Notes: a model not told the origin generated them from the sequence alone. Shown: positions 1-64,000, numbered from the stretch's first letter. The stretch: DNA of 64,000 bases from a virus (IMGVR_UViG_3300008262_000040), one strand, 5' to 3'. Numbers and translations: made by a program.

Positions 1-127
1 CTTTAACGCTTTCGTAATCTATTAAATCTTTAATTACTGATTTTGCTACATGTGTTGGTAGTTTAACAGTATCCTGAGAAAACGCTATTACAGGGCATAA
101 AAATGCAATTAATATGAGCTTTTTCAT
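1..127 (-). CDS. Partial secreted/membrane protein (MKKLILIAFLCPVIAFSQDTV...), runs off the window
   Basis: Hand translation from ATG at 127; signal-peptide-like N-terminus; directly follows 132..509. Confidence 0.7.
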   Translation of the reverse strand, partial: MKKLILIAFLCPVIAFSQDTVKLPTHVAKSVIKDLIDYESVK

Positions 128-131
128 AGTA

Positions 132-509
132 TTAATATTTGTATCTTACTTTAAAAAATGAATCTATTTGCGTGTTGGTAAAAGTGTCTACGCGCTCTTG
201 TTGCTTTATATAATATTCCTTTATAACTGTTGTTTTTTCTTTTATGTTGTGTATTTTGTAGTCTAATGTCTCTATTACGCCTTGTTGATCTCTTATCAAA
301 CTATCATAAGAAAGCTGTTGTTGTTCAAGCTTTTTTGACTGCTCTTCTAGATCTTTTATCTTCTTTTTTAGGTCTGAATCTTGTTTTGGTATCAATGTAA
401 ATAACAGTATTACACACGTTATAGCAGATAACGCAGCTATCATATAAACAACTTTTTTTGTTGTTTGATGACAAGCGATTTTTTGTATTGAAGATAATAG
501 ACTACTCAT
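132..509 (-). CDS. Membrane-anchored coiled-coil protein (spanin-like)
   Basis: N-terminal TM helix then coiled coil; ATATTTAT motif upstream at 521-528. Confidence 0.5.
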   Translation of the reverse strand: MSSLLSSIQKIACHQTTKKVVYMIAALSAITCVILLFTLIPKQDSDLKKKIKDLEEQSKKLEQQQLSYDSLIRDQQGVIETLDYKIHNIKEKTTVIKEYYIKQQERVDTFTNTQIDSFFKVRYKY

Positions 510-533
510 GAGTTTTATTAATAAATATGCGTA

Positions 534-1007
534 CTAATTACTTAGCCATTCTGGTATCGAATTTGATCTATTGTAGTTCAATCCTTTTGTAAGCACTTTA
601 TCGTATAAATAAAAGTCTCTATACGCTTTAACAGTATCTTTATTTTTATAATCTTCAGGCATACATTGAGGAGGGGGAACAAAGCCTATATTTGGCAGTT
701 GAGGTCTGTTTTCTACTAACCAATCCAATACACCTTCTGTTTTGTGTTGCTTACCGTACCGTTTTGTGTACTCTTTAAATATGCCTTTTGCGTGCTCAAT
801 TAACCAATCGTAGTGACTTTTAGATGAGCGAGTCCATATTGTTGAAGGGTGATTTACGTGGGCTTTCTTGTATGGGGCTGTCGATCCATTCATCCAGTGT
901 GCAGTAGACAACATTTGTGCAGACTCTATACCCATTTTGAGTACGTGTTGGTCGCAAAGGTCTTCAGCAGCTTTTAATGGATCTTCGTGTAAATAGAATA
1001 TGTTCAT
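534..1007 (-). CDS. Pyrimidine-dimer DNA glycosylase / endonuclease V-like protein
   Basis: MNIFYLHEDP..AA...CDQHVLKM..ESAQMLSTAH, HVNHPSTIW, PPQCMP and AYRDFY signatures. Confidence 0.8.
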   Translation of the reverse strand: MNIFYLHEDPLKAAEDLCDQHVLKMGIESAQMLSTAHWMNGSTAPYKKAHVNHPSTIWTRSSKSHYDWLIEHAKGIFKEYTKRYGKQHKTEGVLDWLVENRPQLPNIGFVPPPQCMPEDYKNKDTVKAYRDFYLYDKVLTKGLNYNRSNSIPEWLSN

Positions 1008-1057
1008 AACTTTTTTTATAAATGTAACAAATATTTGATTCTATTGTTACTTTATCT

Positions 1058-3154
1058 TTATTGTGCTTTCAATTCTTGTACCTCTATTCTTATTTCAGAA
1101 CCTGAGAATCTAAATACTAATTTGGTTGAATAGCTCTTTTTTCCTAGTTTGGTTACGTAAGACAGTAAGAAGCCAGCCTGTTTGGGAGAATCTACAAGCG
1201 TCATTTTTGTGCTACTCGAGTCAATATCTACTTCTGCTTTAGCATCGAAATAATCGGCGTGGCCCATTAAAGATTTAGAGCTACCTATTACTTTATAAAA
1301 GCTTGGACTTAACCCAGCTTCTGCAATTGCAAATGCGGTTAACGCAACAAATGGATTTGATACTTCTTGTATTTTTTTATATGCAGGAGATATTTTAGCA
1401 TTCTTGTCTGTCCACCTATCAATTATCAAACTCGCTAATTCGTATGTAGCAGTTTTCATTGATAGTACTTTTATGAAATCTTCGTTCTCTTTTTCTATTT
1501 CTTTAGAAAACTTACTGCTATCTTCTGCACTTACTTCTATTTTGTATTTTTTTATATCGCTTATAAATTTATCTCTACTATTTGTAAAAGACTTTTTAAC
1601 CTTTGCAGTAGAGTCTGAACCTGTTAGTTTAGATTTTATAGTTTTTATAGCTGATTCTAGATCATCAAAAATAGTTTTATTAGCCTTATAAAAAGCGTCT
1701 TCTGACTTATATTCAGGTTTTATCCCGTCTGTTTTTATTTTTGGTTTTCCAACTGCTTGAAGTATTGAATTTACTGAGCCGTGTAGCTTTTTATCTTTTG
1801 TGATAGAATTTATGTAGCTTTGAGAACGTTTGCCTCCTCTTTTTGGTCCATAGAAATAATCTTCGAATCTAGCTATTTTTGCTGAGATCTTTGCCAAATC
1901 TTTATTGTCAGATGTACCGTATTTATCATTAGGATCTACGTTTGCATCAAAAGAGTTACTAAATACTGTATTAGCGAACGTTGTCGCTTTACCCGCTTGA
2001 GCTTTTTCTTCTTTTAATGATACAGCAATTATATCTCCATTTTTTTCAAATTGATGATTTATACTATCTTTTCCTATATTTACTGTATCAGCCTTTAAAC
2101 AATTTGATATACCAGCTTGATTTATAACTAGGTAAACGTCCCCTGGACACCAATTATCCGCTTGTAATGATATGTTATATTGTTCTTTTACTAGCGAAAC
2201 AGCTTTTGTTCTGATTTTATCAAAGTCTTGGTTTCTTATTATTCTTCCTTCAGCTGATACTTCTTTATGTATAGAAGCGGCTGCGGATATTGCATTTGTT
2301 AGTGTATCTATTTCTTGTCCGGTTAAAAATACATACTTAACATATAGATCAAGATTCTCTGGCATTGATTTTCCGGAGCCATAATATTGTTTATTTTTAT
2401 TATATACTTGAGATATTTTATTAGTTACTTTTGTTACATCTTCTTCTTTTATTTCACTTGCTGCTTGTTTTGTAGTAACTAACGCGTGTAGATCTTCTAT
2501 TTCAGTCACCAATGAAGGTATTTTAAAAACGTCGTAAAATAGACAAACTAATCCCTCTTTTAAAGAAGTTTCGTTACCGGTTGATGGTCTACTAGCGCCT
2601 TTTACTGCTTCATTAAATAGTTGTCTTTTTAGTATTTCAGCCAATATCGAAGCTTCTTTCAATTCTTCTCCTCCCTCTGCTGGCGGTGTTTCTGGTGTTA
2701 CTGTTTCTCCGCCTGTTTCGCCTTCCGCTGCTCCAGTGTCTTGCTCGGCGCCCTCTGGTCCTTTTGTTTTTAGCGGTGACCCAAAGCGTAAAAGTCTTGC
2801 GATTGCTTGCATACAAAGTTGCTTTTCTCCAAGCGTCATTAAGTAGTAGTTCTTACCTGATATTGTTGCTTGGTACGCCTTGTTTAGGTACGTCAAAAAG
2901 AAGTACTGGCCGTTGTGTAGCAATACTTTGAATGTGGTTGGTTTTGGTGCCACTATGAATATCGCATTGAGGTACTCTTTGAAAGAATCTGTCATCAGTT
3001 CAGTCAAGAGTTCGTTTAGGCTTGCGTACTTCTTTAGTATGAAGCCCATTGGATCTTGTTCAAAGGGAGTTAGTTCCTTTTTTTCTTCTTGTTCAGGTTG
3101 CTCTTTGTCAGCTTCGAGCAAAATCTGTTTTATTATTAGCGCGTCCAAGTTCAT
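1058..3154 (-). CDS. Large probable virion protein with a PD-(D/E)xK-like nuclease region
   Basis: ILLE leader, acidic linker, then DNWCPGDVYL...IIAVSLK; ATATTTAT motif at 3160-3167. Confidence 0.45.
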   Translation of the reverse strand: MNLDALIIKQILLEADKEQPEQEEKKELTPFEQDPMGFILKKYASLNELLTELMTDSFKEYLNAIFIVAPKPTTFKVLLHNGQYFFLTYLNKAYQATISGKNYYLMTLGEKQLCMQAIARLLRFGSPLKTKGPEGAEQDTGAAEGETGGETVTPETPPAEGGEELKEASILAEILKRQLFNEAVKGASRPSTGNETSLKEGLVCLFYDVFKIPSLVTEIEDLHALVTTKQAASEIKEEDVTKVTNKISQVYNKNKQYYGSGKSMPENLDLYVKYVFLTGQEIDTLTNAISAAASIHKEVSAEGRIIRNQDFDKIRTKAVSLVKEQYNISLQADNWCPGDVYLVINQAGISNCLKADTVNIGKDSINHQFEKNGDIIAVSLKEEKAQAGKATTFANTVFSNSFDANVDPNDKYGTSDNKDLAKISAKIARFEDYFYGPKRGGKRSQSYINSITKDKKLHGSVNSILQAVGKPKIKTDGIKPEYKSEDAFYKANKTIFDDLESAIKTIKSKLTGSDSTAKVKKSFTNSRDKFISDIKKYKIEVSAEDSSKFSKEIEKENEDFIKVLSMKTATYELASLIIDRWTDKNAKISPAYKKIQEVSNPFVALTAFAIAEAGLSPSFYKVIGSSKSLMGHADYFDAKAEVDIDSSSTKMTLVDSPKQAGFLLSYVTKLGKKSYSTKLVFRFSGSEIRIEVQELKAQ

Positions 3155-3171
3155 ATCTTATAAATATGCTT

Positions 3172-3888
3172 TTATTGTAGCTCGTGAAAGCCTTGGTTTG
3201 CTTGTTCTATGTAGTTCTCTGCGTTTGTTATGTGGTCCTGTATCCAACCTGGAATATCTCTTTCCATTCCTCCAAGCTTGTCCATTAGTTGAGAAGCGTT
3301 GCTAACTATCTCCTTTAGACTGCTCATTGCCATTGCCACTTCGTGATCGCTTGACATAGATGTTTCTGATATTATTTTACCATCTATTCTAATTACATAG
3401 CCTTTTGGGTATTTAGGATTTTTAATAAAATCGTATGTTATTTTCTTTCCTGGATTCTTTTGTTTAAGTCTAGCTAATACCATTCTTAATTCATCCATGT
3501 TTACGGTTTCTTTTTTTAGGGACTTTCCCTTTTTCATAGATCTTAGCTTTTCGAAGTCGGCCTTAGTTATCTTTCCTTTTGGTTCTGCTACGTCTATTTT
3601 TTCTTGATCTCCAGGTAAGTCAATGTTTTCTTCAAAATGGCTAGACTGTCTTCCTCCTTGAGGTTTTATTAAATCGGCCGCGTATTCTTTAGCTTGTTCA
3701 ACTGATTTAAAACCAACTCTACCAACCATTTGTCCAGTTTTCAAGTCTTTTACTCCGTAAAAACCCGGTTTGCTATCATCGTGAATAAACAAATATTCGC
3801 CACGGTATCTGGATTGCATTTCTTTTGGCCACTCTGTTTGTTCTTCTAACAATTTAGTCCTAAAGCTTTGTATGTCTATATTTTTCAT
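3172..3888 (-). CDS. Probable head-internal protein
   Basis: Start re-set to MKNIDIQSF (KLLEE); C-terminal DHEVAMA...PGWIQDHI motif. Confidence 0.5.
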   Translation of the reverse strand: MKNIDIQSFRTKLLEEQTEWPKEMQSRYRGEYLFIHDDSKPGFYGVKDLKTGQMVGRVGFKSVEQAKEYAADLIKPQGGRQSSHFEENIDLPGDQEKIDVAEPKGKITKADFEKLRSMKKGKSLKKETVNMDELRMVLARLKQKNPGKKITYDFIKNPKYPKGYVIRIDGKIISETSMSSDHEVAMAMSSLKEIVSNASQLMDKLGGMERDIPGWIQDHITNAENYIEQANQGFHELQ

Positions 3889-3889
3889 T

Positions 3890-4162
3890 TTATTTCTTTT
3901 TGCTTTTTCTCGCTTTTTTCCATAGTCCTTTGTCGGCTTTCCTCGCACCGCCTTTTCCAGTAACGAAGCTGTTAACTCTGCCCATAGCCCATTGGTGTTG
4001 GCTCGCTCCCGGTCTGTGTCCCCTTTTCCAGGCAGCCAAACCTTTTTCGTATACTTGCTTAAGTACAGTCTTTGATATTCCAGTAGCTTTTGCTTTGTTT
4101 GCCAACGCTTTTTCTACGTTAGCTGAAAACGCTTCGTTTAGTATTTGTAGTAGGCTTATCAT
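3890..4162 (-). CDS. Small basic protein, DUF5824-like
   Basis: MISLLQILNE leader; LKQVYEKGLAAW..GHRPGASQHQWAMGRVNSF. Confidence 0.55.
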   Translation of the reverse strand: MISLLQILNEAFSANVEKALANKAKATGISKTVLKQVYEKGLAAWKRGHRPGASQHQWAMGRVNSFVTGKGGARKADKGLWKKARKSKKK

Positions 4163-4416
4163 TTGCTTTTACCGAATCTTTTTTCGTAAGCTGTGGTAGC
4201 TTTCGATTTTTTTGTTTTGTATTTTTTCTTCTTATCTTTGTCTGCGTAATCAGCTTCCCATTTACAGTAAGCTGAAGGATCTTTATCGCTCAACTTAGAC
4301 GTCCTCTCTATCTCACGCTTCATTGCGGCTTTATCCTTTGTTAGGTACGCCTTCTTGACTTTTATGCCCGACTTTGTCCTTTCTGCCTCAAATAGTATGG
4401 CTAATAAGCTAATCAT
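4159..4416 (-). CDS. Small basic protein with MISLLAILFE leader
   Basis: ORF overlaps both neighbours by 4 bp; leader shared with 3890..4162. Confidence 0.6.
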   Translation of the reverse strand: MISLLAILFEAERTKSGIKVKKAYLTKDKAAMKREIERTSKLSDKDPSAYCKWEADYADKDKKKKYKTKKSKATTAYEKRFGKSK

Positions 4417-4619
4417 TTTTTAGATAGTTTTCTGAATAATAAATACAAGCCAAGAAACAAAAGCGCAACGGAATAGAAAAGTAAATCCGTAATCCAATAA
4501 GAACCTGTCCAGTCCATCACTAGTTTGAATAGTGCGTCGAAGCCAAGCGGGTTGAAAAACATCGCCAGCATCAGACACGTTGTAGCTACGTTGCTTAAGA
4601 ATTTGGATCTCCAAGTCAT
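4413..4619 (-). CDS. Small two-TM membrane protein
   Basis: Two hydrophobic segments; 4-bp overlap with the next gene. Confidence 0.55.
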   Translation of the reverse strand: MTWRSKFLSNVATTCLMLAMFFNPLGFDALFKLVMDWTGSYWITDLLFYSVALLFLGLYLLFRKLSKK

Positions 4620-4686
4620 TTAGTTTCTTTTGAATTTTACTATCAGCTTCCATAAATGGATTTTGGTGAACAATATCTTAACTAGC

Positions 4687-4950
4687 TTACAGCTTTGTTA
4701 TCTTTATCCTTAGCTTTCCTGTGCCTTTTATGGTTCGGTGCCAAGCGTGTTTAGGTATAAATATGGGTTTATCTAGAGAAATCGGTAATTCGTTGTCAAA
4801 TTGTACGAGCCAATCGGTGGGCTCTACAGCTTCTATTATTCGGTGCTCGTTGTCCCTGTGCCACATGAGTTCTATAGGGTCTATGTTCTCGTCGAACTCT
4901 CTTATAACGCAACTATTGTCTTCTATTGTATCTGTGTATGGTCTTTCCAT
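4687..4950 (-). CDS. Cupin-like protein
   Basis: LMWHRD.EHR..E and IFIPKHAWHRTI cupin metal motifs. Confidence 0.6.
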   Translation of the reverse strand: MERPYTDTIEDNSCVIREFDENIDPIELMWHRDNEHRIIEAVEPTDWLVQFDNELPISLDKPIFIPKHAWHRTIKGTGKLRIKITKL

Positions 4951-4959
4951 AGCTTAGTA

Positions 4960-6255
4960 TTACCAAAAGCCTGTGAAGTTTGATTTGAGTCCCAATAGGC
5001 TTGCATACCGTGGAAGTCTGCAACTCCAGTATTTTGGTGTGGTCTTGTCTTTTGCTTGGGAACACTTGTGTCTTGCTGCGAACGACTTCCTCGCCTCTGG
5101 ATTGTTTATCTTTGCGCTTAAGCCAGTGGTGTCTCCAAAAGTCAGCTTCTTTATTCCTCCACCAGGCTTTCTAACGTAAACGTAGAACTTTTTGGGTCCT
5201 CCGCGCTTGGGTTTGTTTAGCTCTGGTTGCTTTTTCTTTGACTTGCTTTTGACTTCCATCAAGAATTCTAGAGTCATAGGAAAGTCTAACGGCACTCTTA
5301 CGCCTTCGTACATTCCCCATTTTCCTAGATCTGTATTGTTGAAGTACCACTCATCTTGTTCTGATAATTGCAGCTTATTGTTTTCGTATAAAACTCTAGC
5401 TTCTTCAAACAGTTCAAGAAACTTGGACGATTGCGGTCTGTATATTGATTCGTTAAGATCTATCTTATTGTCTAAGTGGTAGATCATGCCTTCGGATAGC
5501 AACAGTCTATTCGCTGTTTCATTCAAAGATATTGATCTTGAACAACACTCTTCTCTTACTAATTTTGCTAACATTGGGTTTCCTCCTGATTTTATTTTTT
5601 CGAAAGCGTCTTTAAAAGCATCTATAGTTGATTTTAAAGTATTGTATATCGTAGCTATTCCTATTCCTATTTTTTCAAGCCAACTTTTTAACGAAGAGAA
5701 TCCGCCTGTTACGAATCCACTTAGCGTTTCTATAGCTGCGTCTGATAGGTAGCTTTGCAAATATTTTAAAACCTCTTGTTTTATGCTATCTTTTGATAGA
5801 TCTACGCTCTTAAATTTGTCGTAAAAAAATTTTGCTACTACGCTAAAACCTATTGATGCTATTAACTTTCCTATAGGATTGCTAATATTCTTTATTTTTT
5901 GTAAAATATCGTTTAGTAGTTCGCCTTTTTGTATTTTTTGTAAAACCGCGTCTATTGTTTTTTTTATTTCGCTCTTTTCAAATGTTCTTATCAAAGAGTT
6001 AGCGAAATTGGTAGATAGTCCGTCTTTTATAACGGTGTAGAGAGTAGATGCAAAATCCTTAAAGTCTTTAAACCCCTTTAAAAAACTATCTGTTACATTT
6101 CCAGCAAAAGATTTCAACGTATCTATAAAACCTTCGTATAACAGCTGTTGTTCTACTATTAACGGAAGTTTATCTTGCGGTATCGATATTGATTCGTTTA
6201 ACGGAACTTCTATACCTAAAACATATTTTATATGATGTCTAGATAAATTATGCAT
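4960..6255 (-). CDS. Multidomain probable head protein with a basic C-terminal domain
   Basis: Repeated LxE sites; C-terminal GGPKKFYVYV...FGD...SFAARHKC...YWSC. Confidence 0.55.
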   Translation of the reverse strand: MHNLSRHHIKYVLGIEVPLNESISIPQDKLPLIVEQQLLYEGFIDTLKSFAGNVTDSFLKGFKDFKDFASTLYTVIKDGLSTNFANSLIRTFEKSEIKKTIDAVLQKIQKGELLNDILQKIKNISNPIGKLIASIGFSVVAKFFYDKFKSVDLSKDSIKQEVLKYLQSYLSDAAIETLSGFVTGGFSSLKSWLEKIGIGIATIYNTLKSTIDAFKDAFEKIKSGGNPMLAKLVREECCSRSISLNETANRLLLSEGMIYHLDNKIDLNESIYRPQSSKFLELFEEARVLYENNKLQLSEQDEWYFNNTDLGKWGMYEGVRVPLDFPMTLEFLMEVKSKSKKKQPELNKPKRGGPKKFYVYVRKPGGGIKKLTFGDTTGLSAKINNPEARKSFAARHKCSQAKDKTTPKYWSCRLPRYASLLGLKSNFTGFW

Positions 6256-6263
6256 GTTCTCGT

Positions 6264-6542
6264 TTACTTAAACTTTGCATTTATAGAATTTATCACAGCG
6301 GATCTGTTAGATACAGTCATTTGTGGTAAAAGTTCTATTATTTTATTTAAAACGTCAGAAATTTCTTGTTGATTCTTAATGCCTTTTATTAGATCCATCA
6401 AAGGAGCGTTCGATTCCATTCTTTTTGCTATAGTTTTACCAGTGCTAGTTTTTAGCTTTGTTTGAGCTGGTTGGGTTGGCGCGATTGGTTGTTCGTTTAC
6501 CTCATTTTCTTTCAATATATCAAACAGTTTTATGTGTTTCAT
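6264..6542 (-). CDS. Hypothetical protein with IKLFDILKE leader
   Basis: ORF in operon context; leader motif. Confidence 0.6.
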   Translation of the reverse strand: MKHIKLFDILKENEVNEQPIAPTQPAQTKLKTSTGKTIAKRMESNAPLMDLIKGIKNQQEISDVLNKIIELLPQMTVSNRSAVINSINAKFK

Positions 6543-6562
6543 CGTTTATTATTCTTTTAATA

Positions 6563-7006
6563 TTAAAATTTTTCATTAGCTATTTGATACAATAAAGATT
6601 GTTGAGCTTTTAGATAACCAGTGCTACTTCCAGATTCTTCATCGTATCCTTTATATACGCTACCTTCTTTTCTAGCTATAATCACTTGTAGTTGATTAGG
6701 TTCTATACTTATTATACTTTGAGTACTATACTTATCTTTTGTGTTTACACCTTTTGAGATCATATTGTTTCTGTTACCTAAAAATTCTTTGGCTAGTTTA
6801 ACTAATTCTTGAGCTTCTGGTACAGACAGTGTTATTTGATTATCTTCGAATCCTGCGCCTAACACGCTAAGAGTTATTTGTTCGTTTCCCTCTTCGCTTT
6901 TTGTTTTTAATACGCGAAGTTGATCAACAGCTTCATCTATTTTATTTTCTTTTAAAATACCAGCTAACTGCTGCATTCTTTTGATCTCTTTAATCGATTG
7001 TTTCAT
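6563..7006 (-). CDS. Hypothetical protein with RMQQLAGILKE leader
   Basis: ORF; leader shared with 8019..8282. Confidence 0.6.
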   Translation of the reverse strand: MKQSIKEIKRMQQLAGILKENKIDEAVDQLRVLKTKSEEGNEQITLSVLGAGFEDNQITLSVPEAQELVKLAKEFLGNRNNMISKGVNTKDKYSTQSIISIEPNQLQVIIARKEGSVYKGYDEESGSSTGYLKAQQSLLYQIANEKF

Positions 7007-7007
7007 C

Positions 7008-7379
7008 TTATTGCAAGTTTTTAAGCTTGTATTTGGTTGTTTCTATAAGATCAACTATGGTATCAACTTGGTTCTGTACGTACGAGTCCTGTGGAATTGC
7101 TTTTCTAGCTGTCTCTACGAACTTACAAAGTGATTCGAAGTAGGACACAAAGCCGTTGTCTTCTTTTATAGCTCCTACCATTTGGTACCCTTTAATTATA
7201 CCGTAACGGCCCTGTATTCCCTCTGCTACAGCATCTACCAAAGGTACTATTCCTTCGTAATATGCTTGTAGAGCGAGATGTGCAGCGTGAGATCCAGGTC
7301 CTGTAACCTGAAGGTGGTAAATGTGGGCTTGGTTTCTGCTCTGCATCAACGTCCCTAAGAATAGTCCTACTGTTTCCAT
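7008..7379 (-). CDS. Ferritin/Dps-like four-helix protein (DUF5856-like)
   Basis: QAHIYHLQ...HLALQAYYE...D.VAE..QGRYG ferroxidase-type pattern. Confidence 0.65.
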   Translation of the reverse strand: METVGLFLGTLMQSRNQAHIYHLQVTGPGSHAAHLALQAYYEGIVPLVDAVAEGIQGRYGIIKGYQMVGAIKEDNGFVSYFESLCKFVETARKAIPQDSYVQNQVDTIVDLIETTKYKLKNLQ

Positions 7380-7382
7380 GGT

Positions 7383-8003
7383 TTATTTTTTTTCTTTTTT
7401 ATCCTCTTTCTTCTCGATCTCTTTCTTGCTCTTCTCTATCTTTTCGAGTTTTGTTATGTAATCGTCTATCTTTGTAGCGAGATCAGCTATGGCTGTTTTG
7501 TGTTCGCTAGCGTTCTTTGGATCTTCTTTAGCTGCGTCCATGTGCTCCTTACGCTTCTTCTCAAGCTTATCTATTGCTTTCTTTAGCTTCTCTGTAGTAT
7601 TGCCCTTCTTCTCCTCAAGCATTTTTACGCCCTCTTCGTACTCCATGCACACCTTTTCAGCTATCATTTTTGCTACATCAGCACTGGGATAGACCCCGTG
7701 CACTTGGTCAGGAGTTATTTCTGTTCCTGATATTCCATTAAGCGGATCGATTGGAGCTACCAGTGAGTCTGGGGTGCATCCGGGGTGAGCCATTTTAACA
7801 ACAAACAGTTCGCGTATGGCACCGTCTTCAACGCTTTCGTTCTTTTTAGTTTTTTTAGGTTTAGAAGCCATCTTACTTAGCTCTTTTTCGCTAGTGTTTT
7901 TTGCTATATCTGCTACTTTTTTGCTTATTGGTTCAGATTCTCCGCGTTTTACCGCTAGAGCGGCACCAAATAATTTTCGCTGTTTTTCGTTAGACGTAGG
8001 CAT
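7383..8003 (-). CDS. DUF3008-like N-terminus plus coiled-coil protein
   Basis: MPTSNEKQRKLFGAALAVKRGE...SEKELSKMAS. Confidence 0.45.
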   Translation of the reverse strand: MPTSNEKQRKLFGAALAVKRGESEPISKKVADIAKNTSEKELSKMASKPKKTKKNESVEDGAIRELFVVKMAHPGCTPDSLVAPIDPLNGISGTEITPDQVHGVYPSADVAKMIAEKVCMEYEEGVKMLEEKKGNTTEKLKKAIDKLEKKRKEHMDAAKEDPKNASEHKTAIADLATKIDDYITKLEKIEKSKKEIEKKEDKKEKK

Positions 8004-8018
8004 TTTAATTCTTTTTTA

Positions 8019-8282
8019 TTATTGGTATTGTTTTATACGTTTTACTAGCTGTGCCATTTTTTGTTTAAGTAAACCGAAGTCTATTGTGAAACCTGGGTGT
8101 TGTTTACTTGGGTCTAAATAAAAATTAAGATCGTCACGTAGGTCTTCCATAGCGTTAATAACCCACGGATGAGCGTTTGCTTGATGACCAATTTCATTTA
8201 CAGTCTGTTCTTTTAATTCAAAATCTGTATTTTTTATACCCGCTAATTTTTGTAAAGATATTTTTTCGAATGATGTTTCCAT
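8019..8282 (-). CDS. Hypothetical protein with LQKLAGI leader
   Basis: Start re-set to METSFEK; ATATTTAT motif at 8302-8309. Confidence 0.6.
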   Translation of the reverse strand: METSFEKISLQKLAGIKNTDFELKEQTVNEIGHQANAHPWVINAMEDLRDDLNFYLDPSKQHPGFTIDFGLLKQKMAQLVKRIKQYQ

Positions 8283-8308
8283 ATAATAGTTATTATTATC
8301 TATAAATA

Positions 8309-8881
8309 TCAGTCGTTTTCTTCTTTTATTTTGGCCAATTGTTTTTTGACCTGTTCGTACATCTCTTTTTTGTTTCCTCCCTTCCAAGCTTCTACGTCTC
8401 CGGCCTCTGTAACGTACGATTCGTTTTCGTTGTACCAAGCTTCCAAAGCAGCTTCAACGTCTTTTAAATATGTCTCGTGGTTGTTCTTAACTATCTGCTT
8501 ACCGTACTCTTCGAACTGGTTTGTTAGCTTAAGCTGTTGTTCCATTTCTATAACGCAGTCGAAGCACATCGTATGAATAGAATACATTTTCTTGTTAAGA
8601 TCGTTAAGCTTCATCGGTTTGTTGCACTTAGGACAGCATATCGGCATCACAACCAGCTTTTTAAACTTGTCCATAGCGGTTACCGTCTGTTTTATTCCGT
8701 CTTTTATGGTCCACTGTTTACCATTCTCTTCCCAAACGTCGCCCTCTTTATGTTCTATGTTTTGTTTTTGGTAACCTGCTAATACCTGCGTTCTTTCACC
8801 AGCTTTACCTGTGATGATGTTACGCATTCGCTGTACGTCTTTCTTGTTGAATTCTTTCTTTAAACTTGATTGTTCTTTCAT
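8309..8881 (-). CDS. Zinc-ribbon protein
   Basis: CPKC...CFDC. Confidence 0.6.
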   Translation of the reverse strand: MKEQSSLKKEFNKKDVQRMRNIITGKAGERTQVLAGYQKQNIEHKEGDVWEENGKQWTIKDGIKQTVTAMDKFKKLVVMPICCPKCNKPMKLNDLNKKMYSIHTMCFDCVIEMEQQLKLTNQFEEYGKQIVKNNHETYLKDVEAALEAWYNENESYVTEAGDVEAWKGGNKKEMYEQVKKQLAKIKEEND

Positions 8882-8900
8882 AACGTTATTTTTGTTTTGT

Positions 8901-9140
8901 TTATGCTTTGTGCCACCAATCGCAACAATATTGATTTCCTGAGTGCGGTATCTTGGCTTTGCCTTTGTTCCATCTCAACCAATATTCGTTCTTGCACATG
9001 TTTCCTTCCTTTATCCAGTACTCGCAGTTAGCGCACATTGAGCCACCGGTTGGTACTTTTAGACCAGGCACATGGTTGTCTGGGTACTCTATGGACCCAA
9101 GTCTTTTGCCTTCTTCTAGTATGTCAGTTAGCTTTATCAT
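8901..9140 (-). CDS. Small Cys-rich metal-binding protein (HiPIP-like spacing)
   Basis: MIKLTDILEE leader; CANC-x9-C...YCCDWW. Confidence 0.5.
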   Translation of the reverse strand: MIKLTDILEEGKRLGSIEYPDNHVPGLKVPTGGSMCANCEYWIKEGNMCKNEYWLRWNKGKAKIPHSGNQYCCDWWHKA

Positions 9141-9157
9141 TTTACAATATTTGAGAG

Positions 9158-9268
9158 TTATACTTTACACTTTTTGAGTATTATGTTGTTCTGTTCTACC
9201 CTTTTTTTACTTTTTAGACCGCTCTTTTTTGATTTTCTTGGAGACGGTTTTGCTTTTGCTCTTGCCAT
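9158..9268 (-). CDS. 36-aa very basic peptide (MARAKAKPSPRKSKKSGLKSKKR...)
   Basis: Hand translation; fills the gap between two genes; below the ORF-track cutoff. Confidence 0.55.
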   Translation of the reverse strand: MARAKAKPSPRKSKKSGLKSKKRVEQNNIILKKCKV

Positions 9269-9269
9269 T

Positions 9270-10166
9270 TTATTTCTTTTGATCCAGTATTTGTAATGCG
9301 TGAGATGTATCAGTTTGGTTTTCGTGTTTTATACCTATTCCACCTACAGCTTTCCACGGTTTTAAGTTAACTCCGTAGTCGTCTATCAATACAGAGCGCT
9401 TTATCTCCTCTTCGCTCTTATCGGTTAAAACAGAGTGCTTATCTCCGGTCTGTTTAAATATGACTTGCTTGGGTTTAGGACTCAAGTTCTTTTCTATCCA
9501 CAACAATTTGCCCTCTTTTGCTTTTGTAAAGTTACTTGGACTAGAAAGTATTATTGTTCCGTGCTTGCCTATGCGCTTCCACAGGTTTTGACTTCCAGGA
9601 AACCACGGCATCTCTGACCAAAACTGAACTCCAGCATTCTCTACTGCTTTTTCAAAAGACGGTAGTCCTTTTTCGTCTATGTATTCTTTCGGTGACATGC
9701 CAAAGTACTTTTCAAACTGACCGTCAAAGTCACAGAGTACTCCGTCCATGTCGCAATACAGTTGATACTTTTTCAAGTCTTCCATCAACATACCCAAGCT
9801 TACGTTTTCGTATATGACTGGGTGTTGTCTTCCGTACGATCTTAGCAACACTCCTGCTTTAGAGTTCGCTTCGTTCTCTTCTGGTGAACCGTCTTTACCA
9901 GAGTCTGGCTTTAATACGCCACGCTCGTTTTGACTGTGGTGTATCAGCTCGTGTGCTAACGTTCTTAGACAATCAGCTAGGTTTCTATTGTTATCGTACA
10001 CAACTATGGCTTTCTCTTGCGGATAGTAACCACCGAAGCTAAAATTGAATTTAACAAAGTTCTTATCCCTAGTTATTTTGATGCGAGGGGATTGCTTTAT
10101 GCTTAACTCTCCGTAACAATACTTGAGAAAGTCCTTATATATCGATATTCTCTCTTGCTCTTGCAT
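9270..10166 (-). CDS. HExxH metallopeptidase-like domain fused to a HAD 5'(3')-nucleotidase-like domain
   Basis: AHELIHH...ENEAN; then YCDMDGVLCDF, ILSSP, GK..W, LIDD. Confidence 0.75.
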   Translation of the reverse strand: MQEQERISIYKDFLKYCYGELSIKQSPRIKITRDKNFVKFNFSFGGYYPQEKAIVVYDNNRNLADCLRTLAHELIHHSQNERGVLKPDSGKDGSPEENEANSKAGVLLRSYGRQHPVIYENVSLGMLMEDLKKYQLYCDMDGVLCDFDGQFEKYFGMSPKEYIDEKGLPSFEKAVENAGVQFWSEMPWFPGSQNLWKRIGKHGTIILSSPSNFTKAKEGKLLWIEKNLSPKPKQVIFKQTGDKHSVLTDKSEEEIKRSVLIDDYGVNLKPWKAVGGIGIKHENQTDTSHALQILDQKK

Positions 10167-10172
10167 GCTTTA

Positions 10173-11834
10173 TTAAAATGATGTTGCTAGTCCTCTAAGA
10201 ATGAACGATCCAGTTATTTTAAACGGCTTATCGTATATGCTTTTATCACGTATTACCACACCCTCTTGCTGATCTACTGCTCCCAATGGGCTTTCCATAG
10301 CTTTCAACACCGAATCTCCGAGTTGCATGGTCGCTAGATATGTAACGAAACCGTCTATAGCGCTCTTATACTCGTTCTTGTCAGCTACTAGTTGGTCCAA
10401 AGGCGTTCCGTTCTTTATTGCTACGAACACTTGCTTGCTTAGAGCGTCAACTTTCTTACCGTCTTTTAAAGTTATCTTTACGTCTTTTGGTATCTTTGTA
10501 CTTTTTAACCAGTCCTTTAGGCTCTTTGTTTCTTTCTTGTTCTTTGTGTAGAATACTGTGTAAGATTTTGACAGTTCGCTTGAAAAATTGGGCTCTTTAT
10601 CTATGGTAGCAGGTATAGAACCGTATATTTCGAAGTCGTACTCCTTAGCTACTGGCGCCATCTTCTTTATCATTGACTCCAAAGCTTTTTTGTCGTACGA
10701 TATCTCTTTTGCTGCTCTACGTTTTTCTGTGACTTGCTGTATCTCTAACAGACCGTGAATGGCCAAGAAGTTTTTACCGTAGTCCTGAACGTTTGTTTTG
10801 CCTGATACGTACTCTATGTTTAATAGTATGTTTGGATTGTCAAGTAAACCAAGCTTTGAGAGCTCTGATTGTATCCTTGGCAAAGACTCATTGAATATGT
10901 CTAGTACTTCTCCGCCTATTTTTACCATACCGTGGCCAGGAGCGAACCTATCTTCTAAGTCTGCTTTGGTTATTCCTTTTACGTCAAGAGGCTTGTTAGA
11001 ACCTCTGTCCATAACGAACTGTTTTTTGCCGTCCAAGTCAACCAACCTAACAGACGCGTTAACTCCATCTATCTTTACTGACGCTGGGTTCTTCTGTAGC
11101 GACTTTACTGCGTATATGAATGTCTTAACTAGATCGTTACCGGTGTTAACTGTTGGTAGATCGAACGGGTGAGCCATGTGACCACCAGTTCCACCCTCTA
11201 CAAGTAAATTTACCAAAGAAATTGAACTCTCTTTCATTGATGTATCAGTTTTTTTTTCGAACTTGGATTTTATCATCTTCTCTATCTTAGGATCGTACCA
11301 ACCAAATATGCTTTTGAACTGATCTGGAGTAGATTTTGGGTTAGATAGTACTGAACGTATGCTTGTGCCGCTCATCTCTTGTCCATCTGGGGTTTTAAGA
11401 GATACATGAGGAGCTACTATAAGGTAACCGTGTTTAGTAAATGGCTGTAGTGGTTTGCCTTCTTCGTATTTTTTGAAGTACCCAGGAGTTCCGTCTTTCT
11501 TCAATCCTATTTTGAACCTAGGGTCTTCTTCCATGTCTTTCTTACCCACCATAAACACAAGTGCCGTTGTATCTGGATCGTATTTTGCTGTAACCTCTTC
11601 GGCTTTGTATGGGTTTTTTACCTGAGCTATGCTGTCTCCAAAGCCGTATTTTGTTGCTATGGCTTTCTTTTCTTGGAAATTTAACGGACTCTTAGGCATT
11701 TCTACCTTGTCGGAAGTAACAATGTACGTGTTTTCCTTTCCAAATTTGTCTTGAAGCCACTTAAATGTAGCTGCGTGGTGTCTTCCCATGGGTTGAAACC
11801 TTCCAGGATACACAGCTATTACTTTATTTACCAT
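10173..11834 (-). CDS. Cytidyltransferase/NMNAT-like domain fused to an ATP-dependent ligase-like domain
   Basis: YPGRFQPMGRHH and MSGTSIR; then KIDG (motif I), NIEYV (III), EGVVIR (IV), FKITG (V). Confidence 0.65.
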   Translation of the reverse strand: MVNKVIAVYPGRFQPMGRHHAATFKWLQDKFGKENTYIVTSDKVEMPKSPLNFQEKKAIATKYGFGDSIAQVKNPYKAEEVTAKYDPDTTALVFMVGKKDMEEDPRFKIGLKKDGTPGYFKKYEEGKPLQPFTKHGYLIVAPHVSLKTPDGQEMSGTSIRSVLSNPKSTPDQFKSIFGWYDPKIEKMIKSKFEKKTDTSMKESSISLVNLLVEGGTGGHMAHPFDLPTVNTGNDLVKTFIYAVKSLQKNPASVKIDGVNASVRLVDLDGKKQFVMDRGSNKPLDVKGITKADLEDRFAPGHGMVKIGGEVLDIFNESLPRIQSELSKLGLLDNPNILLNIEYVSGKTNVQDYGKNFLAIHGLLEIQQVTEKRRAAKEISYDKKALESMIKKMAPVAKEYDFEIYGSIPATIDKEPNFSSELSKSYTVFYTKNKKETKSLKDWLKSTKIPKDVKITLKDGKKVDALSKQVFVAIKNGTPLDQLVADKNEYKSAIDGFVTYLATMQLGDSVLKAMESPLGAVDQQEGVVIRDKSIYDKPFKITGSFILRGLATSF

Positions 11835-11849
11835 ACCAATAAATATGCG

Positions 11850-14800
11850 TTAAGAATGCTTTACATTTGACCTTCCACTTACTTTGTTTACCTCTATGTG
11901 CGAATCTACTATGTCCCTCATCGAATCTATGTGCGATATAATCATGATGAACTTAAACTGTGTCTTCAAATAATCGAACAACATTGCCATTGAGCTTAGA
12001 TTTGACTTGTCTAGAGCACCAAAGCCCTCGTCTATAGCCATAAAATTGGGTCTAGGTAAAGTAGATATGCCTATCAAAGACGTTCTTATAGCCAAAGAAG
12101 AAACAAACTTCTCCATTCCTGATGTAAGTTCTATCGGCCAGAACTTGTCTTCGCTATAGGCTATGTACGCATTAACATTTTTATCGTCAGTTTGTAGTAC
12201 TATCCTAAAGTCTACTAGCTGGGATAGAATGTTATTGACCTCCTCTTCTACCTGAGGTATTGTTATAGCTATAAGATCGTGTGGTATACCGTCCCTATGA
12301 GTTGCTTCAAGGTAATACTGGTAGTGTAGGTATTGGCTTTCGTACTCCGTCTGTTCTTCTACGTTCTTTTTGGTATCTTCTATCGATGCAGTGAGCACAG
12401 ACACCTTACTATTGTAATCAGATATCGATTTGTCTATCTTTGACAGCTCGTCGTCTATTGACTTGAGCTCTGATTTAGTCTTGTCTAGCTGTTCGTTTAT
12501 TTTCTTGTTGTTTTCTATGACTTTCAAAGACTTTTGTCTATCATCCAGCTTTTGTTTTATCTTCTGTATGCCAGTCTTAAGCTTTTCTATGTTTTCGTTG
12601 ACAGTTACCAATTGTTTTTGATTGTCTAAGTCAGCTTTTGTGTGATCGTTTAACAGTTTCTTTAAACTACTTAACTGTTTCTTTTTATTGTCTAAGTCTT
12701 TGTACGCATTAAGCTTATCTTCTATTTCGCCTATTTTATTTTTTATCGAATCGATGGCTTGTAAATCGTCCTCGAGCTCTTTCTTAGTGTTAATAGCGTC
12801 TTTTACAAACACATTATTCATACAATAGGAACAGTTTGGATCGTATTCAAGCTCTTTTAGGTTATCCATCTTCTTATTCTTGTGAAAAACATCGCTCTCT
12901 AGCTTCTTTAGATCAAGCCTAAGTTCGTTGTACTGCTTCTCTACGCTCTGTTTTTGTTTGTCTAACTGATCCAACTGCGCTTCGTCTATGGCATCTATCT
13001 GTTGTTTTACGCTATCTATATCGTTTTTTATTTTATCAGCCTTATTTTCTATGCCTTGTTTTGATATTTGAGTGTCTGATAGTATTGACTCTGCTTCTGA
13101 CAGCTTATCGTTCAACAGTTTTTCATCAATTATGGACTCATCGACGTCTTGTAGCTTTGTTGCTAGGTCTATGCACTTTTCAGATAGCTCGTTTCTTCTT
13201 TTTACTACCCTATTTTTCTCCTCTGTTACGTCTTCAAGATAAGACTTAGTACTATCAAGATCAGTCTGCTTTTGGTATAGGTCTTCTTCGTAATTATTCT
13301 TTTGGTGGTGTCTAACTATCGCCATTGTCTCCTTCGTGCTTTCGCTAGCAACGTTGTGCATCTCTTCGAATACGCCTATGTCCAAGAATTGAGACAACAA
13401 GTCTTTTCTATCCTTCTGATTCATGTCTATAAAGCCAGTGTTGTTGCTTTGGGTAGACAATGTGGTCAACACAAAGTCTTCGTAGCTTCCCAGAAGGTTC
13501 TTTATATTGTTGTTTGTATCGCTTCTCTCTTTACCGTTCAAAGAAACTTTGTTGCCTTCAGAATCTAAATGATAAAAGTCTACCTCAACTCGTACGTTTC
13601 CGTTCTTTTGTCTCCTTGCGTTACGTTCGATGAAGTAATCTATGCCGTTTAGCTCAAACTCAAGCTTACAATAAAACGTATTAGAGCTACTGTTCATGAC
13701 TTGGTGACCCCTGTTGCTCTTTGTACACTTATCAAATATGCAATAGGTTATGGCGTCTAGTAAAGTAGACTTACCGCTAGCGTTTGGAGCAAATATACCA
13801 TAGGTACCTTCCATCTTCACGAAGTCTATGTGATTGTCTTTACCGTAACTGAACATGTTCTCGAACTCGAAGCGCTTTGGTAGCCACATGCTGTTTCTAG
13901 GCACTTCGTTTTTGATCAATTGTGCGTTTACTCTATCGTTTATCTCGTAGACCTTAGCCATAGACTTGTCGTCAAGCTTGTATTTACTGTGTAGATAGTT
14001 GTAAAGTAGCGATCTCTGCTTAGTTATGGACCTAAAATCGGTATTTTTAATGTTGTTCGCGCTGTTTTCTCTATTGAAAGAGTCGTGTAAGCGTTGGAAA
14101 GACAACTCTATTACGTTGTAGTCGCGCTTTATTTCGTTGACTATGCTCTTTATGGTAGATTGATCAGTGTTTTTGTACTTTATTCTAAGATATAGGTTCT
14201 TTTGAAGATCGCTTGGAAGCTTCTCGTAAAGTCCGTTATTGACTTCTATCGTAAAGAAAGCAGTATCGTTCTCTATTTTTAGGTACTCTGCAGATCTGCT
14301 ATCTACACTCCACACGAGGATACCGTGATCGCGTTCTTCTCCGTGATTCTGTTGTATTAAAGATCCTGGGTAGGCTATTGTCTTGCTTTCGTTTAGGTAC
14401 TGAAGCTTGTGTATGTCTCCAAGCAATACCATATCGAAGCCATCAAACATCTCAGCTTTCATTGAATCGCTGTGCAATACGTATCCGGCTTCGGTTGTAG
14501 AGTTGTTTACCAATCCATGAAACAATGCTATGTTTACGTACCCGTCTTCTTCCTTAACGCTTGGGTACTTAGCCTTATCGTCGAATACAGACCAATGATA
14601 GAACCTACAGTTAGCTATTTGAAGCACACCAGAGCTCTTGAAATACTCCAGGTTATCGCTGTTTATCGCGTTAACTATAGGAGTCAAAGAATCCATACGA
14701 TTTACGTTGTTCAGATTCGTGTCGTGATTGCCAGGTATCATCAATACCTTAGATATAGAGCATAAGTTCTTCAAAAAGTCTTGTACCTCTTGAAAAAGCT

Positions 14801-15011
14801 CAGGGCTAACGTCTGTTTTAGAGTGCACTATGTCGCCAGTTAAACAAACTATGTCATTCTCAGTGATCTTAGATCTTAACTCAGTGTAAAGGTTATCAAA
14901 AACCCTTCGATACTCGTCTTGTCTCTTGTAATTTCTTATGTGGATGTCGCTAACGTGATAGATTTTGTCTATCTTATCTATATTCCACTTCGATTTCTTT
15001 ACCTTACTCAT
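11850..15011 (-). CDS. Fused Mre11/SbcD nuclease - Rad50/SbcC ATPase (gp47-gp46 fusion)
   Basis: SDIH, GDI, GNHD, GDIH; Walker A NASGKS; coiled coil with CSYC hook; SGME signature; IDEGFG; ISH. Confidence 0.9.
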   Translation of the reverse strand: MSKVKKSKWNIDKIDKIYHVSDIHIRNYKRQDEYRRVFDNLYTELRSKITENDIVCLTGDIVHSKTDVSPELFQEVQDFLKNLCSISKVLMIPGNHDTNLNNVNRMDSLTPIVNAINSDNLEYFKSSGVLQIANCRFYHWSVFDDKAKYPSVKEEDGYVNIALFHGLVNNSTTEAGYVLHSDSMKAEMFDGFDMVLLGDIHKLQYLNESKTIAYPGSLIQQNHGEERDHGILVWSVDSRSAEYLKIENDTAFFTIEVNNGLYEKLPSDLQKNLYLRIKYKNTDQSTIKSIVNEIKRDYNVIELSFQRLHDSFNRENSANNIKNTDFRSITKQRSLLYNYLHSKYKLDDKSMAKVYEINDRVNAQLIKNEVPRNSMWLPKRFEFENMFSYGKDNHIDFVKMEGTYGIFAPNASGKSTLLDAITYCIFDKCTKSNRGHQVMNSSSNTFYCKLEFELNGIDYFIERNARRQKNGNVRVEVDFYHLDSEGNKVSLNGKERSDTNNNIKNLLGSYEDFVLTTLSTQSNNTGFIDMNQKDRKDLLSQFLDIGVFEEMHNVASESTKETMAIVRHHQKNNYEEDLYQKQTDLDSTKSYLEDVTEEKNRVVKRRNELSEKCIDLATKLQDVDESIIDEKLLNDKLSEAESILSDTQISKQGIENKADKIKNDIDSVKQQIDAIDEAQLDQLDKQKQSVEKQYNELRLDLKKLESDVFHKNKKMDNLKELEYDPNCSYCMNNVFVKDAINTKKELEDDLQAIDSIKNKIGEIEDKLNAYKDLDNKKKQLSSLKKLLNDHTKADLDNQKQLVTVNENIEKLKTGIQKIKQKLDDRQKSLKVIENNKKINEQLDKTKSELKSIDDELSKIDKSISDYNSKVSVLTASIEDTKKNVEEQTEYESQYLHYQYYLEATHRDGIPHDLIAITIPQVEEEVNNILSQLVDFRIVLQTDDKNVNAYIAYSEDKFWPIELTSGMEKFVSSLAIRTSLIGISTLPRPNFMAIDEGFGALDKSNLSSMAMLFDYLKTQFKFIMIISHIDSMRDIVDSHIEVNKVSGRSNVKHS

Positions 15012-15991
15012 ATCTTTGCTAGTATCATTTGCATTTTTTTGTAAAATAGATCCTCTTGCTTGACAGGTTTGGCTTTCTGTAGTAGTTTAACCATGTCTTT
15101 AAAACCTATCACAGACGGATCTTTGTCTTCTAGATCTATTTGGTATACCTCTTTTCCGTAGTTCACGAGCTGTTCGACGTAGTCCATGGCTTGCTTTACG
15201 GCGTCTTTATCCAACGCTATGTATACAGTCTTAACTTCGGATTCTACTAACTTCTTCATTAGTCTCTTTGATATAGTCTTACCAAAAAGCGGGATAGCGT
15301 TACGTTTTATTGCCATTGCGTCAAATACACCTTCGCATAACACCACGGGTACGTTCCAATTAATATAGTACTCAAAACCTATGATCTCGCTCTTGTTCAC
15401 ACTTGGCGCATCGTAAGCCCGTTTCTCCTTGAGCATTATAGATCTTGCAACAAAGTAATTAAGCTTACCATCCACATCGTAAGAGGGCACGATTATCCTG
15501 TTCCTATATTTACCAGTCTCACAGAAGCCGATACGATATTTCTTTATGTCTAAATCTGTCAATCCGCGTGACTTTAAATAGTTTATCGCCTTCTTACAAG
15601 CTAGGTTATTGTTGCATGAGGACAAATCTATGTACTCTTTTGGAAGTTCTACCGATTTGTTTTCTGTCTCTTCTAGGTCCTTAGCGAAAGTCTTCATGTT
15701 GTAGTAAGACCTCATCTGCTTTATCGATTCTGAGGAAGCTTTTACCTTTTTTAAGAGGCTATCTGGCTTGGAACCTTTAGTTGGAGGAGTACACGTCCAA
15801 CAGTTATACTTACCAGTCTGTATGTTAACTGCCAATTTAGGCTTTCTGTGGTTACAAACTGGACACATGAATACGTTATTGCCTTGCTTGTCAGCTTTGG
15901 ATTTGCCCAAATGCTGTTCAAGTAAACCAACAACAAGCGATTGAACTTGCTTGTCAGTTATTTCAGTACTTATCTTAAAACTTTTATTCAT
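15008..15991 (-). CDS. DNA primase (Zn finger plus TOPRIM)
   Basis: CPVC...CWTC; YLKSRGL; RIIVP; LCEGVFDA; IALDKDA. Confidence 0.88.
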   Translation of the reverse strand: MNKSFKISTEITDKQVQSLVVGLLEQHLGKSKADKQGNNVFMCPVCNHRKPKLAVNIQTGKYNCWTCTPPTKGSKPDSLLKKVKASSESIKQMRSYYNMKTFAKDLEETENKSVELPKEYIDLSSCNNNLACKKAINYLKSRGLTDLDIKKYRIGFCETGKYRNRIIVPSYDVDGKLNYFVARSIMLKEKRAYDAPSVNKSEIIGFEYYINWNVPVVLCEGVFDAMAIKRNAIPLFGKTISKRLMKKLVESEVKTVYIALDKDAVKQAMDYVEQLVNYGKEVYQIDLEDKDPSVIGFKDMVKLLQKAKPVKQEDLFYKKMQMILAKI

Positions 15992-16083
15992 AATATGTAT
16001 AATAAAATTAACAAACCTTAGCGACAGGTTAAAACTATCGATGCTAGTGAGAATATAATATTTTTTTATATCGATATTGTTTT

Positions 16084-16093
16084 GTATATTTAC
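16084..16093 (+). promoter_or_regulatory. Putative early/middle promoter element GTATATTTAC (Bacteroidota TAnnTTTG-like)
   Basis: Related motifs precede - strand units at 51014, 54842, 55646, 57051 and 59813. Confidence 0.5.
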
Positions 16094-16094
16094 G

Positions 16095-16327
16095 CTGACT
16101 AACGTCCAAATTCAAGTTCTATGCCGTAGCTTGGTGAGATTCCATGAGCGAGTCTTAGATTGAATGTAAATTGGACTACCAGGCGTAAAGACATCGCGTC
16201 AGGTATATAAACAGGTCGTAGACATAATACTTTGTTTAATATCGGATAGGAGCCGACGGAAACAGCCGCTAAGGGAAATAAAGGATAAATCGAACACCAA
16301 ACAAATTTCAGAACCCTTAAAAGCGGG
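16095..16327 (+). ncRNA. Putative structured ncRNA or long leader
   Basis: GC-enriched gap with nested stems CTGAC/GTCAG, GTCCAA/TTGGAC, ATTCAA/TTGAAT, TTTGTTT/AAACAAA, CCGCT-AAGGG/CCCTT-AGCGG. Confidence 0.45.
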
Positions 16328-16329
16328 AT

Positions 16330-16524
16330 ATGCAAATAAGCGACATACTCAACATACCAGAAAACGTAGACATACAGTACCTAAAAGATAATATATCAAA
16401 AGATCAATTATTATTAGTATATTGGTATATAGCTAACAATGAACATGAATTAACTGATCATCAAAAATCGATTCTTTACGAAGTATTATCTCAAATAGAC
16501 GATAAATTTTTAGAAGATGAATAA
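16330..16524 (+). CDS. Hypothetical protein
   Basis: First ORF of the + strand operon. Confidence 0.6.
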   Translation: MQISDILNIPENVDIQYLKDNISKDQLLLVYWYIANNEHELTDHQKSILYEVLSQIDDKFLEDE

Positions 16525-16876
16525 ACTAATATTATACACACTTAGCACGTGTAAAAAGTGTCATAGCGTAAAAGAAGCATTAATACACGAAGGTATATAT
16601 TTTGATGAAATACTTTGTGACGATGATAAAAATTCAACCAAATGCGATAATCTAGAAATAGAAGTGGATTGTAGTTTTTATCCCATGGCAGTAATTACAA
16701 AAAAGGTTGAAAGAGATAGAGGCGGATATTATGTGTATGCTGAAGAAAAGACAATAATTCACTTTTGCACTAAATACGATGATGTTATGATAAAAAGAAA
16801 AATAAATACTGATAACTTTGCGGTGTGTGCATTAAACACAACTGATATGTTACAATTAATAATTAAAAACAAATAA
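16517..16876 (+). CDS. Glutaredoxin-like protein
   Basis: LYTLSTCKKC, then FYP cis-Pro position. Confidence 0.65.
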   Translation: MNKLILYTLSTCKKCHSVKEALIHEGIYFDEILCDDDKNSTKCDNLEIEVDCSFYPMAVITKKVERDRGGYYVYAEEKTIIHFCTKYDDVMIKRKINTDNFAVCALNTTDMLQLIIKNK

Positions 16877-16877
16877 A

Positions 16878-17066
16878 ATGAGATACAAACAATTGATCCA
16901 AAAAAAGATCACAGAACTAAAGAATCAAATTCATTCCCAAAACGCTAGTATTTCCCAGCTTAGACCACCAGATGAGCTAAGAGAACAATTACAGAGAATG
17001 CTTGATAAGATTCAAGAGATAGATGTTCTAATAAATACAGAGCACGATACTCCTATTCCATACTAA
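16878..17066 (+). CDS. Small coiled-coil protein
   Basis: Operonic ORF. Confidence 0.6.
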   Translation: MRYKQLIQKKITELKNQIHSQNASISQLRPPDELREQLQRMLDKIQEIDVLINTEHDTPIPY

Positions 17067-17081
17067 AAACAATAAACAGTT

Positions 17082-17732
17082 ATGCAAACACAAAAACAAA
17101 AACAGTTGAGCGAAGAGCAAATAACGATTAACATAGCTCGTTTTTATGAACTGATAGATAAGTATATAGAAGCGCCTAGGAAAGATGATCTTACTAGGTT
17201 TTATATGTCTATAGAGTTAGCATTAGCAACTAGCCCAGCCTCTTCTAAAATATCACATCATAATTGTTTTCCAGGTGGTTATCTAGACCATGTTATTAGA
17301 GTTACAGAAGCTGCATTAGTATTAAATAATGTATGGGATAAGTTTGGTCAAAAGAAAGATTACACTATTGACGAATTGGTATTCTGCGCTATCAATCACG
17401 ATCTAGGAAAACTTGGTACTAACGATAAACCATTCTACGTACCAAATACAGAAGCTTGGCAAATAGAGAAACAGGGCGTTTATTATAAGTACAATACTGA
17501 AATGCCTCACATGAGAATAGCTGATAGAAGTTTATTTTATCTACAACAAGCTGGAATTAAGATTAACGAAAAAGAATTTCTTGCCATTAAGCTTCACGAT
17601 GGTCTTTATGAAGAGTCTAATAAATCTTATTATATTACTTACAACTCTGATTACGAAATAAAATCAAATTTACCTTACATACTCCACCAAGCCGATCTAA
17701 TGGCTAGCAGAGTAGAAACCCAAATCAATTAA
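17082..17732 (+). CDS. HD-domain phosphohydrolase (YhaM-like)
   Basis: HHNCFPGGYLDH, NHDLGK, LHDG, HQAD. Confidence 0.8.
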   Translation: MQTQKQKQLSEEQITINIARFYELIDKYIEAPRKDDLTRFYMSIELALATSPASSKISHHNCFPGGYLDHVIRVTEAALVLNNVWDKFGQKKDYTIDELVFCAINHDLGKLGTNDKPFYVPNTEAWQIEKQGVYYKYNTEMPHMRIADRSLFYLQQAGIKINEKEFLAIKLHDGLYEESNKSYYITYNSDYEIKSNLPYILHQADLMASRVETQIN

Positions 17733-17733
17733 C

Positions 17734-18003
17734 ATGACAACAATAATAATTTCAGTATCCATTTGGATAGCTAGCATTTTAGGTTGGATACTATTCAATC
17801 TATACAATAAGAATAAAAAGCTAGAAAATATGGTAATAAACCAATCAGACTTCATAAACACAATGAAAGTCAATATTAGACAATTCGACGAATTAGCTAA
17901 TAAGATAGACTCCCAGATCTGGGTACAATCAGATCCCGAGTTCTTGGCGCTTTTCGAAAAAGTAAAAGAGATTCAATCAAGCTTACAAACCTACGTAGAT
18001 TAA
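17734..18003 (+). CDS. Small membrane-anchored protein
   Basis: N-terminal TM helix. Confidence 0.6.
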   Translation: MTTIIISVSIWIASILGWILFNLYNKNKKLENMVINQSDFINTMKVNIRQFDELANKIDSQIWVQSDPEFLALFEKVKEIQSSLQTYVD

Positions 18004-18007
18004 TAGC

Positions 18008-18766
18008 ATGGAAACACATCTAATGGACGTTGTACAAGACCAAGTACTCTTAACAAAGAAGGGAGAGGTTAGAAAGAGAAAGCCAAAGAAGAGTAACGAC
18101 TACTTTACAGAAGAGACTCAAGCTGCTATATTGCAATTTAGAGCTAGTAAAAATCAAGACGAACGCGATAAGCTTTACAGAGAAAAGATACACTATGCTC
18201 TTTATAAATTGGCAGAGAATATAATTCACACATTTAAGTTCTACTATTTAGACTCTGAATCAATAGAGGATTTAAAGTATGAAATAATATCTTTCTTATT
18301 ACAAAAAATAGATTTGTACGATGAAAGTAAAGGTAAAGCTTATTCTTACTTCGGTACAATTGTAAAACGCTATTTGATAGTTTACAACAAAAAGAACTAC
18401 GCAAATAAAGTGGGAAAAGTAGAGGTATCAGACATAGACAATGATAATAATACCATAGATAGTCTTATATATAACCAATTTGATGATACACCAGATGTAA
18501 GTGTAATCATGGAAGCATTTATTAAAAAGCTAGATTTAGAAATTTTTGATATGTTTCAAAACGAAAACGATCTTAGGGTTGCTGTTTGCATACTAGAAAT
18601 ATTCAAAAAGAGCGATAAATTAGAGTTATTTAATAAGAAACTTATATACATTTACGTAAAAGAAATGGTAGATGCTCCAACAAATTCAATAACTAGGGTA
18701 ATAAAACGCTTAAAGGGGGTTTATAAACAGGTATTAGAAGACCATTTGAGAAAATTGGACTACTAG
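18008..18766 (+). CDS. Phage sigma factor (gp55-like late sigma)
   Basis: Region-2-like YDESKGKAYSYFGTIVKRYL; lies just upstream of the structural operon. Confidence 0.6.
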   Translation: METHLMDVVQDQVLLTKKGEVRKRKPKKSNDYFTEETQAAILQFRASKNQDERDKLYREKIHYALYKLAENIIHTFKFYYLDSESIEDLKYEIISFLLQKIDLYDESKGKAYSYFGTIVKRYLIVYNKKNYANKVGKVEVSDIDNDNNTIDSLIYNQFDDTPDVSVIMEAFIKKLDLEIFDMFQNENDLRVAVCILEIFKKSDKLELFNKKLIYIYVKEMVDAPTNSITRVIKRLKGVYKQVLEDHLRKLDY

Positions 18767-18774
18767 ATATTTAT
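18767..18774 (+). promoter_or_regulatory. Putative late promoter ATATTTAT (representative of 13 sites)
   Basis: Coding-strand copies before genes at 521, 3160, 8302, 11839, 46576, 51793, 52856 (-) and 18767, 22281, 33937, 37217, 43743, 44070 (+). Confidence 0.7.
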
Positions 18775-18784
18775 AAAAAAGCTC

Positions 18785-19141
18785 ATGGAACTAGAAAAAG
18801 AAGTATTCTCTGGTAAAAAGATCTCCGATCTTATACAAGAAGTGTATGATAAACAGAAAGGTCAAGAAGAAGCTTTAAAAGAGCAAATAGAACGATTATC
18901 AAGCTATATAGAGGGACCAGGTGACGCTATAGTTATGATTCCTCACATTAAAGATCTATTCGATACAAATGTAAAGAATAACGATGTTTTATTGAAAATA
19001 TTACAACTATTTAAGCAGAGCGAAAGCAAAAAACAACAAGATTCTAGCGAAGACATACTTTCTGAAAAGGACATACAACAGCTTTTTGATGAAGTTCATT
19101 CCATAGGAGTAAATAAAGATCAGAAAAAAATAGGCGAGTAA
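18785..19141 (+). CDS. Hypothetical late protein
   Basis: ORF after a late motif. Confidence 0.6.
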   Translation: MELEKEVFSGKKISDLIQEVYDKQKGQEEALKEQIERLSSYIEGPGDAIVMIPHIKDLFDTNVKNNDVLLKILQLFKQSESKKQQDSSEDILSEKDIQQLFDEVHSIGVNKDQKKIGE

Positions 19142-20058
19142 TGGCAAATCAATACATACTAAGTCCTGGAGGAGGTCAAGGCGGTTCTAGTAAGGGAAGT
19201 TTATTTGCTATTGGAAGAGTAAAAAGCATTGTTTTAGGAGAATTTAGATATGATGGGATAAGAGACCCAGATTACGCCTCACCTAAAGATCTTGGTAAAA
19301 TATCGTATGAATTATTGTACGCTTCAAAAGGTTTTCCAAGCGGAAAAGGCAATTCAATGCCCGCTTATCCAATTTTTACAGCAATACGACAATATCCGTT
19401 AATATCAGAAATAGTTTTAATAATGCCCGGTCCTGATTCTGATATGAATGATAATGTAGAAATACAAGGTATGTATTATTTTCCGCCTTATTCTTTATGG
19501 AACTCAGTTAATCATAACGCATTTCCTAATTTATTTGAATATGCCGACTATGTTAACACTCAATTTGAAACTATACAAACAGAAAATAAAACTTTAAACA
19601 CTGACGCTATTGGAAAATTACCATTGGGATACATGTTTTCTGAAAAGACTGATGTAAGGAATTTGAGACCGTTTGAGGGAGATACAATAATAGAATCTCG
19701 CTTTGGTCAATCCATACGATTTGGTAGTACAAACATAACAAAAAACATGAATACTTGGTCTTCTCAAGGAGAACTAGGTAAACCAATAACTATAATAAGA
19801 AATGGCCAAGGTCCCCAAATCTCTCCAGACTACTTTGAACCAACAGTTGAAAACATAAATACTGATAACTCTACAATTTGGATGACTTCTGGACAAACTA
19901 TAGACATAGAAGACATTTCTTTATTTCCGTTAAAATCATTTGGAGAAAAACAAAAGGTTGCTGCTAGCAATGTACAAACCGTTAATAGAATAGCCACAAG
20001 CACAGAAGTAACTAGTGCTATAAATCAAGATAGATCTAATTTGGCAGGAAACAATTAA
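19141..20058 (+). CDS. Baseplate hub protein (gp5 N-terminal-like)
   Basis: YPLISEIV, EGD.IIESRFGQSIRFGS; position before gp25/gp6-like genes. Confidence 0.5.
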   Translation: MANQYILSPGGGQGGSSKGSLFAIGRVKSIVLGEFRYDGIRDPDYASPKDLGKISYELLYASKGFPSGKGNSMPAYPIFTAIRQYPLISEIVLIMPGPDSDMNDNVEIQGMYYFPPYSLWNSVNHNAFPNLFEYADYVNTQFETIQTENKTLNTDAIGKLPLGYMFSEKTDVRNLRPFEGDTIIESRFGQSIRFGSTNITKNMNTWSSQGELGKPITIIRNGQGPQISPDYFEPTVENINTDNSTIWMTSGQTIDIEDISLFPLKSFGEKQKVAASNVQTVNRIATSTEVTSAINQDRSNLAGNN

Positions 20059-20065
20059 TTGAACA

Positions 20066-20506
20066 ATGGCATATTACCCAGAGATACCATATAAAGGAAA
20101 CCAAGTGATCATAGCATCAGATAGAGTGCACTTATTAGCAAAAAATGACTCAGTGTTGATATTTGGAAAACAATCTGTAGCTATATCATCAATAAATACA
20201 ATAAATTTAGATGCCACATCCGAGATAATACTACAATCTCCGAAAGTTAAATTGGGATCATTGAAAGCTGAATCGCCTGTTATTTTAGGTGATGTACAAA
20301 CAAATAAGTTTATAAGTTTTTTAGATAGCGTAGCAACGATATGCGTACAGTTACAAAGCGTATCAGCGGGTAAAGAACCACCGACGCCTGAACTTGGTAT
20401 AGCTATGCTTAAATTGGCTACATTTGGAAAACAGTTAGCGTCTTACTGTAATGACTTAAAAAATCAATTACCAACAGCATTATCAAAAACTAGCTTTACA
20501 GTATAA
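20066..20506 (+). CDS. Baseplate spike-like protein (gp5 C-terminal-like)
   Basis: Beta-repeat N-terminal half, KVKLGS...PVILGD, C-terminal LSK. Confidence 0.45.
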   Translation: MAYYPEIPYKGNQVIIASDRVHLLAKNDSVLIFGKQSVAISSINTINLDATSEIILQSPKVKLGSLKAESPVILGDVQTNKFISFLDSVATICVQLQSVSAGKEPPTPELGIAMLKLATFGKQLASYCNDLKNQLPTALSKTSFTV

Positions 20507-22260
20507 TGAGCTTTAATTCACGATACTCACAACAAATAAAACAAAAAACACCTTCTGATGCTAAGGGTTTGGAAAAGGTTATAATTAGTTTTAGTTTTGC
20601 GGTAGTCGATATATCCTCTTATGTTAATACTATATTTTACGGTAAAAGTGAAATGCCAGCTAGCGATAAGGGCAAAAGAAGAAAAAACCCTTTAGATATG
20701 GGTGTTATACCAATATTGGATATATTAGCGTCTATTGATTTATGTGATTTACTTAATTATTTAACAAATGCCTTAGGCAACATTAATATAGGATCTGGCA
20801 CATTTAATCCAACAAAACAGCCTGAAGATTTTTTTGGTAAAATAAAATGGAGATTTCAAAAGACAGCATACGATGTTCAAACAGAGATAGACGGATTTTA
20901 TAATGACTTTAATAATCTAGATACACCTGAAAGTAAAATAGGTGTTTTACGGGTTTTAACAAAAATAAGAAGCGAATTTGCTGGATTTACACAAGTTATA
21001 TCTAATTTATCCAATCCCGATAGATTAGCAGCTACGGACCCTGATGTTTTATTATTGTTAGACGCTTTCCCACAGCTTAAAAACATAGGTAATTATGTAA
21101 ATGATACTCTATCTTATTTTGATAGATTTACTGATTATCGACAACTACAAAATGAAGACGTTCAAAAAATAGTAGATACTATTAAAAAAATTCGTCAATA
21201 TTGCATAGCTATACAAGCTTTGAATAATCCTTCCGCTATCGTTTCTCAATACGGTGCAGATTTACTAAAAGATGAAATAAGTCAATTACTAAAAGACATA
21301 GACGTTCAAGACGTAGTTCCAACTTTAAAAAAAATAAACGAAACACTAAAAAAGATTATTGCTATATGTAATAACATAAACAATATAATCCAATTTGCTA
21401 CTACTATAATAAGACTATTCTCTACGTTAATATTTGTATTTAGAGTCATAATTAGATTTTTAAAAACACTACCAGCTCCAAACCAATTTACAACTGTGGG
21501 TGTAACAAATACAGCTTCTGATGTTTTAAACGAAATAAAGAAAAAAGGACCAACGACTTTTGAAGTTAGATTAGCTCAAATATCTTCTTTGCTGGGTAGT
21601 ATAACTTTATTACTAAACACATTATTACCGATTATAAATGAAGTTATACAAAAAGTAAATAATTTATTAGCTAATTTACAAAATTGTGATAATGCACCTG
21701 AAGATTTAAAAAATAGTATGCAAGACACTGTAGACAACTTACAGTCTTCTGTAAATACTTTACAAGCATTTTTAGATAATAAAACTCAAAATGATTTAAC
21801 AAGATCAGATACTCAACTAGGAGAATATACAATACAAATAATAACTGAACAAGTAACTGACGAAACATTCAATTTAAGAAGACGTTATGGTGTTGCATTA
21901 AATAACAGTGGAATAGTACAAGTAACTTCACAGCCTACATTTGCTTCAGACGATAATGTTATAATAAATGAAGTTAAATTACTGTTGCAACAAGCAGGAT
22001 TGATACAAGAGGGTTCAGGAATTTATACAGATTCAGAATTAAATACTTTAAATCAAGCGAATTCTTATTTGTTTAACGATAATATAAATACACAACCAGA
22101 TCTTTCACAAATTAATGCATTCGATTCAGATCAATCATCTATAACTAATTATATATCATCTACTGATGGTAATTCACAACTAAGAAAAAGAGCTAGAGCA
22201 GCCTTAAATAGAAATAGGCAAAATCTTAGTAGAATATTAGGAGGTAATCCTAGAAGATAA
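20506..22260 (+). CDS. Structural protein, helical
   Basis: 584-aa ORF in the baseplate operon. Confidence 0.5.
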   Translation: MSFNSRYSQQIKQKTPSDAKGLEKVIISFSFAVVDISSYVNTIFYGKSEMPASDKGKRRKNPLDMGVIPILDILASIDLCDLLNYLTNALGNINIGSGTFNPTKQPEDFFGKIKWRFQKTAYDVQTEIDGFYNDFNNLDTPESKIGVLRVLTKIRSEFAGFTQVISNLSNPDRLAATDPDVLLLLDAFPQLKNIGNYVNDTLSYFDRFTDYRQLQNEDVQKIVDTIKKIRQYCIAIQALNNPSAIVSQYGADLLKDEISQLLKDIDVQDVVPTLKKINETLKKIIAICNNINNIIQFATTIIRLFSTLIFVFRVIIRFLKTLPAPNQFTTVGVTNTASDVLNEIKKKGPTTFEVRLAQISSLLGSITLLLNTLLPIINEVIQKVNNLLANLQNCDNAPEDLKNSMQDTVDNLQSSVNTLQAFLDNKTQNDLTRSDTQLGEYTIQIITEQVTDETFNLRRRYGVALNNSGIVQVTSQPTFASDDNVIINEVKLLLQQAGLIQEGSGIYTDSELNTLNQANSYLFNDNINTQPDLSQINAFDSDQSSITNYISSTDGNSQLRKRARAALNRNRQNLSRILGGNPRR

Positions 22261-22293
22261 AATTAAAATTAAATAACTAAATATTTATAAGAT

Positions 22294-22728
22294 ATGAGTT
22301 CAATAGACACACTTAGAAAAATAATAAGAGAAGAAGTAACGCGCGTTATAAGACAAGAGTTACCAAAAATTTTAATAGAGGGCGGAGTTTCTAATAAAGA
22401 TTATAAAAAAAATATACAGGAGCAAGTACAAAAAAGCGTATTTCCAATGACTCTTAACGAAGAGGCTGTTAAACCAAAAGTAAATTTTAACAAATCCAAC
22501 CCATTGGGTCAATTGTTGAACGAAACTGCTATATCTATGACAAGCGACGACGTTCACGCGTTTGCTAATTCAACCACTTCAACTGGGCAATTAATGGGAC
22601 CAAGCAACATAAAAGTGGGAAGCGTGGATTCGATGTTAAATAGTGCAGTTAAGAGTTCCAATCTAGAAATGGTACAAATAGACACAGTACCAGATTTTAG
22701 TCAATTAATGAAAAAAATGAACATGTAA
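22294..22728 (+). CDS. Hypothetical virion protein
   Basis: LRKIIREEV leader and LxE sites; late motif at 22281. Confidence 0.55.
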   Translation: MSSIDTLRKIIREEVTRVIRQELPKILIEGGVSNKDYKKNIQEQVQKSVFPMTLNEEAVKPKVNFNKSNPLGQLLNETAISMTSDDVHAFANSTTSTGQLMGPSNIKVGSVDSMLNSAVKSSNLEMVQIDTVPDFSQLMKKMNM

Positions 22729-22735
22729 TAGCTTT

Positions 22736-23146
22736 ATGGCTTACGGTTTAAAAAAAATATCGCCTCTTGATTTGCGTCCATCTACTGCGATTGGCGTAAA
22801 AATACCATTTAACGCTCAAAACGTTTTTACTAGTGTATATACGACCAAAGAGCAAACTAAATATAACATAATAAATTTTTTGCTTACCGATAGGCGTGAG
22901 ACACCTTTTGTGTCTAATTTTGGTGCTAATTTAAGATCATTACTATTCGAACAAATAACAGACGAATCTATAACAAAAATTGAAAATTATATATATTCTA
23001 GCGTACAGTCTACGTTTCCAAATGTAAATATAATTCAATTAAACATAGATCCAGAAGAAGACAACGCATCTATAGTTATTAACTTTAGTTATAATCTTAA
23101 AAATAGTAACGAAAACGACTCTATAATTATAAAAATAGATAACTAA
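22736..23146 (+). CDS. Baseplate wedge subunit, gp25-like
   Basis: NIINFLLT..RE.PF..NFGANL..LLFE. Confidence 0.85.
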   Translation: MAYGLKKISPLDLRPSTAIGVKIPFNAQNVFTSVYTTKEQTKYNIINFLLTDRRETPFVSNFGANLRSLLFEQITDESITKIENYIYSSVQSTFPNVNIIQLNIDPEEDNASIVINFSYNLKNSNENDSIIIKIDN

Positions 23147-23148
23147 GA

Positions 23149-25002
23149 ATGGCAACTAAACCAGACATAAAATACTTAAACAAAGATTTTGATACATTTA
23201 AGTCAGATTTGATAGAATACGCTAAGTCTTATTTTCCAACTTCTTACAACGACTTTTCACAAGCCTCACCAGGCAGTATGTTTATAAACATGGCTTCTTA
23301 CGTTGGAGACGTTCTTTCTTACTATTTAGACAATCAAATACAAGAGACTTTTTTACAATATTCTAAACAAAAAAACAACCTATTTGCATTAGCGCAAACT
23401 CTTGGATATAGACCCAAAGTTACATCTGCAGCTATAGTCGATTTAGAGGTATTTCAAGTTGTGCCTTCAATTAGACGATTTGGTTTATTGAATCCAGATT
23501 TTGATTACGCTTTGACTATAGCGCCAGGAATGGTAGTAACGTCAAACCTAAATAGTTCTACAACCTTCTACGTTTCACAAAAAGTAGACTTTAGAACTTC
23601 TTCTTCTATGGATGATACAAATGTAACCGTGTATCAAACAAACGGCATAGGAGAACCAATTAGCTATTTGTTAAAGAAAAAAACAACAGCAATATCAGGC
23701 GTTGTTAAGACTCAATCATTTACGTTTGGCTCAGCTCAAAGATTCGCAAGCGTAACTATTAACGATACTGACATTATTTCGATTATAAGCGCTCAAGACT
23801 CTTCTGGTAATGATTGGTACGAAGTTCCTTACCTAGCTCAAAATTATATATACAATCCTGTAGCAAACATAGCCGCAAATTACCCAGACTTACAACAAGA
23901 CGCTAATCAAGTTCCATACATATTAGAAAAGGTAAAAGTAGATAGGCGATTCACAAGTAGGTTTACAAGTAACGAAAGTCTAGTTATTGAGTTTGGTTCC
24001 GGGATAAATAGCATAGCAGACAGCGTTATTATACCTAATCCAGCAAATGTTGGAATAGGTTTAACTTCAGGCTCAGATACTATTAATACTGCTTTTGACC
24101 CAACCAACTTTGTAACTACTACCACTTACGGTTTGGCTCCATCAAATACTACTATAACTTTCACATATTTAGTTGGTGGAGGAGCAAAATCAAATGTATT
24201 GGCTAACGAATTAACAGTAGTATCTAACGTTAATGCCGTAGGTATAAACACTAGTCAGATAAGCACAGTAGCTACAAACAATCCAACAGCAGCAGAAGGT
24301 GGTGGAGACGGAGACAATATCGATGAACTAAGAAATAACATAGCAAACGAATTTCTAAGTCAAGATAGAGCTGTTACTCAAAATGACTACCTATCAAAAG
24401 TGCTATCGATGCCTTCAAAGTACGGAAAGGTATCAAAAGCCTATGTAACAAAAGACGATGCTACATTTTCAAACTATACAAAAGCGGATCCGTCAAATAA
24501 AGATCAAGCTTTAGTTACTATGTACTTACTCTCTCTAGATACTAACGGTCACATGGCTATACCAACACAAGCTTTGTTTAAAAACATACAAACCTATTTG
24601 TCTGAATATAGAATGATGACTGATGCTATTAATTTAAAATCTGGATACATAATAAATATAGGTTGTAATTTTGATATAACAATTAGACCTAATTTTATAG
24701 GACAAGACGTAATTGCTAGATGCATAACAGAATTAAAAAATTATTTTAATATTTCAAATTGGCAAATAAATGAGCCAATAATTCTAAACGATATATATGT
24801 ATTATTAGATAAGATAGAAGGCGTACAAACCGTTAGAGACATTACTATAACAAATATAAACAACGTTAATGCTGGATATTCTAAATATGTTTACGATATA
24901 GCTGGAGCTACGATACAAGACATCATTTATCCCTCGCTAGATCCTTGCATATTTGAGGTAAAATTTCCAGACATAGACATTCAAGGTAGAGTAGTATCAT
25001 AA
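23149..25002 (+). CDS. Baseplate wedge subunit, gp6-like
   Basis: DFD..K.DL..Y, LAQTLGY.P, GG.DGD...ELR, QDRAVT..DY. Confidence 0.85.
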   Translation: MATKPDIKYLNKDFDTFKSDLIEYAKSYFPTSYNDFSQASPGSMFINMASYVGDVLSYYLDNQIQETFLQYSKQKNNLFALAQTLGYRPKVTSAAIVDLEVFQVVPSIRRFGLLNPDFDYALTIAPGMVVTSNLNSSTTFYVSQKVDFRTSSSMDDTNVTVYQTNGIGEPISYLLKKKTTAISGVVKTQSFTFGSAQRFASVTINDTDIISIISAQDSSGNDWYEVPYLAQNYIYNPVANIAANYPDLQQDANQVPYILEKVKVDRRFTSRFTSNESLVIEFGSGINSIADSVIIPNPANVGIGLTSGSDTINTAFDPTNFVTTTTYGLAPSNTTITFTYLVGGGAKSNVLANELTVVSNVNAVGINTSQISTVATNNPTAAEGGGDGDNIDELRNNIANEFLSQDRAVTQNDYLSKVLSMPSKYGKVSKAYVTKDDATFSNYTKADPSNKDQALVTMYLLSLDTNGHMAIPTQALFKNIQTYLSEYRMMTDAINLKSGYIINIGCNFDITIRPNFIGQDVIARCITELKNYFNISNWQINEPIILNDIYVLLDKIEGVQTVRDITITNINNVNAGYSKYVYDIAGATIQDIIYPSLDPCIFEVKFPDIDIQGRVVS

Positions 25003-25012
25003 TAATATAAAA

Positions 25013-26113
25013 ATGGCAATATATAAAATATTTTCATCACAAGACGCTAGTATTTATTCGAAATTCCCTTCGATGAACGCTGGTTTAGATGAGATTTTAG
25101 AAATTTCTGTAAAAAACACTACAGATCAATTCAATAGTCTTACACCATCTTCTGGTTCAATATTATCTGATGATCTTAGAAGGTCTATAGTTCAATTTTC
25201 TAACCAAGATCTTCAGGTTCTTCAAAGCAAAGCAATTGGATCTTGGAAAGCTTATTTAAAATTATACATAGCCGACGCAGAAAACTTAAGCCAAAATTAC
25301 ACTTTAGAAGTAAGACAAGTCTCTCAGTCTTGGGAAATGGGTACAGGTAAATTTGCTGATTCTCCTGAGGTTAGAAATGGCGTTTGTTGGTTTAGCACTT
25401 CTTCTTACGAAAATACTTCTACAAATTGGATTAATCCGCAATACTATCTTACGTCAGGCGGTGGCTCTTGGACAAATTTGTACGCTACTCAATCTTTCAA
25501 TAATAATTCAAGCAAAGATATAGAAGTAGACGTAACAAACATAGTAACTGCGTGGTTCAACGATATTAATACAAACAATGGATTCTTAATAAAACATGAG
25601 ACGTCTATAGAAAATGATCCTAATAGTTACATAGTATTGAATTATTATAGTAACGATACGCACACTATCTATCCACCTACTTTAGAATTGCGTTGGGATG
25701 ATTCAGTTTATGTTACTGGGAGTTTGACCCAGATAAACAATTCGTATTCAGTTGTTACTATGGCTAATAACAAAAATTTGTATAACAACAATACTGAAAA
25801 CTATAGGTTTAGAATAAACTGTAGAGACATGTATCCTACTAGAGTTTTTACCACGTCTTCATTATATACGACAAATAAAATATTGCCGTCCTCATCGTAT
25901 TGGTCTTTAATCGATGCAAAATCAAACGATATAATTGTAGATTACGATACAGATTACACAAAAGTAAGTTGTGATGGAGTTAGCAGTTATTTCGATTTAC
26001 ACATGAACGGATTAGAACCAGAAAGATATTATAAAATATTAATAAAATCTGAGTTATATTCTGGAGAAACAGTAGTATACGATAACGATTACATTTTTAA
26101 AATCGCTAGGTAA
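25013..26113 (+). CDS. Baseplate/structural beta-rich protein
   Basis: DASIY...NAGLDEILEI, DVT.IV..W, NNGF.IK, PP.LEL.WDD. Confidence 0.5.
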   Translation: MAIYKIFSSQDASIYSKFPSMNAGLDEILEISVKNTTDQFNSLTPSSGSILSDDLRRSIVQFSNQDLQVLQSKAIGSWKAYLKLYIADAENLSQNYTLEVRQVSQSWEMGTGKFADSPEVRNGVCWFSTSSYENTSTNWINPQYYLTSGGGSWTNLYATQSFNNNSSKDIEVDVTNIVTAWFNDINTNNGFLIKHETSIENDPNSYIVLNYYSNDTHTIYPPTLELRWDDSVYVTGSLTQINNSYSVVTMANNKNLYNNNTENYRFRINCRDMYPTRVFTTSSLYTTNKILPSSSYWSLIDAKSNDIIVDYDTDYTKVSCDGVSSYFDLHMNGLEPERYYKILIKSELYSGETVVYDNDYIFKIAR

Positions 26114-26460
26114 TGGCAACTCAAGAGGTTAGTCTGATAAAGCTTGTTAAAGGCACAAATACCTATACATCTGTAATTGATACCGAGTTTACAGAGCTTG
26201 TTAGCCCTATTGAAGAAACTACAGAAGTAGCAGTTACAGTTGAAAGATTTTTTGAGTTATATGATGAATTGTTTTTCGATATACCTGTAGACGGCGAATT
26301 AAACTCACACAAGTATCTAGTAAATAGAAGTACTCAGTATTTGGGATCAAATGTTATAGATGCGGAAAAACAAGCTTTGATTGAAGAAATAAATTCTTTG
26401 AGATCTCAATTAACAGAATTAAATAATAGTTTTATAACTGCAAATAACATAGTACAATAA
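26113..26460 (+). CDS. Small structural protein
   Basis: Translationally coupled ORF. Confidence 0.55.
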   Translation: MATQEVSLIKLVKGTNTYTSVIDTEFTELVSPIEETTEVAVTVERFFELYDELFFDIPVDGELNSHKYLVNRSTQYLGSNVIDAEKQALIEEINSLRSQLTELNNSFITANNIVQ

Positions 26461-29400
26461 TGGAAATAGTAAAAATATATAGAGGCAGTCAAACGGTTAA
26501 TTATCAACAGTACGATAATAAAGATGAAACATTAATTGTTTCCAGTTATATAAATTCAGAAATAGATCCCAATGTTGACATAATAGAAGTAACTGCTTAT
26601 GGAGAGAATAACGAATATTTGGACTATTTAGCAACAGTAAATACATACAAACAAGTACAGGGCGCGATTAATCCAGTTTCTGGTTTAGTAAACAAAATAC
26701 AATTAGATCCAAAATTAGATGCGGGTATTTTAGGATTAGATAGAGGTAGAATCAATCTTCAATACAATTTTTTAAAACCGCTATTTAATTCAACTAATAT
26801 TAATTATTATTGGATAAAACAAATATCTCCGTCAAGAAAAGAAATAAAACTTAGTAGTCAATACATAAGTAACGAAGCTATACGTGGAGGTTTTGCTGAT
26901 TTTCAGGCTTACGTAGCACAAAAAAATTATTTCGTAGATTTTTATTTAAACTTTGGTCAAAATAGACTAGCAATTGCCAATAACGCTGCTCTTGTAAATG
27001 AAAATAATCAAACATACCTATTAGTAAAACTTTACGAGCCATTACCAATAGAACTAAACGTAAAAGACACGGTTTGGCTTTGCGATAAAATAGCGGATTC
27101 GGTAATATACACTATAGATACTGAAATAGAAGCTGATCAAACTATTGACGAAAACGCATTAAGAGGACCTAATCGTAAAATAAAAATTAACGATAGACAA
27201 GGGCAGACTACACCATACTACAATTACTCGTCTTTATTTTCTAGCAATCTGTCTTCGTCTATGCAACAGCTGTCAAGCTATTACGATGATAAAGCCATAG
27301 AAATAAACGTAGACTACACAAATTTTTCTAATTTCATACACTTTTCAAGCGCTACAGAAAGAATAAACAATTTTGTATATAAGTTAGAACTTATTGAAGG
27401 GTATCAACAAGAGATATTAGATTCTCAAACCTTAGCAAGTATGGGTTCTCAAACCCTAACGGCTGTTTCTCAATCAAACGTTTTAATACAACAGAAGATA
27501 GATAACATAATAAAGAAGTTCGATGTATACGAGTATTATCTATACTACTCATCGGAGTCTTTTGCATGGCCAAAATCCACTTCTATAAAACCTTACGCTT
27601 TATATTCAATCACGTCATCTCAAGCATTAGCTTGGTTAGGAGACGAGTATACTTATCCGTCTTTAGGCGCAGTATCAATGCTATATTCCGCTTCTTTATA
27701 CGATGATACTAACAAAGATAAGCTTTCAAATGCAATACCTCAGTATCTATTAGAGGATAGTAATAACGAACCGTATGTCGCTTTCATAGACATGATTGGT
27801 CAACACTTCGATAATTTGTGGTTATATTACAAAGATTTAAGCAATAGATACTCGTCTTTCAATAATCCAAAATTAGGGATATCAAAAGATTTAGTTGCTG
27901 ATGCTTTGAGAGGATTTGGATTTAATTTATATACCAATACTAGCGTATCAGACAATCTTTATTATACGTTATTTGGAATGAACCCCGATGGAAGTCTATT
28001 ACCTCCCACTGGTTCAGAGATAATAACTAATTATGTTACGTCTAGTATAGATACGCTATCTCCAAGAGAGTTGGATTCGGAAGTATACAAAAGACTGTAT
28101 CACAATCTAAGTTATCTACTAAAGACAAAAGGCTCACAACGCGCTGTAAAAGCATTAATCGCATCTTACGGTATACCCGATAACATATTGACAGTAAACG
28201 AATTTGGAGGTAACAACATATACACAGGAAGCGGGATATTTGAAATAAATAATCAAAAGATTAACTACTTTACTCAAAGCGCTGAGTTATCGGATCCGGT
28301 GCTTTCTCCATATGTTACTTTACAAAGATACAATACAGATTATAGGAATAACGTATTAGACGTAGAGGTTGGATTTTCTCCTAGCGACGAAATAAATAGG
28401 AATTTTGTGTCTTCATCAGGATTCGTTAGCATAGACCAATTGATAGGCGATCCTTTACATCAATACTTACAATACTACCCAGACTTAAAAACAGCTAGAG
28501 ACGATTATTTTGCTAGCTACAACTATCCTCATAGCATTTGGGAGTACATACGAATAATAAAGTACTACAACAACTCTCTGTTCAAAACAATAAAAGACTT
28601 TGTACCGGCTCGAGCAAACGCTTCAACTGGTATAATCGTTAAGAGTCACATCCTAGAGCGAAATAAGTACGCTAGAACAGAACCTAGCATGAGTTTCGAT
28701 AACAACATTTCGGAATCTATTGATATGATCTCGATAGTCGGGGGTGATCCTGGTGCTATTCAAGGTAATACTCAATACACTGAAAACATTATTACTCCGC
28801 TTGGATATGCTAGCTTAGATTACACAGAAGACAAGGCAAAAATAACAGGCAGACTAAGTGGATCTTTAATACAGGCAACAACTGGTGAAGTTTTTGATCA
28901 GTCTGATTACAGTACTACTCCTTCTGGAAGTATTGAAATAGATTACGCTGCGAATTACCAAAACATACTCACAGCTAATAGATCACAGCGATTTTTAGAA
29001 TTGGATTACGCTCAAAATCAAAATACACCTACGAATTATGGACTCGTAACTCAATCTATAAGCAACTCCATAGACAACAACTTTAATACATATAACGATC
29101 CCTATGCGCCTTATGCTGACATACAGGATTATAACTATTATACTAGAGCTTTTACAGATTTTAGGTATTATGGATCTAGACTGTCTAGTTTAACATACAA
29201 CACATATACCTCTGCCAGTTCTAATTATTCAGGAGACGTATCTTACGGCAAAACAGCAACGATTGATAGAAACTCAATTAAGTTTGCTTGGGTAAAAAAT
29301 ATACCAAGCGAGAGTTTAAATTTTTATGATAAAACATCTATATCTATAAAGTATTTAGTGGATGGAGAAGCGAATCTATTAGAACTTAATTCTAGAAATG

Positions 29401-31859
29401 AAAACGTATTCGAAGTACAAAATGTTTTTAAATCAGGCACCCCAGTTGATGTTTCTATATCAGACATAGAAAAACCATCAAAACAAAGAACCCTTGATGG
29501 CACTAAATATATATTTAGAGGAGGATTTTCTTTTAGTCCAATATTCTTTAGAGAAGAAAACGAATCGTATAGTTTTAATTATACAAACGATTACGTAACT
29601 ATAACAAGCTCTTACGGAATCAGAGCTGTAATGATCGGATCGTACGAAGCCGCTCACAATGCTGGTTATGCATATACAAACGCAGGTCAATTACCATCAA
29701 CCCAATGGACTCAGGTATTACCAAAAGGATTTTATGATAGACAATCTAGTAAAGATTTTTATACGGTAATACCGCTTGGAGAATTTAGAGAGGGAAACGT
29801 AGATCCTAACGGAGATAGCACTTATGTATTGTATTCTTCAGGTAGAGTTTTACAAAGCGGCGAAAGATTCGCAGAAACATACATTCCCATGCTTCAATGG
29901 AAATATAACGAATCGTTAGCTACTGCCAATAAAGTGCCAAATGGAATTAATTCACCGGGTACTACTATACCCATTAGATATTTAGTTAGCGAAAAATACC
30001 CAAATGATCAAATTATAGGATTTGCTATGGGTAATCCACAAAGGTCAATATCAAATAATACTGGTGTATATAAACTAAATGTGCCCTTATTTGACGTATT
30101 AAACCCGTCTCTTGGAGGATTTAATAATGAAAATCCAAAAACAGCGTGGACAAAACAACAAAATACTGCAGAACCAAATCTTGGAACAAAATATTATTAT
30201 AAAGTTCCAAGATCGGGTACTTACGTACTTAGGGGTGCTGTACCAATTAGAGTAACTAGCATGCTTCGTTCGAACGAACTAGATAAAGCATATAACTATT
30301 TTACTTGGAATCCTAATCAATTAATTAACAACAATAATACCGCTCCGAGTGTAAATCCCAATGTAGCACAGTGGGGTGATGGTTTTGCTGTATTTAAAGT
30401 ATTTGGAGTTGTAGAAAAAACTCTTACACCAGACATAGAAGCCTCTTGGGAATTCGTAACAGCGACCATGATTGATAGTAGTTTTAAAAATAACGTTTTA
30501 ATATCACAATATCCTCCGCTTCCTGCGACAAAAATTTTCTTAACCGATCAAAAATGTTATTCTGCTTATAATTTAATTTGTTTTAAAAATACAATAGACA
30601 TAAATAATTATCGCGGGGTTTTTAATTTTAATATGTCTATCGTAAATCCTGATCCACTCACTTCCGCAACAGATCCGTATAAAGCTAATGTTGTTTTTAA
30701 GAAAGACGAATACGTTAGATTTCAAGTTTATTTTATGGATATGAATAACGTATTAGGAGGAACAAAACAATTTTCTTTAGCTATAAACGAAAATTGGGAG
30801 GGAATAGTAGTAAGAGGCGCTGAATCTTTTTCTAATAGACCTTATTTTGAAATAATCAATAAAGACGCTGTTTATACAGAATATGATTATTCTGTACCTC
30901 TACTAAACGTATCTAGGATATTTAATACGAGTGGAAGCACTCTCACCCTATCAAAATATTTTTCTACAGCAGTACTAACATCAGAATCTATTTTTATACC
31001 AACTGGAGATTCTAAAAACTATTATACTGAAGTTATTGATCCTTTTGATATAAAAAATGGAGACATAATTCGATTTGGAAAATACAAGCTTGCTAATAAA
31101 GATTCGTATTATACTGTATTAAATACATCTTCAAGTATTAACGAATTATCTATGTCTCCTACTCAAACTTATCCATCAACTTTTATAACTGGAAGAACTC
31201 TAGTGGGATCAGCAATATATCAATACATATACTATAATGTAACTTATCCTACGCCTGAGCAAGATTGGGACGCTACTGAAACAACAAGATTATTGCAAGA
31301 CGTATTAGAAGTAGGAGATACCATTACTGTAACGGGCACATTAGCGTCTAATTCAACACTGGGTGCCATAAATACGCCAGTCACCTTTTCAGCTATAACG
31401 ATAGCTGAAACTGGTCCTGGATTTATAACAAAAAATAAATTTGGCGGAGCAAATACAAATAATATAATTTTGGGATCTCCTGTAACTAGCGGTACAACAT
31501 TACAAACCCCAAATAACAGAATATATGTTACTAATCTATTTACAAAAAATCAAGGCACTTCAACTTCTTTTGAAAGCGCGCAAATACAATTAAACAATGC
31601 AAAAATAGTATTTAATAAAAAATATAAAACTACTACAATAACTTTAGATAAACCTTTAAGAAGTACAGACAATGACTTAGATTTTGCTATACTTAGACCT
31701 AAAGACGACGAAACCTCTGTGATATTAGATTATAAAAAACTACCTGGTGAAGTATCTCAAACGCTGTTAATACCATATGATTTAAAAGAAGACGTAAAGA
31801 AGAGTGTTGCTAATATCGCAAGCTCAATTAGCCAACAATTATCAGATATAAATCTATAA
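26460..31859 (+). CDS. Large baseplate/tail protein (1799 aa)
   Basis: LLKTKGS.RAV..LI..YGIP segment; operon context. Confidence 0.6.
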   Translation: MEIVKIYRGSQTVNYQQYDNKDETLIVSSYINSEIDPNVDIIEVTAYGENNEYLDYLATVNTYKQVQGAINPVSGLVNKIQLDPKLDAGILGLDRGRINLQYNFLKPLFNSTNINYYWIKQISPSRKEIKLSSQYISNEAIRGGFADFQAYVAQKNYFVDFYLNFGQNRLAIANNAALVNENNQTYLLVKLYEPLPIELNVKDTVWLCDKIADSVIYTIDTEIEADQTIDENALRGPNRKIKINDRQGQTTPYYNYSSLFSSNLSSSMQQLSSYYDDKAIEINVDYTNFSNFIHFSSATERINNFVYKLELIEGYQQEILDSQTLASMGSQTLTAVSQSNVLIQQKIDNIIKKFDVYEYYLYYSSESFAWPKSTSIKPYALYSITSSQALAWLGDEYTYPSLGAVSMLYSASLYDDTNKDKLSNAIPQYLLEDSNNEPYVAFIDMIGQHFDNLWLYYKDLSNRYSSFNNPKLGISKDLVADALRGFGFNLYTNTSVSDNLYYTLFGMNPDGSLLPPTGSEIITNYVTSSIDTLSPRELDSEVYKRLYHNLSYLLKTKGSQRAVKALIASYGIPDNILTVNEFGGNNIYTGSGIFEINNQKINYFTQSAELSDPVLSPYVTLQRYNTDYRNNVLDVEVGFSPSDEINRNFVSSSGFVSIDQLIGDPLHQYLQYYPDLKTARDDYFASYNYPHSIWEYIRIIKYYNNSLFKTIKDFVPARANASTGIIVKSHILERNKYARTEPSMSFDNNISESIDMISIVGGDPGAIQGNTQYTENIITPLGYASLDYTEDKAKITGRLSGSLIQATTGEVFDQSDYSTTPSGSIEIDYAANYQNILTANRSQRFLELDYAQNQNTPTNYGLVTQSISNSIDNNFNTYNDPYAPYADIQDYNYYTRAFTDFRYYGSRLSSLTYNTYTSASSNYSGDVSYGKTATIDRNSIKFAWVKNIPSESLNFYDKTSISIKYLVDGEANLLELNSRNENVFEVQNVFKSGTPVDVSISDIEKPSKQRTLDGTKYIFRGGFSFSPIFFREENESYSFNYTNDYVTITSSYGIRAVMIGSYEAAHNAGYAYTNAGQLPSTQWTQVLPKGFYDRQSSKDFYTVIPLGEFREGNVDPNGDSTYVLYSSGRVLQSGERFAETYIPMLQWKYNESLATANKVPNGINSPGTTIPIRYLVSEKYPNDQIIGFAMGNPQRSISNNTGVYKLNVPLFDVLNPSLGGFNNENPKTAWTKQQNTAEPNLGTKYYYKVPRSGTYVLRGAVPIRVTSMLRSNELDKAYNYFTWNPNQLINNNNTAPSVNPNVAQWGDGFAVFKVFGVVEKTLTPDIEASWEFVTATMIDSSFKNNVLISQYPPLPATKIFLTDQKCYSAYNLICFKNTIDINNYRGVFNFNMSIVNPDPLTSATDPYKANVVFKKDEYVRFQVYFMDMNNVLGGTKQFSLAINENWEGIVVRGAESFSNRPYFEIINKDAVYTEYDYSVPLLNVSRIFNTSGSTLTLSKYFSTAVLTSESIFIPTGDSKNYYTEVIDPFDIKNGDIIRFGKYKLANKDSYYTVLNTSSSINELSMSPTQTYPSTFITGRTLVGSAIYQYIYYNVTYPTPEQDWDATETTRLLQDVLEVGDTITVTGTLASNSTLGAINTPVTFSAITIAETGPGFITKNKFGGANTNNIILGSPVTSGTTLQTPNNRIYVTNLFTKNQGTSTSFESAQIQLNNAKIVFNKKYKTTTITLDKPLRSTDNDLDFAILRPKDDETSVILDYKKLPGEVSQTLLIPYDLKEDVKKSVANIASSISQQLSDINL

Positions 31860-31863
31860 AAAC

Positions 31864-33918
31864 ATGCAGTATATATACTATAACTCTGGGTCACAGTCTC
31901 TTGCAGTAATATATGAAAATGGAGAATTAACTACACTAGACAGTATTTATACACTCTATGGAATTACAAGTGTAGTAACGTCATCTAATGGACAAATAAA
32001 TATATATAGCGGTAGTGATATAATCGTTTCTTTTCCCATAGCTACGACAGATTTGTTTTTTGGAAGCGTAGAACAGTATGGATCCGGGAAGTATATAGTA
32101 CAATATTCTCAAAGTTTGAATCTAATTGACTCATCGAGTGTATTATTAAATTACGACGTTAGTACAACCTATTTTCCAATATCAAATAGTTATTTACAGA
32201 TTTTTAAGAGTGGATCTACATTCACAATCGATCCCAATAGCGTGGGTAGCTTATCAGTTAGCAATGGAGATACGTATCAAGTATATTTACAGAGAGACAG
32301 CGATTTTCCAGCTGATTTATATCTAAACATAAAAGACACTATTACTGGATTAACTATTTTTGAAGAAGTTTCACAAAATACATACATATCTACTTCTTTA
32401 TATATAGAATACGGAGATTTATTTCCTAAACAATTTACAGCAAATATTAATTCTCTTCCTGCGTTATCTATAACTTTAACCAATATTAGCAGTAGTTCTG
32501 TTATACCTCCAACGGATATTAATGGTTGGAATAGTTATTTAGGCATAACTGCTTCGTTCATTGCTGTATCTGGTAGTAATATATACCTATCTGGATATAC
32601 ACTATCAAATTTATCTGAACTAGAATTAACATCAAGTTTTGTATCGCAATTAAAAACAAATGCTATATCATCTATACAATCATTAATATTAGCTAGTAAT
32701 TCACTAGATAGTGTGGATATATCGCAATATAGTGCATTACAGTATTTTGATTATAGTAATAATAATTTTTCGACTATTATACCGTTAGATAATAATGGTC
32801 TACTAAAACAATATGTATGCGATAATAACAAAATTTCTGGAAGTTTACCTGAATTATATTCTAATACAAATCTAGGTAAGTTTAGTTGTAAAAATAATCA
32901 CTTTACTGGGTCTATTCCTAATTTATCTAATAATATTAATTTACAATACTTTGATTGTAGCTACAATAAAATATCTGGAAGTCTTCCATATTTTGCCACA
33001 AATGGTTTTTTACAAGAATTTTATTGTAACAATAATTTTATTACAGCTAGTACCCAAGGATTCAATAATAACATGTCTTTAACCACAATAAATTGTAGTA
33101 ATAATGCATTTTCTGGTAGTGTTTATTTACAATACGTTCCTAATTTAACCTTTTTCTCAGCATCTAACAATAATTTTTCGGGTAGTATTCAATCTTTATC
33201 AGGATGCCAAAATCTACAAATTTTTAATATTAGCTATAACCAATTAAGTGATTATACTAGCAGTAATATGCCTAGCTCTTTAATCTATTTTAATGCGTAT
33301 CAAAATAACCTATCTGAAGGTTCAATAGAAAATATAATAAAAGATATTTATGAAGCTGGTGCGTTAAACGGTTATTTAAACTTAAGCGGATCAGGAAATG
33401 CAACAGCATCATTAACAACGCTTGAAACAGCAAGTTTATTAGAAATAAATAGAGGATGGCAAGTAGAATTAAATGGAACACCTACTATTGTATCTGCTAG
33501 TTTTTATGATAATCTTTTTGGGTTCCAAATAGTGCCAGGACTTACTGATGGACTTACCGGAAGCTATTATAGTGTTATAGACACCACAATACCATTAACG
33601 TACATATATAAAACCGGTTCTATATCAGAATATAATGCTATATTTAGAGCATCAGAAAATCACAATTATGACGTTGGAATAGGCGGTTGGACTTATACAA
33701 CTGGAAGCGATAGTTTAGATTATACATCATCTCTAGATATAATAGAAATAAGCGCATCCGTAAGCGCTTCTTTATATAGTGCAGTAGGATATAATACCCC
33801 CTTAAGTGCATCATTCTCAAGTTCTGCTTTTAGTACTTATATAATTTCTGGTTCTATAATTTATACGGGAAGTTATTACGAAGAATTATTAAAATATGCA
33901 GAGGCTATCGGAACATAA
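31864..33918 (+). CDS. Leucine-rich-repeat structural protein
   Basis: Tandem 22-23-aa repeats such as LGKFSCKNNHFTGSIPNL and LQYFDCSYNKISGSLP. Confidence 0.8.
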   Translation: MQYIYYNSGSQSLAVIYENGELTTLDSIYTLYGITSVVTSSNGQINIYSGSDIIVSFPIATTDLFFGSVEQYGSGKYIVQYSQSLNLIDSSSVLLNYDVSTTYFPISNSYLQIFKSGSTFTIDPNSVGSLSVSNGDTYQVYLQRDSDFPADLYLNIKDTITGLTIFEEVSQNTYISTSLYIEYGDLFPKQFTANINSLPALSITLTNISSSSVIPPTDINGWNSYLGITASFIAVSGSNIYLSGYTLSNLSELELTSSFVSQLKTNAISSIQSLILASNSLDSVDISQYSALQYFDYSNNNFSTIIPLDNNGLLKQYVCDNNKISGSLPELYSNTNLGKFSCKNNHFTGSIPNLSNNINLQYFDCSYNKISGSLPYFATNGFLQEFYCNNNFITASTQGFNNNMSLTTINCSNNAFSGSVYLQYVPNLTFFSASNNNFSGSIQSLSGCQNLQIFNISYNQLSDYTSSNMPSSLIYFNAYQNNLSEGSIENIIKDIYEAGALNGYLNLSGSGNATASLTTLETASLLEINRGWQVELNGTPTIVSASFYDNLFGFQIVPGLTDGLTGSYYSVIDTTIPLTYIYKTGSISEYNAIFRASENHNYDVGIGGWTYTTGSDSLDYTSSLDIIEISASVSASLYSAVGYNTPLSASFSSSAFSTYIISGSIIYTGSYYEELLKYAEAIGT

Positions 33919-33965
33919 TTAAAACTTAAAACAACTATATTTATAACAGGTAAACAACACAAACT

Positions 33966-34622
33966 ATGTCATATTTAAGTCAAACTTCTGTGGTGGTAGA
34001 CGCCATACTAACAAAAAAAGGTAGGGAGCTCCTATCAAGAAACGACGGATCTTTTAGAATTACACAATTTTCTTTGTCAGACGATGAGATAGATTACACT
34101 CTTTACAATCCAAATCACCCGTCAGGATCAGCTTTCTACGGAGAAGCCATAGAATCGATGCCAATATTACAGGCGTACCCAGACGACAACGAAATAATGA
34201 AGTATAAGCTTGTTACTCTTCCAAGAGGAACTGCTAAATTACCAGTTATCAGTGTAGCTACCTCTAGGATCGAACTCAAACAGGGAGCTTCTCTATCCAT
34301 CACTCCACAGACATTGAACTACCTGTCTGCTGACAACCAATTCGAAGCTTCAGGATACGTGGCTACTATAGGCGATGTAAGAACGATGAGCAGTTTCTTA
34401 GGAGTCGGTATAAATACACCAGAGGCTACGCAGTTGAATACAACAACAACCATTGGTACTAACGTTAGTAAGACTGTTATAGGTACAACAATAAACCTAA
34501 CAGCTACAACAGTTAACACTCTATTCGGTAGTCAAACAACCCTTTACACTACTCTTACCATCACCGGTAGAGATTCAGGAGCCAGATTAGTAATTCCAGT
34601 AAACATCATAAAAACATCGTAA
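33966..34622 (+). CDS. Conserved tail/baseplate structural protein
   Basis: DAILTKKGRELL...F.LSDDEIDY; late motif at 33937. Confidence 0.55.
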   Translation: MSYLSQTSVVVDAILTKKGRELLSRNDGSFRITQFSLSDDEIDYTLYNPNHPSGSAFYGEAIESMPILQAYPDDNEIMKYKLVTLPRGTAKLPVISVATSRIELKQGASLSITPQTLNYLSADNQFEASGYVATIGDVRTMSSFLGVGINTPEATQLNTTTTIGTNVSKTVIGTTINLTATTVNTLFGSQTTLYTTLTITGRDSGARLVIPVNIIKTS

Positions 34623-34635
34623 TAACACATAAGAT

Positions 34636-35667
34636 ATGTCATTCACAAGATTAGAAACAACAGACTTCGTAGTTTCCGCAGAATCGGTAACAGCTCCAGC
34701 ATGGAGTAGTAACATTCCAACGCTTTCTACTTTTTTTACATCATCTGTATCAAGTAGTTATTACCTTGATGTGTATAATACTGGTTCCAATTTAATAAAT
34801 TCATCTATACAATTTTCAATAGCTTACGGAGATATCGTAGGTTCTGGATCTTCACCGATAAACAGCCTTGTCACAGCAAATACGCCAACTAGAATTACTT
34901 ACGGACAATATAGAAACCTTGTTTACGGGGATGCAGAAACTACGTTTAATTTTGGCACAGGTAATACTGTCGCAAGCAGAATAATTGCGATTCCTATAGA
35001 TAGAAATAGATACAAACAAAGCTTAATGCCTGGAACTTTTAATCTTAGACTAGGTTCTGGTTCTGCTGGTGCTTACATATCTTTAACAGACAACTCCCTT
35101 GATAGCACAGTAATAAACTACTTAGACTGCGGTAGAGCGTTTAACATAGTTTCAGGATCTAACGGTACTGCTCAAAACACGCCGTTACCTCTCGGTTCCA
35201 CAACAAAGGGTTACACAGTATCAGGATCTTACGGTCTATTTTTACCTGATATCGGAACAATAATCCTAAATCCAGAAGCTTTGGCTTTACCATTCGCAAG
35301 CGGTGGTTTAAATTTACAAATAAACACAGGAACTACTACCGCAGACAATGGCGTGAACAATCAAAGAGCGTTTAATTTGATAAGATCTGGAAGCTCTTTT
35401 CAATTGCTTTCAGAAGAAACTGTATCTTCCAATTACGTATTCGTTAGAGTTAAGAACGGAGACTACAACTACACGACAAACGGTTCTTTGATCACTGGTT
35501 CAGGAGAATTTGTTTATTCTAATTTCATAAACAATCCGCAAACTTTTCCAACAACTGTAGGTCTGTACAACGACAATAACGATCTTTTGGCAGTAGCAAA
35601 GATGTCTAAACCACTAGTAAAAGATTTCACAAAAGAAGCGCTCATACGAGTAAAACTATCTTGGTAA
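34636..35667 (+). CDS. Tail/baseplate structural protein
   Basis: C-terminal TTVGLYNDNNDLLAVAKMSKP...RVKL. Confidence 0.55.
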   Translation: MSFTRLETTDFVVSAESVTAPAWSSNIPTLSTFFTSSVSSSYYLDVYNTGSNLINSSIQFSIAYGDIVGSGSSPINSLVTANTPTRITYGQYRNLVYGDAETTFNFGTGNTVASRIIAIPIDRNRYKQSLMPGTFNLRLGSGSAGAYISLTDNSLDSTVINYLDCGRAFNIVSGSNGTAQNTPLPLGSTTKGYTVSGSYGLFLPDIGTIILNPEALALPFASGGLNLQINTGTTTADNGVNNQRAFNLIRSGSSFQLLSEETVSSNYVFVRVKNGDYNYTTNGSLITGSGEFVYSNFINNPQTFPTTVGLYNDNNDLLAVAKMSKPLVKDFTKEALIRVKLSW

Positions 35668-35677
35668 TAAATGAAAA

Positions 35678-36358
35678 ATGAGCATATCAAAAAACAGTTT
35701 ATTATCATCAGACGTAACTACGGTACCGATAAAGGTTAAGTATACATCGTCCTATTATTACGATACACTGTCTGATAATGGAATAACTATAAACAAAGGA
35801 ATAAACAATCCTGTGTATAGTTATGAGAAAGTAGAACAGGATACGCTAGTATACAGGTTCGCTAGACACATGTACTATTCGAATTTTCTTACAGGTTCTT
35901 TTCCAGTTTCATCTTCTCAATACGACAACTGGATGCAATCAACCGCGGCATCCGGAACATTAGAGTCAGATCAAAGATATTTTCCAACAGGCGCGCTTGA
36001 AGAAGTCACAGTTATAGCTATACCTAGAACAAGATTTGGAGAGAAAATATCACCAAGGTCTTTTAGATTTGTTAACTCTGGTAGCTATAGTCTTTACGAC
36101 GATGGTAATGGAAACCTTCGAGATTATGGTACAGGAAGCGTTTCTAGGTACATAGACGAGCTTTATTTTGTAGCTCCCGACCAATACTACGAATCTTTGT
36201 TATCTTTTGATGGGACTACACACGTTGGAAACATACTGTACGCTCAAGGAATTATCATAATCACAAACCAAGACTATAAAGATATTATTCCAACATATTT
36301 ATCTACAGAGAACAACGATTTACTTACTACTGAGGACGATAATAATCTTGTTATATAA
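35678..36358 (+). CDS. N-terminal half of a paralogue of 34636..35667
   Basis: VIAIPR..FGEKI.P.SF, DDGNGNL, VGNILYAQGIIII. Confidence 0.5.
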   Translation: MSISKNSLLSSDVTTVPIKVKYTSSYYYDTLSDNGITINKGINNPVYSYEKVEQDTLVYRFARHMYYSNFLTGSFPVSSSQYDNWMQSTAASGTLESDQRYFPTGALEEVTVIAIPRTRFGEKISPRSFRFVNSGSYSLYDDGNGNLRDYGTGSVSRYIDELYFVAPDQYYESLLSFDGTTHVGNILYAQGIIIITNQDYKDIIPTYLSTENNDLLTTEDDNNLVI

Positions 36359-36369
36359 ATTAAAAACTC

Positions 36370-37179
36370 ATGAATAAAAAAATATCTGAACTTGACCCAG
36401 CAGCGTCACTAACTGGAACTGAAGAGTTACCAATTATACAAAGCTCTACTACTGTTAAAACTACTGTTCAAGATATAGCAAATATAGCAATATTGGAAAT
36501 ACCGCCAATAAATACATCCAGTTTACAAGAAGTAACAGACGAAGGTTCTACTACTACAAACACAATTTACACATTTTCACCTGTAGTATCAGATACTAGT
36601 TTTATTGGATTAGAAGTATTTGATAGTGATGTTAATTTTCATAGGATGCGTCCAGCCTCTTTTGTATATGATGGTGAAGAGGGAGATATAACGCTGTCTT
36701 ATGAGTACCCTTTTTTTTCTTATAACCTTACTATACCCGCAACTAATGGTACTTTAGCAACAGTAGAGGGACAAACATTACAACAGGTAACTACAACTGG
36801 CGCAGTTACCAATCAACCAATATATCTAACAGGCAGTGCTAAAGGGGATCTAATTTTAGACGGAGAAGATCCAGTTGGAAATCAACCTGCTGTGCGAATA
36901 AGAAACGCGACGGGAACTGATAATCATATAGTAGTATTAAGCGGAAGTATTTTCAATAACAGCGGACAACAGCTTGAAGTGTATGCACCCGCTGGGTTAG
37001 ATGCCTCGTATACGTTAACTTATCCAAAAGCTAACGGTGTTTTTGCAGTAGTAACTAATTTAGCCGGTTTAGTATTACAGACAAATCAACCCAGCAGCCC
37101 ACTCACAGGGTCTATATATTTTGATAGCTCTAGCGCTCAATTAAAAGTATGGAACGGTGGTTGGGTTTCTATATCATAA
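36370..37179 (+). CDS. Tail fibre protein
   Basis: KKISEL..A..LTG.E.LPI.Q N-terminus; LQ.VT..G..T repeats. Confidence 0.6.
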   Translation: MNKKISELDPAASLTGTEELPIIQSSTTVKTTVQDIANIAILEIPPINTSSLQEVTDEGSTTTNTIYTFSPVVSDTSFIGLEVFDSDVNFHRMRPASFVYDGEEGDITLSYEYPFFSYNLTIPATNGTLATVEGQTLQQVTTTGAVTNQPIYLTGSAKGDLILDGEDPVGNQPAVRIRNATGTDNHIVVLSGSIFNNSGQQLEVYAPAGLDASYTLTYPKANGVFAVVTNLAGLVLQTNQPSSPLTGSIYFDSSSAQLKVWNGGWVSIS

Positions 37180-37241
37180 AACATAATTGCTATCGCTCTT
37201 TTGTTTAGGTTACTCAATATTTATACATAAAAGAACCTAAA

Positions 37242-40200
37242 ATGGGACTAATATACCGTACCTCCTCACTCGCAAACATAGGAGCAAGTTCAATAAAAAA
37301 TGCAGAATTAACTTACGAAGAAGGAGACGGTAATATAGCGTTTCTCTTAACTAACCTTTCTGGAAGTAATGTATCTATACAAGGTAATACCACTATCGAT
37401 GGTCCAATTCAACTAAATGGAAATTTACAGGCAGATGGAATTATATACGCATCTAATTTAACTTCCGCATCTCAAAATTATACTGTAACATACGACACAG
37501 GAAGCGGTAGACTTTATTATACTGCGTCATCAGCTATACTTGGTGCTGCTCCGACTTTGCAGCAGGTGACCGATAAGGGTAAAATAACAACAAACAATAT
37601 AGAGATTTTAGGACAAGCAATTATTGGAAATCAAGGAATAAATTTATATGCTGGAACTAATGGGTTTTCGGGAACTCCAGCGAGAGTCTATATATATGAT
37701 GATACTTTTGGAGACTCGCAAACAATTAGCATCACCAACACAGTGTACTCGAGCTCAGGATATACCTTATCTATTAGTAGACCTCTTTTAGGTAGTTCCT
37801 ACTCACTAACATATCCTACAACGGGAGGTTTCTTTGCTGTATCAGTAAACTCAACAGCCTCTAATGCAGCAGGCAATATTACGATAACAACGGTACCAAC
37901 AGCTAGCTTCGTAACTGCTTCAAACGTATTCGGCCCATACGGTTCTAGCTCTGTATTAAGCTCATCATTTGCCATCTCAGCATCTTGGGCTCCATTCGTA
38001 GCTACAAACACAGGATCCTTACTTGTAACAGCATCTGTAGCTTCCAATACAATTACTTTTACTAAAGGAGATGGAAGTACATTTCCTATAAGTGTTAATA
38101 CAGGATCAGCTGTTACAACTCCAACTGCATCACTGCTAGTAACAGCCTCCGCTACAAACAATACAATTACATTCACCAAAGGTAACGGAGATGTATTCAA
38201 TGTAACAATTGCTACTGGATCTGCTACTCCCACAGGATCGCTATTAACAACAGCTTCAATATCATTAAATACAATAACATTTACAAAGGGGGACGGAAGT
38301 ACATTTCCAATAACTGTCAATACAGGATCAGTAGATCTATCAGGCTATACAACAAATACTACGTTTAATAGTTTTACTTCAAGCTATAAAACAGATAGCT
38401 CGTCGTTTGATCAAAGAATAAATAATATATCCTTTGATACATCATCCTTACCAACACCAGCCATAACAGTAAACGCAGCTACAACAGCAGCGCTACCTGG
38501 AACAGCTCAATACAACAATGGTGTAAGTGGAGTAGGAGCGTTTATATCGTCCTCTGCTAACGTATCTTTTGGTAATATAGATGGTGTTGCATTGGTGCCA
38601 GGAGATAGATTACTCGTAAAGAATCAAGCAGCGCAGCTACAAAACGGTGTTTACGAAATCGTATCAACAGGATCCGCTTCATCTCGTTATATTCTATCGA
38701 GATCCTTAGATTCAGACGAGACATCAGAATTAGATTCTCAAATAGTAATACCATCGTTTGGTAGCACAAACGCAGGCGGTATTTTTGCGCAAAACACAAA
38801 CAATCCAGTAATTGGTACCAACAATATAGTATACGTAAGACAAACAACAACATTAGTAACGCAGAATACAACAGGCACTCAAACGATTTATCAAATACCT
38901 TGGTGGACAGGAACATCAAGAGATTTGAGTAGAGGTTCGAACAATTTTAGATACATAAATGTAACATCAGGTACAACCGTAACTACGAGCAGTTTACAAT
39001 TAACTGGTTCGTTTAATTTATCAGGATCTGCATTTGTAACAGGACTAACATCAGCATCACAAACAAACGTATTAACATACAACAGCTCAACTGGCCAAGT
39101 ATTCTTCACAGCCTCAAGCGCTATTGGAGGTGGTACAACAAACACAGGATCATTCACCGGTTCTTTTATAGGATTGTTAGAAGGAACAGCAAGCTGGGCA
39201 CAAAATGCAGTAAACGCTAATTCAGTACCATTAGTAGCGGGTCCTGGTATAGATGTAAACGGATTAGAAATAACAGCATCTGTTAGATCGGTAAATGCAG
39301 TATTTCCGGTAAACGGTAATATAGCAGTAGCTTTATCACTAACTAAAACAGGCACATCAGCTTCATTAGTAGTAGAACCAACCGCTTCATTAGCAGATGC
39401 AACTATTTGGATAGTATCAGGCGATCCTACACCTGCAAACAACGGAGATACTTACATATATAATTCAGGATCACAACAGTGGTTTCAAATAGCACCACTA
39501 GATCAAGCTGCTGGTGATGCTAGGTATCTAATGTTAACTCCTCAATCACCATTGAATGGTAATCTAGATTTAGGAGGATATGATATAAATAATGTCAATA
39601 GATTATACGGGACAGCGAGTTGGGCAACATCAGCATCTTGGGCACCATCAACTGCAACAGATACTGGCTCACTCTTAATAACAGCATCTGTATCTAGTAA
39701 TACAGTAACCTTTACAAAAGGAAACGGAGATCAATTTAATATAACAATCGATACAGGATCAGCTGTTACAACTCCAACTGCATCACTACTAGTAACAGCC
39801 TCTGTATCATCAAACACAATTACCTTTACAAAAGGCGACACCAGTCAGTTTAGTATAACAGTTGATACTGGATCCGCTGCAGCTGTTGATACAGGATCTC
39901 TCCTAACAACAGCATCAGTTAGCTTAAATACGATAACCTTTACAAAAGGAGATGGTACTCCGTTCAATATAACAGTGGATACAGGATCAGGTGGACCAGG
40001 AACACCAGCACCATCAGACACATTCATTCAATACAATAGTGGAAGCACGTTTGGAGCAGATGCAACATTTAGATTTATATACATTAGCCAGAGTTTACAG
40101 CAGGGTGACGGTGCAACTGCTATTGGGTTATACTCACACGCAGAAGGTAGTAGTACACAAGCGCTAGAGTATGCTTCTCATGCAGAAGGAGTAGGTACCC

Positions 40201-41339
40201 AAGCAAGAGGAAACGGCTCACACGCAGAAGGAGAAGACACAGATGCAATAGGACCAAGATCACATGCAGAAGGACAACAAACACAAGCTGTAGGTACCCA
40301 TTCACACGCCGAAGGTTACAACACAATAGCATCAGGTTCTTGGTCACATGCTGAAGGCAATTACACACAAGCAATAAACGATTTTTCACATGCTGAAGGT
40401 AGTGGCGCACAAGCAATAGGAGTAGCTTCACACGCTGAAGGAGCTGATACACAAGCATCAGGTTCATTTTCACACGCTGAAGGATATACCACCTATGCAA
40501 TAGGAATAGGATCACACGCTGAAGGAGTTGAAACAATAGCATCAGGTTCATATTCACATGCTGAAGGTAATAACACAGAAGCGAGGGGACTGTATTCACA
40601 TGCAGAAGGAATGAGCACAAGAGCAATAGGAGAAGGATCACACGCAGAAGGGGGGTATCAACCTGGTTCATCCCCCATAGCTATAGGACAGGGTTCACAT
40701 GCTGAGGGTTTCTATACGATATCATCAGGTTCTTGGTCACATGCAGAGGGAGCTCAATCTATTGCACTAGGTGATTATTCACACACTGAAGGCGGCGATG
40801 AGAGTAATACAGTTATAGCACAGGGACGATCATCTCATGCTGAAGGGGCTGGTACATTTACAATAGGAAACTACTCACACGCAGAAGGAGAGCGTACACA
40901 GGCAGGAGGAAGAGGTTCGCACGCTGAAGGTTACTATACAACCAGTTCTGGTAACTACTCGCATGCGGAAGGAGTAGCAACAATCGCATCAGCCTCTTTC
41001 CAGCACGTTCAAGGTATAGCAAACATCGGAAGTACAGTAGCAGGAGCATTCATAGTAGGAAATGGAACAATAGATATTGGTGGTAATGCACTAACAAGAA
41101 GCAACCTAATCTTTGCAGCAGGAAACACAGTACAGATAACAGGATCACTAAACATAACTGGCTCTCTTAATTTCCTCTCAGGCAGTCAGCAACAGCTGCA
41201 GATACAAAACGGCATACTAATACTATCACAAGTATCAGCAAGCTTAGACTTTGCAAACGATGCAGCAGCTGCGGCAGGTGGAGTACCGCTAGGTGGACTA
41301 TACAGAAACGGAAACGCAATCTCAATCAGAATAGTATAA
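37242..41339 (+). CDS. Long tail fibre/adhesin with repeat modules
   Basis: Six SLLxTAS..NTITFTKG repeats, GDRLLVKNQ...NGVY domain, 20 SHAEG repeats. Confidence 0.85.
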   Translation: MGLIYRTSSLANIGASSIKNAELTYEEGDGNIAFLLTNLSGSNVSIQGNTTIDGPIQLNGNLQADGIIYASNLTSASQNYTVTYDTGSGRLYYTASSAILGAAPTLQQVTDKGKITTNNIEILGQAIIGNQGINLYAGTNGFSGTPARVYIYDDTFGDSQTISITNTVYSSSGYTLSISRPLLGSSYSLTYPTTGGFFAVSVNSTASNAAGNITITTVPTASFVTASNVFGPYGSSSVLSSSFAISASWAPFVATNTGSLLVTASVASNTITFTKGDGSTFPISVNTGSAVTTPTASLLVTASATNNTITFTKGNGDVFNVTIATGSATPTGSLLTTASISLNTITFTKGDGSTFPITVNTGSVDLSGYTTNTTFNSFTSSYKTDSSSFDQRINNISFDTSSLPTPAITVNAATTAALPGTAQYNNGVSGVGAFISSSANVSFGNIDGVALVPGDRLLVKNQAAQLQNGVYEIVSTGSASSRYILSRSLDSDETSELDSQIVIPSFGSTNAGGIFAQNTNNPVIGTNNIVYVRQTTTLVTQNTTGTQTIYQIPWWTGTSRDLSRGSNNFRYINVTSGTTVTTSSLQLTGSFNLSGSAFVTGLTSASQTNVLTYNSSTGQVFFTASSAIGGGTTNTGSFTGSFIGLLEGTASWAQNAVNANSVPLVAGPGIDVNGLEITASVRSVNAVFPVNGNIAVALSLTKTGTSASLVVEPTASLADATIWIVSGDPTPANNGDTYIYNSGSQQWFQIAPLDQAAGDARYLMLTPQSPLNGNLDLGGYDINNVNRLYGTASWATSASWAPSTATDTGSLLITASVSSNTVTFTKGNGDQFNITIDTGSAVTTPTASLLVTASVSSNTITFTKGDTSQFSITVDTGSAAAVDTGSLLTTASVSLNTITFTKGDGTPFNITVDTGSGGPGTPAPSDTFIQYNSGSTFGADATFRFIYISQSLQQGDGATAIGLYSHAEGSSTQALEYASHAEGVGTQARGNGSHAEGEDTDAIGPRSHAEGQQTQAVGTHSHAEGYNTIASGSWSHAEGNYTQAINDFSHAEGSGAQAIGVASHAEGADTQASGSFSHAEGYTTYAIGIGSHAEGVETIASGSYSHAEGNNTEARGLYSHAEGMSTRAIGEGSHAEGGYQPGSSPIAIGQGSHAEGFYTISSGSWSHAEGAQSIALGDYSHTEGGDESNTVIAQGRSSHAEGAGTFTIGNYSHAEGERTQAGGRGSHAEGYYTTSSGNYSHAEGVATIASASFQHVQGIANIGSTVAGAFIVGNGTIDIGGNALTRSNLIFAAGNTVQITGSLNITGSLNFLSGSQQQLQIQNGILILSQVSASLDFANDAAAAAGGVPLGGLYRNGNAISIRIV
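38098..38149 (+). repeat. 52-bp intragenic direct repeat, copy 1
   Basis: Matches 39751-39802 with one mismatch. Confidence 0.85.
39751..39802 (+). repeat. 52-bp intragenic direct repeat, copy 2
   Basis: Matches 38098-38149. Confidence 0.85.
40131..40975 (+). repeat. Coding tandem repeat, about 42-bp (14-aa) SHAEG units, YadA-head-like
   Basis: 20 SH(A/T)EG units counted. Confidence 0.85.
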
Positions 41340-41349
41340 AAAATAAAAT

Positions 41350-42912
41350 ATGTCACAAACTTATAGAATAGGATCTCTCAATTTTACTGGCTCGCAAGCT
41401 GTATTAAGTGCTTCACTAGACGTATCGGGATCGGGTAGTTTTACAAATGGGCTAACTGTAACAGGTTCTATTACCGCTTTTGTAGGCTCTATTACCGCTA
41501 TTAATGGCGGTATAAATTTTGGTTCATCAGGTCAACAAAGAATGGAAGGAGCGGCAGGAGTTGGAAATTGGACTTTCCGAAATTCTGGCGGAGGAGGCTG
41601 GTTTTTTGAATGGTTACAGAATGGAGAGACTGCTATGATTCTCAATAATAGGAATAATCTCCTGGTAGGAACTACGCAGAGTGGGTCGAATTATAGAGTG
41701 GAAATTGGACGAAGTCCAGGGTCAGGGTCTTTAAAGGTAGACACGACGTTCTATGTAACAGGAAGTCAAATTGGTGTTAATAACTCACTACCCCAAAATA
41801 CATTAGACGTATCAGGCTCAGGTAGGTTTAGCAATAACTTAACTGTAAGTGGCTCAGGAAATATACTTACCATCGCTAATAGTAGTGGCACCACATTATT
41901 TAGAGTAGCAGATACAGGAATTGCAGAAACCTTAGGAGCATCATCAGGTAACTACTCATTAGTAGTTAATTCAAATGCGGCTAGCGGAGGATCTTTTGGA
42001 TTGAGCGTTGTTGCCGGTACAAACACCAGCGATGCTGCTATTAGAGTACGCAATAAAGCCAACACAGCAGATCTTCTAGTAGTGAGAGGGGATGGGACTA
42101 CTTTTACAAATAATCTAACAGCAACCGGCAGCTTAACGGTAGCCGGTGGAGACCTGTCAGTGATAACGGGTAGTGCAAATTATTTAAGAGTGTTTCCTTC
42201 AACAGGTAACGTGTTTATAGGATCAACACCTGTAGACGGTGGATTCAAATTAGATGTAAACGGCACTACAAGAATACAAAATACACTAACAGTATCAGCA
42301 GGTGGAGCTAATATTGTGGGAAATACAACAATAACGGGATCATTCGGCGTACAAGGCTCAGTAGCTATTACAAATTTCCTAACAGCCTCAACTGCTCTAT
42401 TATCAGGCTCAGGTGACTCCAGATTAAGAGTACTTGGATCAGGATCAAATAATCCAATAATGAGTGTAGGAGGATCATCGGGTCAATTATTTACTGTAAC
42501 AGATAGCTTATCCGGAGCCATATTTACAGTAAACAATTTATCCGCTTTACCAATCCTATCAGTAAATTCAGACGACACTGTAAAGATAGGTGCTTCAAAC
42601 GCAATGGGATTGTATAGTAGTTACAGAGTGGTAACAACCACAGCAAATACGGAAATTTATAAAGTATTAACAGCGTCCTACGACGCTCTGTACGTTGACT
42701 ACTCAATAAAAAGCGGATCTAATGCAAGAGCAGGCCAGCTCGTATCGATATGGTCAGGTAGTCAAGTAAACTACACAGAACTAAGTGCCTCTCAATTTGG
42801 AGATACGTCTGGATTTACTTTTGCTGCTTACATTTCACAGAGCTATATGAATGTATCATCATCGGCTACAACGAATGGTTGGGACGTGAAAACAATTATA
42901 AGAAGTATATAA
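41350..42912 (+). CDS. Tail fibre protein
   Basis: G/S/T-rich; LDVSGSG.F repeats. Confidence 0.7.
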   Translation: MSQTYRIGSLNFTGSQAVLSASLDVSGSGSFTNGLTVTGSITAFVGSITAINGGINFGSSGQQRMEGAAGVGNWTFRNSGGGGWFFEWLQNGETAMILNNRNNLLVGTTQSGSNYRVEIGRSPGSGSLKVDTTFYVTGSQIGVNNSLPQNTLDVSGSGRFSNNLTVSGSGNILTIANSSGTTLFRVADTGIAETLGASSGNYSLVVNSNAASGGSFGLSVVAGTNTSDAAIRVRNKANTADLLVVRGDGTTFTNNLTATGSLTVAGGDLSVITGSANYLRVFPSTGNVFIGSTPVDGGFKLDVNGTTRIQNTLTVSAGGANIVGNTTITGSFGVQGSVAITNFLTASTALLSGSGDSRLRVLGSGSNNPIMSVGGSSGQLFTVTDSLSGAIFTVNNLSALPILSVNSDDTVKIGASNAMGLYSSYRVVTTTANTEIYKVLTASYDALYVDYSIKSGSNARAGQLVSIWSGSQVNYTELSASQFGDTSGFTFAAYISQSYMNVSSSATTNGWDVKTIIRSI

Positions 42913-42913
42913 C

Positions 42914-43738
42914 ATGGCTATAACGATACACGGAGAGGGTGGAGCTACAGTTAGCATCAACGCAAACTCAATGAGAGTTGATTCTGGTGGAGGTATTATA
43001 ACAGACGGATTAATTAGACACTACGATTTTGCAAATGCTGACAGCTACCCTGGAACAGGAAATACGTGGACAGATTTATCACCTAACAACGTTAGTGCAA
43101 CAACAACAAACGGCACCGCTCCAACATTTACAACATCTAGATTAGGGGGATTAGTATTTAATGGATCAGCTAGCGTAGGTCCAATACCATCAATTCCATA
43201 CGTAGATTTAGGAACAAATCCTTTTGCTGTTGATGTATGGCTTACCTACCAACAAAATTCAGGAAGTGCAGCAGGAGCAGAGTATTTAAGAGGAAATCTA
43301 TCATGCGCAGATTTATGGTCCACCTTCGCTCCCGGAGATGAAGGTTGGGGAATTGGATATGATGCAGGACATAATTTATTTGCAGGTGTTAGATTAAGTA
43401 CAGGAAACGTTGTTGCTTCTGCAAACACAGCGTTTCTATCACCATCTTTTGGTCAAGTAGTTAATATTTTTATACACAGAAACACAAGTACACAGGTTAT
43501 AGAAACCTATATTAACGGAAGTAGGAGGATATCGTCTAGTGTAAGTAATGCGATATCATTGACAGGAAACAGAAATCCAATAACAGCTACCACTTGGGAA
43601 GCAACTGCAATAAACTCCGTCAACTGGAGACCTCTAACAACTTTTCACTCAATAAAACTATACCAAAACAAAAACTTTACAGCTAGAGAAATCTTAAAAA
43701 ATTACAACGCTCTAGCTCCTAGATTTGGATTAATATAA
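42914..43738 (+). CDS. Concanavalin A/LamG-like lectin domain protein
   Basis: IITDGL...YDFAN.DSYPGTGNTWTDLS...YING...EIL.NYNA. Confidence 0.75.
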   Translation: MAITIHGEGGATVSINANSMRVDSGGGIITDGLIRHYDFANADSYPGTGNTWTDLSPNNVSATTTNGTAPTFTTSRLGGLVFNGSASVGPIPSIPYVDLGTNPFAVDVWLTYQQNSGSAAGAEYLRGNLSCADLWSTFAPGDEGWGIGYDAGHNLFAGVRLSTGNVVASANTAFLSPSFGQVVNIFIHRNTSTQVIETYINGSRRISSSVSNAISLTGNRNPITATTWEATAINSVNWRPLTTFHSIKLYQNKNFTAREILKNYNALAPRFGLI

Positions 43739-43755
43739 ACGCATATTTATAATAT

Positions 43756-44067
43756 ATGCCAATTACCCCAGCTAATCCAAACAATTTTACCATGTCCTTC
43801 TCTGCCGAGAGTACCATATACGAGAACTCTGTGAGTTGTAGGATAAACGAAAACGACTTTAATTACACACTCAACCCAAGCGCTATAAAGTCTGGTTCTT
43901 TTGGCCAATACGAAGACTTTGCCACAGGTTCCGAATTTAGACCTTACGCCACAACAATAGGCCTTTACAACGATGCTGATCAACTTCTTTTAGTCGGTAA
44001 GCTATCAACGCCTTATCCCATACCAAGCAACACGGACGTAACCTTTGTGGTGCGTTGGGACAGTTAA
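43756..44067 (+). CDS. C-terminal half of a paralogue of 34636..35667
   Basis: IYEN...C.I.ENDFNYT.NPS...PYATTIGLYND..QLL.VGKL..P; has its own late motif. Confidence 0.55.
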   Translation: MPITPANPNNFTMSFSAESTIYENSVSCRINENDFNYTLNPSAIKSGSFGQYEDFATGSEFRPYATTIGLYNDADQLLLVGKLSTPYPIPSNTDVTFVVRWDS

Positions 44068-44091
44068 ACATATTTATAATAAACAAAGTCT

Positions 44092-44577
44092 ATGTCAAAT
44101 TGGTTGTACGAGGGGAAAGAGATCTCTAGCATCTCTGAGTTCCCAGAAGGTTGCGTTGGTTTCGTATACATGATCACAAACACTACGAACGGGAAGTTCT
44201 ACATTGGAAAGAAGACGCTTCACAACACTCTCACAAAGAAACTCACAAAGAAAGAAGCGTTGAACTGGGATAAACCGGGTCGCATACCAAAGAAAAAGAA
44301 GGAAAAGAAAGAAAGCAACTGGATCGACTACAACGGTAGCAACAAAGCATTACAGGAGGACATAAAGCTCATAGGCATACAGCACTTTCACAGGGAGATA
44401 CTGGAGTTCTGCTTCAACAAAAAACAGTGCACTTACTACGAAGAGGCATGGCAACACAAGCTTCGAGTGCTTCACGTAGACTCATACAACGATACGATAG
44501 CGGGAAGATACTATAGAAGGGACGTTAAACCAGACCCAGAACTGCACCCGAGTTCATCCTTGCAGCCAAATTCCTAA
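44092..44577 (+). CDS. GIY-YIG family endonuclease-like protein
   Basis: GFVYMITNTTNGKFYIGKK...Y.GS...E...YN. Confidence 0.7.
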   Translation: MSNWLYEGKEISSISEFPEGCVGFVYMITNTTNGKFYIGKKTLHNTLTKKLTKKEALNWDKPGRIPKKKKEKKESNWIDYNGSNKALQEDIKLIGIQHFHREILEFCFNKKQCTYYEEAWQHKLRVLHVDSYNDTIAGRYYRRDVKPDPELHPSSSLQPNS

Positions 44578-44599
44578 GACGGGTTAACGTATAGACCAT

Positions 44600-44624
44600 A
44601 AAAAAGGAGCTCCAATGAGCTCCC
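44600..44624 (-). terminator. Rho-independent terminator after the lysis cassette
   Basis: GGAGCTC/GAGCTCC hairpin plus T-run on -; same stem as 46686-46710. Confidence 0.7.
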
Positions 44625-44646
44625 ATTTATTTTTGGTAATGTTGTT

Positions 44647-45246
44647 CTATTTCAATAGGTTATAGTACTCTTTGAAGTGCTTTATACGATCAGGTAAACC
44701 TATAGTACCGCCGTTCACTCTTTTTGTTACCGACGTTACTACTGCGTCAGTAGCACCACCGTCAGCAATCTTGTGTAATCCGTTCTTGTGAAAGAACCAA
44801 GCAGCGGATAGCAACGGATACTTGGTTGCTACTAGATCAGGATTGTCTAGAATGGATTCAGCTACCACAGCATCAAATGCTTTGTAGTTGTCTTTACCGG
44901 TTAGTTGGATGTAGCCGCGGCCTCTGAATTTCCAGCCTTCACCAGATGCTTCAGGTCCGTTACCCATTCTACCACCATATACTAGGTTAGCAATCTTTTC
45001 TGGCTTGCGCTCGTATAAAGCTGCTTTCTCTGGTGTTGGGAAATACTTCTTGAAGATCCCTAATAGACCTTTAGCGCCGTAGTTTAGATTCTCGTTTACA
45101 GCCTTAAAGCCTCCGCTCTCGTGTCCAGCTTGAGCTAGGAAGTGAGCTAAGCGGAGCGGTGTATTTAATTCGAATTTTGCGATTGTGTCCGGTAACTGTG
45201 CGATAACAGTATCAGGAATGTGTCCTTTTAGTTTGTTAATGTCCAT
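44647..45246 (-). CDS. Endolysin, glycoside hydrolase family 19
   Basis: LAHFLAQ..HESGGF, RGRGYIQLTG..NY, VTKRVNGG..GL.DR. Confidence 0.9.
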   Translation of the reverse strand: MDINKLKGHIPDTVIAQLPDTIAKFELNTPLRLAHFLAQAGHESGGFKAVNENLNYGAKGLLGIFKKYFPTPEKAALYERKPEKIANLVYGGRMGNGPEASGEGWKFRGRGYIQLTGKDNYKAFDAVVAESILDNPDLVATKYPLLSAAWFFHKNGLHKIADGGATDAVVTSVTKRVNGGTIGLPDRIKHFKEYYNLLK

Positions 45247-45262
45247 AGATTTTTATTTTACT

Positions 45263-45691
45263 TTATTGACTTATACCACCTATAAATACAGCTATCCACA
45301 CAACCAATGCAGATACTACGCCTATAGTTACTCTTTTTTTAACTTGTCTATCTTCAAATTCCATTTTTTTGTATTTTTCAATTTCTTGAAGATATGTTTG
45401 GTTTAGTAGTAAAGATTGTTTTAATTCGCTTTGACTTTTAGTTAGATCGGTATTTGTTTTGAATAAACGATCGTTTGTTATTTTTAAATTCTCTTTGTTG
45501 ATGAATAGCGATTTATTTAACAAACTAATACTGTCTTTCATTTGCACAAATTTATTATCAATAGATTGTGCTTGAGGAACAGTCATAATAACAACTTCGG
45601 TTCCCTTAATTGTCTTAGTTGTCGGATATTGCGCGGATGCGGAAAGAGCTACCATCGTCATCAAGATCGTTAAGCTTTTCTTTAAGTTCAT
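45263..45691 (-). CDS. Signal peptide plus coiled coil plus C-terminal TM (spanin-like)
   Basis: ASA-Q cleavage site; C-terminal hydrophobic helix; lysis context. Confidence 0.5.
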   Translation of the reverse strand: MNLKKSLTILMTMVALSASAQYPTTKTIKGTEVVIMTVPQAQSIDNKFVQMKDSISLLNKSLFINKENLKITNDRLFKTNTDLTKSQSELKQSLLLNQTYLQEIEKYKKMEFEDRQVKKRVTIGVVSALVVWIAVFIGGISQ

Positions 45692-45932
45692 TGTTTTCGG
45701 CTTTTAATTGTTTAACCTCAGTCTCTAATTTGGTTATCTTCTGTGCAGTCTTTTCTATTTTGCCTGTAACAAGACTATCACTTTTTTTACTGACTCCGTT
45801 AGCAATTTCTAGATTTTGCTGGCTTTTTGTAATAATGCTATCAAATTTTGCATAATCGTTAATGTTAACCTGTTCTGTTTTTGAATTACAACCCATAAAC
45901 AATAGAGCTGTTAATGCTACTACGTATTTCAT
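45615..45932 (-). CDS. Coiled-coil lipoprotein (o-spanin-like)
   Basis: Lipobox LFMG-C; overlaps the downstream gene by 77 bp. Confidence 0.55.
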   Translation of the reverse strand: MKYVVALTALLFMGCNSKTEQVNINDYAKFDSIITKSQQNLEIANGVSKKSDSLVTGKIEKTAQKITKLETEVKQLKAENNELKEKLNDLDDDGSSFRIRAISDN

Positions 45933-45933
45933 A

Positions 45934-46236
45934 TTATTTAATTTTACCTAATTCTTGCAATACTGCTATCTTAGATGAGGCAGCCGCTAATGTGCTATCA
46001 GACTTTCTAAGAGCATCAGTTAACTGATCGACCTTGCCTTCCAGCTTTTCAATCTTTTCGTTTTGAACTTTTTGCGTAGAGGTATTTGTCATTTTGATAT
46101 CGACGTATAGATAACCCACCGCAATGATGCAGATGAACATCAACCCTTTAACAGGCTCTTTTGCAAACTCTTTAAAACTGATAGGGGGTTTCACTGCACC
46201 CGCTACTGATTCTGCTGTTGATTTTTTGGCTGCCAT
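45934..46236 (-). CDS. Single-TM coiled-coil protein (holin or i-spanin-like)
   Basis: One TM then coiled coil; lysis context. Confidence 0.45.
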   Translation of the reverse strand: MAAKKSTAESVAGAVKPPISFKEFAKEPVKGLMFICIIAVGYLYVDIKMTNTSTQKVQNEKIEKLEGKVDQLTDALRKSDSTLAAASSKIAVLQELGKIK

Positions 46237-46238
46237 AG

Positions 46239-46514
46239 TTATAGATTTTCGCTTTGGTTTGTTTCGTCTTGTGATTTATTTTCGTACTTAGAATTTATGA
46301 ATTTATCCACCGATGCTATACCAAAAGCACCTAACGTCATTATTAAAAATGAATTAAAGATAAAATCGTTAATGACAAGTTGCTTGCCAAAATAACCGCT
46401 TACTATATCAGCTATTGCAAAAATAACCATCACAATAAATGATGCAAAACCAACAACGGATTTCTCGTTGATGTCGTTACCGTCTCTAAAGAGATTACTT
46501 AAAAATTTTTTCAT
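46239..46514 (-). CDS. Putative holin (two TM)
   Basis: Start re-set to MKKFLSNLF; two TM helices and a charged C-tail. Confidence 0.55.
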   Translation of the reverse strand: MKKFLSNLFRDGNDINEKSVVGFASFIVMVIFAIADIVSGYFGKQLVINDFIFNSFLIMTLGAFGIASVDKFINSKYENKSQDETNQSENL

Positions 46515-46685
46515 GGGTGGTAGGATTTTACAAAAAAAATGGCTATAGCGCTTTTGTGCTATAACCATTCTGACAATAAATATACGAAAATAGAGAAAGA
46601 TGAGATAAAATATGTTAACTCCCAGAGCAGCATGGGAGCTTACCACCAAGACATAATCTTTTGGTTAGGGTAACATATAGGCCCT

Positions 46686-46710
46686 AAAAAAGGAGCTCTG
46701 GTGAGCTCCT
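46686..46710 (-). terminator. Rho-independent terminator after the modification operon
   Basis: AGGAGCTC/GAGCTCCT hairpin plus T-run. Confidence 0.7.
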
Positions 46711-46769
46711 GGTGCGTTGGTTTAGGTTTGCAACGGCTTGGTTTCCAACTAGTTATAACTGATTGGTTA

Positions 46770-47765
46770 TCAATACATTAGGTTTCTTTCGTGGATACTA
46801 CTTAAAAACTGCGGTGTGTTACCCAAATTGAACCTATCGTTGAATATCCATGTGTAGGGAATGTTCTTAGTTGGACGCTTCTCTCCGTGAGATATAGCTA
46901 TGTGTTTCCAAAAGAAGCACGTTTTATCTTCTACGTTCAAGTACTTTTGAACTTTCATCGGATTGGAAGGGTGTTCTACCAACACTTTCATCTGTCTCAG
47001 CCACTCGTCAGCGTGTTTGTTTTCAGGTATAAACTCACCGGAGCTATTCACAGAGTACTTGACCTTACCGTTTAGGTTCTGACCGTCGAATATCTGGTGA
47101 AGTCCGTCGAAGTGTCCCGTACCTCCAAAAAGTATGGACTCTGGATCTACAAGCCACGGATAGGACATAGCTACGTATCTGGCTGTGTTCTTACAGGGAT
47201 ACAAGGGGCTTCTGAAGTTCTGGTGCTCTTTGAAGTAGGACTCAAGAAGCTTTGCAAACCCCATCATCGTAAACTTTGGTCTGATTCCCTTTTCAACCTC
47301 GTCCAATACGTAGTACAAATCTTCAGCAGCTTTCTTAGGTCCTTCCAGAATCCACTCTTTAACGTTCGTGCCTTTTGGATAATATATCTGAAATAGATCG
47401 TTTCTAGCGTGTCTGTTTTCTTTGAAGTGCTCTCTTGCTGCGTCTATGCCACCGTTGTACAGTTTTATGAAAGTACCCCAGTGCTCGTTAGTAAAAGAGA
47501 ATACAAGCGTGTAGAATAGTCTCGCTCGATTGTCTATTACATCTTGCATGTACTCACAGTATGGGTGTTCGTGCCAATGGAGACGGTGAGAGAAGATCTG
47601 GTACTCTGATTGAAGTAGATCGTCCTGTCTGTCGTCGAACTTGTGACAGAACTCGAAGAACTTGTCTATGCGTTCTTCTTCGGTCCAATCCTTCATCCAC
47701 GATCTGATTGGCTTCTTTCCTTTGAACGGCACTTCGCACGTGTTGTTGTAGATTATGTTGCTCAT
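46770..47765 (-). CDS. Putative aGPT-Pplase / amino acid:DNA transferase-like protein, paralogue 2
   Basis: ARYVAM..P..VDP.S....GTG and NVEDKTC align with the equivalent motifs of 47762..48943. Confidence 0.45.
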   Translation of the reverse strand: MSNIIYNNTCEVPFKGKKPIRSWMKDWTEEERIDKFFEFCHKFDDRQDDLLQSEYQIFSHRLHWHEHPYCEYMQDVIDNRARLFYTLVFSFTNEHWGTFIKLYNGGIDAAREHFKENRHARNDLFQIYYPKGTNVKEWILEGPKKAAEDLYYVLDEVEKGIRPKFTMMGFAKLLESYFKEHQNFRSPLYPCKNTARYVAMSYPWLVDPESILFGGTGHFDGLHQIFDGQNLNGKVKYSVNSSGEFIPENKHADEWLRQMKVLVEHPSNPMKVQKYLNVEDKTCFFWKHIAISHGEKRPTKNIPYTWIFNDRFNLGNTPQFLSSIHERNLMY

Positions 47766-48943
47766 AGTCCGTAGTGTTCTTTTACTTTTTGTTTGTATTG
47801 CTCTTCTGTTAAGTTTAACGATTTTAAGACTTTATCGTCCGATGGATGCTCTTTTATGCCGTTGAAAGATGGTACAAGCCCAAGATCAAGCATCGCTCTC
47901 TGTCTTCCGTACGGGTGATCTTTAATGCTTGAACTGTTCCATACGTGATCGAAGTCAAGGTGATCGTAATCAGCTCCTGGTTTAACGTAATTCTCAATCC
48001 AACGTATGCTATCACAAGCGACGTCCTCTGCGTTGTACGGATAGCTACCGGTGTCCTCGTATATCTTCATCATCACTGCATCCAAGAAGTCTTCTTTCTG
48101 CATCTTTATGGTTTTGGTAGCAAGGTATTCGATGCACTCAATGGCGTTTGTACCGTAGTAGAACGGGCTCTCCCTGTTCACAAACTCAGGGAACCAGTCT
48201 GCTATGTCTGCTATGAACGCTGCGTATTGGAATTTAAAAGCTTTAAGTCCACGGTCCTTGTTCCACTGAAACATGAAGTCACCTACCTCACGCAAGTTCT
48301 TTTTACCGCCCTGTTCCAAGAAAGCAGCAACGTCCTCTGCCAACTGTGGTACGTATTCGCAAAGGAAGTAGTCTCCTCCACGCTTGTATCTGCCCTGTGG
48401 TTTTGGAAAGCTTGGGAACTGGTAACCTATCGATGTGTAGAACGGTCTGATTGCCTGTTTGATTATTTCCGTCATCTGAGGAATGTTATCAGCTTTGTGC
48501 ATGTCAAACAGAAGCGTATTGTGGTAACCAGAAGGCTTCATAGAATAGTTGATAGCCGAACCAGTTAATCTGTGAAACAGAAACAGGTACAGCCACTCTC
48601 TAAGACCGAAGACGTTTCGTTTGCCCGTCCAGTTCTTAGACACTGTTTCCCTTTGCCTAGACATCAGTCCGTCCTTCATCTTGTTCCAGTACGGATGATC
48701 CTCTGAGAAACCGTAGAAGCAATCGTTGACTATTTGCGAGAATCCTGCGTACTTCCTTTCAACCACATCGTACAGTTCTACGTGTTTCATGAGGTCGTCG
48801 TTAACGCTCGAATCGCAGTGTTTGATTCTTCCAAGGTTACACTCTTCCTGTTGTATCTTTGCCATCTCGAAGTACTTTAGAAACTCTTCGTAGTACTTTG
48901 TAGGCTTAATGTATTTAACTAGTTCTGTTGCTGTTCTTGTCAT
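47762..48943 (-). CDS. Putative aGPT-Pplase / amino acid:DNA transferase-like protein, paralogue 1
   Basis: LFHR, FQYAAFIADIA..FP..V...S..Y.GTNA...I..L and NAEDVACD resemble HhH-derived base-modification enzymes. Confidence 0.5.
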   Translation of the reverse strand: MTRTATELVKYIKPTKYYEEFLKYFEMAKIQQEECNLGRIKHCDSSVNDDLMKHVELYDVVERKYAGFSQIVNDCFYGFSEDHPYWNKMKDGLMSRQRETVSKNWTGKRNVFGLREWLYLFLFHRLTGSAINYSMKPSGYHNTLLFDMHKADNIPQMTEIIKQAIRPFYTSIGYQFPSFPKPQGRYKRGGDYFLCEYVPQLAEDVAAFLEQGGKKNLREVGDFMFQWNKDRGLKAFKFQYAAFIADIADWFPEFVNRESPFYYGTNAIECIEYLATKTIKMQKEDFLDAVMMKIYEDTGSYPYNAEDVACDSIRWIENYVKPGADYDHLDFDHVWNSSSIKDHPYGRQRAMLDLGLVPSFNGIKEHPSDDKVLKSLNLTEEQYKQKVKEHYGL

Positions 48944-49995
48944 TGTATTCTGCTGTTTTGTTGATTTAATTCGTAATCCCAGTAGTGAAACTCCCTGGAT
49001 ATGTGTACCGATTGAGGCTTCTCCATTACTTTAAAGTCCAATTCATCTACCTCGTTAGTGAACACCTCAGGCACCTTATACACAGACCAACCGTTTTCCA
49101 AAGCTAATAGTGTTAGTTTAATGTTAATGTATTTAGAGATAGCCGTTCGTTCTTCCCAAGTACCGAAGTATGGCATCTTCTTATACCAACCAGTCTTAGG
49201 TATCTTTCTAGAAACGTTCTCGATAGGCAGCACTTCAGTCAACGTAATCGATTCTAAGTTAAGCGACAAAAGCTGTTGTTTTAAAGACTCAATCATCTCA
49301 TCAACAGACTTGAGCGGGTTCTGCTGTCTCATGAGGTGGTGCCTAACGTCTATGTTTCCCATGTAAACGATAAGCTCTTTTACCCAAGGAAACACGTACG
49401 TGCTAAGACCGCGATTCAAAGCTCCGTACATAGTAAGTCCGTCATTTCTAGATACCATCCAGCCCGGTCTGTAAGTACTGAAGCAGTGCGAATCACCAAA
49501 GACAAGCTTATCAGTCTTTTCGATAAAGTCAATACGAGGAATCGAAGTAGAACATATTTCGTTAGCTTCGTCGGCTCTCTCCAATAGAGTTCTGAACTGT
49601 TCTGTACCCGTGCGGTGTCTTTCTTTTATCAGCTTACCGATGGGCGGCATGTCGATGTGCAGAGAGTAGATGCGTACTCCTTTTGTAAAGATGCGTTTGA
49701 CCTGATCGTACAGTTCGTCGTTAGCGCCACCGAATATATTGAAGGTGCCTTTGAACTCCATACCGTGCTCGATTAATATAACGTCTAAGTCAGACCAATC
49801 TGTCTTTTGGTCGTGTATGAGTGTGACGTTCTCGTAACCAGCGTGTCGCAATTGGTTAACGATCATGGTGGGCCAACCAGCCTTGTGGGAAGATATTTGC
49901 TTGCTTATCTTGCCAACGATGGCTGACACGCCAATCTTCACGCTCTTGTCTTTTTCGTAGTCTGTGAAATAAGTGAAATTGAAGTTGTTATCCAT
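48940..49995 (-). CDS. Two-domain protein with an SGNH-hydrolase/acyltransferase-like C-terminus
   Basis: LVFGDSH (block I), G, YMGNID (block III), SVH (block V). Confidence 0.5.
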   Translation of the reverse strand: MDNNFNFTYFTDYEKDKSVKIGVSAIVGKISKQISSHKAGWPTMIVNQLRHAGYENVTLIHDQKTDWSDLDVILIEHGMEFKGTFNIFGGANDELYDQVKRIFTKGVRIYSLHIDMPPIGKLIKERHRTGTEQFRTLLERADEANEICSTSIPRIDFIEKTDKLVFGDSHCFSTYRPGWMVSRNDGLTMYGALNRGLSTYVFPWVKELIVYMGNIDVRHHLMRQQNPLKSVDEMIESLKQQLLSLNLESITLTEVLPIENVSRKIPKTGWYKKMPYFGTWEERTAISKYINIKLTLLALENGWSVYKVPEVFTNEVDELDFKVMEKPQSVHISREFHYWDYELNQQNSRIQ

Positions 49996-50001
49996 GTTTG
50001 T

Positions 50002-50247
50002 TTATTTTTCGTATTTGTGTTTTATAGATTCGTACAACTCTGGAGAGTACTTCTTACACAGCTTTACGAAGTAGGCGTCCTTCACCGCTTCGTCTTCTGT
50101 TGTTTGGTACTCTATCAAGTCTCTTAATCTAGCTGCCATTTCGTATCTTTCTGTATCAACGCACCAATCCATTCTACTTTTCATTAGATCAACGAAAGCT
50201 GATTTTGTGTCGTCTAATTCCTGTTGTAGGTCGTATGGATGATTCAT
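50002..50247 (-). CDS. UVR (UvrB/UvrC)-motif protein
   Basis: M...V..ERYEMAARLRDLI. Confidence 0.7.
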   Translation of the reverse strand: MNHPYDLQQELDDTKSAFVDLMKSRMDWCVDTERYEMAARLRDLIEYQTTEDEAVKDAYFVKLCKKYSPELYESIKHKYEK

Positions 50248-50999
50248 ATGCTTTTGTTTTTAATTCTTTCAAATAGTGCCGTTATCTGTCTTGTGTAGTT
50301 CTCTTCGTCAGTTGTTAGTGGCTTCTCTTCGTCGACCCATTCGTCTATGCCGTTGCTTATGCCCATGATCTTGATGTGTTGGGCTCCCTGCTGATTTAAC
50401 GCAATCTTCTCAGTCTTTTCTATTGCTTCTCCTATAGTTCTAGCCATAACACAACAAACATAATCTCCCCGCTTATTCCAGTTGTTTATGAAATATCTGT
50501 CGTCCTTATAGTGAAGGTAATATACAACCATCGGTTTCCAGGGCGAAGCCTCACGAGCTAGTCTTTCGACCTCCTGTCTTGCCCAATCAACGTACCAATT
50601 CAATACGTGATCGTCTACTTCTATGTCGTATTGAAACAGTTGAAACACTTTCCATGAATCTAAAGCGTATCTGCCAACACCTCTCATCTTTTCAAGTAAT
50701 GAAATTGGAACAGAAGTACCATAATCTTCAACTGCCTCCATCCACTGTTTGCTGAACTCCTTCCAAGACTTTGCTCTCCTATTGTAGAATCCGAGGGTTT
50801 TGATCATGGAGGCTATTTCGGACTCTTCTGCCGCTACCAAAGCCTCAGGGGTTGGGAACCTATCGAAGAACTCGTGGCGAACCTGGTCGACCTGCTTGTG
50901 ACTTGTTTGGTTTAACATGAAGCACACCATTAACATCTTCCAAGGATCTTCTCTGTACTCCTCTTGCCTTGTGTTGTAGGGGGAAATCTGTAACTTCAT
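50244..50999 (-). CDS. MBD4-like HhH-GPD DNA glycosylase with a C-terminal extension
   Basis: SPYN..QE....DPWK.L.....LN.TS, LGFY..RAK, GVGRYALDSWKVF, DHVLNWY.DW. Confidence 0.85.
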   Translation of the reverse strand: MKLQISPYNTRQEEYREDPWKMLMVCFMLNQTSHKQVDQVRHEFFDRFPTPEALVAAEESEIASMIKTLGFYNRRAKSWKEFSKQWMEAVEDYGTSVPISLLEKMRGVGRYALDSWKVFQLFQYDIEVDDHVLNWYVDWARQEVERLAREASPWKPMVVYYLHYKDDRYFINNWNKRGDYVCCVMARTIGEAIEKTEKIALNQQGAQHIKIMGISNGIDEWVDEEKPLTTDEENYTRQITALFERIKNKSI

Positions 51000-51067
51000 A
51001 ACTATTATTATATGCTAATATACACAATTAGCTTTGATACGTGCGATAATTCTTTCAAGTACAAACG

Positions 51068-51096
51068 AAAAAAAGACCCAAACTAGTGGGTCTTTT
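51068..51096 (-). terminator. Rho-independent terminator
   Basis: AAAAGACCCA/TGGGTCTTTT hairpin. Confidence 0.75.
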
Positions 51097-51113
51097 AACA
51101 AATAAATAATGCG

Positions 51114-51461
51114 TTAGGGCCTGTAATTTAAAAAGTGTTCTTTTATATGTGTAATCAATTCAACGATAGCTGGGCGTATATCCTCTTTTCTAGTCATTGG
51201 ACCACTTCTCCACTCTCTAAAAGCTTCGTCCATTAGGTTTAAAGCTTCTTCGAATTTTGGACCAAAAGATTGTATATAACCGCCTCCAAGATCTGAATCG
51301 TCATCGCTAAAATCGCCTCCGTGCTTTGCGTAGCCTAAATCTTCTTCTCCCATAGCGGTACCCAAATCCTCTTTTACTGGTTTCATGTCAACGTATCCAC
51401 CAATGTTTTCGTTTAATAGTTGGTTGTTCTTTAGGTATCTTTGTAAATTGAAGTCTTTCAT
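51114..51461 (-). CDS. Probable head-internal protein with a duplicated leader
   Basis: MKDFNLQRYLKNNQLLNENIGGYVDMKPVKEDL. Confidence 0.65.
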   Translation of the reverse strand: MKDFNLQRYLKNNQLLNENIGGYVDMKPVKEDLGTAMGEEDLGYAKHGGDFSDDDSDLGGGYIQSFGPKFEEALNLMDEAFREWRSGPMTRKEDIRPAIVELITHIKEHFLNYRP

Positions 51462-51473
51462 TTTATTTATATG

Positions 51474-51776
51474 TTATATTTGAGCGTTTGATAATGCCTT
51501 TATACTATTGTTTAAGTCCTTCTCTATTTGAAAAGCAACTTCATAAGCTTGACTTTTTCTGGCTCTCTGAGGATCTTGATTCATTGCGCCTCGAAAGTTG
51601 TCTAGCTTTCTTTGGGCTAGCTTTAAAGCTTCTCTGGCCTCATCAATCAGTGCTTCATACATACGATCGCCTTCATTTAGATCTTCGTTAACAGGTTTAA
51701 TGTCAACGTACCCGCCTATATTTTCGTTTAGAAGTTGGTTGTTCTTTAAGTATCCTTGTAAATTGAACCTGTCCAT
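51474..51776 (-). CDS. Probable head-internal protein with a duplicated leader
   Basis: Start re-set to MDRFNLQGYLKNNQLLNENIGGYVDIKPVNEDL; late motif at 51793. Confidence 0.65.
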   Translation of the reverse strand: MDRFNLQGYLKNNQLLNENIGGYVDIKPVNEDLNEGDRMYEALIDEAREALKLAQRKLDNFRGAMNQDPQRARKSQAYEVAFQIEKDLNNSIKALSNAQI

Positions 51777-51799
51777 CGCTTTTGCTTTAATAATAAATA

Positions 51800-52015
51800 T
51801 CACCAATTTTGTAAAATCTCTCCGTCAACAACAACGTTAACAACCTTTCCCCGAACCTCGTCGTATTCGATAGACTTAACGTACGCTTTGGGACTCTTTA
51901 TCTTATCGTACCTCAACACGTCGCCGTTTTCGTAATGTACGCTTACTGTGTGTCCTCCTGGTTTCAACGACAGCGGGTTTGTTCTGTACTTGTCTTTTAC
52001 ATAAAACTTTGCCAT
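51800..52015 (-). CDS. Hypothetical protein
   Basis: Start re-set to MAKFYVKDK because the longer ORF overlaps the tmRNA. Confidence 0.6.
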   Translation of the reverse strand: MAKFYVKDKYRTNPLSLKPGGHTVSVHYENGDVLRYDKIKSPKAYVKSIEYDEVRGKVVNVVVDGEILQNW

Positions 52016-52040
52016 ATACTTTATTTTATAGTTTGTAAAT

Positions 52041-52072
52041 AAAAAAGGCAGCCGTAAAGGACTGCCTATTTT
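52041..52072 (-). terminator. Terminator after the tmRNA
   Basis: AGGCAG..CC/GG..CTGCCT hairpin plus T-run. Confidence 0.75.
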
Positions 52073-52075
52073 GAG

Positions 52076-52528
52076 TGGACCTGACCGGAGTCGAACCGGT
52101 GTCTTCACAAGGAACAATGACACTAACGTCTCACATGCTTAGTACTGAACTTCTACGTCTCGCGCCCAAATGGTTATGGGCCGTGGTGTATTCGTTCTGC
52201 ACCGTATAGGCTAGCCGGTTATGGCTGGCTCCACCACCTAGTTTTACTCTAAACCAGGAAACTCATGGCTCGCAATACGCGTCCAAGATGCCGTCACTGT
52301 AGCGTACGACTCGCTGCTGTTCTGTTGCTAGGCTATCAGCTGCCCCACTAACTTAAGCTGCAATTGCAAGCTCACCCTCGAGTTCAGCTAAAAGAGACTC
52401 AGCGGTATAGTTAGAAAGCTCAACGATGTTGTTGTCTTTTATTGTTCTGCGCAGATTTAAGGACGTCTAGCACTTCTGTCCGCATGTAGTGGCACCTTCT
52501 CGTGTGAATCAAATGCCGTGACAGGCCC
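52076..52528 (-). ncRNA. ssrA: tmRNA; tag ORF 52353..52436 encodes (A)DNNIVELSNYTAESLLAELEGELAIAA*
   Basis: GGGCCTG/CAGGTCC-A acceptor with G3:U; T-arm ACCGG-TTCGACT-CCGGT; ATAAAA before the resume codon; tag ends LAIAA. Confidence 0.92.
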
Positions 52529-52534
52529 ATATTT

Positions 52535-52849
52535 TCAAAGATCTTGTTCTAATCTATCTAAATAACTCTTCATCTTAGCACAGAGTTCGTATTTCTCGAA
52601 GCGCACCATATCGTCTAAGCAATTCTTCAGAAGAGTATGATACTCCGCCTTCTTTATTGATATGGTGTAAAAAGGCTTGTTAACTCTTCGCTTATTTAAT
52701 TTTACACTGATCAATTCAACCATTTCCAAACCGTTGTCTATGGCATCTAAAACGCCCTCGACCATTGCCGTAACCAACGATTCTTCCCTTGATGAGAGCA
52801 TCGATAAGAAGTCATTCTCGTTGTCTGTTTTTACGTTGTAGTATGCCAT
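52535..52849 (-). CDS. Protein with a C-terminal UVR-like motif
   Basis: Start re-set to MAYYNV; EKYELCAKMKSYL; late motif at 52856. Confidence 0.6.
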   Translation of the reverse strand: MAYYNVKTDNENDFLSMLSSREESLVTAMVEGVLDAIDNGLEMVELISVKLNKRRVNKPFYTISIKKAEYHTLLKNCLDDMVRFEKYELCAKMKSYLDRLEQDL

Positions 52850-52864
52850 GATAATATAAATATG

Positions 52865-52946
52865 TGCCCCATGAGAGACTCGAACTCTCACACCTTACGG
52901 AACCAGATCCTAAGTCTGGCGTGTCTACCAATTTCACCAACGGGGC
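52865..52946 (-). tRNA. tRNA-Leu(UAG)
   Basis: Cloverleaf; CCAGA-CTTAGGA-TCTGG; long variable arm; CCA not encoded. Confidence 0.92.
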
Positions 52947-52951
52947 ATAAA

Positions 52952-53104
52952 AAAGGAGTAAAACAGAAGATGGGCGCGTGGACATCTGTTTCTACGACCG
53001 GCGTTACTTGAGTATCTAAGCTTGTCATTGACTAATTCAAGACGTTGTTGTCTACTCCTCCTCGGGCACCTTTGTAGGTTACCTTTCCCCGATCAACCTC
53101 CTTT
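52952..53104 (-). ncRNA. Putative structured ncRNA
   Basis: Ends pair (AAAGGAG/CTCCTTT); internal stems AAACAGA..GATG/CATC..TCTGTTT and TCGGG/CCCGA; no ORF. Confidence 0.45.
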
Positions 53105-53147
53105 GAGACGCATCTGTGTTCAGAAGTTTAGTTACAGCTCTTTAACT

Positions 53148-53462
53148 TTATTTTACTCTTTTGTTATTAATATAATCATTGAAGACTTTGTGTAGATCCT
53201 CAATTGATCGTTCTTGTTTGTTGTTTAGCTTGTCGAGTCTAGAATCTAGTTGAGAGTTAAACGCTTGTTCGGTGCTTTCAAACTGTTGCCACACCCGACT
53301 ATGTTCAATATTATTCATTCGACTATTATCAATTAAATTCTGCTCCAAATCTCTAGTATAATTTTTCAATTTTGTTACCTTAACAATACTTACCACAGCA
53401 ACTATTGCAGTAGCAATAACCACCACGGAAGCTATTCCTAAAATAAAGAAAAGTGTTTCCAT
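53148..53462 (-). CDS. Membrane-anchored coiled-coil protein
   Basis: N-terminal TM. Confidence 0.65.
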   Translation of the reverse strand: METLFFILGIASVVVIATAIVAVVSIVKVTKLKNYTRDLEQNLIDNSRMNNIEHSRVWQQFESTEQAFNSQLDSRLDKLNNKQERSIEDLHKVFNDYINNKRVK

Positions 53463-53500
53463 TTTTTTAATCTCCTATATGCCAAAGAGCTGTAACTATG

Positions 53501-53572
53501 TACCACCAACGAGAATCGAACTCGTGACTCCTCCGTGAAAGGGAGGCGTCTTAACCCCTTGACCATGGCGGC
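53501..53572 (-). tRNA. tRNA-Glu(UUC)
   Basis: Cloverleaf; CCTCC-CTTTCAC-GGAGG. Confidence 0.92.
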
Positions 53573-53793
53573 AAATTAACACCCTAATTTATCCAACTTA
53601 CAGGCGTTATGGCTGTCCTCACAAAGGATTCTTAAGGTCCTTTTTTTCTTTGGTGAGTTAGGAATAGATCTTTCAAGCTCGCCACCCAAGGAGATCAACC
53701 CATAGTTAATAAGTAACTAACACTTGACCATGTAGTAACAACTCTACTTCTCATCATCCAGGACTGGACTATCCGTTTGTTAGTCGGAACGTG

Positions 53794-53894
53794 CAGCCAA
53801 GATGGGACTCGAACCCATAACGTGGTCTCGTAAAGAGAAGCTTAACCGTTTAGCCTTACCGGGCTGGGCCCGTTTACATATCCACTACTTGACT
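53794..53894 (-). ncRNA. tRNA-like RNA 1 (no canonical anticodon arm)
   Basis: Acceptor AGTCAAG/CTTGGCT; T-arm ATGGG-TTCGAGT-CCCAT; central region has two small hairpins. Confidence 0.6.
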
Positions 53895-54026
53895 ATTTGC
53901 AACTTATTCCGGATGTCAGTAGGAAAGTTGCCAAACCTATCCAGCTTACGATCTGGCTCTTGTATGCGAGCTGTTCTTACGGGAAGCCCAAGAGGAACTA
54001 CGACCCCGTGGCCTGCGGGCACTTTG

Positions 54027-54101
54027 TTGCGAGGGGCGGATTCGAACCACCGTCGTTCGGCTTATGAGACCGAGCTGGAACCATCTCCAGTCCACCTCGC
54101 C
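54027..54101 (-). tRNA. tRNA-Met(CAU), initiator-like
   Basis: TCGGT-CTCATAA-GCCGA; 1:72 mismatch; atypical D arm. Confidence 0.8.
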
Positions 54102-54104
54102 TTT

Positions 54105-54209
54105 TTACTTTTTACAATAATACTTACAATACTCTTTCAAACCGTGTATGATCCACAAAGTACCAAGTACAAGAATAATCAATCTAATTATGATCTCTAA
54201 TTTTGACAT
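54105..54209 (-). CDS. 34-aa membrane peptide (MSKLEIIIRLIILVLGTLW...)
   Basis: Hand translation; fills the gap between RNA genes. Confidence 0.4.
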   Translation of the reverse strand: MSKLEIIIRLIILVLGTLWIIHGLKEYCKYYCKK

Positions 54210-54223
54210 CGTAACCTATTTTG

Positions 54224-54379
54224 CTGTCAGGGGAGGATTCGAACCTCCACGCTGGGATTCGGTAAGGGACAACATAGCCGGCTTGTGGTCAACCCATATC
54301 CAATTACCTATTTCCTGTTCAGCGCCCTCGAGACGAGAGGGTGTGTCTGCCGTGCGTATACGCATTTCACCACCTAACA
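54224..54379 (-). ncRNA. tRNA-like RNA 2 (giant variable arm)
   Basis: Acceptor TGTTAGG/CCTGACA; T-arm GGAGG-TTCGAAT-CCTCC; CCCTC/GAGGG arm lacks U33; ~75-nt arm closed by CGCTG/CAGCG. Confidence 0.65.
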
Positions 54380-54388
54380 GTTTCCGTA

Positions 54389-54538
54389 TTACTTAGTGCT
54401 ATCTACAGCTACTTTCACGGAATCAACTACTGTAGAATCGACTGTTGTAGAATCTGTAGTTACTGGTTCTGTGCTCTCTCCTGAGCCACATGCTGCGAAG
54501 GTCAAAGCCATCGCGATCACAAACATTGCTTTTTTCAT
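54389..54538 (-). CDS. 49-aa lipoprotein with D-S-T/V repeats
   Basis: Hand translation MKKAMFVIAMALTFAACGSGESTEPVTTDSTTVDSTVVDSVKVAVDSTK; lipobox FAA-C. Confidence 0.8.
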   Translation of the reverse strand: MKKAMFVIAMALTFAACGSGESTEPVTTDSTTVDSTVVDSVKVAVDSTK

Positions 54539-54568
54539 GTTTATTTATGGTTTTTGGTTAAAAAATGC

Positions 54569-54748
54569 TTACTTTATCCATTCTGACGATGCTAGCGCCA
54601 TCGCCTCTTGTATACTTATGCTAGAATTCTCTTTCATGAACTTTAAAGCCCAAGCTGTTACTTCTACTATCAATCCATGGTTGTGAGCTTCAGTCAAGTA
54701 GAACTCTACGCTTTGTAAATCGTCTTCTGTTATTTTTATTCTACCCAT
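54569..54748 (-). CDS. 59-aa hypothetical protein (MGRIKITEDDLQ...SEWIK)
   Basis: Hand translation; co-oriented with neighbours. Confidence 0.6.
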   Translation of the reverse strand: MGRIKITEDDLQSVEFYLTEAHNHGLIVEVTAWALKFMKENSSISIQEAMALASSEWIK

Positions 54749-54761
54749 TGTTTTTCTTATG

Positions 54762-54835
54762 TGGACCCTTCAGGGCTTGAACCTGAGACCCCCTGATTAT
54801 GAGTCAGGTGCTCTAACCAACTGAGCTAAGGGTCC
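54762..54835 (-). tRNA. tRNA with CAU anticodon, probably Ile2 (lysidine type)
   Basis: GGACCCT/AGGGTCC-A; CCTGA-CTCATAA-TCAGG; TAGCTCAGTTGGTTAGAGC D arm. Confidence 0.88.
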
Positions 54836-54892
54836 AGTTATGTAAATATATTACAAGATTGCGTGATTAAAAAATAATCGTTTGCAGTCGAA

Positions 54893-55207
54893 TTATACAA
54901 GATCCTCTTCACCGTATTCGTCTATCAACTCCTGTTGTATCGCTTTCTTGGATTGCTGTTTCCCGTACCACTTGGTCATGAACTTATTTATGCTCATCTT
55001 TCCAGAGTCTACAAGAGCTTGATCGGATGCCATGTTTGCTGGCTGCATCGCCACGAAATTGTACTTGTCAGCCGTTACGTTAACCCAACAATCGGGATAC
55101 ATTTTAGCGAATTTACCTGCGGCTACGTACATATCTTTTGTTTCCCACGTCTTTGTGAAAACTGTCTTATTCTTTTTGTCTCTTACTACAACTGTTGCTT
55201 TTATCAT
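54893..55207 (-). CDS. Hypothetical protein
   Basis: ORF co-oriented with the cluster. Confidence 0.65.
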   Translation of the reverse strand: MIKATVVVRDKKNKTVFTKTWETKDMYVAAGKFAKMYPDCWVNVTADKYNFVAMQPANMASDQALVDSGKMSINKFMTKWYGKQQSKKAIQQELIDEYGEEDLV

Positions 55208-55349
55208 ATTCTTAACGAGTTTATTTTTAAAAGTTAAAGAAATAGAAAAAGATCAGCGCTCCAAATGTAAAGACATCGCGGATTGCTGATCTTGTGTAAC
55301 AAATCACGAACCGTAGTTAGCGTGGTTGTTTGTCGGTTCGATTGGCCGA

Positions 55350-55619
55350 TTACGAGTTAGCCAATTTCTGGATCTTGGTCGTATTTGAGATTCGACCGCG
55401 AGTGAAATCGTACGCTTCGTTTACGATACGATTGTTGAACTGCTTACCGCTCAATACGTCAGATACGTGTGTGCTTGAGTAACCAGTGTTGCTGGCGATC
55501 GTAGATACGTCACCGATGCGGAGTTTGCGGTTGATAAGACTCATCTTCTGAATGTAAGTGAGTTTTCTGTAACTAGTTGGACGGTTAGACGTCACCTTTG
55601 TTGTTTTTGTTTTTTTCAT
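55350..55619 (-). CDS. Basic helix-turn-helix DNA-binding protein
   Basis: VSTIASNTGYSSTHVSDVLSGK; own promoter-like GTATATTTAC at 55646-55655. Confidence 0.7.
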   Translation of the reverse strand: MKKTKTTKVTSNRPTSYRKLTYIQKMSLINRKLRIGDVSTIASNTGYSSTHVSDVLSGKQFNNRIVNEAYDFTRGRISNTTKIQKLANS

Positions 55620-55699
55620 AAACTGTATTTGATTAAGAATATAATGTAAATATACGGCGATTTTTTTAAGAAAAGAAATAATCGTTTTTGGTTGTTTAA

Positions 55700-55906
55700 T
55701 TATTTTTTCACGTACATTCCACCGAAGTTCATGCTATTGCACCAGCGATTGAAGTCTTCGTCTACGGTTTTTGTTGACATGCGCTTATCTAGTTTAGCGT
55801 GGAGCTTTTTCAAGTCTGGTATTACAACCTTCTCTCCCCTTGCAGCTTCACCGAATATCTCTCTTTTTACTTTGTCTAACAGCTTTTTTAACTCTTTCTT
55901 TATCAT
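55700..55906 (-). CDS. Hypothetical protein
   Basis: ORF in the early array. Confidence 0.6.
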   Translation of the reverse strand: MIKKELKKLLDKVKREIFGEAARGEKVVIPDLKKLHAKLDKRMSTKTVDEDFNRWCNSMNFGGMYVKK

Positions 55907-55917
55907 GTTTTATTTTT

Positions 55918-56196
55918 TTATAATTGTTCGATATCGTTAACATACGCTTTAACCTCAGCGTTCCATTTCAGCAAGGGAGCGTAGGCTAACTTTTGCGCTA
56001 TAGCTCGTTTAGACCACTTTTTTACCCATTTCCTTGTTTCTAAATCCGCTACAGAACAGGTTTCTCCGTCGTCTTCGAGTACTATGTAATAGTCGTCTAT
56101 CACACCAAAACCAGTTCTAGTGTATCCTTTGTAAGACTCTTTGTATTTGTAACCCTTAAGATTGGTTTCCATCAATTGTTCAAAAGTTAGTGTCAT
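55918..56196 (-). CDS. Hypothetical protein
   Basis: ORF in the early array. Confidence 0.6.
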   Translation of the reverse strand: MTLTFEQLMETNLKGYKYKESYKGYTRTGFGVIDDYYIVLEDDGETCSVADLETRKWVKKWSKRAIAQKLAYAPLLKWNAEVKAYVNDIEQL

Positions 56197-56199
56197 GTA

Positions 56200-56580
56200 T
56201 TATTGATTTTGATTTTTGTAAAATAATTTAGAGTCGTCCAGTTCCTCTTCTTCGTACTCGACAACCATTCGCTTAGTCAGCCACTTCTCTCTAACCACAC
56301 CGCACTGTCTGTCCTCGATCATGACTTGGCCGATACCAATGCCTGGATACAGTTCCTGTTCGTCGTAGCATTCGACAGCCTCTTCGTAAGTGTCGAAAGG
56401 CCCGTAAGTGAATACGTCTTCATTTTCGTCGTACCCTTCAATGAGCTCGTAGTCTCCAACAAAGCTATCGTCTTCATTTAATACCCTAACGTGAGGGCCG
56501 TAAGTAACGAACCACTTGTTTGGTGTGCCACCGTCTCCCACCATTTCCCTTGCCATTTCTTTGATTTGTTCTTGAGTCAT
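56200..56580 (-). CDS. Acidic hypothetical protein
   Basis: ORF with very high D/E content. Confidence 0.65.
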   Translation of the reverse strand: MTQEQIKEMAREMVGDGGTPNKWFVTYGPHVRVLNEDDSFVGDYELIEGYDENEDVFTYGPFDTYEEAVECYDEQELYPGIGIGQVMIEDRQCGVVREKWLTKRMVVEYEEEELDDSKLFYKNQNQ

Positions 56581-56585
56581 AACTT

Positions 56586-64000: not shown

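Follow-up and report, generated by a model that had tools for sequence, protein, structure and literature searches.

A five-gene operon of a virus genome (IMGVR_UViG_3300008262_000040; the whole stretch of 64,000 nucleotides analysed is referred to as the window) is proposed to encode those enzymes of a phage pathway for hypermodification of hydroxymethylcytosine (hmC) that work on the DNA itself. Because relatives tie the operon to hydroxymethylcytosine, comparison of their sequences suggests that a cytosine modification not described before is probably present in this phage. The probability that hmC is hypermodified through an amino-acid transferase route without the known kinase is placed at about 0.7, a figure that covers jointly the first and third steps of the pathway set out below. 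A preliminary description of this DNA had recognized the context of base hypermodification, which stands; it did not settle on a target base, and the substrate is assigned here to cytosine-derived 5hmC instead of the 5hmU of phiW-14, ViI, and M6.

Within the literature examined, amino-acid:DNA transferases use only phosphorylated 5hmU as substrate (PMC8989533, PMC11472151), and the hypermodified cytosines described there bear either sugars or a carbamoyl moiety (PMC13326640, PMC8670742). A kinase-less transferase pathway operating on hmC would, if true, extend the list of DNA bases and might bring with it an activation chemistry not seen before, in phages whose sequences fall into hundreds of clusters (934 for B, 437 for A, and 458 for C; genes are lettered as in Table 1). 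ORF233c of 44RR2.8t, a gene that lacks annotation in cultured Aeromonas phages, would also gain a role, and since this cultured phage has a fusion of C to a transferase, the idea is testable. Enzymes acting on 5hmC in DNA could, moreover, serve as labelling tools for this epigenetic base.

Organization of the operon

The five ORFs called between 46770 and 50999 are all on the minus strand, in the order A-B-C-U-G (Table 1). Neighbouring genes overlap by 4 nt (ATGA) at three junctions and stand 6 nt apart at the fourth; the tight coupling and the coordinates of the preliminary description were both upheld, as was its placement of a terminator at 46686. The promoter-like element that it placed at 51014-51023 is likewise present, but is one base shorter, and the motif recurs in relatives: of 11 compared, 5 have GTAYATTWR at an equal distance from the start codon and 2 more have a near-match, TATATTTA. 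A sigma-70 scan did not call GTATATTAG (51023-51015) as a promoter. Inspection by eye of the window ORFs revealed neither a hydroxymethylase nor a kinase, in agreement with the earlier reading, and dinucleotide odds gave no clear modification signature.

Table 1. Coordinates of the operon genes and of the elements that border them
Feature	Position	Strand	Description
G	50999-50244	-	251 aa; MBD4-like HhH glycosylase with C-terminal domain
U	50247-50002	-	81 aa; UVR-motif protein
C	49995-48940	-	351 aa; N-terminal alpha/beta domain, then SGNH domain
B	48943-47762	-	393 aa; predicted aGPT-Pplase/AADT-fold protein
A	47765-46770	-	331 aa; predicted second aGPT-Pplase/AADT-fold paralogue
Intrinsic terminator-like hairpin	46710-46691, T run to 46686	-	ends operon
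Terminator-like hairpin	51071..51096	-	10-pair stem, T tail; closes upstream transcription unit
Promoter-like GTATATTAG	51015..51023	-	about 15 nt 5' of G start; putative function

The paralogues A and B

Comparison of A with B by BLASTP or by shallow hhalign was without significance. With deeper profiles, hhalign aligned the two over 199 columns (75%, E 2.6e-5), and a second such comparison reached 96% (E 1.8e-9, 155 columns); the alignments matched up both motifs, including E-D-x-x-C, that had earlier been named as shared by a divergent pair. These profiles bear out that A and B are distant paralogues. The predicted structure of A (pLDDT 95.7) was closest, among 48,161 PDB chains, to gp46 of PaMx11 (8z2m; Z 9.3, rmsd 4.2, 218 aligned), followed by HhH-fold enzymes, and its structural matches in BFVD were AADT/HMUDK_hel proteins. 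A Z of 9.3 is a modest value for a helical protein. The profile of A also aligned with the active-site motif of M6 gp55 (E 0.0017).

The motif reads E279-D-x-x-C283 with K287 in A and E306-D-x-x-C310 with R314 in B; E306, D307, C310, and R314 were invariant (71/71), and E-x-x-x-C was present in every A and B homologue that covered the motif region. The equivalent residues of PaMx11 gp46 are Glu243 and Cys247 (PMC11472151), and the Glu/Cys pair is essential in M6 gp51 and ViI gp247 (PMC8989533). The Atlas neighbours of B were PF18723/PF18724 (score 0.97). A is thus predicted from its model to have an HhH-derived aGPT-Pplase/AADT fold with catalytic Glu and Cys, as the preliminary description had proposed for both paralogues, and paralogy to A together with the Atlas features places B in the same superfamily; B is probably the core transferase. 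Pfam, PHROG, and NCBIfam assigned no family to A or B, and neither these proteins nor their close homologues matched PF18723 (HMUDK_hel) or PF18724 (ADDT) above the curated cut-off; 5 of 43 deep A homologues matched PF18723 weakly (best E 0.0038). A tblastn search among cultured phages found no relatives of A or B, and profile comparisons of A with M6 gp51, of B with gp55, and of B with inositol-linked transferases were not significant. A complex prediction for B with C scored 0.00, which has no weight either way.

The thymidine pathways of M6, ViI, PaMx11, phiW-14, and SP10 involve a dUMP hydroxymethylase, 5-HMUDK, aGPT-Pplase/AADT proteins of PF18723/PF18724, and a PLP enzyme (PMC8989533, PDB 8z2m). 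Common to them and to the system described here are the HhH-derived transferase fold, E-x-x-x-C, a paralogous pair, and the PLP enzyme. In contrast to those pathways, however, the hydroxymethylase here is of the dCMP type (Asp177, in relatives) and not of the dUMP-specific Asn177 type of M6 and ViI, the mostly partial records searched yielded no 5-HMUDK, the partner that recurs throughout is an SGNH protein, and the Pfam models do not recover A or B.

Link to cytosine in relatives

The evidence on the hydroxymethylase and the PLP enzyme comes from the genomes of relatives, not from the source phage. In these relatives a thymidylate-synthase homologue bears the signature of 5-hydroxymethyl-dCMP synthases, which is Asp at positions 143, 169, and 177 (PMC13326640), and a PLP enzyme is usually encoded too; the dUMP/dCMP hydroxymethylase that the preliminary description had proposed to look for elsewhere in the genome has its counterpart in them, as the dCMP type. 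D143/D169/D177 occurred in 42 of 45 synthase homologues and was also seen in G001 and G003, and Asp occupies the position of ThyA N177 in G001, G003, G007, G015, 44RR2.8t, phage 25, and MAG-borne phage contigs; a separate ThyA-type gene is retained in G001, G015, 44RR2.8t, and phage 25. With this signature, which is also that of the gp42-type synthase in T4 hmC glucosylation, we infer that the enzyme of the relatives makes hm-dCMP. The possibility of a 5-hydroxycytosine synthase was rejected because D169 is kept: RB69 and DLP3, with glycosylated 5-hydroxycytosine (PMC13326640), also modify cytosine via an Asp177 thymidylate-synthase homologue, but their synthases are D169N, and the payload enzymes here are not arabinosyltransferases.

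Among 30 hydroxymethylase loci with at least 4 kb upstream, which are related to one another and not independent, C was near 23, a PLP gene near 21, and a B/A-like gene near 15. Contiguous hydroxymethylase-B-A-PLP-C cassettes were found at two loci (L245 and L257), and the hydroxymethylase is fused to a B homologue at six (L270, L272, L279, L282, L286, and L291; E 2e-9 to 7e-14); the fusion is split in L289/L290, and B is distant from the hydroxymethylase in the group of the source phage. Four relatives (G001-G004) have the PLP-dependent enzyme (PALP E 8e-5), which is absent from the window. A hydroxymethylase was not seen in the 174-kb relative G002, whose PLP locus abuts the contig end, and no clade-2 ADDT was found elsewhere in G001 or G003. 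The P-loop kinase that had also been envisaged elsewhere in the genome did not emerge: no match to the M6 kinase (gp54) was detected in 24 records, mostly partial, where a divergent kinase could escape, and none to the PF18748 and PF18751 kinase profiles in 5 records each.

Protein C and the proposed pathway

The identification of C as SGNH-like was confirmed by its predicted structure (pLDDT 91.8), residues 156-347 of which match the SGNH fold (Z 14.2, rmsd 2.9, 153 aligned), with carbohydrate esterases and O-acetyltransferases as the nearest solved folds; matches in the structure searches were all taken up by this domain. Its SGNH blocks are represented by S169, G186, N214, and H331, of which G186 is kept in 79/80 homologues and the others in 80/80. 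The Asp of the D-x-x-H triad motif is lacking, position 328 being K or Q, and the active site may operate with a Ser-His dyad or with the invariant E325 as substitute. The N-domain bears a weak likeness, over just 46 columns (hhalign 82%, E 1.1e-5), to the acceptor domain of T4 beta-glucosyltransferase (BGT) up to the catalytic Asp; the putative Asp, aligned to BGT D100, is present in 71/80 close and 13/22 distant homologues of C and is not invariant. A PDB sequence search with the N-domain gave no match, and comparisons of full-length C with T4 BGT or with the glycosyltransferase-like protein of phage 25 were not significant. Unlike T4 BGT, C has an SGNH domain in place of the UDP-glucose domain, and the transferases here are of the AADT fold.

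C is near B in 47/47 polymerase-linked loci, many of which were collected with C as query. Its partner kits vary, from B/A with the PLP enzyme, to a transferase with inositol-phosphate synthase and an HAD phosphatase, to UDP-galactopyranose mutase with a glycosyltransferase-like gene in Aeromonas phage 25. Both this phage and Tenacibaculum PTm5 have C alongside sugar-type genes, and three transferase profiles found no match in either; since C occurs there without a detected transferase, it is not solely an activator for the transferases. ORF233c of 44RR2.8t is a fusion that joins C with an HMUDK_hel-like domain.

The following pathway is proposed. The thymidylate-synthase homologue encoded elsewhere would, as its signature suggests, provide hm-dCMP, leading to incorporation of hmC into DNA (step 1). 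In the least certain step, the BGT-like domain of C would bind hmC-DNA and the Ser-His SGNH site would acylate the 5-hydroxymethyl oxygen, creating an ester leaving group (step 2); in M6 and ViI, the leaving group is phosphate supplied by 5-HMUDK (PMC8989533). B, with or without A, would then add its Cys to C6 and drive out the ester, after which the exocyclic methylene would take up an amino acid (step 3). Finally, the PLP enzyme, its gene seen in relatives, would decarboxylate or otherwise trim the adduct (step 4). The likely purpose is shielding from host nucleases. Such protection is established for other DNA hypermodifications.

That C provides the ester leaving group is suggested only tentatively. 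The preliminary description had an SGNH protein that acylates or trims the modification; the domain stands, but given that a 5hmU kinase was not found in the records searched, C may precede the transferases instead of following them. An acylated hmC has a precedent in the phage 5hmC carbamoyltransferase, which acts on the hmC hydroxyl in DNA to give 5-carbamoyloxymethylcytosine (PMC8670742), but that enzyme belongs to the carbamoyl transfer class and the pathway stops at its product; the main text of that paper mentions none of SGNH, aGPT, and PLP, and no paper was found in the literature tying SGNH to these DNA-hypermodification terms. It is conceivable, though less likely than not, that a widespread phage group produces an amino-acid-derived (aminoalkyl) cytosine in DNA without a kinase: C, as a chimera of the T4 BGT acceptor and SGNH domains, would esterify hmC, and AADT-fold enzymes would replace the ester by one of several exchangeable groups, which would be an amino acid in this phage and inositol in other relatives.

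The same hmC pathway could instead use C late or in reverse, to acylate or de-acylate the substituent once it is complete, whether an amine, inositol, or a sugar, with hmC activated by an unrecognized kinase or by the transferase itself. This alternative, which competes with step 2 only, is a real contender, albeit short of an even chance; the association of C with several payload kits (B/A with PLP, inositol, and the sugar type of phage 25) and its resemblance to carbohydrate esterases and O-acetyltransferases favour it, whereas no kinase was found in the records searched, the likeness of the N-domain is to that half of BGT which accepts hmC, and the 44RR2.8t fusion of C to a transferase is like the kinase-helical domain fusions of SP10. 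It is nearest to the earlier wording of acylation or trimming, and overlaps most of the best explanation.

The chance is small that A and B remove bases or carry out repair, in an operon that mends modified DNA rather than writing it. Their predicted fold is indeed that of HhH glycosylases, their operon also includes the MBD4-like glycosylase and the UVR-motif gene, and their nearest profile is a clade 1 protein (M6 gp55) that M6 does not need to make the first transfer; against this, the AADT-type Glu/Cys pair is invariant, a PLP enzyme or an inositol kit is steadily linked, neither G001 nor G003 yielded a clade-2 ADDT elsewhere, and the glycosylase is missing from every polymerase-linked locus. 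It is similarly improbable that the transferase acts before replication on a mononucleotide (hm-dCMP or hm-dCTP): the fusions of B homologues to dCMP hydroxymethylase, a nucleotide-level enzyme, point that way, but enzymes with this fold flip bases out of DNA, characterised AADTs work on DNA (PMC8989533, PMC11472151), the fusion is split in L289/L290, and B is far from the hydroxymethylase in this phage group. Hypermodification of thymidine (5hmU) as in M6, ViI, and phiW-14 was rejected as very improbable: every characterised AADT uses 5-phosphomethyl-dU (PMC8989533, PMC11472151) and dCMP deaminase and dUTPase genes adjoin the synthase, but 5-HMUDK was not found in the records searched, all linked synthases examined have Asp177, where the M6 dUMP enzyme has no Asp, and a normal ThyA coexists.

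Glycosylase G and the UVR gene

G matches HhH-GPD (E 6e-12), and MBD4 is the best match to its residues 6-148 (E 1e-20, 143 residues), in keeping with its earlier designation as MBD4-like. Q12, Y111, and D130 correspond to MBD4 Q449, Y540, and D560 (the pocket Gln and Tyr and the catalytic Asp), but Arg468, the finger that locks the flipped base (PMC3479182), is replaced by Q31, a Gln in 49/49 aligned homologues. Unlike MBD4, G has an additional C-terminal domain (residues ~150-251) of no recognised family, frequently stand-alone in relatives. G would act as an accessory glycosylase, probably excising deaminated bases (5hmU, U, and T) mispaired with guanine.

Synteny in relatives links the A/B/C set with the PLP enzyme and hydroxymethylase, but not the five genes as the single fixed system first described: a glycosylase domain accompanies B in 21 of the 27 window-like loci and in 0 of the 47 polymerase-linked ones, and an obligate five-gene system was rejected. 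The UVR motif reported for U was recovered (E 1.4e-4), and a UVR gene is near B in 1 of the 27 window-like loci; as judged from sequence, G is an accessory gene and U a passenger.

Operon organization and genomic setting

The five co-oriented minus-strand genes of the preliminary description were all recovered at the coordinates assigned to them, and are joined by three ATGA overlaps and a single 6-nt gap. The terminator proposed at the end of the operon was found as a hairpin with a T run, and a second terminator-like hairpin lies upstream. The promoter claim held in part; the motif GTATATTAG, which resembles the Bacteroidota -7 element, recurs at identical spacing in 5 of 11 relatives, but gave no sigma-70 match at this position.

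Features of the operon, and a cytosine methyltransferase-like gene in related loci
Feature	Position	Strand	Length or remark
G, MBD4-like HhH glycosylase	50999-50244	minus	251 aa
U, UVR-motif protein	50247-50002	minus	81 aa
C, SGNH protein	49995-48940	minus	351 aa
B, predicted AADT-fold paralog	48943-47762	minus	393 aa
A, AADT-fold paralog	47765-46770	minus	331 aa
Upstream terminator-like hairpin	51096-51071
Downstream terminator-like hairpin	46710-46691		T run to 46686
Promoter-like GTATATTAG	51023-51015
Cytosine methyltransferase-like gene	L244:9005-10201, L245:9059-10258, L251:9101-10312, L172 (after transferase)		by eye

The surrounding genes, which include a long plus-strand block, point to a large tailed phage. 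Just downstream of the operon (44092-45246) lie a GIY-YIG (SegE-like) gene and an endolysin-like gene of the glycoside hydrolase 19 type, and four minus-strand tRNA genes (Leu, Glu, two Met) are found at 52864-54835. Throughout the operon (46770-50999), C-ending codons are strongly preferred in two-codon families (0.65-0.75); the long gene at 26460 uses them at 0.32, and the ortholog of B in the relative G001 at 0.24.

Transferase-like paralogs and the target base

Pfam, PHROG and NCBIfam searches assigned A and B to no family. Although BLASTP detected no similarity between the two, their description as divergent paralogs was upheld by hhalign with deeper alignments (75%, E 2.6e-5; in a second comparison 96%, E 1.8e-9). 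The proposed aGPT-Pplase/amino-acid:DNA transferase (AADT) fold was likewise recovered for A, the predicted model of which (pLDDT 95.7) found its best match among 48,161 chains in the PaMx11 AADT gp46 (Z 9.3, rmsd 4.2 over 218 residues); structures of queuine-salvage proteins and HhH glycosylases ranked next. Against viral structures, it matched AADT and HMUDK_hel proteins. Atlas features place both A and B close to the PF18723/PF18724 clusters. In gp46, Cys247 attacks C6 and Glu243 binds a metal (PMC11472151), and the equivalent pair is essential in M6 gp51 and ViI gp247 (PMC8989533). E279/C283 in A and E306/C310 in B are kept in every homolog covering those positions. The profile of A is closer to clade 1 (M6 gp55, E 0.0017) than to M6 gp51, and because M6 can carry out its first transfer step without gp55, A and B are regarded as putative transferases. 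A gene of 160-190 aa with no Pfam match sits between B and A in L068 (9444-10001) and about 50 other loci.

A candidate for the hydroxymethylase that the preliminary description proposed to seek elsewhere in the genome was found in relatives, a dCMP-type thymidylate-synthase homolog (synthase). In the near-complete G001 (179.6 kb, B 78% identical) and G003 (183.4 kb), it lies distant from the operon, as do a PLP enzyme, DUF6378 and a dUTPase-family gene, accompanied in G001 by a dCMP deaminase. Both synthases carry Asp at ThyA positions 143, 169 and 177, a signature of dCMP substrate and non-methyl product that argues against a 5-hydroxy synthase (PMC13326640). It recurs in 42 of 45 synthase homologs; Asp177 is also present in Aeromonas phages 44RR2.8t and 25, G007, G015 and phage contigs inside MAGs, and these enzymes differ from the dUMP enzyme of M6. 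A normal ThyA-type gene stands alongside the synthase in G001, G015, 44RR2.8t and phage 25. No synthase was seen in G002, the C and PLP genes of which lie at the contig end.

Thirty loci found from the synthase had C nearby in 23 cases, a PLP gene in 21 and a B/A-like gene in 15. Contiguous synthase-B-A-PLP-C cassettes occur in T4-like contigs (L245, L257), and synthase is fused to a B homolog (~600 aa) in L270, L272, L279, L282, L286 and L291. Such dCMP-type fusions span L270:6010-7824 and L286:6004-7821, with another broken by an inserted gene (L289:6004-8661); in all three of these loci C lies upstream and the neighborhood lacks a PLP gene. In T4-like cassettes, the methyltransferase-like gene of the table (~400 aa) comes after either C or the transferase.

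The SGNH protein and the proposed route of modification

Hypermodification of 5-hydroxymethylcytosine (hmC) by these operon enzymes is favored, with a probability of roughly 70%. Most likely, hmC would be incorporated into DNA first; the Cys of B, with or without A, would form an exocyclic methylene and an amino acid would be added, which the PLP enzyme would trim. Activation is the missing step, and C could fill it with an ester at the 5-hydroxymethyl group in place of phosphate.

The SGNH assignment of C was confirmed on its predicted model (pLDDT 91.8; residues 156-347, Z 14.2). S169, N214 and H331 are invariant among homologs, and the D-x-x-H position lacks Asp. The N-terminal domain aligned with residues 53-99 of T4 beta-glucosyltransferase (BGT; 82%, E 1.1e-5, 46 columns), a likeness that is suggestive only. 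It sets D115 on Asp100, the catalytic base of BGT; 71 of 80 close homologs conserve D115, as do 13 of 22 distant ones.

C fits the activation gap since it would combine an hmC-acceptor-like and an acyl-enzyme domain, is constant beside transferases and is fused to one; acylation of hmC has a precedent in a carbamoyltransferase (PMC8670742). A role as activator is nevertheless tentative, and it and late tailoring have about equal odds, each below even, because C is also present in phage 25 and Tenacibaculum phage PTm5, where no transferase was detected. The phage 25 neighbors of C, a UDP-galactopyranose mutase and a glycosyltransferase-like gene (the latter without Pfam support), count against activation and suggest galactofuranosyl-hmC. 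The three genes stand in a row (L101:5755-9026), and a gp42-type synthase lies elsewhere in that genome. In PTm5 (L206, ~122-124 kb), kinase-like and phosphatase-like genes adjoin a thymidylate-synthase-like gene of divergent sequence, a cluster that recalls those for sugar-type cytosine modification.

The fusion of C is to an HMUDK_hel-like domain, in 44RR2.8t ORF233c. A sodium:solute symporter gene precedes it (L100:6414-10394) and its transferase domain aligns with transferases adjoining inositol-phosphate synthase, so 44RR2.8t may import its payload instead of making it. In another group, inositol-phosphate synthase and HAD phosphatase genes are flanked by C and a transferase.

The favored route works like the M6/ViI/PaMx11 pathway, but the system is not a member, because its putative hydroxymethylase is cytosine-type and the P-loop kinase also proposed for searching was not found: relatives' records yielded no 5-hmU DNA kinase with M6 gp54 (24 records, only four virus records rated complete), PF18748 or PF18751 (five records each). 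T4-type glucosylation is rejected because C has no sugar-donor domain. No description of such a system was found in the literature searched, the coverage of which is incomplete; this locus contributes a split layout, an MBD4-like gene in an accessory role and the fusions of synthase to B. The chemistry, so far predicted, is testable in a cultured phage.

The glycosylase and its neighbor

G is an accessory gene and U a passenger. Loci non-redundant by B sequence were compared, in counts skewed by the fetching queries and by kinship. The 27 window-like loci had the glycosylase domain of G in 21 cases, its C-terminal domain in 25, U in 1, A in 27, C in 4 and a nearby PLP gene in 0; for the 47 polymerase-linked loci the corresponding numbers were 0, 5, 0, 26, 47 and 36. 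The MBD4-like character claimed for G was borne out (residues 6-148, E 1e-20). Its Q12, Y111 and D130 correspond to MBD4 Q449, Y540 and D560, which serve recognition of T and 5hmU and excision catalysis; the 5-hydroxymethyl group of 5hmU is not contacted by MBD4 (PMC3479182). Where MBD4 has Arg468, all 49 aligned homologs have Gln. G probably repairs deaminated bases opposite guanine. Its C-terminal domain (50244-50550), of no known family, is more constant in relatives than the glycosylase domain and frequently forms a gene of its own (87-137 aa) that lies upstream of either B or C.
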